Source of the DNA: Amoebidium appalachense
Taxonomy: Eukaryota > Protista > Ichthyosporea
DNA: 64,000 nt
Reading direction: 5' to 3'
NCBI GenBank assembly: GCA_963693365.1
Contig: CAVNZM010000015.1
Span: forward strand, 3,162,001-3,226,000
Of the stretch, positions 1 through 64,000 are shown piece after piece. Under the pieces are notes generated by a model. That model searched no databases, was not told the origin of the DNA, and saw only the letters and a program-made list of their open reading frames with translations. Made by a program: the position numbers and the translations under genes. Position 1 is the first letter of the stretch, and each line of letters begins with the position of its first letter.

Positions 1-163
1 ATTCCGTTTCAAACCCTCGTGTTGTATGTTGAAGTGACATCAGCACACTGTTTATTGAAGATGAAACTGCACATATTAATAGGCAATGTATTGACGATTC
101 CTAATATATTTTAAATCCATGCACCGAGGGGTTGGTGTCCCCCCCCCCTCCCCCCCTCCCCCC

Positions 164-194
<31 letters not shown>

Positions 195-959
195 AAAAAA
201 AAAAAAAAAACACCAATCAACACACCAGAGGAGAGCTTGTTCTATTCCATTGTGCGATCATCTTTGCTCCGATCAAAATCCTTCACACGGCGTGGCTGGG
301 ATAGTAACCCTGGGCAAAGTGTGTACTTATAGTAAGGTTTGTGAATGATCGTTTAGCTTAGCTGAGCACATAGATAGCAACCTAACTAGCATACTGTCGG
401 TGCTGTGTGGTAGACGGCAGTTCCCTCCAGGGTATGCAAAGGTCCTCCGGGAACAAAACGTGATAAAAAAAAAAAAGAGAGAGAGAAATGAGTTGGGAAA
501 ACGTTAAGGTAGTTGAGCTCATGGCTACCCATGCATATGGCCATGTGGCTGTATGTGTGAGGTCGACACTCAGGCTGTTTTTTTGTGTGTGTTTGTGCAG
601 TCTACTTCCGGCACTAATATGGTGTCACGGCCGCGGGCGGGAAAAGTAGTTATTATTAATAATATGAGAGGCCCATTCGCCTTTTTTGTGTCAAGTTGTG
701 TGTGTCTATTCAACGGCTTGTGTTTTTTCTTTTTTAAAAAATGGCACACGCACACGTGTGCCTTTTAAAATCAACTGCAAGTAACACTCTTTGCGATTGC
801 TGCTTGCGATAATCATTCTTTTATGCGCCCTTGTTCCTCAGAGACAGAGTGGTAGATACGGAAGGGTGCACACGAGCAAAAAAAGAATATAAACGAAAGG
901 AAAGCATGTGTTATAGTGCCCTGTGTATATATTTGTTGATTTATCCGGTGCATGCACGA

Positions 960-2149
960 TCGCATTGGTGGCTACGGACAAGGAGGGGAATAATGTCGGG
1001 AACTGCCTCAATTGGGCAAACGCCGTGCTCGTAGGAGACGCTAAGGCGACGGACGGTTCTACCGTACGAGTGCGATAAAATCAGCAATTGGCGAAGCGGT
1101 GGTTTTAGCAAAGCCGCTGCAAAGGTTTTGCATGCACCCGCCGAAGCCCAGGGTTAACCATTTTCCCAAGCTATGGACGGTGATGCAGGTACTGTGTACA
1201 TGAGCCCATATTCCAACCCTAACCCCAACCAAAGCCCTCCGCAATATTTCGTTCTCGACTTAGGTGCCAAATTTGAAACGAGCCGGTTTACCTACTTGCC
1301 GCGACAGGCCGGACCTACGGGACGTACTGCCGGCTTTGAATATTATTTATCGAATAGCCCGGACGTGTGGGGCGCCCGTCACAACGGGAAAATGGAGTAA
1401 AGACGATGCGAACCTTCAAACCGTCTCTTTTCCGACAACTCCGGCGCGGTATGTTATGTTTAACATGACGAAAGGGAATGCAAACGTAGTGAGCATACAG
1501 GAATTTGATATAGTTGTGATGGGCGCGAGTGAAGAGGTGCCATGTGGACGTGAGAGTTTTTTCCTTGTTCCGGCCCCGCCAGAGGGTTCTTTTTCGCGCA
1601 CTACAGCTACGGATGTGTGCGGTAGGCAAGGGCTCATGTTTGCTGGTGTGACTTCGCTGGAAACTGCAAAAGTCAAAGGTGTGTTATTTTTCCGGAAAAT
1701 TCGATGTGAAATTCGAAATAGTTACTGATCAATGGAAGCATTAGTATCTTCTCTAGCCACAACACATCCCCCCCCCCCCCCCCCCCTATCCTCCCCCCTC
1801 CCCCCCCCAGCGGACACCCCCCTTCCCCCCCTCCCCCCCCCCCCCCCCTCCCCTCCCCCCTCCAACCCCCCAAAAAAGGCCTGCGTAGAGATTAATGCAA
1901 GGCCCATACTGATTGGAGAGTAAAAATTAGCGCACTGCGTATCAAATGTCGATAAAGTGCGATGATTCGCCCCGTCTCCCTCTCGTTTCGACATTCGTGA
2001 ATTGCCTAAATTTGGCCTGTGCAACATATAAACATCTGCAAAAAAAAACAAAAAAACAATGGGATCATCCAAGGCCACCAGACACATGTGTTTGCTTCTG
2101 TGCTGCCAAACAATTACCTACGTCCACAACCACTCTAATACAATCTTTT

Positions 2150-2199
<50 letters not shown>

Positions 2200-2806
2200 C
2201 TCCCCCCTCCTCCCCCCAGGACCCCCGCCCCCTCCTTCTCCTTCTCCCACCTCCCCCCGTCTCATTCAACCACCCCTCGCCCACCCCACTTGGGCCAAGT
2301 GGAACCTACCCACCCCGGCACCCACCCCTTTTGTCCCTTCACCTGCCGGGCCCCCCCCCCCCCCCCCCCCCCCCCTGCCTTTTCCCTCTTGAAGTTCTCC
2401 TTCCCCTCCCCATTTCCCTACCTTAACCTACTCTTTTACGATTCCTTCCCCCCCCCCCCCCCCCCTCCCCCGTTCCTCCCCTTCTCTTCACTCCCCGCCC
2501 CCCCTCCCCCCCCCCCCCCCCCCAAAAAAAAAATAAATAAATAAATAAATAAATAAATAAAACATTAAAAAAAAAGGAGAATGGAAAAGGCCCCCTTTCC
2601 TTTGCATTTCGTGCAACTACTTACTGGAAGAATCCCGCCTACCCCCAGATGCCCTTTCCCACTGTGAGACCAAATCTGCCTAGGCTGCACATTGGAATGG
2701 AGACAGCTATGGCGGTAGTGCCTGCCTGGCTATACTAGGCAACTGGATGCCCTATATCCAACCATGTGAGGCAACACAGTGTGCTGTATTGTGCAAGCTG
2801 GTGTGA
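960..2806 (+). pseudogene. Degenerate carbohydrate-binding protein gene: NPCBM-like tail, F5/8 type C (discoidin/CBM32) domain, C-type-lectin-like Cys module
   Basis: Translates as IALVATDKEGNNVGNCLNWANAVL (NPCBM-like end), AMDGDAGTVY..PQYFVLDLG..FTYLPRQ..YYLS..W, then after a frameshift at ~1372 VSFPTTPARYV..SIQEFDI (F5/8C). A Cys segment follows, and a last fragment HWNGDSYGGSACLAILGNW..PCEATQCAVLCKLV* lies at ~2690-2806. In-frame stops near 1076, 1106 and 1155. Confidence 0.6.
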
Positions 2807-2849
2807 GAGGCAGTAATTAATGTTATGTATGTGGTATTGCATTGATATT

Positions 2850-3005
2850 CGAAGTGGTGTTTGATTGGCTGGTATTGCATGCATCATGTTAAAGGTGGTG
2901 TTTGATTGGCTAGTATTGCATGCATCATGTTAAAGGTGGTGTTTGATTGGCTAGTATTGCATGCATCATGTTGAAGGTGGTGCTTGATTGGCTAGTATTG
3001 CATTA
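2850..3005. repeat. Tandem repeat, ~39-bp unit (GGTGGTGTTTGATTGGCTAGTATTGCATGCATCATGTTAAA-like), ~4 copies
   Basis: Direct reading of near-identical consecutive units. Confidence 0.9.
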
Positions 3006-3249
3006 TGTTAATCTTGTACAGATTGAACCTTGCATGTGTGGTTGGTTATTTGTGGGGGAAGCCCGATGATAGATGTCCTTGCATACCTCAATGCTATGAG
3101 AAGCATACTGTAATTAAAAGAAAAGCAGCACAATCAATGATGATAGCATCATGTCTAGCCACATGTACTTCCTCCTCTCTCCCCCCCCCCCCTCTCCCCC
3201 CTCCCTCCCCCCTCCCCCCTTTATCCCCCCCCCCCCCCCCCCCCCCCGG

Positions 3250-3613
3250 GCCGCCTCCCCCCTCTCCCCGGTCCCTGCTCCGTCCGTCCCTCGATGCGGA
3301 GGCTCCCTCCCCCCCCAGGCCCGGCTGTACCCGACAATAAACAATCATCGTTTCACCGGAGTCATCATAGTAAAGTTTACAAGTTAACTTGTTCTGTATT
3401 TAGTACGATGGTTGAGGCCGGGGGGGAAGGGGGGGGGGGGGGGAACAGCCATCGTACTAAATACAGAACGGTTAACTTGTAAACTTTACTAATATGATGA
3501 CTCCGGTGAAATGATGATTGTTTATTGTCGGGTACAGCCGGGCCTGGGGGGGGAAGGGAGCCTCCGCATCGAGGGACGGACGGAGCAGGGACCGGGGAGA
3601 GGGGGGAGGCGGC
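3250..3613. mobile_element. Foldback/MITE-like inverted repeat: ~163-bp arms (3250-3412, 3449-3613), G-rich spacer, flanked by a C-run on the left and a G-run on the right
   Basis: The left arm (GTCCCTGCTCCGTCCGTCCCTCGATGCGGAGGCTCC...GTATTTAGTACGATGG) is the reverse complement of the right arm with a few mismatches. The ORF track shows mirrored peptides on both strands. Confidence 0.8.
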
Positions 3614-4947
3614 GGCGGGGGGGGGGAGGGGGGGGGGGGGGGGGGGGGGGGAGGGGGGGGGAGGGGGGAGGGAGGGGGGGGAGGGGGGGGGGGGGGTTTG
3701 CCGGCATTCTGCGAAGTAGGGTAAAGAGGAGGGAGGGAAGTAGGGTGGCGAGGAGGGGAAGGGTTTAGGGGTTTTTCCGGGGGGGGGGGGGGGGGGGGGG
3801 GGGGGAAGACCAAAAGGAGGGATGCCGAATCGGCTATTACAGAAATAATAGCAAAATTTTAATAAACGGGTGGCAAGTTAAGAGCAGCAGCGAGGTTTAT
3901 GTGTTGCGTGTGGGAACGGTTTGCATGTCTGCCTAAGCAACTAAGCAAGGAAGACAGAGAGGGGGGCATGTGGGGAGCAACTCACACTTTCAGGCACACT
4001 GTCATACCAAAACCATCACAACACACTACGCACAAACCAAACACCCGATATGCGATCACATGCGTGTACACCGCAAAAGACACTCGCACACCCATTTACA
4101 CACCACACACAACACCAAAACAACCTTTCACACACACCACACTGCGCTCAAACAACCACATACAACATTAAGCACCCATTCATATATACACCACACACAC
4201 ACACGAACACCCAAACACCCAATGGCATTCACACACTTAACACACAAAAGGCCCCTTTGATCCGTGATTTCAAACATTTATTGAAACGTTTTTTGAACCC
4301 CCACTGACTGCAAGTTGCAGAATATTTTTTTTTTTTTTTTTTTTTTAAGGTGCGATTGGATATTCCATATTTATCTATAGGTATACATACACTGCATGCA
4401 CATACGCGTGGCCAATGATCACTTTCAACATCATAAAAGATAATCGAAAGAAAATGGGTATCTACGGCGGTCCAGCCGCCCCGTGAAAATTTGAAAATTT
4501 CAACATGCATAGTTATCCCAAAACACCAATGATACTGAACACTTCAAAATCTATTAGCAGACTCCGACTCTAAAATTCCACGAGCACACTTTTAGGGATT
4601 GTTATACGGCAACCTGTTGAATCTGTCCACACCCAACTTGATCCAAAAAAAAATAAAAAATAAAAAATAAAAAATAAAATAAAAGAAAAGAAAAAGAAAG
4701 AAAGAACCCCCCCCCCCCCCCCCCCCCCCGACGCTCCACAACAAACAACAAAAAAGTTACTATTTGGTGTGGCTAGATATGCACGTGTGCTTGTTCCATA
4801 CATGTATATGTATGTATGCACATTCCACACAACAAAGTTTGTGTTTTGATCCAGAGATGTAACTCGTGGGTGGCCACGCCCATTTTACATTCACACCACG
4901 AGACAGGAGATGTGTGTGGTTCTGGGTTCCCCACAGCCCGGGAGGGA

Positions 4948-4984
<37 letters not shown>

Positions 4985-4999
4985 TTTCTTTAATATTGC

Positions 5000-5411
5000 T
5001 TAAAGGTAGTTGCGCTTCTTTGCGGTGTTCATGTAGGGCTTGGCCACCCATTCCGTGTCTGCCTCTGCTTGGTCCACCGTGCCCAGCTTGATTTGGTAGA
5101 CTGTGCATTGAGAAGGTAGGGTTAGAGTTTGATTGCTTTCTTTAAAGTTAAGAGTTTTGGTTTTTTTAAACTTCTCTTCTTTTTCTTTGCTCTTCTTTCT
5201 TCTTTCTCCCCCCCCCCCCCCCCCCCCTCCCCCCATCTGTCTCTTCCTTTCCATCTCCCCCCCCCCCCCCCCCCCCCTCCTCCCCATCTGTCTCTTCCTT
5301 TCCATCTCCCCCCCCCCCCCCCCCCAAATCTGTTCCTCTTCCTCTCCATCCCCCCCCTTCCTTGTTATTTTTCATTTCATTTTATTATAGTTTATTCTAT
5401 TTTTTTTATTT

Positions 5412-5464
<53 letters not shown>

Positions 5465-5646
5465 GGGGGAAGTGGGGAAGGAGTATCGATGTGCAACACC
5501 AGACATGGTTGGAAAGATCATGTACCCCTGCCGAAATGCAAACATTCACATAAGAAGTTCCCAACCATTAAAAAAAAAAGCCATTCGGGTCACGGTCGAA
5601 GAGAGACAAAGAGACCGGGAGGCGAAAGGGCGAAAGGGCGGTTGGG

Positions 5647-5685
<39 letters not shown>

Positions 5686-6100
5686 AACGAACACTTAGAA
5701 AGTACTTAGTATGACATGCGAAAAGGTGGTATATATTTGTGTGTATGTGTGTGTGCGCGCGTGTGTGTGCGTTTATGTCTGTCTCCCTCTCCCGTTCTGT
5801 CCCCCCCCCCCCCCCCCCCCCCCCCTCTCCATCTCTCCCCCTCGTTGTCCCCACGTCCCTAGTCCCCCCCTGCCTCCCCGTCTCTCTGTGGATGTGTGTG
5901 TGTGCGTGTGTGTGTGTGCGCGCGCGCATCGCGTGTGTGCTTGTGTGTGTATGTCGCACGCGCATTTCCATTTTCGTGTGTGTGTTTGGGAAGGAAGGGG
6001 GAGGGGGGAGGGGAACACGTACCCTTCATCTCAAATCGTGGCCCAATCTCTGACAGTACCACATCCTTTCCATCCTTCTTGAATGTGTGGTGCCTGGAAG

Positions 6101-6132
<32 letters not shown>

Positions 6133-6245
6133 ATGTATGCGTTAGAGGGTTGGAAATATGGAGGAGACAACAAAAAGCAACAGCAAAAACGTTACAAAAA
6201 TGAGAAGTGTGCAGGCAGAAGGCACTTGTACGGAGCCCATCATCA

Positions 6246-6304
<59 letters not shown>

Positions 6305-6466
6305 CTTGATAGTAGTGCCTCATAACACATGCACCGATATACCGATTAATCAACCCCTTCCCCCCCCGCACCCCCCCCCCCCTCCTCCTCCTCCCCCCTC
6401 CCCCCAAAACCCACCCCCTCACCCCGTCACCTCCCCCCCCCCCTCCCCCCCCCCCCCCCCCCCCCC

Positions 6467-6512
<46 letters not shown>

Positions 6513-6856
6513 AACCGTCACCACTACCTTTAGCATCACCCAATCACTCACATACCCACCTCGGCTCGTTTTTCAGTTTGTACTTAGTTCTGTTCATACG
6601 GCCTGGCTCATAACCCCCCCCCCCCCCCCCCCCCCCCTCCCCCCCCCCCCCCCCCCCCGCCTACCCGCCCGCCCCACCCCCCCCCTTCTCCCCCCACAAA
6701 ATAAACCAACCCATCTAATGCCCCAAAGTGTACCCAACCTCTGATTGCTCGATTTGGCATTATCGCTACCTTCAATCACCCTCGATCACGTATTGTGACT
6801 ACATGCGGTAAAACCCATGAAAGCCAAGAGGGCAAAAGGTAAGCCCCCCCCCCCCA

Positions 6857-6912
<56 letters not shown>

Positions 6913-7082
6913 GCGCGCGCATGCGTGTGCACGACGGTGAACATGCAATGTTCCTGCAGAGGTACCGTTGTCGACAAATCGGTTGCGAGCAGTGTGCGGG
7001 TGGGTGGGTGCGAGAGGGAGAGGGAGAGAGTGGGGGGTTGGGGGGTTTGGGGGGAAGGGTTTTGAAGGCGGGGGTTTTCTTT

Positions 7083-7113
<31 letters not shown>

Positions 7114-7516
7114 GGGGAGGGGGGATGTATGCATTAAAGGGTCGAAAATGACTCCGAAGGACAACATTTAAAACGCCACAAAATTCACAATATTTAACCC
7201 TAGGGTTAACATAAGCCCAGAATGGATCAAACATAGTTGATAAACATAGACAGGGTACACTCACCGGAACGAGATGTAGTCGCTGTCGTTTGCAAAAGCC
7301 ATCACACGGGTGCTGCTTTCTTTGGGCACCGGGTACAGGTACTTGAGAATGTTCTGCACCTGCACGTGCACGGAGAGTGAGCATGGGTAATCACACGTGG
7401 GAGAAAAAAAAACTGCTCCCGACCTCCCCCCCTCCCCCTTTTACGCAAAGAAAACAAAAATTTGCATACGAAGAAGTGAGCATGGGTAATGACACGTGGG
7501 AATAAAAAAAATTTCC

Positions 7517-7555
<39 letters not shown>

Positions 7556-7723
7556 CTCATACGTAAACAAAACACAAATCTGCGCAAAGTGACACAGAAC
7601 CACACCACCCCACCCATTGTGGAAATACGCACAGAAGATGCAAACACTAATCTACATGCCAGACACCAACACCCGATTTCAAACATATTGAGCATACTAC
7701 ACTCATCCTCTCTACTTTGACAT

Positions 7724-7757
<34 letters not shown>

Positions 7758-8295
7758 TTTCCACAAACACCCACACAATCACATCCACGCCCACGTACAA
7801 ATACACACGTACCCTATTTCCCAGTGTGGTAGTGAAGTTATTGAATATCAGGTGTGGGTACTGCTCAGACATGGTGCTAGTGAACTCCTTCACGTCGTGT
7901 CTCATCACAACATTGGACAGCGCAAAGTAGGCGGTGGGCCCATACGGTAGATGGCACACGATAAGACCGTCTGTGGCAAGTGGTTGGTTAATTCTAAAAA
8001 TCATTGAATGTTAAGTACACAGTAGACCCGTACGGTAGATGGTACACGTGGTACACGTAAGACCATCTGTGGCAATTGGTTGGTTATATTTTTAAAACAT
8101 TGAATGAAAAGTAGGCGGTGGGCCCATAAGGTAGATGGGCACACGATAAGACCGTGTGCGACAAACGGTTGGTTAAAACTTTAAATCATTCTGATACTTC
8201 AACACTATCTATCCTTCCCTCTCCCTTCCCCCACCTCCCTCCACGTTCCCTCCCCTCTTTTCCTTCTCCCTCTCCCTCCCTCCCCACCCTCCCCC

Positions 8296-8326
<31 letters not shown>

Positions 8327-8864
8327 GCACACACAAAAAAAAATAAATAAATGAAATAAAAAATAACACCACATGCCTGCGCACAACACGGGCACACAAG
8401 TGCGAATGCACATATCCCTCCCCCCCCCCCCCCCCCCCTCCCCCTTTCCCCTCCCCCCCCCCCCCCCAACCAACCAACCCACCACAACTTTTCAACCCCC
8501 CCCTCCCCACCCCCACCCAAAAAAGGCAACACCCCCCAACCCTTAACCACACATAACCAATAATAACAAAATCATAACTATAACGATAGTGGTAGCAACA
8601 ACAACAGCAACAACATTTACAACAATAATAAATAAAATAACAGTACCTGGCTCCCCCCTGTGCTCGTGCAATATCAGCAGGTCCGTGATGTCATTGGACC
8701 TGCATGTGTCTACAAGCTCTTTCACAACAAAGTTGCCGCGGTTGAGTCTTTGCGCATTGGGGATAAGAAGCTTAAACTCCTGGGGGGGGGGGGGGGGGGG
8801 GGGATGGGGGAAAAGGCGGGGAAAATAAGGGGAACACGAGAAGAAACCAACGGGAATAGTGGCG

Positions 8865-8904
<40 letters not shown>

Positions 8905-9259
8905 CGCGCGCGGGTGTGTGTGTGTGCGCGCGCGTGGGAGGAGAAGGAGGAAGGGGTTGTTTGGTTGGTTAGAATGTGTCATAGACTACGAAGTACTCAT
9001 TCATGACGAAAAACACATAAGATTAGAGTGCAAAGCACACACAAACAATATGCAGAATAAGCAGAGCCCATCCTCAGTGGGCGCCAAATTATCTAGAATA
9101 CCGGGGAAAGGAAGAAAGGCAAGAGAACAAGCAGGGGAGAGTGGAAGGAGGGACCTGTTGATGGGGCAGGGGGTGGGAGGAGGGGGGTGAGAGGCATCGA
9201 CAGCTGTTGCTCCTCTCATCTCCCCATCTCCCTACCTAAGTCTCTCCCCCCCCCTCCCC

Positions 9260-9290
<31 letters not shown>

Positions 9291-10301
9291 ACCCTCTCCC
9301 TCCCTCCTTTTCCCCCCTCACTCCCTCCACACATACAGGTACCATTTTGTCTCTCCAGTCACCCACCTTTCCCTTTCCTTCCAAATACCTTTCAACTTCA
9401 GAGCTAGACAATCAATACTCTGACGACCATTTGCCAAAAACGAAAAAAAAAACGCGGAGATGTAGATTAAAACATACGTGTGTGTCCTTTTTTTTTTTTT
9501 TTTTTGTGTGTGTTTGGGGGGGGGGGGGGGGGGGGGGGGAGGGGGGGAGGGGAGAGAGAAGAGAGGAGACAGACGGGGAAGGGGGGAGGGGGGGGGGGAG
9601 GGGGGGGGGGGGGGGAACGGACGGGGGGAGGGAGGAAAAGGAGGGAGGGAGGGGCATGGGGGGGGGAGGGGGAGGGGGGGGGGGGGGGGGGGGGGAGGAT
9701 GTATGCGTTAGAGGGTCGGAAATATGGAGGAGACAACAAAGAGCAACAACAAAACGTCACAAAAGTGGGAAACCCAAAATCAAACAATTTACGCGTGCAG
9801 ACAGAAGACACTTGAACAGAGCCTGTCATCAGGGGAGTTCATATGCCTCAACAAAAGCATGGGTTTCGACTCTTTGACCACTCGCGCTTTGACCACTCGC
9901 GCGTGGTTCCCAACCCATACTTTGCTTCAACAGCAACAGGCGAGTCCAATGGGGGGGAGGGGGGGTGGGGAATGAAAAGAGAGAGAGGAAGAGAAAGAGA
10001 GGAGGGATGAGAGAGAAGGGGGAAGGGGGAAGGGGGAAGGGAGGGGGGAGGGAGGGAGGGGGGGAGAGGGAGGAAAGGGGGGCGAGTCGGAAGAGGAGGG
10101 GAGAAAGAGAGTGGGGGAAAGAGAGAAACAGGGGGGGGGGGGGGGGGGGGGGGTGGGAATAGTACTTTTGCAAACTGGGCCAGACGGGAGGATGGGTCAC
10201 GGGCAGTGGTGATGACCACCTTGGGGTCCCTCACACCGGCAAAGGCATACTCGTCATCAATATGGTCACGTACCACTGTGTGTGTGTGTGTGTGTGTGTG
10301 T

Positions 10302-10338
<37 letters not shown>

Positions 10339-10487
10339 TGTGTGTGGGTGTTTGTGTGTGTATGTGTGTGCGTGTACGTGTGTGTCTGTGTGTGTATGTG
10401 GGTGTGGGTGTGTGTGTGGGGGGGGTGGGGAGGGGGAGGAGGGGAATACGTCTCTCTCTCTCTGTGTGTGTATGTATGTCTGTGTGT

Positions 10488-10532
<45 letters not shown>

Positions 10533-10688
10533 TGTGTGTGTGTGTGTGTGTACGTGTGTGGTGGGTGTTTGTGTGTGTGTGTGTGTGTATGTGGGTGTGG
10601 GTGTGTGTGTGTGTGGGGGGGGGGGTGGGAAGGGGAGGAGGGGAATACGTCTCTGTGTGTGCATGTGTGCATGTGTGCATGAGTGTGT

Positions 10689-10734
<46 letters not shown>

Positions 10735-11423
10735 ACGCGCACATGTTTGTGTGTGTATGTGTGTGTGTGTGTGAGGCGCGGGGGGGAGGTAGGGTTAGAA
10801 TACGATACCAGACAACGGGGGGCTTTAGCAATTTGAGTCAATGCACAAGGGAAGGTGTGGGGGTCGGATCGTCTCCCCAGCCCTTGTGATCACATGTCTG
10901 CTTTAATCACGCCAGCCCCCCCTCCCCCCCGCCCCCCCCCCCCCCCCTCCCTCCCCCCCTCCCCCCCCCCCCCCCCCCCCCCTTCCCTGCGATCACTCCC
11001 TACACTCACTACTACTGAACAACATCCCCCCTCCCTCCCTCCCCAAAAAGGCGGGTAGGGGTGGTGGGGATGGGAAGTAAAAAGAGTCACACAAACTGAC
11101 CACACCTGCCCTGCAGTTATTTGCCTGCTTGAAACCAATCAATTTCCTGAAAAGTGATGGCAAAAAAAAAAAAAAAAAAAAAAAAAAGAGGGCGAAGAAA
11201 AACAAAAAAGAGCAAAGAGAAAGCGGTAGAGAACAGTGCGTGTGGTGGTTGTGGTGGCGGCGGCAGCGGTGGTGGTGGTGGTGGTGCGGAGGGCGGGGGA
11301 GGGGGGGGAGGGGGGAATATAAACCTTCAGTGTTTATGTCTTCCAACTCGATTTCATGTCTCAGCGATGACTCCTCTTTTCTCAACTCCGTAGGGATGGG
11401 CTTGCCGGCTGTGGTGTGTGTGA

Positions 11424-11518
<95 letters not shown>

Positions 11519-11635
11519 CATGTGTGTGTGTGTGTGCGTGCGTGTGTGTACGAAAGGGAGAGAGAGTGAGTGAGTGAGTGAATGTTTGTGTGTGTGTGTG
11601 TGTTTGTGTGTCTGGTGTTTGGGGGCGGGGGCGGA

Positions 11636-11700
<65 letters not shown>

Positions 11701-13431
11701 AAATGCACTGTTAAGCACGAAGTACACAGAAACAAAGGACGGATGGATGGGAAAGAGAAGTGGAGAACAGACGGGAGCAGAGAGAGAGGATAGTGGCGAG
11801 GAAGCACCGGGTTGGATTCAAAGAATAGGTGGGTGGGTAAGGGAGTTGTTGAATTTGTTGTAGAGAACACAGTACACAATAATAACGGACAACATAATGC
11901 AGAGTGCAAAGCAAACATCAGGAGCATTCACAGGAAGCAGAGCCCGTCGTCGGGTGGTGGTGGTGGTGGTGGTGGTGGGGGGGGGGGGGGGGGGGGGGGC
12001 AGGGCCTTAAGTCATCCACAAAACTCGAGTTTCATCCCATTCACCTTGCAAACAAATGTAACTCTCTGAACTCTGGGGCGGGGAGAGAGGGGGAATGGAG
12101 GGGGGGGGGGGGGGGGGGGGAAGGGTTGTATGTATTTGAGGGTTGGCAACATGGAGGAGACACTAAAGGACAAAATACAAGGGGGGGGGGGGAACAGGGT
12201 GGGTAAGGCGGGGATAATGGGAAAACTCTAATAGCCTCCTTCAGTTTGCACTCTCTCCGAGGAAAACAACATGAAACAAACAAAACCATGTCTACGGTCC
12301 AGAGAAAGAAGTACATAATTAATTAGTATTAATAAAGTTCACCTTTAAAGCAGATTAAAAAATTAAAATTAATAATTATCATAAAACTCACCCTTAATTG
12401 CCTCCTTCAGCTTGCGCTTTCTCTCTGCCGTCTGCTTCTCCTTCTCCTCCAGAGCTTTCCGGTAGAGATACTCCTTGCGCAGACGCGCCTGCCGTCTGAT
12501 CTGTGGCCAATCAACTACGTTAGTGTGTGCGAGCTGTAGCCAATGAAAAGGGGTAATGAGTGTCATCTGTGGCCAATCAAATACGGTAGTGTGTACTGCT
12601 TTTTGTGTGCAAGGCCCGAAATCCTACCCAACTTGCAAGCACAAAAGGGTTAAGAGGTGGGGGTGGGAGCGGGGGAGAGGGAGGGGGGGGGGGGGGGGGG
12701 GGAGGGGGGGCATCCCTCTAAAGAATTGTTGACATAGAAGGAAAGACAATGAAACAACCGGTTGAGAAGGCAGAACAAATACCAAAGACATTTTGGCTTT
12801 GGGGGGACAGGCAACAAACAGAACAAAAGAAAGACTTATAATAAGCAAACATTTTGAACAAGCACGTGCACACCTGGACAGTCGCATTGTCGCGTACTTA
12901 TGATGGATAAGAAAAACATAGAGAGGGAAGGGGCAGAGGGTGTTTGAATGCGTCATACAGTTCGAAGTACACATGAACAACGGATAACACGATGCAGAGT
13001 GCAAGCCATACATAAAGAGTATGCATAATAAGCAGAGCCCATCCACAGGGGGAGCCCACGACATCCACAGTACCCGTGTTTAGACCCATTCACCTCGGGG
13101 AGGGGGAGGGGGGAGGGAGGGGTAACGGGGGAGGAGAGGAAAAAAGGTAAAAACGGAAGTCGGGGTGTCCAGGAAGTAATCCAGCCACATCGGCGGAGAA
13201 GGGGGCTGGGGGTTTGAATGCGGAACACATTGGGGGGGAGGGCGGGGGGAGGGGGAGGGGAGACAGGTGGGTAAGGCAGGGGGGGTAAAGAGTGGGGACA
13301 TGGGCAAGATAGGGAATGCACGACAGAAACGGAAGCATGGGGGGGAGGGGGGGGGGGGGGGGGGGGGACAGAACATAACAGTGGAGCAAGGAGCCGAATG
13401 GTTAAGGAGGGTGAAAAACCGTGGAGGGGGG

Positions 13432-13487
<56 letters not shown>

Positions 13488-13510
13488 CACGCGCGTGTGT
13501 GTCGGGGGAA

Positions 13511-13542
<32 letters not shown>

Positions 13543-14342
13543 TTGAATGCGTCAAAAAGTACGAAGTACACAAGAACAAACGGATAACACGATGCAGAAT
13601 GCAAGCCATACATAAAGAGTATGCATAATAAGCAGAGCCCATCCTCAGGGGGGGCCCACGTCATCCACAGTACCCGAGTTTCGACCTATTCCCCTCGTTA
13701 ACGAAACCCAACTCAGATACTGTTTCACTTGAACATGAGTAGGTCACCCGTCTTGATCAGAGACGAGCAGGGTTGCTTATGCAGGCAAGGGCAGTGGGAA
13801 AGGCCGGGGGTTAAAGTTGCAGCAGTAAGCAGAAGCAAGAAAAATATAGATAGGAACTCAGGAGACGGGGCTTCTAGGAAGCTCCCCCGTCGATACCTAA
13901 GTCGATACTTCCCTGGCTAACATACTACACCAGCTGAAAAGAATTAAGTCCCGAAGGCCACAGAATTCGTAATCAGAGGGGAAAATATGAGATTTGACCC
14001 ACGCCGCAGGGTAGTAACACGCTTACTAGGGCGGAACTTTATCGTCTTCGAACGGAAAGCTATGCCCCCGGATGTCAGCCGGAAATATGGTATCACCCAT
14101 TGCTTTGGGCTTGAAAAAAGCCAAACCGATAGTCCGAGTTATGTTACGCCGGCGGGTAACATGCCGCATGGGTTCCAAGGGAGCTGTCGCCAACAGAGCG
14201 GTGTGTGCATGCGTGCGCGTAACGCAATGTGTGAAGTGTGTCTATAGCTATGAAAGGGGGTATGCAGAAGTGGACAGATGAAGTGTGTGGAGAGAAAAAC
14301 AGTAAGAAGAAAAGTAGACACCGGTATGTGCAACCCCGCACA

Positions 14343-14377
<35 letters not shown>

Positions 14378-14438
14378 AATAAGCGAAGATTACAGGTAAT
14401 CAACCAGAACAACAAATGACAAGCAAAACAACAGGCGC

Positions 14439-14472
<34 letters not shown>

Positions 14473-14477
14473 AGGAA

Positions 14478-14575
<98 letters not shown>

Positions 14576-15109
14576 GGAGAGAGGGAGAGAGAGAGAGAGA
14601 GAAGGTGGGGGGGGGGGGGGGGGGGAGGGGAGGGGGAGGGGGAGGGGGGTCTTAGGGATGCTGCAGAATCGTCAGATATTAGACAAATCGTACCAATACG
14701 ATCATTCTCTCATATATGTGAGAAGATTGTGACTAACGATGTGCAGATCTGGTTAAGACCTGTTGGGTGTGCAGAGAAAATGGGAGGGGAAGGAGGAGGG
14801 AAAGGGGGAGGGGGGGGGGGGGAAGTAAGAGAGGGGAGGGAATGTTAGAGTGTCAGTAGTCTCAGGGGACCCTGCAGAGTCGTTAGATGTCAGACAAAAA
14901 CGCACCAACGACCAAGTTCTCCGAGGGGAGAAATGCGTAAAACGTTCTGCAGAGTGGGTTAGAGACCTGCTGATGAGAAGAGTGTATACAGGGTTTGGCC
15001 AGGGGGGGGGGGGGGGGGGGGGGGGAAGGGGGGAAAAAGAAGGTAGGAGGGGAAGGGGGGGGGGGGGGGGGGGGGGAGGAGAAGGGGAAAAAAAAAAAAA
15101 AAAAAAAAA

Positions 15110-15161
<52 letters not shown>

Positions 15162-15188
15162 GAGGGAAGGGAGGGGAGGGAGGGAGGG

Positions 15189-15224
<36 letters not shown>

Positions 15225-15351
15225 CTGTGGTGGACAGATCAGAGACGAGACCTCCATTTCAAAACTTACCAGGCAACCCAAAAAAACCTAGCCGGCTGAG
15301 AAAGAAGAACGGCGGGGGAATTGTTTGGGAAAAGGAGCGGGGGGAGAGAGA

Positions 15352-15382
<31 letters not shown>

Positions 15383-18223
15383 AGGGGAAGGGGGGGGGAG
15401 AGGGGGGAGAGAGGGGGAGAGGGAGAGAGAGAGAGAGGGAGGGAGAGAACGAGAGAGAACGAAAGAGAGCGAGAGAGGGAGACAGAGAGAGAGAGAGGGA
15501 GGGAGAGAGAGGGAGAGGGAGAGAGAGAGGGAGAGAGAGAGGGAGGGGGGGGGAGGGGGGGGGGGGGGGAGGTGTAGGGGCTGGTAGGGGGGGAGGGGGG
15601 GGGGGGGTTTGAATGCGGAACACAGTACGAAGTACGCATAGACGATGAGAAGCATGATGCAGGACACATGCAAAGGCAAACATTCAAGTATGCAGCATCA
15701 GCCATGCGCACAGTATGCGTCATAAGCAGAGCCCATCCTCAGGGAGGGCCCAAGTCATCAATTGCGTCTGAGTTTCGACCCGGGGAGGGGGGGGGGGGGG
15801 GGGGGGGAACCGGGATAGAGTGGGGGACTAGGGAGTGTTGATCTTTTTAGTGATGATGGAGAGTATGTGAGAGGAGTGAACGCCACGGTATATGTGCGGG
15901 TGTGTGGCGAGAAAGCTGTGCATTTTGTGGTGCAAGAGTCTAAACGAGTAGCCTTTGTTAAGCAATGTTTTAGCAAGTCGTGCAGTGCATGTGGTGAATG
16001 CAGCAAGTGTGGAGCATTTGCGCTGGTAGCTATGCATTTGACTTGTCATGATGCCGTATTTTGCAGTGCGGGAGATGAATGAGTCGTGATGTGGGAAACG
16101 AACGATGTCTAGTGTATTGAACGTGGGTGTGTCGAGCTTGTTGTAGATGGTTGTGTGAATGCCGTGATTAGTGCAGGTGATATGCAAGTCGAGGTAGGGG
16201 ACAGAGGGGGAGGAACCGGCAGGGTTGAGTTGAAGGCTGGTCTTGGGATATAGACCGAAATCACAATCTTCTAAATAGAGGTGGGAGAGAATGCGAGGAT
16301 TATGAAGGGAGATCAAATCATCTATGTAGCGGCGAGTAAACTGAAAATCTACCAAGACATCAATGCGTTCGTGTGCAATAAGCTTGCGAACAAAATCCAA
16401 CTCATAAGTAAAGAGATAGAAATTAGCCAAGAAAACAGCACAGTTTGTACCCATGGGGATACCAATGTCCTGTTTGTAGAGGGTATCGCCAAACACAACA
16501 TATATGTTATCTACGAGGAAACATAGAAAATCCACAAGCTGTGCCTTAGAGAGATGTAGAGAGTGTTCTTTAGGCTCAAAGGAATCATCCTGGGAATCAT
16601 CATCTACACGATCCACCCAGGACAACGTGGAGCCGGTTTTCTTAATAAACATGTGTGGTTTGCGAGCGTCCGTGCATTTTTTGACAAATATTGCGTCAAT
16701 CAGTGTAGTGAGGCGAGCTTTCAAATCATGCAAGTCAATCTTGGTGTAGAGTGTGGAAAAATCAAACACAGACACGGGCGTATTTTCGTGTTGGCGTGTG
16801 GTACGGTTAAGGGCGTTGATTGTGTGTGTGAGTGCGGTGCTATCCGTGAGAATCCAAGAGCTAGTGTTGTGTGGCAGGTGGGGTTTGACAACATCACACC
16901 ACATACGTTCGACATCAGGGGAGACGAACTTAAACACACTAGTGAGAAGGCGGGAGAGAGGTTCAAGTGATGTGGCAGAGGAGTTGGCAATGAAACGGAA
17001 GGTGGGTGGTGTTTTGTGCATTTTAACTATGGCCTGAAATGTGGGCAAGCGTGCAGTGCGACGTCCTGGTGTGCCTTTTATGTCATGTGTTTTGAGAAAT
17101 GCAAGGTGTTGTGCAACAATGTCTTTTGGTGCAGTGTTGCAGACGGTGTATGTTGCGGCAGGTGCATGCAGTTCGGCTGTAATGCTGCTAACGTAGTGTT
17201 TTTTGCAGACGATCACGAACGTGTTGCTAGCTTTATCCATTGTGGTGACTACGAAACGTTTTTGGAAGCGACGCAGTAGAAGCACAGAAGCTTGTGGTAC
17301 GGTGTGTGTGTTGGGTGCGTGTTATGCATATGGCAGGAAGGGGCGACACTTAGTAAAGACGGCGGCTGCCCACGGATTCAAAGAGGGATAAGCTGCCATA
17401 CCAAGATCGTACATCTTGTTACAGAAACTTTGCAACGCCTGTGTCAATAAATTGCTACAGGTGGTGTCCTCCGTCTGCTCGACCTGCATTCGGAACTTGG
17501 TTCCAAAATGCATGAGCGATGCAAAGTCTGCGGGCAGGCCGGGAATGTCTAAGCGCGATGTAAGCACGTGTCCGTGTTGTGGGTGTACGTATGGCGCATA
17601 GTGCGGGTCGTTGCAAGGGCAGGGTTGTGCATGGATGTTTGCTATGGTGTCCTGCGGGAGTCGTGCGGTGTGTTTGCAGTTGATAGTGGTGTAGCCCAGG
17701 GTAGACACATATTTCCACACAGCAGAGATACGGAATTTACGCATTTCAAGCGGCAGGAGAGCATGTATTTCTTTGTCTTTGATGATGCGTTGCAAAGGGA
17801 TTCTATCGAGCCCGGAGTTATGAAACACAGACACCAACATCACGGGGGGGGGGGGGGGGTTACGAAGAAAGGCAAAGAACACCACCAGAAGTGATGAATA
17901 CAGGGGATGGGGAAACGTGACTTGTGGGATGAAACTCACGGCCATGTGCTATCCAATATAACGAGAGGAAAATGTAATTGTCTGCACCCAGATAGGGGAA
18001 TGTGTGGGAGGGAAAGTAGAGTAGAAGGGACGTGTGGTTGTGTAAGTACGGCAAAGGGGAAAAAAGAACAGTGGCGAAGAGGGAGGGGGAAAGGGGGGGG
18101 GGGGGGGGGGGGGGAGGGGGGGGGGGGGGGGGTGGAGCAGAAAGCAAGAGAGATAGAGAGGAAGGAGGACAAGTGGAAAGGATAGACAAGGAGAGAGCGG
18201 GAGCGGGGAACGAGGAGGGAGGG

Positions 18224-18259
<36 letters not shown>

Positions 18260-18410
18260 GGGGGGGGGGGGTTGAATGCGGAGCACAGTACGAAGTACAC
18301 ATACACGATGAGAAGCATGGGGCAGGACACATGCAAAGGCAAACATTCAAGTATGCAACATCAGCCGTGCGCACAGTATGCGTCATAAGGAAGGGGGAGA
18401 GGGGAGGGGA

Positions 18411-18442
<32 letters not shown>

Positions 18443-19421
18443 GTGCCTGTGTGTGCGAGATGAAGAGGATGGACACGAACGGCCACAACGGACACATGAA
18501 TGCTGTTGTCGCATACAAGCAAACACCCTCAAAAAACCCCGAGAGAATACTGGGCCTTATGAGCAAACGCGGAAAAAAAAAATACTAGGGAAGTATGTCA
18601 CATGAGCTGGAATAAGAGTATCATATTTTCTTCTCGAAGGCGCTAAAATGGCTTAGTGGGAGCTGTACAGGAGGGCAGTGTCTAGTGTGAACCCGTGCAC
18701 GTGTGGTTGTTTGAGTACGCGGTTGTTGGGTGCAGGGTTTGTGTGTGTGTGGGGGGGGGGGGGGGGGGGGGGGGGGGAGGATGTGTGTGGGTGTGCGCCT
18801 CAATGTGTGTCTGCATGTATATATGCGCATCATGCCTGTGTGTGTGTACGGGTACGTGCGTGTGCGCGCGAACTGCTGGTGTATGTGTGTGTGTGTGTGC
18901 GTGTGTTGTGTGTGTGTGTGTGTGCGTGCGTGCGTGCATGTGTGCATGTGAGTGTGTGTGCGTGTGTGTGTGCATCTGCGTGTCCATGTGTGTGTGTTGA
19001 CGTGTGTGTACGTACGTATATGGTGGAGTGTGTGTTCGTAAGTATGTGTAAGTAGATCTGTTTGTGTACTAGTGTGCGGTTGTGTGCATGCGCAGTCTGC
19101 TTGTGTACGTGGGTGTGTGTGTGTACATAAGTTTTTGTGTTTGTGTGTGCGTGTGCGCGCGCGCGCTTGTGTGTGCGTGTGTATATGAGTGGGTGTGAGT
19201 GTGTGTGTGTGCGAGTCCGCGTGAGCATGTGTGTGTGTGTGTGTGTGTGTGCGTGAGTCCGCGTGAGCATGCGTGTGTGTGTGTGTGTGTGTGTGTGGTG
19301 TTATGTGTGTGTGTGTGTGTGTGTGTGTGAATTTGCGTGTGTGCGAGCGTGTGTGTGTGTGTCAGGCGTGTTGGTGCGCGAACTGTAGTGCTATAGTGCT
19401 GGCACCTCGACGACCTACCAT
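5000..19421 (-). CDS. IMP4: U3 snoRNP protein IMP4 (Brix domain), 287 aa. Exons 19421-19419, 12500-12392, 11408-11325, 10275-10166, 8779-8647, 7970-7813, 7359-7265, 6093-6023, 5100-5000
   Basis: The spliced frame is continuous (864 nt, all phases match, all GT-AG): [112 protein letters not shown]. The ATG-only exon 1 (GAAG ATG|gtaggt) is inferred; exons 2-9 are secure. Confidence 0.95.
6132..6246 (-). mobile_element. 5'-truncated retro-copy, subfamily C (starts at CCC-CTGATGA-TGGGCTC, ends ...CTCTAACGCATACATT + C-run)
   Basis: Aligns by eye to 9697-9835; bounded by G-runs on the + strand at both ends. Confidence 0.8.
8970..9100 (-). mobile_element. Diverged 5'-truncated retro-copy, subfamily A-like
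   Basis: Minus strand carries CTGAGGATGGGCTCTGCTTA and the GTACTTCGTA...CATTC 3' end shared with 13541-13790. Confidence 0.7.
9697..9950 (-). mobile_element. Retro-copy, subfamily C, in IMP4 intron 4, carrying the ribozyme-like motif
   Basis: 3' end ...CGCATACATCC + C-run. Further subfamily C fragments at 6132-6246, ~7124-7200 and ~12127-12180. Confidence 0.8.
9818..9946 (-). ncRNA. Candidate non-canonically permuted hammerhead ribozyme with k-turn (subfamily C); predicted cut between 9912 and 9911
   Basis: Minus strand: GACUC..UGCU-GUU-GA-A-GCAAAGUAUGGGU-U-GGGA-[ACCAC GCGCGA GUGGU]..GAGUC-GAA-ACCCAUGCUUUUGU-U-GA-GGCA..UCCC-CUGAUGA-CA-GGCUCU. This copy has a 15-nt internal duplication. Confidence 0.7.
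12943..13097 (-). mobile_element. Degenerate 5'-truncated retro-copy, subfamily A (core mutated to CTGTGGA and CTAAAC)
   Basis: Colinear with 13541-13698. Confidence 0.85.
13541..14345 (-). mobile_element. Longest subfamily A copy (~0.8 kb, non-coding, highly structured), putative non-autonomous Penelope-like element; 5' boundary uncertain
   Basis: The 3' 200 nt are nearly identical to 50539-50747 and 54112-54265. It ends GACGCATTCAAAA + C-run, and its 5' part runs up to a (TG)n tract. Confidence 0.65.
13622..13783 (-). ncRNA. Candidate non-canonically permuted hammerhead ribozyme with k-turn (subfamily A, complete); predicted cut between 13710 and 13709
   Basis: AUAAGCA-A-CCC-UG-[CUCGUCU CUGAUCA AGACGGG]-U-GACCUA-CUCAUGUUCA-AGU-GAA-ACAGUAUCUGAGU-U-GGG-UU[UCGUUAACGA]GGGGAA-UAGGUC-GAA-ACUCGGGUACUGU-GGA-UGACGUGGG-CCC-CCC-CUGAGGA-UG-GGCUC-UGCUUAU. 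GAAA at 13682-13679, CUGAGGA at 13648-13642. Confidence 0.75.
15608..15782 (-). mobile_element. Subfamily B terminal repeat (pLTR-like), 5'-truncated at GGTCGAAAC, directly downstream of the RT ORF
   Basis: Near-identical to 44547-44720; ends TTCCGCATTCAAA + C-run. Confidence 0.85.
15828..17843 (-). mobile_element. Penelope-like retroelement RT, CxC-linker (Naiad/Chlamys-type), 5'-truncated, one in-frame TAA at 17324-17322
   Basis: A single 672-codon frame joins the two tracked ORFs. Motifs: [15 protein letters not shown] (CxC linker), [67 protein letters not shown]. No C-terminal GIY-YIG; the N-terminus is cut off at a C16 run. Confidence 0.9.
18272..18388 (-). mobile_element. Subfamily B 3'-end fragment upstream of the RT, in direct orientation to 15608-15782
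   Basis: CTTATGACGCATACTGTGCGCA...GTACTTCGTACTGTG..CCGCATTCAA + C-run. Confidence 0.85.
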
Positions 19422-20694
19422 CTTCGCTGGTTATGTGATGAAGAGCCCTCGCTGAAGCTTACGACGGAGAGAGAGCAACTAACTTGCCGCCCCAGCAGAA
19501 GTGGAACTCCAAGTAGTAAAATTTACCAAGAACGAAACCGAAGCAAAAAGGTACACAAGCCTGTGCCTACCAAGAGACTAACCACATAAAACAGGTGTCT
19601 AATCACAGTCCTTGTTGTTATGATTGTGACAAGGGAGGAATCCTTGTTAAGATGAGCGTTCGAGCTAGAAGTTTCGCAGCTGAAACAAAACCCTTCCCCT
19701 TATTACTTGGGTATGTGGTTTTCCTAAAAACCCTCCCTTCGCAGAGATGCAGCTATATAAGTTTTTTGAAACTTGTGTATGTGCACGTGGGTAGGCTGTG
19801 CCCTGTGTGATCCCCCTAGGTCGCAAATGTAGACTTTAGTGCGTAGTTTGTTTTACCTCGAATTGTGATATCTCGCGCATGGACGTCAGTTACGAAGAAC
19901 AACGAATTCGAAAGCTTTCATGTGCTCTTCTCTTATTATGATAAAATTATTTACGCCCTGTTCTATTTTATATTTTGTCATTCTTTTATTTTATCTTCTT
20001 CTTTTTACCGTAAATATTAAAGCGAAGCATAGGATATCTAACCAGGGTTATCTGACTATACTCATGAATTTTCAGATTGCAAGAGAAGTGAGCAGTAGGG
20101 CGTAGCTAGCATGCAGCAGTAGTTGCCCCCACACACCATCCCTATGTACCTCACACACAAACACAAGTCTAAACATGCACAAGCACGCGTAGTTCTCTCC
20201 ACCACACACGCACACGTAGGCACGACCAGCACGACGTGATACACGTGCGGCATGCGCACGCATGCGAGTCACGCACACACATTGACCCAAGCACGCCGCA
20301 CTCACACACTACGCAACTGCAGAAGTGTGATCGCACAACGGTTACAACTGCAGTCACACGCCGCGAGTCCAGCGTGCATACAGGCTACCGAACCTTTTTC
20401 ACGGAGTCCGACGTCTTTGTTCATACAGTGAAGTGTGAGATGGCCCTTACCGTGACCACACACATCAGCAGCACATCCACGAGCGCGTGCGCACACAAAC
20501 GCGCATGCAGCCATGCAGCCGCAAGCACGTACACACACAAGCACACGCGCGCGCACAAACACGCACACCCACACATAAGCGCGTTTACACACACGCATGC
20601 GCACACGCACACGCACAACACGCATAAGTGCATGTGCATACTCGCGCGCACACGACACCCACGAACACGCACACACGCACCCATGCACGCACAC

Positions 20695-20794
<100 letters not shown>

Positions 20795-21932
20795 CACTGT
20801 CATGCACACGTGCACACAAATGAACCCACTCAGATAAAAAGGAAACAGCTGATCGACGGGCTTGAAACGAAAACGCCAACGCAAATCGCGGAAGCGGCAA
20901 TAGCAAGTAGATACAGGCGCTTTTGATTGGATAGTAGCTTTTCAGAGCTGGCAGGGTGCGTTGTCGACCAATGGAAAAAGGTTCTCATTTGGCGAATTAG
21001 GTCAAGATGTTGCCACACATGTACATGTGTAGGCCGGTAACATGCTTGCCACACAGGAGGTTCTTTCAATGTTGCTTTATCTGTATACTACTATTATAAC
21101 TCACTATATGTACGGCTGCTCGTAGTTCAACATGAATTGTAAATCGGCTACATTGGCCTATAAATAAAGGCGTGAGCTCCCGCACCAGCTGTGCACAGGG
21201 ACGAAGGGGTGGCACCCGCCAATGTAGTATTCACGCTAAACTCTTTAGTATAGATCTGATGACTAAACGGGGCCCATGGCCCAGGATTGATTTGAGATTC
21301 CAGTGTATATATCAGTCATGTGCATTTGGTGGCGCAAATAAAGTACATACATTATTTTATTGAATACAGTACATTGTTTTTGAGTCACACTGTACATTTG
21401 TGACGCTCTTGAGCTATTTTTATAATTGCATACCAACAATGGCCAAAATTTACATTTTCTGCATTTTGGTTGTGGCACTTGGAACCCCTTTACCTTGATC
21501 AAGATTTTATTGGTTTCAAGTCACACATTTATAAATTCGTACTTCTGCAGCCGGCTTGGTTGAAAGCAGACGGCATACGCATCCCGTTTACAAACAGGAA
21601 AGGAACTGAAACAAGAGCTTTCCCACTTTCTTTTTATTATTATTATTTTGCATGTAGAGAATATTAATTTCGGATTTCGCTAAGGCGTCACACCAAACGA
21701 TTAGTTGACATCACAGCATTCAACGCATCCCCCCGAATGCATCAGAAGCCGAATGCGCCTGGCCAATGTTTCAAGTACGAGTATGGTAAGCATCTACCAC
21801 GCAAGTCCGGGGAGAAAAAAGACCATACATTGAGTGGGAAATCACAATTTCATACCATAGCTAGGTATTGAGGTTAGCATCTTTTACTCAAGCTTGTGCA
21901 TCACTCCTGTCGGCCGAACGAGACGCTGGGAA

Positions 21933-26868
<4,936 letters not shown>

Positions 26869-26977
26869 ATGGTGGGTGGGTGGCATTGTGTGCATATATG
26901 CATGTGCACGTGCGCAAGAGTGGATGTAAGCACACGCAGGGACGTATAAACTTTGAAATACGTTCCAGCATACATGC

Positions 26978-27070
<93 letters not shown>

Positions 27071-27582
27071 GCACACAACTGCGGAAGTGCATTCACGTGC
27101 ACATATGCACCCACTTTTTTTTAAGGTGCCTGTGTGCCTTTTTTAACTTCAGGCCGTCGTACTTCTCTAAATATCTAATGACCAATCGGATTGCGCATTG
27201 GTCATGTGACAAGTATTATGGGTTTGGTTTGCTTGATGATTACTAATGTACATTAGTATAGGTAAGGTGATACATAACATAAAAGCCCTCACAATAAGCT
27301 AGACTAGGGGTCGGATATCATACTGTTATGATGTTTGTGATTATAGTCCGTCGGGTCGGGGTTGAACTTTTCGTTTTCTCTCGTTACATTTTTCTTCTAG
27401 CTCTCTCTATCCCTCAAAGTTTCACCCCCCCCCCCTCTTTCTCTCTTCTTCTTTTTTTATTTTTTTATTTGGGGGGGGGGGGGGGGGGGGGGGGGTTGCT
27501 GTGTCTGTGTGTATGTGATTCTATGTTAGCCTTGAGTGTTCATCATGGTCTTCTACTGCTTCGAATCCCGGCTTAGTCTACT

Positions 27583-27644
<62 letters not shown>

Positions 27645-27881
27645 ATCGGCACCAGGCTTAACCTTAAGGTGTTTGCTAATTAGCTTGAACTATCATAGGA
27701 TCAATAGCCGGGTTGGGTACTGCGACGATATCTTTTCCCCTGCATATGTCCCACAGGGATCCTCAGTCTTCATGTTTTTGTTCACATATCTAAATTTAGC
27801 ATTAGTATGTGTTCTTGGGCCATTGATAATTCAATTTAGCTGGTGGCTGTTTGCCCTTAACGTTAGTGTGTGTCTTGTGCT

Positions 27882-27952
<71 letters not shown>

Positions 27953-29005
27953 AGTTACGTGGGGGGAGAGGGGGAGGGGGGGGGGGGGGGAGGGGGGGAG
28001 GCATGCATGCTGTGTGTTGTGTGCGTTACGACAGACAAGTACTGTGGAATTCACTCTACAGCCTTTGCCAAAGATCCCCTGTGGGTGGGTGGGTGGGTGG
28101 GGGTGGGGGGGTGGGGGGGGTCTGGGTGGGGATCCGGGGGGAAGGGGGGGGGGGGGGGGGGGGACCAAGAGTATGGTATAGAAGTGTTCATCTTCTTTAA
28201 GGGGGTTGATTTTGGGCCTATTTATTGACCACTTTTGGGTCAGGTTTAAACATAGTGTGGTGCATACCTAGCCAACCATATCGCACATTTTCCCTTCGGG
28301 TCCACCCCGACCCGGATTCCCAATTGCAAAGGAACACCCCTTTAATGAGTCAGCCGATACTGCGGGGGGGGGGGGGGGGGGGGAAGGGGGAGTACAAGTG
28401 AATGTGCAGTCGTGCTGTCAAATCTATAATAACGTGTACGTGCATGTATGTCAACCCAGTCACACTGCAAAGGGTACTCCTCACTGTTTAATATGTCGAG
28501 GTCTCCCCCCCCCCCCTTTTTTTTCCCCTCACTGTTACAACACAACATGCCGTATATCACAGGTTTGGAAAACGATGATGTATTACACACCTCGAAGAAA
28601 TAAACCCATTAGAGAAACAAAATAAACCCATTAGAGAAACAGAAATACTTCCGGTAATGGGAAATTCCAGTCAAAAATCGACTTGAACATTGCGACTTGC
28701 AACAGAAGAGAGTTAAGTACCAAGTTAAGACACTAACATTACGAGATACCATAACTCCGGCAAGCACAATACACTGCCTTAGTACATTTGTCAACATGAA
28801 TTTGAAACACACATTATTTCAGACAGTTTTTACAGAAAAACACAATCATTACGATCGAACTAGGACGTACGACTCTTCCAAACGACTTCAAGCATCAATC
28901 ATCAATGGGCTAGCCTGCAATCCGTTGATATGGCAAATTAATATAGTGGTACAAGCCACACCGTTCCAGAGAAGTACACGTCTTCAAATCTTAAATCTTT
29001 GCATG

Positions 29006-29041
<36 letters not shown>

Positions 29042-29060
29042 AGCAATCACCGTCTTATTC

Positions 29061-29091
<31 letters not shown>

Positions 29092-29126
29092 TATACAAAC
29101 TCCCTTCCCCCTGCAGTGGGAGCCCC

Positions 29127-29157
<31 letters not shown>

Positions 29158-29308
29158 AAAAAAAAAAAAAAAAAGCTTTGAAAGGGAACCTGAAAAAAGA
29201 GAAAAACAAAACGAAAGAATGACATTGCATTTCACGAAAATCCATTACAACATATTAGGAATAAATGCACTGCATAACGCTATAACCCAGATGTTCAAAA
29301 CTGAAATT

Positions 29309-30958
29309 TCAGGCGGTCTGAACAGATGAGGTAGAGTAGCTCATATGATATCTAATCGACTCTCCCTTATAAGGGAAAGACCCCGTAATCGTCTTTCCGC
29401 GACGCATACGCATCCACAACGGTTTCTCGTGTCCCAATTTTGTCGGGAGCTCGCTGAGGGAAAGAGTGAGCGTTCGCACCGTCGTTTGGTAGTCCAAGTC
29501 GAGTTTCCCCTCAACATTGATATACACTCCGCGCCTGTCCGTAATGAACAACGTTCCTTTCCCCTTCACCATGTTATCTCCCAACCCGACTTTCATTTCG
29601 CATTTGCCCACCGTGTGCACCAGCCTCTCCCCCGGCAACAAGCCCAGCGACCCGTGAACCAAAGCCGCATTGTTTATGGCTCCGTTTTGAATCATATTCA
29701 CCGCAGGTTCAGTTTCTTGAGCTGGTTGAGTCTCCTGCGGGGGGTAGATTGTCGAAACATTTCCGGAATCTTCGGTATTTCCGTCCACGCTGCACGAACT
29801 TGAATTGCTCGACCGGCGGCCGGGCATGCCCACGCTCACGCTCTCAACGCTCAAATTACTCGACGAGTTATTATTTTTGCCGCCGTGGACGTGTCTCCTG
29901 GGGCTGTCGTACACATGTGTGGTCGAGGTTCCGAGTGATGCGGCAGAAGAATAATTGCTGTAAATAGACCCCTCCTGCTGCTCGGCAAACGCCGGAGCCG
30001 AAAGAACCGTTGTAGACCGACGCCTAACCGCCCGCGGTTTTTGTGCTTCACCCCCTGACGTGTCGCGATCGTTGGGAGAGTGGTTGTCTGCTTCGCCCTC
30101 TTGCAACGAATGGGCGGACGAAGAACGGTAGTCTCTCAAAAGCGGAAGCGAGTTTTGTCGTTGGTATCTCGAATTGCTCTCCATCAAATCGACATTGCTC
30201 GTGCTGTTGTTCCTGAAGGAACACCTCTCCAACAACGAACCCTCCGATCTGTGGTTGGCAAGCGCATGGTTGCTGGGGAAAACAGGTTCGGTGGAGTCGC
30301 ATCTTGGTGTAACAGTTGTTGCTGATGAGCTTGCAGAAGAGCCGTCCAAAAAACTCGGTTCGCTGCTGCCGCGTCTCTTGGACCGAATGTATGCGGACCG
30401 CAAGTTTTGACCCGACTCGGTTCCTGGCTCGACGAAGTCCTGCCCGAAGTTCAACTGGCCCGACCCGTGAGTGGAAGGGTGGAGCGACGCCCTCCGCGCC
30501 GGCGCCGTTTCCATCTCTATGCCATACACGAAAGATGGACGTCTTGCACCTTGTTCAGCATGGATGGCGGCCGACGTGGATCTTCGAGCGGGCCGCACCA
30601 TTGAGGAATTCTTCGATGTGTGTAGACTGATGGCGGGCTCGATCGTGCTAGGTGACTGCCGTGGGTTGCTCTCCTCCTTTGGCGTGAGCTCAAATTCTGG
30701 TGTGGTGGGTAAGGGGCCGCTTGTTGATGGGCGTTTTGGGCTTGTGGCTGACAAGTGTTCTATGTTTATAACCGGCATACGGGGTGCATCGTCGTCAAAA
30801 TTGAACTGCGTGCTCCTCCTCCGATTAACATAGGCGAAACGCATCTTGCTTGATGCAGCGGGATCGGTGGGCGTGAGTTTGTTTACGCCGCCAAACATGG
30901 GATTGTGTTCGACGGCGGTGGCTCCTTCGCCTCCGATTGCGGACTGTTGGGGGAACAT
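29309..30958 (-). CDS. Intronless Ser-rich protein with C-terminal PH/GRAM-like domain (start at ATG 30958 or 30994)
   Basis: About 550 open codons of complex sequence. The C-terminus LLPGERLV..C..KGTLFITDRRGVY resembles the GRAM/PH-like GxLYITxxR pattern. Confidence 0.7.
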   Translation of the reverse strand: MFPQQSAIGGEGATAVEHNPMFGGVNKLTPTDPAASSKMRFAYVNRRRSTQFNFDDDAPRMPVINIEHLSATSPKRPSTSGPLPTTPEFELTPKEESNPRQSPSTIEPAISLHTSKNSSMVRPARRSTSAAIHAEQGARRPSFVYGIEMETAPARRASLHPSTHGSGQLNFGQDFVEPGTESGQNLRSAYIRSKRRGSSEPSFLDGSSASSSATTVTPRCDSTEPVFPSNHALANHRSEGSLLERCSFRNNSTSNVDLMESNSRYQRQNSLPLLRDYRSSSAHSLQEGEADNHSPNDRDTSGGEAQKPRAVRRRSTTVLSAPAFAEQQEGSIYSNYSSAASLGTSTTHVYDSPRRHVHGGKNNNSSSNLSVESVSVGMPGRRSSNSSSCSVDGNTEDSGNVSTIYPPQETQPAQETEPAVNMIQNGAINNAALVHGSLGLLPGERLVHTVGKCEMKVGLGDNMVKGKGTLFITDRRGVYINVEGKLDLDYQTTVRTLTLSLSELPTKLGHEKPLWMRMRRGKTITGSFPYKGESIRYHMSYSTSSVQTA

Positions 30959-33900
30959 GTTGAAGGATGTGGGTGTGTGTACCGTTTTGGTCATGATAAT
31001 GCAGAAATGTTCATGATCCTTACTTAGGGTTTGCACGTGGACAACTTGAATGGAGTATCTGTTAGAGAGATTCGGCGTGTGTGTGTGTGTTGTTGTTTAC
31101 TGCTGTTCAGTGGTCTTATGGTGAATTCGTGCAGTACCTATCTATAGTTCGCATGTGCATGTGCAAAGTGTCATTGACTTGGATGGCCCCCCACTGATCT
31201 TGCTCACACAACCTTGAAACTCGCGCAACATTAAGGGAGAGGAGAGGAGAAAAACTGTGAGGGAAAGGGAACAGAAGAGGAAAAACTACACACAAATTGG
31301 AATGGAAGAGTGTCAAGGTAATTGAATGAGCATGTGTGTAAACATGTGGGCCATTCAACGTCAAAAGCATTGTAGTACCAGGGTTGTGCCGTTCAGTTAT
31401 GCGGGGGAGCATACCATGACTTGGTATGCGAACACAGTTTGATCGGCGGTTAGTCTGCTCTTTCATTACGTCATGCTTTTGTCATCTGTGAGTTTAATTA
31501 AGGGAATTGAAGCAGATAGGCATCTATGATGGGTAAACATAGAACACATGTTTTAGACTTGCCGCCTGGACTATCATCACCGAAGCACCGAGTATATATG
31601 TTATCTTCCCTTGACAAATAAGTCCGCTCCTCGGAAAACAAAATCTGTTACAACATACATATAACGTTAACTTAATTATACACATTGACTATATCTATTG
31701 GCGTACATATAATCAATGTATATAGTCGTTTGATGGCGAAAGCACACTTATTATCAATAAGTGTCTATTGTAGTAAAATGGAACACCTGTTGTGATAAAA
31801 AAATGCGATGCTCTTAAGCACGCGCTGTTCCTATTGGTGGAGGTGTTTCATGAGCCGGTCATCAAGAGGGGTTGCCCGGTTTTGGCCGCCTTAATCGTTT
31901 TACCTCAAATGCACGGGTTTCTAGATGGCCGTGCTCAAATGGTATCGTATTGTCGAATACTCTTAGTCGTATTGGTGATGGTATTGGTGGAGTGCTTTTC
32001 AATATAGACTTGACCAATTTAAACCCCAACTGTTTTGTAATTTCAGATGCTAATATCGTGCAAACTTCTACTTCACTAATATTATGGAACCCTGAAACAG
32101 AAAACAGGGCTTCGTATTCTTTTTGCAAGTGCAAGAAATACCAACAGATCACTTTTTTATAAAATTCATTCATTTTTTCATATATGAAGATGTTAAATTA
32201 CACGCTTGGAGCCTACATGTTTGATACGAACGGGGATTACGACACCCTACAGTGCTAACCGTATTGGCCCCTCTGCCTAATCGTATTTTTGAAGGCAAAC
32301 TCTAGCTGGGGACTCATCAGGACTCGGAGCCTCGCCGGGAGGCGCCGGGTTATAGGGGTATTAGCTACATGATTGGTGTGCTGCGCATCAGCCGCGCACC
32401 ATATGAATCGTTTGGCCGGCAGCAAGGTACAGATGCGCCATAAAACAAAAAAAAATGAAAAAGAAAAGAGAAAAAAAATAAAAAAAATCACGGGATAATG
32501 ATAATAAAGCGTTAGGAAGAAGATTGCAGTTCATATCATGATTTATATGCTGAAAAAACGGCTTGACCCGGATGTGCTGGAATGGGGACAATAATTAATC
32601 GGCCTAAAAGAAACCCCTCTAGAGATCTCGTTTGCAATCATTGCTTTTTCATATGCAGATTTACTTCAAAGAAGGGCAATATATTTACTGCATATAATAA
32701 CAAAAGCCTTTTTGTGAAACATTATACCTTAAGGCCAGATGTAGGCAAACAATCCATATGCGGACTCCTTCGGAGTTTTGGCGTAGCTCCGGCGTGACCA
32801 AAGGCTCTGACAGTCTGATCTTATCTGCACCCTAAACAAACAGGCCTCTAGTGTCTAGGGTATTGCCAACTTGCAACAACCGTTCAAGTTCTCTATGTTG
32901 GCCGTATCGACGGTATCGTAGTATGTAGTGGCATTTCAATAATCACAGGACAGTAGTAATATTTTTATTTTATTTTATCCCGTTTCACTCCCAGCGAGGC
33001 ACTGCCTGCAGGGGAGCTTACCGTCTTCCGCCTGGACACAGATCGTACTGTATAGCACACTCATAAGTCAGGATTCTAATTGACCCCAACTGGCACTATT
33101 TTTAGTTACGCCTTATGATTCCTCGCCCCAAGCCCCCTCGCCTCCTCAACTCACTCCTATGTCCGGTGGCAGGGCCTGACTTGACTTGGTTGAAGTCAGG
33201 GTATTCAATCTTCAAGTCGCGACTTGAAGTCAATTCGCCACACCCCTGGTTCCAAGCAATTGGCATGGTTGCTTTTACCACACAGAAATCCCTAACACGT
33301 AATGACGTGTTGCCGCACGTGCGACGTTTTAACATCTACTCAGTAAAAAAAAAAAAAAAAAAAAGGAAAGGAGACACCGCCTCAGTAGGTGGTAGCAGAA
33401 ATCCCGGGCCGCACGCGGCCGCGGCAGCCTGAAGTACTAGTGACACAAGGCAGCAAGCACGGCCCTCTGAAAACACGCAGCAAGGCCAACGCCTCAGCGC
33501 ACCCACCGAACTTGCAGCCTCGAGCTCGCACGTGCTTGTAGGAAGCATTGATTCCGGCCGGTGTTTTGCATGCTCGTGTTTTTTTCTTTCTTACTTTTAC
33601 CCCATATAGGCCCTCAGGCAGTCAATTGCAGAGTACGGTATCCTCTCAACTAGGCCGCCAAGTATTGAATAAAACGTTTTACTTCGAACGCATGGCTCCA
33701 GTGACTCCTCATGATCTAATATACAATAGGTTTTTGAATATCCCCGGTGGCACACATGGATTGTGCAATGTGCATGATACAAGTAGGTCTGTGCGCCCGC
33801 TGCGCGGGCGCCAACTGAATGAAGCTGCGGTCTAGTGCATTTGGACAGTCACGCGTAGGTCTGGGAAAAGAAGCTGCAAACTGGGGGCCTGACAGCTTGT

Positions 33901-36177
33901 GTCTGAAATCTAGACTCTAGATCTAGGAATTTTTTTTTCTTTTGACTGGATTTATTCAACGGAAAGATATGCAAGTATGTATGCTCGGCATACTGAGAAG
34001 ACAACAAAAACTTCACGAGTTATCCAGTAACAAGTGCATACTGAGATACCTGAACACTGTGTGAAAATCATATAAATAGGTACTCAATGTGACGACCAAC
34101 AGAATTCAACAAAAAGTCTAAATTGTTCACATTGCCAGCCAGTGTAGCCTAGACACCCGTCGGGAAAGAGGTAAAACGCGACATAAAAACTCACACCTAT
34201 CCACATGCTTTCGATTAAAAAGTTCAGCACAAAAGTGGCACCAGCGGCGATGGAAACAAGAATTACAACGCCACTGCACAACTTCCCAGGCAATATCAAC
34301 ATCGATATCAGAGCACCATACAGACTGATCTACTAGGGTGGTATCCATACGTACAGCAGGAGAAATGTATCCTGCCAAAGCTCCAAAAAAGCGATAATGA
34401 TCAGGTACGGTGTTGCCTAAGGAACATAACACATGCCGACTGAGTTTTACCTTTGATTTCTCTATCAGAACGAGAAACAAACTTATACTGCGTATGGTAA
34501 TAACTCGAAAAGGCAGAAAAAACAGGAAGAGAAAAGAAAGAGGGCGTGAGATAGCGAGAGGAAGGATCAGGTTGAAAGACGGTAGGCTGAGGACATTCAG
34601 AAGTGGCGTTGGTGAATCAATATTGGGGGGGGGGAAAGGGATGGAGGGAGGCGGGGGAAAGAAAGTGTCTGAATCCTAGACTCTGAAAACTCTCTTTCCT
34701 TTCAAGTTCTCTTTTTTGGCCGGGTCAAACCCGCGCAAGGCGGCTTCCGCCAGCGTTTGATTTACACATGTATGTGGTGTTTACTTTGAAGTCAAAAGAA
34801 AAAAATAAACGGGGTCAAGGGGGTCCACAACCCGGGGTTAAGGGGGTGCACAAAAACGCATTCCATATTTTGTTTTCCTGTGTTTTGATTCGATATAATT
34901 AGCCCTTCAAATGCTATCCCCTCTGAGTCTGCACTGGCTCCGATTGGTAAACGCTCTTTGGTAAAAAATGAGGACGCTAATGGCCAATCATCATCGGAAT
35001 CGGTTTTAAAGTTCTTGCCGATTTTGCTCATTAAACGAGCGTTCCATTGTTGGTTGTAAACTTTATGAACATTTATACCGAAATAGTGACTGCTGCACCC
35101 ATTTTTTTGTGGTTTGCTCACGAAACCGTCGGATAATCGCATATTCTGTTCAGCAATTTAGCGCCCCGACATGTACGCTTCACGTACGTGCGTCGCGGGT
35201 GCCTTTTGGGACGGTCGAAAGTTTTGGGGTTTTTTTAATAATAAAACCCATACTTTTTGATTAATTAGGTTTTTTATACATGAGCAAATATTTTTCTTGT
35301 GCCGTCACTCTTTACTCGCCCAAAGTAGCTGGCAGTTCGAATTCCACATGCCACTTCGTCGTCGTGGCTGCGGCCGTTCCTCAAAGAAAACCCGTTTAAA
35401 AACGAACCATTGATCCTTGATTTATGGAGTCCCCGGAGTAAAATATTCGGGTAACTTAGTAAACCCATAATCAGTTAGTGACACTTTTCGAGTGCCACGC
35501 CGTGTGCACTGTGCTTCTAACACTGTAAACGCCGGGGAGTACAGAATGTGCCTGGGACGCCAAAGCTGTTTGCACGATGATCAGGCAAACGCTGTTCAGG
35601 CAAACGCTGTTCAAGCTAAATCTTTTGCATGCACGTGGCAGCGGTGCCCACACTGATATCAGTCGGTGCACACTCTGCCTGTGTGAACAAGTTGGCTAGC
35701 AAGAAAAATAGGGTGACTGAGCCTTCCCCTCCCCCCTCCCCCCCCTCCCTCCCCCAACACACACACACACATACACGTGACACACACACACACGGGCACG
35801 TCTTGTTCTAAGGCTTGTGTTCCGGGACCAAATCATAGCCTCGCCCGGCCCGGGGGTGTAAGTGGCGCGCAGCATCTTACTTTCTCAATATTGCTATATT
35901 GGAAGTGTGTACATGTGTGTGTGACACATGTGTGTGTGTGTTTTGTGTGTGTGTGTGTACATGTGTGTGTGTGTGTGTGTGTGTCACAGTGTGTGCGGTC
36001 ACAGTGTACATGTGTGACGCGTCTACATGTGTGTGCATGACAACCAACCAAGGTTGTATTTCTTTTGCTAAATTGATGCAAATGCAAATTTCAGCAATGA
36101 AAAATATCGCACACGCAACGGGATCGCCTCGAACCGACTGTTGCAAATAGGATTAGCAATCTGTTAACTGCATGGAA

Positions 36178-36301
<124 letters not shown>

Positions 36302-36507
36302 TTGGGGGGGGGGGGGGGGAGGGGGAGGGGGAGGAAGAGGGAGGGAGGAGGAGGAGGGAGGGTGCGAAGGGGGTCCAAGTGGGAGAGGGGAAGGAAACAG
36401 TGTGATCATCGTTACTTGCAGAGGGAAATATATAAGCGGGGTCTCTTAGACTGTTCGTGTATTACCAAACATGGAAGCAGGGAGCACATCTCCCTTCCCT
36501 GCAACGG

Positions 36508-36657
36508 TTGCACGTGCCATTGCTTATAAGCCTCACACATGTGCACACAACTCATCAACCCCAGCTCTAGCCATATTCAGGCTTGCACGTGCCATTGCCT
36601 ATAAGCCTCACACATGTGCACACAACTCATCAACCCCAGCACTAGCTATATTCAGGC
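36508..36657. repeat. Tandem duplication of a ~73-bp unit
   Basis: TTGCACGTGCCATTGC(T/C)TATAAGCCTCACACATGTGCACACAACTCATCAACCCCAGC..TATTCAGGC occurs twice. Confidence 0.9.
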
Positions 36658-36885
36658 TCATTTAGCCATCATTTAGCAAAATCTATAACAATTTTGCCAT
36701 AACTTAATATTCAGTGATTACATTCATTCATTAATTACGGCTTCGTATGTGCCACTGGGTTTTTTTACGACACATATTAAATACGAATTCATCTATCTGC
36801 ATCTATCTGCAACTTCATGCTTTGCCATCCCCCCCCCCCCCCCCCTCCCCCCCCCTCTCCCGGCCCGCCCGCCCGCCCCACCATC

Positions 36886-36975
<90 letters not shown>

Positions 36976-37049
36976 CCACGCCGACGCCCACGCCCACACC
37001 CACCTCCACGCCCACACCCACACCCACACCCACACCCACACCCACACCA

Positions 37050-37107
<58 letters not shown>

Positions 37108-37116
37108 CCGCTATTT

Positions 37117-56717
<19,601 letters not shown>

Positions 56718-57472
56718 CTGTAATTCAAAGATGTTAAAAATGTTTCAGTAAATGTTTGTTTGTTTGGTTTTGTTTCTTTCATTTATTTTTATTATTATCA
56801 TTATCATTGTTGGGAAGGGGGGCGGGGGGGGGGGGGGGGGGGGGGGGGGGGGAGAGGGGGGGGGGAGGGGGGGGGGGGGGGGGGGGGGGGGAAGGGTACT
56901 GTAGTGTGTTCATGTCACCTTAATTTTTTTATTTTATTTTTTTGTATTCAATATTTTTTCGTAGTATGTGCAGTTTTAACCGATGGTGGGTATGTGGCTG
57001 TGACTAACTTTGTCAGTTTATGGTTTTTATTTATTTATTTATTTTTTTGAATGAAAAGGGTATTGTAGTGTGTTTTTTTTTTGTTCTCTTTCGGTAGTAA
57101 GAGTTTCTTCTCTGTGTGTGCTGTTTGTGTTCGTGGAGGCACGTGAAAAAACAGCAAGTGTAGCTGGCAAGAGGGGGGCGATTCTGGGGAAGGTGTTTGT
57201 ACTTCTGACTGGTTGATATGCATCTAGGCCTGGGTTTGCTTTGCTTTGCCATTACTTCGAAACACAGACTGTAGGGAAATTATGCTGCAAACATCAGGAG
57301 AACAAGTATACCATTGAACAATACAACAATAGAAAGCATTATTCACTTCTCCCCTTCGTAGGTTACCGTTTGTGCAGGCAAAGAGTTGAGAAGGGAAAAG
57401 GGGGTGGAGGGTGGGGGGTGTGGGGGTGGGGGTGGGGGGGGGGGGAGGGGAGGGGGGGGGAGGGGGGAAGAG

Positions 57473-57503
<31 letters not shown>

Positions 57504-57700
57504 AGGGGGGGGGGGGGATGGTCCCGCTGCAGTAATGCACAATGTGTAAAGCGAATGTGCATGGTTTGTAGATTGACATTCCAACACAAAAGAAATTTTG
57601 AATAAAGTTCACAGAAACCGGAAGAACGTATGGTTGCTTCTAATAATAGCACATGGACACTATGCCTACTTGTTAGTTTGTTATTTTAATATTTTTTTTT

Positions 57701-57731
<31 letters not shown>

Positions 57732-58831
57732 GGGGGGGAGGGGGCAGCAGGGGGGCCTTTAGTAGGGTGGACCTAAGATAACTTGGGGAGCAGCAGTAAG
57801 TGGATGAGAGTAGGGTTTGCAGGGAGGCGAAGAAAGAAGAAAGGTTGAAACATAGCACTTTGTAATGCCCTATAACAACAAGAATACAAGAAAACAGAAA
57901 GGGGCTATTTGTGAGAATGTGTGGTTTTGTGAATCATGCTTGGAGGGAAAGGGGGCCACAGGCAGGGCGAACAAGCGACTTGAGATGGGGGATTTTATCT
58001 CACACGTGAGAAGGGGGAATTTATCTTTAATGGCGCGCACACGTGAACACACGCACAAGCACGACATACGCATACACACACACACACACTTAAGATGCAC
58101 GCACAGCCATGTGCGTTGTTATGGCGGCAGGATTTGCAAAAGGTTACCCCTAGTGATGAGAGAGATCTTTGCTGTACTTTCTAGTCAAGGGAACACACCA
58201 GTTAAACCGATAGCCAGCTGTCGCGCTACACGGGCTGTAAAACATCACATGAACTCAACACTTTCCCTTGAGGTTTCATTGTATAATGTAATTTTTTTTG
58301 GGTTTGTGTACAACGTGAACCACAGAAAGCTTAACGCATGGTGACCGCGTCGCGTCACGAGCGTAAAAAAGAAGAGGAAATTCCCAACCCGGCGTTTTAA
58401 CCTAAGGAACTGTATGCTAGAGTAATTAGAGAAGAAAATACGCCGTTAACACCAGCACTTTGCTTCCTAGTCCCACCCTCCCCTACAGTTTTCTTTCCAA
58501 ATATTCCAGAACTGCTTTCCCTCGCTCTCTCTCCCTGCTTTTTCTGTGTTTTTTGTAGTAAGTCGAAGCATTTTGGCGCCAGATCCAGGCCAGTCATTTT
58601 TCACCATGCAAAATAATCGTTGAAACCAATCATTTCAGAGAAAACCAGTTTTAGATTTAATATGCGTGTTTTTATTGGATCATAATTGCTTATACTGATT
58701 TAATGTTATGCCTTGCATGTGCCACGTGAAAATGCCGGCGGGCGGAAAATGTAAAAGCTGAAGCCACTCAGACCGTGGCACACACACGCACAAACCAAGC
58801 AACAGTCGGAGTTTCAACAAAAGCAACGAAA

Positions 58832-60537
58832 ATGTCTGATGAACTTGATAACATGGTAAGCACACATCACACCATTATCATGTTTATGGGTTACAGACGA
58901 AGGATGGACATGGTGTGAAGGAAGGACCGAGGAGATCAGAGAAACTTAATAGTGATGGTCGAGGGGGGAAAAGTAGCCTGCGAAAACTTGGGTCGAAGGG
59001 TGACCTGGAGCAAGGAAGGAGGGTCCATGTTTATAGTCGCGCGAGTCCTAAGTAATTCAGAGACAAAACATGGCTGCCAAATGACTTGGAGAACGGACGG
59101 TAACAAAAGTGAAGGCGGCGTGGTGATCAAAGAAGCTGAACGACGTGAAGGGGTTAAGAACACAAGCGACGGGTGCTCTTGGAGGGAAAGCGTGGGAAAG
59201 AGTCAGGTTGGCTAAAAGCCCTTGCTTGTAGTTACAGGAGGACGGAAGCGTTGACAGAGAAATTTGCCAGAAGACGTTGATCGCGACTTAGGGGTCGTAG
59301 GTGAAGGAGACGGGTAGCTGGGCAGGAGGTGTACAGGATTCGTATTGGTGTAGTGAGAAAGGGAACTGGTGTTACCTTTTTATGGGTTCAGCGAGGGGTA
59401 AGGATTAAGGGGCTGAGCGGGGGGGGGGGGGGGGGGGGGTTTACGGTTCTGGTTTTATTAACTGGGTTATTAGGTGGATTGCTTTTTTGGTGTCGTGCAC
59501 TGAGGAGGGCAGGGTTGCGGTGATGTTGTACACTATATGATGCTTTTCGGTATTGAAGGGAAATTTGGGTGCAGCAGCAGGGGTCTGAGACCTTCAACGA
59601 GGGCGAGACCAAGCAGGAGGCTGTCGAGCCTGCTGAGCCTGCCGGGGAGGAAACCAACCAGGAAAATGGTGCCCCCAGCGAACAGGAAGGTATGTGTTCT
59701 GGCTTGAGAGATCATGAAACACATCGCCAGGCCATTCATGAGGCAGTGAGCAGGGTGATTTTGTCGGGTCGTATTTCGAGTTAAGTTCGTTGTTTGGGGG
59801 GCGCTTTCGTTTCTTTTTTGTGTAGCAGGGTAAGAATGCTTTTTAAACGTTTCCACAAGTCATGCCAGCAGTACGCACCATTGTTACCCACCCCTGTGTT
59901 TCTTTGACGTACTAGATTGCACCACACTTAACGTTGTCGTGCCTCCAAATTATCACTCTCCCATTTCCCTTCTGAACATAGCTTTTGTCTGCACCACAAG
60001 GTAAATATTCAGTATCCCCGAATCATTGGACATCCACAGTCCCGCATCATTGGACATCCACAGTCCCGCGTCAAGCATCATAGAGAGGGAGACGGGAGGG
60101 GGGTGGGGGGGAGAGAGGGAGGGATTAACGGGAAGGGGGGAGGAGATGGGGGACTTTGGGGGGGGGGGTGGGGGATGGGGGAGAAGGAGGAGGGAGGGCA
60201 ATGGGGGAGCTGCTTTGAAAGGAGATGGGGTAGCTGCGAAGGGGACTATTATTTTTCTAAGCACAAACACGGTTGTGTTAGTAACGCTCTGCTGCAAATC
60301 AGGCGGTGCGGTGAAGCGGGCACACGAGGAGGACGATGGTGCCCAGGCGAAGTCTGAGGCTGACGGTGCTGAGCCCCCTGCAAAAAGGCAGAACACCGGG
60401 TAGGTGGCCCCACATATTCACGTGCAATGTTTTTTTTTGTTGTTGTTTTGCCTTCCCCCCCCCCCCCCCTCCCTCCCTCCCTCCCTCCCTCTCCTTCCTC
60501 CCAAAGGTTGGGAGGGCATGTTTTTGTGTGTGTGTGT

Positions 60538-60578
<41 letters not shown>

Positions 60579-61308
60579 ACGGGTCGATGGGACAAACCTG
60601 GTACATCATTTTGTTGACCATTTGTGGAAACCGGGGAAGACGCGGGGGGGGGGGGGGGGGAGGAGGGACGGGGGGGTTGTCTTGCTTAGGAATGTTGCGC
60701 ATACGAAGTAGGGAGAATAAAAGAAATCAACCGAGCATTGGGGAGGGGAGGGGGGGCAAAGGGGGGTTCTTTGTGGCACCTTTTTGTTTGTTTTGTTTTT
60801 TGTTTTTTTTTGGGGGGGGGGGGGGGGGGTCAAGAGGCATATAATGCTAAGCAGAAGTGCACGTGCATGTGTTGGCTTAGACGGTAAAGGGAAGGCTCTT
60901 TGTACATCTTTTTGATATTGGAAACGACCCAAGCATTAACCTCATTATCTGTGCGCAGGGATTCGGGGGCTGAAAACACAGAGCCCGAGGAGACCCGTGT
61001 CATTCTGGTCCCGTCAAACCTTGGTGGGTGAAATGTGTGTTTTTTTAAAAAAAAATATTTTTTCTTTTTTTTTGGGGGGGGGGGGGGGGGGGGGGGAGGG
61101 TCTTGTTCTTTTCCTTGCCTTTGCCTTTGTGGAAAGGTTTAAATAAGCCTTCCTAGAGAGTGTTTTTCCCTCAGAGATAGTGCCGGTCACGTCTTTTGGG
61201 CTTGCGTGAAATTCCAGCGGTTTGCGCAACCTCTGTTTCTTCCAACATCACATCTCCTAAATGAAAACTAAATTAGTAGAAGTAACACCTAAACACACAT
61301 GGACACAT

Positions 61309-61341
<33 letters not shown>

Positions 61342-61949
61342 TCCCACGTGGAATATGCAACCTTTACTCACCTTTTCTTCTGCAGCTGGCTACATCATTG
61401 GCAGCAAGGGAGACACCATTCGCCGGTTGGAGGCCAAGTCAGGTGCCAAAATCAAGGTGGCCCAAGGTACGTGCCCCCCCCCCCCCCCCCCCCCCTCCGG
61501 CCCGCCCCGTGTAACTCAAGGGCAAGAAGGGGGAATGTGGGTCGGACAGGCAGGGGTTGTGTGTGTGTGTGTGTGTGTATTGATGGGGGGGAGGGGTTTA
61601 GGGATGATCGGATGATTCAGGCTCATAGACGAACAAGTTGACGTCGTTTTTGCGTTATATTGACGGTAGACAAAATGGCTGGCTTTGCCTTTGTATGGTG
61701 CTACCTCCATCTTAAAAGTTGCGCTATTTCCATATAAGGGAATTCTAGAGAAATTCTAAAGATATGCCGACGTAAACATTCAGACTGTTTTGTTGACTTT
61801 GAATTATTTCATCCGCAGGCAGCGACAGCCCGGAGAGGGAGGTGACGATCAGCGGGTCGGCAGCGGCTGTAGAGCAGGGGATGAAGGCTGTGAACGAGGT
61901 TATCGACACGGAGGTGGGTGTGGGTGGGTGGGTGGGTGTTTTGTTTTTT

Positions 61950-61997
<48 letters not shown>

Positions 61998-62422
61998 CTG
62001 CGTGTGTGGGTGTGCGTGTGTGCGGGCGTGGGTGTTTGTGGGAGTGCATGTGGGTGTCGGGGGGAGGGGAAGGGGTGGAGGAGTGTGTGTATGTGTGCAT
62101 TTGTGTGCATGTGGGTGTCGGTGCATGGGTGTTTGAGGGCGTACATGTGTGTGTGTGGTTGTGCTCGGCAGGGGGGGGAGGGGGGGGGCCTGTGTGTGTG
62201 GGTGTGTATGTGCATGTGTGTGGGTGTTGGTGCAGGGGTGCATGGGTGCATGGGCGGCTGGGGGAAGGAGAGGTGTGTCAGGAGGAATAGGGGGTGGAGG
62301 GGAGGGGATGTAAGAGAGGCACGAGCTAATGGCAAAGGGGTTAAGGCACCCTAAAGAGTAGTTCTAAATTCGAGATTTTCCAATTGTGATAGTGTAGTAT
62401 TGTTTTTAAATGGCATTCTAAC

Positions 62423-62468
<46 letters not shown>

Positions 62469-63507
62469 GGGGGGGGGGGGAGGAGGGGGGGTTGTTTGTT
62501 TGTTTGCTTGTTTTTTGTTTTCTTCCATCTCATTTCGTTTATTGGTTTCTTTTTTTTTTTTTTTTCTCCATGCAGAGGGAGAGGGCCAAAGCACGTGAGG
62601 AGGATGAGAAAGTAGTCAAAGACCGCATTGAATTCTTGTGCCCCCGTACCCGTGTGGGCCTGATCATCGGCAGGGGGGGGGAGAAGATTAGAGAACTGCA
62701 GGAAAAGAGCGGCGCTAAAATCCAGGTGGGGTTTGTGTTTGGCCCTCTCAGTCGATTTCTTTTTTTATTATTTTTTTTATATTTTTTTTAACCCTTTTCT
62801 TTCTCCCAACGGCACCATATGCATTATATGCACTATATGCCTGTTTGTGTCTTTCAGGCTTTCCCCTCCCCCTGTCTGTATCCATATCTCTTCCTGTCCT
62901 TTCTGTCCCCTTCTCTCTCTCTCTCTCTCTTTCTCCCTCTCTGTGTGTGTATGTGTCTCAAATCCCCTCTCTCGCCTCTCCCGCGCTTACCTTGCTCACT
63001 TTCTCTCACTTCCGCCCTCTCTCAGTCACCCGGCTCTTCTCTCTTGATAGTTTCCTTTTTCTCCCCAACGAAACCACACATGTGGTCCCACCTCCCATCC
63101 TAAAACGGCCTCTTTTTTCAACTAACACCGAGCACCCTTCCGTTTCTGCTTGCGCAACAACGCCACATTCACTTGTCCTTTTTGTAAATTTACCGAAAGT
63201 CCCGCAAATTTTTCAGGTGGTGCAAGATGGGATCCCCCCCTATGCCGAGGGCAAGCCCGTGCTTCTGACGGGTACCCGTGAGTCTGTGGAGACTGCGCGC
63301 AACATGATCCGAGATGTGATTGGTGACGGCTTCATCCTGCCCTCCAACTACAGCCTGACCGTGTTCAACAACCCCGATGGAACGAGTATGTGTTTGAATG
63401 TGTGGGTGGGTGTTTTGGCGGCGTGGTATTTGGTATTTGGTTCGGGTGTTTTTTTTGTTTGTTTCTTGTTTCTTGTTTTTTTTTTTTTTCCCTTCTTGAA
63501 GAGGAAG

Positions 63508-63558
<51 letters not shown>

Positions 63559-63783
63559 CGCACGCGCTTGATGGTGGTGGTGGTGGCCGGGGGGGGGGGG
63601 GGGGGGGTTTGAGAAGTGGTCGGGGATGATGGTGGGGTGTTTTTCTTTTTGATGCTTAACTATGGGGGGGGGGGGGGGGGGGGGGGGGGAAGTCAGCAAG
63701 ACTTCGAACACCAAATTGCCCTTCTGGTTAGTACCTTGATTTTCTCTCTATTTAAATTTTGGTGGTGGTGGTGGTTGTTGTTG

Positions 63784-63824
<41 letters not shown>

Positions 63825-64000
63825 GTGGGGAGGGGGCGGGGGGGGGGGGGGGATGGAGTGGGGGATTTCTGTGCAGACTATTTTCTAACAAGTGCGAGGT
63901 TGCAGTCGACATGGAGGTGCCAGCCGGCACTGTGGGGATGATTGTGGGCCGCAGCGGTGACACCATCAAGAACATTCAGAACGAGTCGGGGGCAAAGGTC
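58832..64000 (+). CDS. Multi-KH-domain RNA-binding protein (FUBP/KHSRP/PSI-like), 3'-incomplete. Exons 58832-58855, 59575-59689, 60303-60399, 60959-61023, 61386-61466, 61819-61913, 62576-62725, 63217-63385, 63906->64000
   Basis: All phases match. Three KH GxxG loops: AGYIIGSKGDTIRRLE, VGLIIGRGGEKIRELQ, VGMIVGRSGDTIKNIQ. Bipartite NLS-like VKR..PPAKRQ. Confidence 0.9.

Follow-up and report, generated by a model that had tools for sequence, protein, structure and literature searches.

Do the repeats on the minus strand of this Amoebidium appalachense contig encode a self-cleaving RNA and, if so, how is it wired? The window (the whole stretch of 64,000 nucleotides that was analysed) contains four copies, from three repeat families (A, B and C), in which the minus strand reads GUU, then C-GAAA-C, then CUGANGA. 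These four (A1, A2, B1 and C1) are listed with the further copies of the families.

13622..13783, minus strand: copy A1, complete domain of the candidate split-core hammerhead
50618..50747, minus strand: copy A2, 5′-truncated in the 3′ arm of hairpin P1, with core and stems I-III intact
54099..54265, minus strand: copy A3, 5′-truncated, starting just before block G
12930..13097, minus strand: copy A4, a decayed and truncated copy carrying mutations in both core motifs
44656..44827, minus strand: copy B1, complete domain
15587..15781, minus strand: copy B2, its 5′ truncation at block G lying in a C-run some 45 nt past the stop codon of a reverse transcriptase (RT)
9818..9950, minus strand: copy C1, 5′-truncated at P1, diverged, with a private 15-nt duplication
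6134..6249, minus strand: copy C2, starting at the C-tract before CUGAUGA

In the numbering of hammerhead ribozymes, H17 lies at 13710 (A1), 50706 (A2), 44747 (B1) and 9912 (C1); G12 at 13682, 50678, 44715 and 9867; C3 at 13648, 50644, 44681 and 9832; and G10.1 at 13745 (A1), 44783 (B1) and 9946 (C1). The C3-A9 segment is CUGAGGA in families A and B and CUGAUGA in family C. C11.1-GAAA-C15.2 is invariant in the six copies containing it, and N7 is the sole variable core position, as the initial annotation had stated, with C3-U4-G5-A6-N7-G8-A9 and G12-A13-A14-A15.1 otherwise the same in 6/6 copies. The NUH triplet is GUU in all four copies reaching it, with a U16.1-A15.1 pair opening stem III. 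Copy B1 has three extra nucleotides before G10.1 which are absent from the other B copies. The motifs, their order and their coordinates were correctly given at the outset, as judged by a check of the sequence, by descriptor matches, and by the frequency of CGAAAC-N15-45-CUGANGA, which occurs six times, always on the minus strand, where 0.11 occurrences are expected. The scrambled-order hammerhead motif in three repeat families is real.

Families A (followed on A1) and C (followed on C1) are very high-copy in contigs of public runs, their summed depth reaching approximately 1e6 and 1e5, respectively; many single contigs have a depth of about 10, and the sum is not a copy number. With 10,636 contigs placed on A1, none of the 15 listed variants with a frequency of 3% or more falls within CUGAGGA, GAAA or GUU. 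At the position of C1, other genomic copies have UG following A9, and G and C at 9841 and 9836, respectively, in nearly all of their depth. Contigs on 13621-13697 from two runs (X10 and X14) show another subfamily, in which stem I and the interaction strands are changed.

Could these stems be chance pairing within GC-rich repeats? A descriptor that requires all three stems and places the 10.x strand upstream matches the minus strand of the 64-kb window four times (A1, A2, B1 and C1) and the plus strand not at all, and has no match in 300 block-shuffled windows. When the core letters were held fixed, 28, 12, 38 and 25 of 4000 shuffles per copy passed the descriptor, and none of the 16,000 reached the observed score. 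Only four window copies have all three stems, these are mutually related, and the descriptor was composed after the copies had been seen; hence it measures chance pairing and not generality. Against chance stand both sets of shuffles and the presence of the identical layout in unrelated sequences (see below). We regard this explanation as largely refuted already, and highly improbable. A family-specific pattern was also sought in viral contigs; its two loci are one sequence, lying inside an apparent reading frame and lacking the stems, and were put down to chance.

Among the matches listed by Rfam for the window there is no hammerhead. On 13500-14300 the best score of the type I hammerhead model is 14.2 bits (E 4.8), against a cut-off of 34, which agrees with the initial expectation that standard descriptors miss this arrangement. 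Single-strand folding is blind to pseudoknots, and recovers stem III, P0, P1 or the interaction helix only partly.

The elements of copy A1, from 5′ to 3′ on the minus strand, are the P0 5′ strands, P1, 10.x, an interaction strand, block S, P5, block G, the second interaction strand, 2.x-CUGAGGA, a U, and the P0 3′ strands. Their coordinates are as follows.

13774..13780, minus strand: 5′ strand of the P0 outer helix, pairing with 13628-13634 over 7 bp
13770..13772, minus strand: 5′ strand (CCC) of the P0 inner helix, pairing with GGG at 13638-13640
13746..13768, minus strand: hairpin P1, 8 bp, ending directly before G10.1
13740..13745, minus strand: 5′ strand of stem II (10.x), pairing with 13683-13688
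13730..13739, minus strand: 5′ strand of the stem I-II interaction helix, pairing with 13655-13663 over 7 bp, a bulge and 2 bp
13707..13723, minus strand: block S, comprising the stem III 5′ strand (13723-13711), GUU, and the stem I 5′ strand GGG (13709-13707)
13693..13706, minus strand: hairpin P5 in the linker between blocks S and G, with a self-complementary centre
13667..13688, minus strand: block G, comprising the 11.x strand, G12-A13-A14-A15.1 (13682-13679) and the stem III 3′ strand
13642..13663, minus strand: half-block C, comprising the interaction-helix 3′ strand, the stem I 3′ strand (13651-13649) and CUGAGGA (13648-13642)

Across the four copies (A1, A2, B1, C1) stem III has 13, 10, 9 and 11 bp, and the upstream stem II has 6, 6, 5 and 5 bp and is closed by G10.1-C11.1 next to G12. 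Its pairs are G-C, A-U, C-G, C-G, U-A in family A; G-C, A-U, U-G, C-G, C-G in B1; and G-C, A-U, C-G, U-A, C-G in C1, so that two positions are compensated across the families (C-G/U-A and U-A/C-G). A9 is preceded, at a distance of 104-121 nt, by the covarying 10.x strand, which also precedes the cut-site block. The initial annotation had written the third segment as 2-CUGANGA-10, a formula that does not match the helix it listed, 10.x being some 100-120 nt upstream of A9. Paired variants at 13741/13687 were considered as compensation inside family A and rejected; they carry the same letters as family B and may not be linked to each other, and so they were not counted as independent of B.

Stem I is 3 bp long in families A and C, 4 bp in B. 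A 4-bp stem I had been claimed for C as well; its fourth pair, A-U, is private to C1, and since other copies have C at 9836 the stem of family C is GGG/CCC, as in A. Of the covariation claimed at the outset, stem II has two compensated positions, and that of stem I comes, within the window, from family B alone. The interaction helix (5-9 bp; 44778-44770 with 44695-44687 in B1) is in register in A, B and family C, with both-sided changes at two positions, and the one mismatch of C1 is repaired at 9841 in nearly all other C copies.

At the junction of A1 the inner GGG of P0 begins one nucleotide after A9, and U13769 faces U13641. The outer helix of P0 has 8 bp in B1, and an A-U for G-C change is implied in family C. 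The loop of P1 is a 6-nt palindrome, UGAUCA in A and B and UGGCCA in family C, changed yet kept; family C also has the upstream hairpin P1, lost in C1, as a loose contig end behind 9948 shows. The linker between blocks S and G measures 18-35 nt and holds hairpin P5, which is self-complementary in A1, B1 and C1 alike. In B1 the linker hairpin is taken in part from a dimer fold; a palindrome is by construction more stable when folded as a dimer, so the dimer fold of P5 only suggests pairing.

Which element carries these repeats? The window contains one long coding sequence of the appropriate kind.

15828..17842, minus strand: Naiad/Chlamys-type RT open reading frame, 5′-truncated at a C-run, with CxC, GTKF, DKA and YIDD motifs
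13865..13887, minus strand: small hairpin upstream in element A, matching at 19/20 nt a hairpin that closely follows the RT end in a metagenome locus (L012)

The translation of the RT reads CPC, with one in-frame stop at 17322-17324; it has no C-terminal GIY-YIG endonuclease and ends where the RT/thumb of its homologues ends, these including Mesostigma and Pinctada proteins. A CxC before the RT and the change of DKG to DKA are described as marks of Naiad/Chlamys (Craig 2021, PMC8557442). Further marks of the clade are an insertion-in-fingers domain and an N-terminal GIY-YIG, accompanied by CCHH in Naiad but not in Chlamys, which would lie beyond the point where this copy is truncated. A quick tree of 57 rows places the RT outside a 100%-supported clade of 26 rows with the Pinctada protein, on an unresolved long branch among Chlamys-like rows that include Mesostigma. 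The window RT has the marks of the Naiad/Chlamys clade and looks Chlamys-like. The window copies end in C-runs, a preference stated for many Chlamys families (PMC8557442), and truncated B copies flank the RT piece across C-runs (18389-18265 and 15781-15587). No copy in the 64-kb window joins the RT to a whole ribozyme domain, and A1 and B1, which have no upstream reading frame, look non-autonomous. The tie between the repeats and Naiad/Chlamys-type Penelope-like elements drawn in the initial annotation is supported by the RT marks, the C-runs and the hairpin shared with L012, and the link of RT reading frame to ribozyme repeat is indirect.

The hairpin GGGGAGCU-loop-AGCCC, which lies upstream of the ribozyme domain in element A, is seen 9-110 nt after the RT end in seven metagenome loci (L007, L008, L010, L011, L012, L017 and L021), as found with a loose pattern of this form, adjusted post hoc. 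The non-coding 5′ bodies of elements A (13790-14240, minus strand) and B (44830-44950, minus strand) differ. That of A folds strongly, and neither a tRNA head nor an Rfam match was found in it.

The surroundings are intron-rich host genes (7441-10837 and 48900-55700, minus strand; 21861-26868 and 59900-63700, plus strand), which include Brix-domain and PPR pieces and a MARK-like kinase; the gene at 59900-63700 is, by eye, of the KH RNA-binding type. Many repeat copies lie in host introns. An exon of a host kinase has 81% identity to a EukProt protein labelled "Ihof", which we take to be Ichthyophonus, and at most 63% to the top animal and fungal matches, which makes an ichthyosporean host likely. 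A 520-bp imperfect palindrome at 3171-3691 (86% self-match) is possibly a MITE or foldback element.

The same layout was read by eye in at least 10 of the 54 Naiad consensi in the accessible portion of File S5 of Craig 2021 (PMC8557442): Bfor, one Clytia entry, Amil, Aacu, Anas, 2_Movir, Plae, one crustacean entry, Obim and Ovul, some of the names being assigned from neighbouring headers and the order of the metadata. Allowing for the close relationship among the three Acropora entries and between the two octopus entries, these amount to about seven independent cases in five animal phyla. Within that portion of the file, the carriers have P0 right after A9, P1 right before G10.1, the upstream stem II, the interaction helix, and stems I and III. 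Their helix sequences are unrelated, G10.1-C11.1 is kept, and the motif lies 3′ of the reading frame wherever its position is visible. The sequence following A9 pairs upstream of P1 and not with 11.x. Stem I of Naiad_Bfor has only 2 bp. Among the carriers, only Bfor, Clytia and 2_Movir have a palindromic P1 loop. The available parts of the same paper note halves of the hammerhead core in Naiad 3′ UTRs, some of them 35-50 nt apart, under the labels "HHR_core" and "HHR_half_core". Naiad_Ovul (half_core), Naiad_Bfor and Naiad-2_Movir (both core) carry the split layout, to which those parts assign no structure, and Naiad_Plae, the three Acropora entries and Naiad_Obim carry it with no HHR note there.

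The split layout is not clade-wide. Nematode Naiads, read by eye in the same part of File S5, have the canonical block order, and no such motif was seen at the 3′ ends of Chlamys-1_meVir and Chlamys-1_cAtm as given there. The initial annotation had proposed that this could be the missing processing ribozyme of the clade, in which canonical hammerheads are reported to be lacking; the layout in at least 10/54 Naiad consensi speaks for that, and the nematode elements and the many relatives without the motif restrict it. It had also proposed scanning relatives with a descriptor in the swapped order. In its strict form this gave no sense-strand match and one weak antisense match among 80 metagenome RT loci, 58 of which have at least 400 nt downstream. 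With the G-C requirement dropped, seven RT loci of one family show the S-G-C order, 213-565 nt past the RT match; in these, position 11.1 is A and the closing helix is another one.

Several side observations concern these relatives. Nine loci (L007, L008, L011, L012, L015, L017, L021, L051 and L079) form one family with S-G-C order 3′ of the RT and A at 11.1; they have a 7-bp helix closing CUGAUGA and a long-range helix, the stem II partner being either the upstream strand or the linker, and a second CUGAGGA follows about 160 nt later. Locus L013 has two CUGACGA repeats and a helix after A9, has no intact GAAA, and was not counted. Several arthropod Naiad ends (File S5, near parts 16-19) show, by eye, other hammerhead block arrangements; in some a helix comes directly after A9, and in one block C seems to be intact. 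A different motif, structured and conserved, CGGGUG ... GCAG ... GCUYAC ... CACCUG with an inner hairpin, is found 80-200 nt after the RT match in 11/80 loci (L018, L019, L020, L028, L039, L050, L057, L059, L060, L066 and L082); a twelfth regular-expression match, L005, is apparently due to chance. It is also visible in hemichordate Naiad consensi within the part of File S5 at hand. Rfam gave no match to it in the two loci scanned and no ribozyme at the gathering score in 20 RT loci. This motif may be a 3′ signal, or another ribozyme, of Naiads lacking the hammerhead.

How might the split core work? The sequence, the block order, the pairing potential and the covariation are established here, and the feature very probably works like a hammerhead. 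More specifically, we put at about 80% the probability that the repeats form a self-cleaving split-core hammerhead with a four-way junction, likely serving Naiad/Chlamys-type Penelope-like retroelements. The core would be opened between A9 and G10.1, and the four-way junction would close the gap by means of the long-range helix P0 and the hairpin P1: P0, starting just after A9, would stack on P1, ending just before G10.1, and together they would hold A9 beside the G10.1-C11.1 pair, substituting for the missing bond. The metal site formed by the A9 phosphate and G10.1 does not depend on a bond linking the two, and in a viroid hammerhead they are separated by an additional A. That A9 is not joined to 10.1 had been observed at the outset and listed as a weak point; it is rather the new feature of the motif, accounted for by P0, P1 and the stem I-II helix, which had gone unnoticed there.

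The interaction helix would tie stem I to stem II as it does in type SGC (HRIMA-1 and variants), the experimentally validated natural ribozymes composed of blocks S, G and C (Eckert 2023, PMC10085705). By analogy, the RNA would be cut 3′ of GUU, which in A1 is predicted to fall between 13710 and 13709, about 165 nt before the 3′ end of the element, to leave a 2′,3′-cyclic phosphate and a 5′-OH. Such a cut could release, from read-through or tandem transcripts, unit-length templates for the RT of the element, and cutting of element transcripts to unit length is the most likely role; transcript trimming has been hypothesised for the hammerheads of other Penelope-like elements (PMC8557442). More speculatively, the palindromic loops of P1 and P5 would let two RNAs pair, and this may stabilise the 3-bp stem I.

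Another reading of stem II takes the RNA as an ordinary type SGC hammerhead, in which GGCUC(U), located 2 nt after A9, supplies the active stem II, and in which the upstream strand acts as a decoy that delays activity until refolding. GGCUC is indeed invariant in 10/10 aligned copies; GGCUCU pairs with 11.x over 6 bp in B1 and C1, with downstream/upstream duplex energies of -5.6/-6.1 and -7.1/-6.4 kcal/mol, respectively; and insertions of one or two nucleotides are allowed in block C according to the sections of PMC10085705 available. In family A, however, only 4 bp can form (-2.3 kcal/mol downstream vs -7.3 upstream), and GGCUC, which never varies, can show no compensated change. P0 accounts for its G residues, the interaction helix goes with the upstream strand, and the sequence after A9 does not pair with 11.x in the Naiad consensi inspected in the accessible part of File S5. 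As it fails in the largest family, lacks compensation and is inapplicable to the Naiad examples, this reading is ranked low, and we consider it unlikely. A switch using both stem II partners is conceivable.

It has also to be asked whether the RNA still cuts. A fold derived from a hammerhead could have been kept as a binding or pairing signal for the RT, and the copy ends in the window bear no trace of a cut: no window copy starts at the predicted site, and neither a depth step nor a pile-up of ends was seen there in contigs, which cannot show RNA ends. Copy ends had been entertained as evidence of cleavage and were rejected as such; four of the truncated copies begin 12-22 nt past the predicted cut and two begin at P1, and since all six starts lie at the 3′ arms of hairpins, and others at a C-tract, stalling or microhomology explains them. 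The shortness of stem I (3 bp in A and family C), which counts against the split-core model, the palindromic loops suggestive of RNA-RNA pairing, and the many Naiad/Chlamys relatives that spread without the motif also fit a non-cutting fold. On the other hand, the helices turn over from family to family and phylum to phylum, yet every catalytic position is retained, as are the NUH triplet and G10.1-C11.1; only N7 and H17 vary, as in active hammerheads. Loss of cleavage appears unlikely, a little less plausible still than the decoy, and the self-cleaving split-core hammerhead is the reading we prefer.

This reading bears on a point left open in the consulted part of Craig 2021 (PMC8557442), namely whether Naiad/Chlamys elements spread without a ribozyme: judging from sequence, at least some of them carry a candidate ribozyme missed by descriptors. 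The window also places the Naiad/Chlamys clade in an ichthyosporean, a lineage absent from the main text of PMC8557442 as far as it was available, and supplies a protist host for a layout otherwise read in animal Naiad consensi. We consider it fairly probable, with less confidence than for the self-cleaving hammerhead itself, that this is an active fourth non-circular hammerhead arrangement, in which the chain enters at A9/G10.1 and a four-way junction completes the core, and that it serves as the processing ribozyme in much of the N-terminal-endonuclease Penelope clade, in hosts ranging from one unicellular relative of animals to ctenophores, cnidarians, acanthocephalans, crustaceans and octopuses, possibly pairing transcripts through palindromic loops.

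Among known systems, the type I hammerheads of Penelope-like elements and retrozymes likewise lie in a terminal repeat, on the sense strand, and are proposed to cut tandem precursors (PMC8557442; bioRxiv 10.64898/2026.07.22.740005, in the parts available); unlike the window copies, they have the canonical C-G-S order and a three-way junction. Natural hammerheads tolerate some changes in the core (Perreault 2011, PMC3088659); the insertions in the portion of that work consulted are of one or two nucleotides (A6a, U13a, 2a/2b), whereas in the window whole helices enter at A9/G10.1.

The closest relative is type SGC, with which the window copies have in common the S-G-C order, the core nucleotides, the pseudoknot stems I and II, and the helix joining the sequence 5′ of 2.x to that 3′ of 10.x. 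The available sections of Eckert 2023 (PMC10085705) report that SGC ribozymes cleave at the predicted, analogous site and depend on a helix between stems I and II, assume that CUGAnGA and its adjacent strands cannot be interrupted, and state that no SGC RNA was detected when known organisms' genomes were considered. The description of the motif in the initial annotation as a non-circularly arranged, pseudoknotted hammerhead is supported (stems, order and descriptor matches agree); the segment swap it had taken as new is the S-G-C order already published as type SGC. A publication of the split wiring, with 10.x upstream of everything else, was not found in a search largely outside the subscription journals. 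The window copies differ from SGC in that block C is split, with 10.x and an interaction strand at the 5′ end and P0 and P1 entering between A9 and G10.1; in an S-G linker of 18-35 nt with a hairpin (about 3 nt in SGC); and in their occurrence within high-copy retroelements of a eukaryotic genome. In type SGC 10.x follows CUGAnGA within 2 nt; here it lies 104-121 nt upstream of A9, and with block C not intact the copies are not type SGC as defined. Joining A9 to G10.1 would give the SGC cyclic order, and the window copies thus represent a further permutation, with its ends inside block C. If the ribozyme is as proposed, non-circularly permuted ribozymes would move from anonymous environmental RNA into high-copy eukaryotic retroelements. 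The novelty is the predicted wiring, in which the 5′ strand of stem II comes first and the chain is broken between A9 and G10.1; because this layout breaks the assumption of an uninterruptible CUGAnGA block, it widens the space in which natural hammerheads may be sought.
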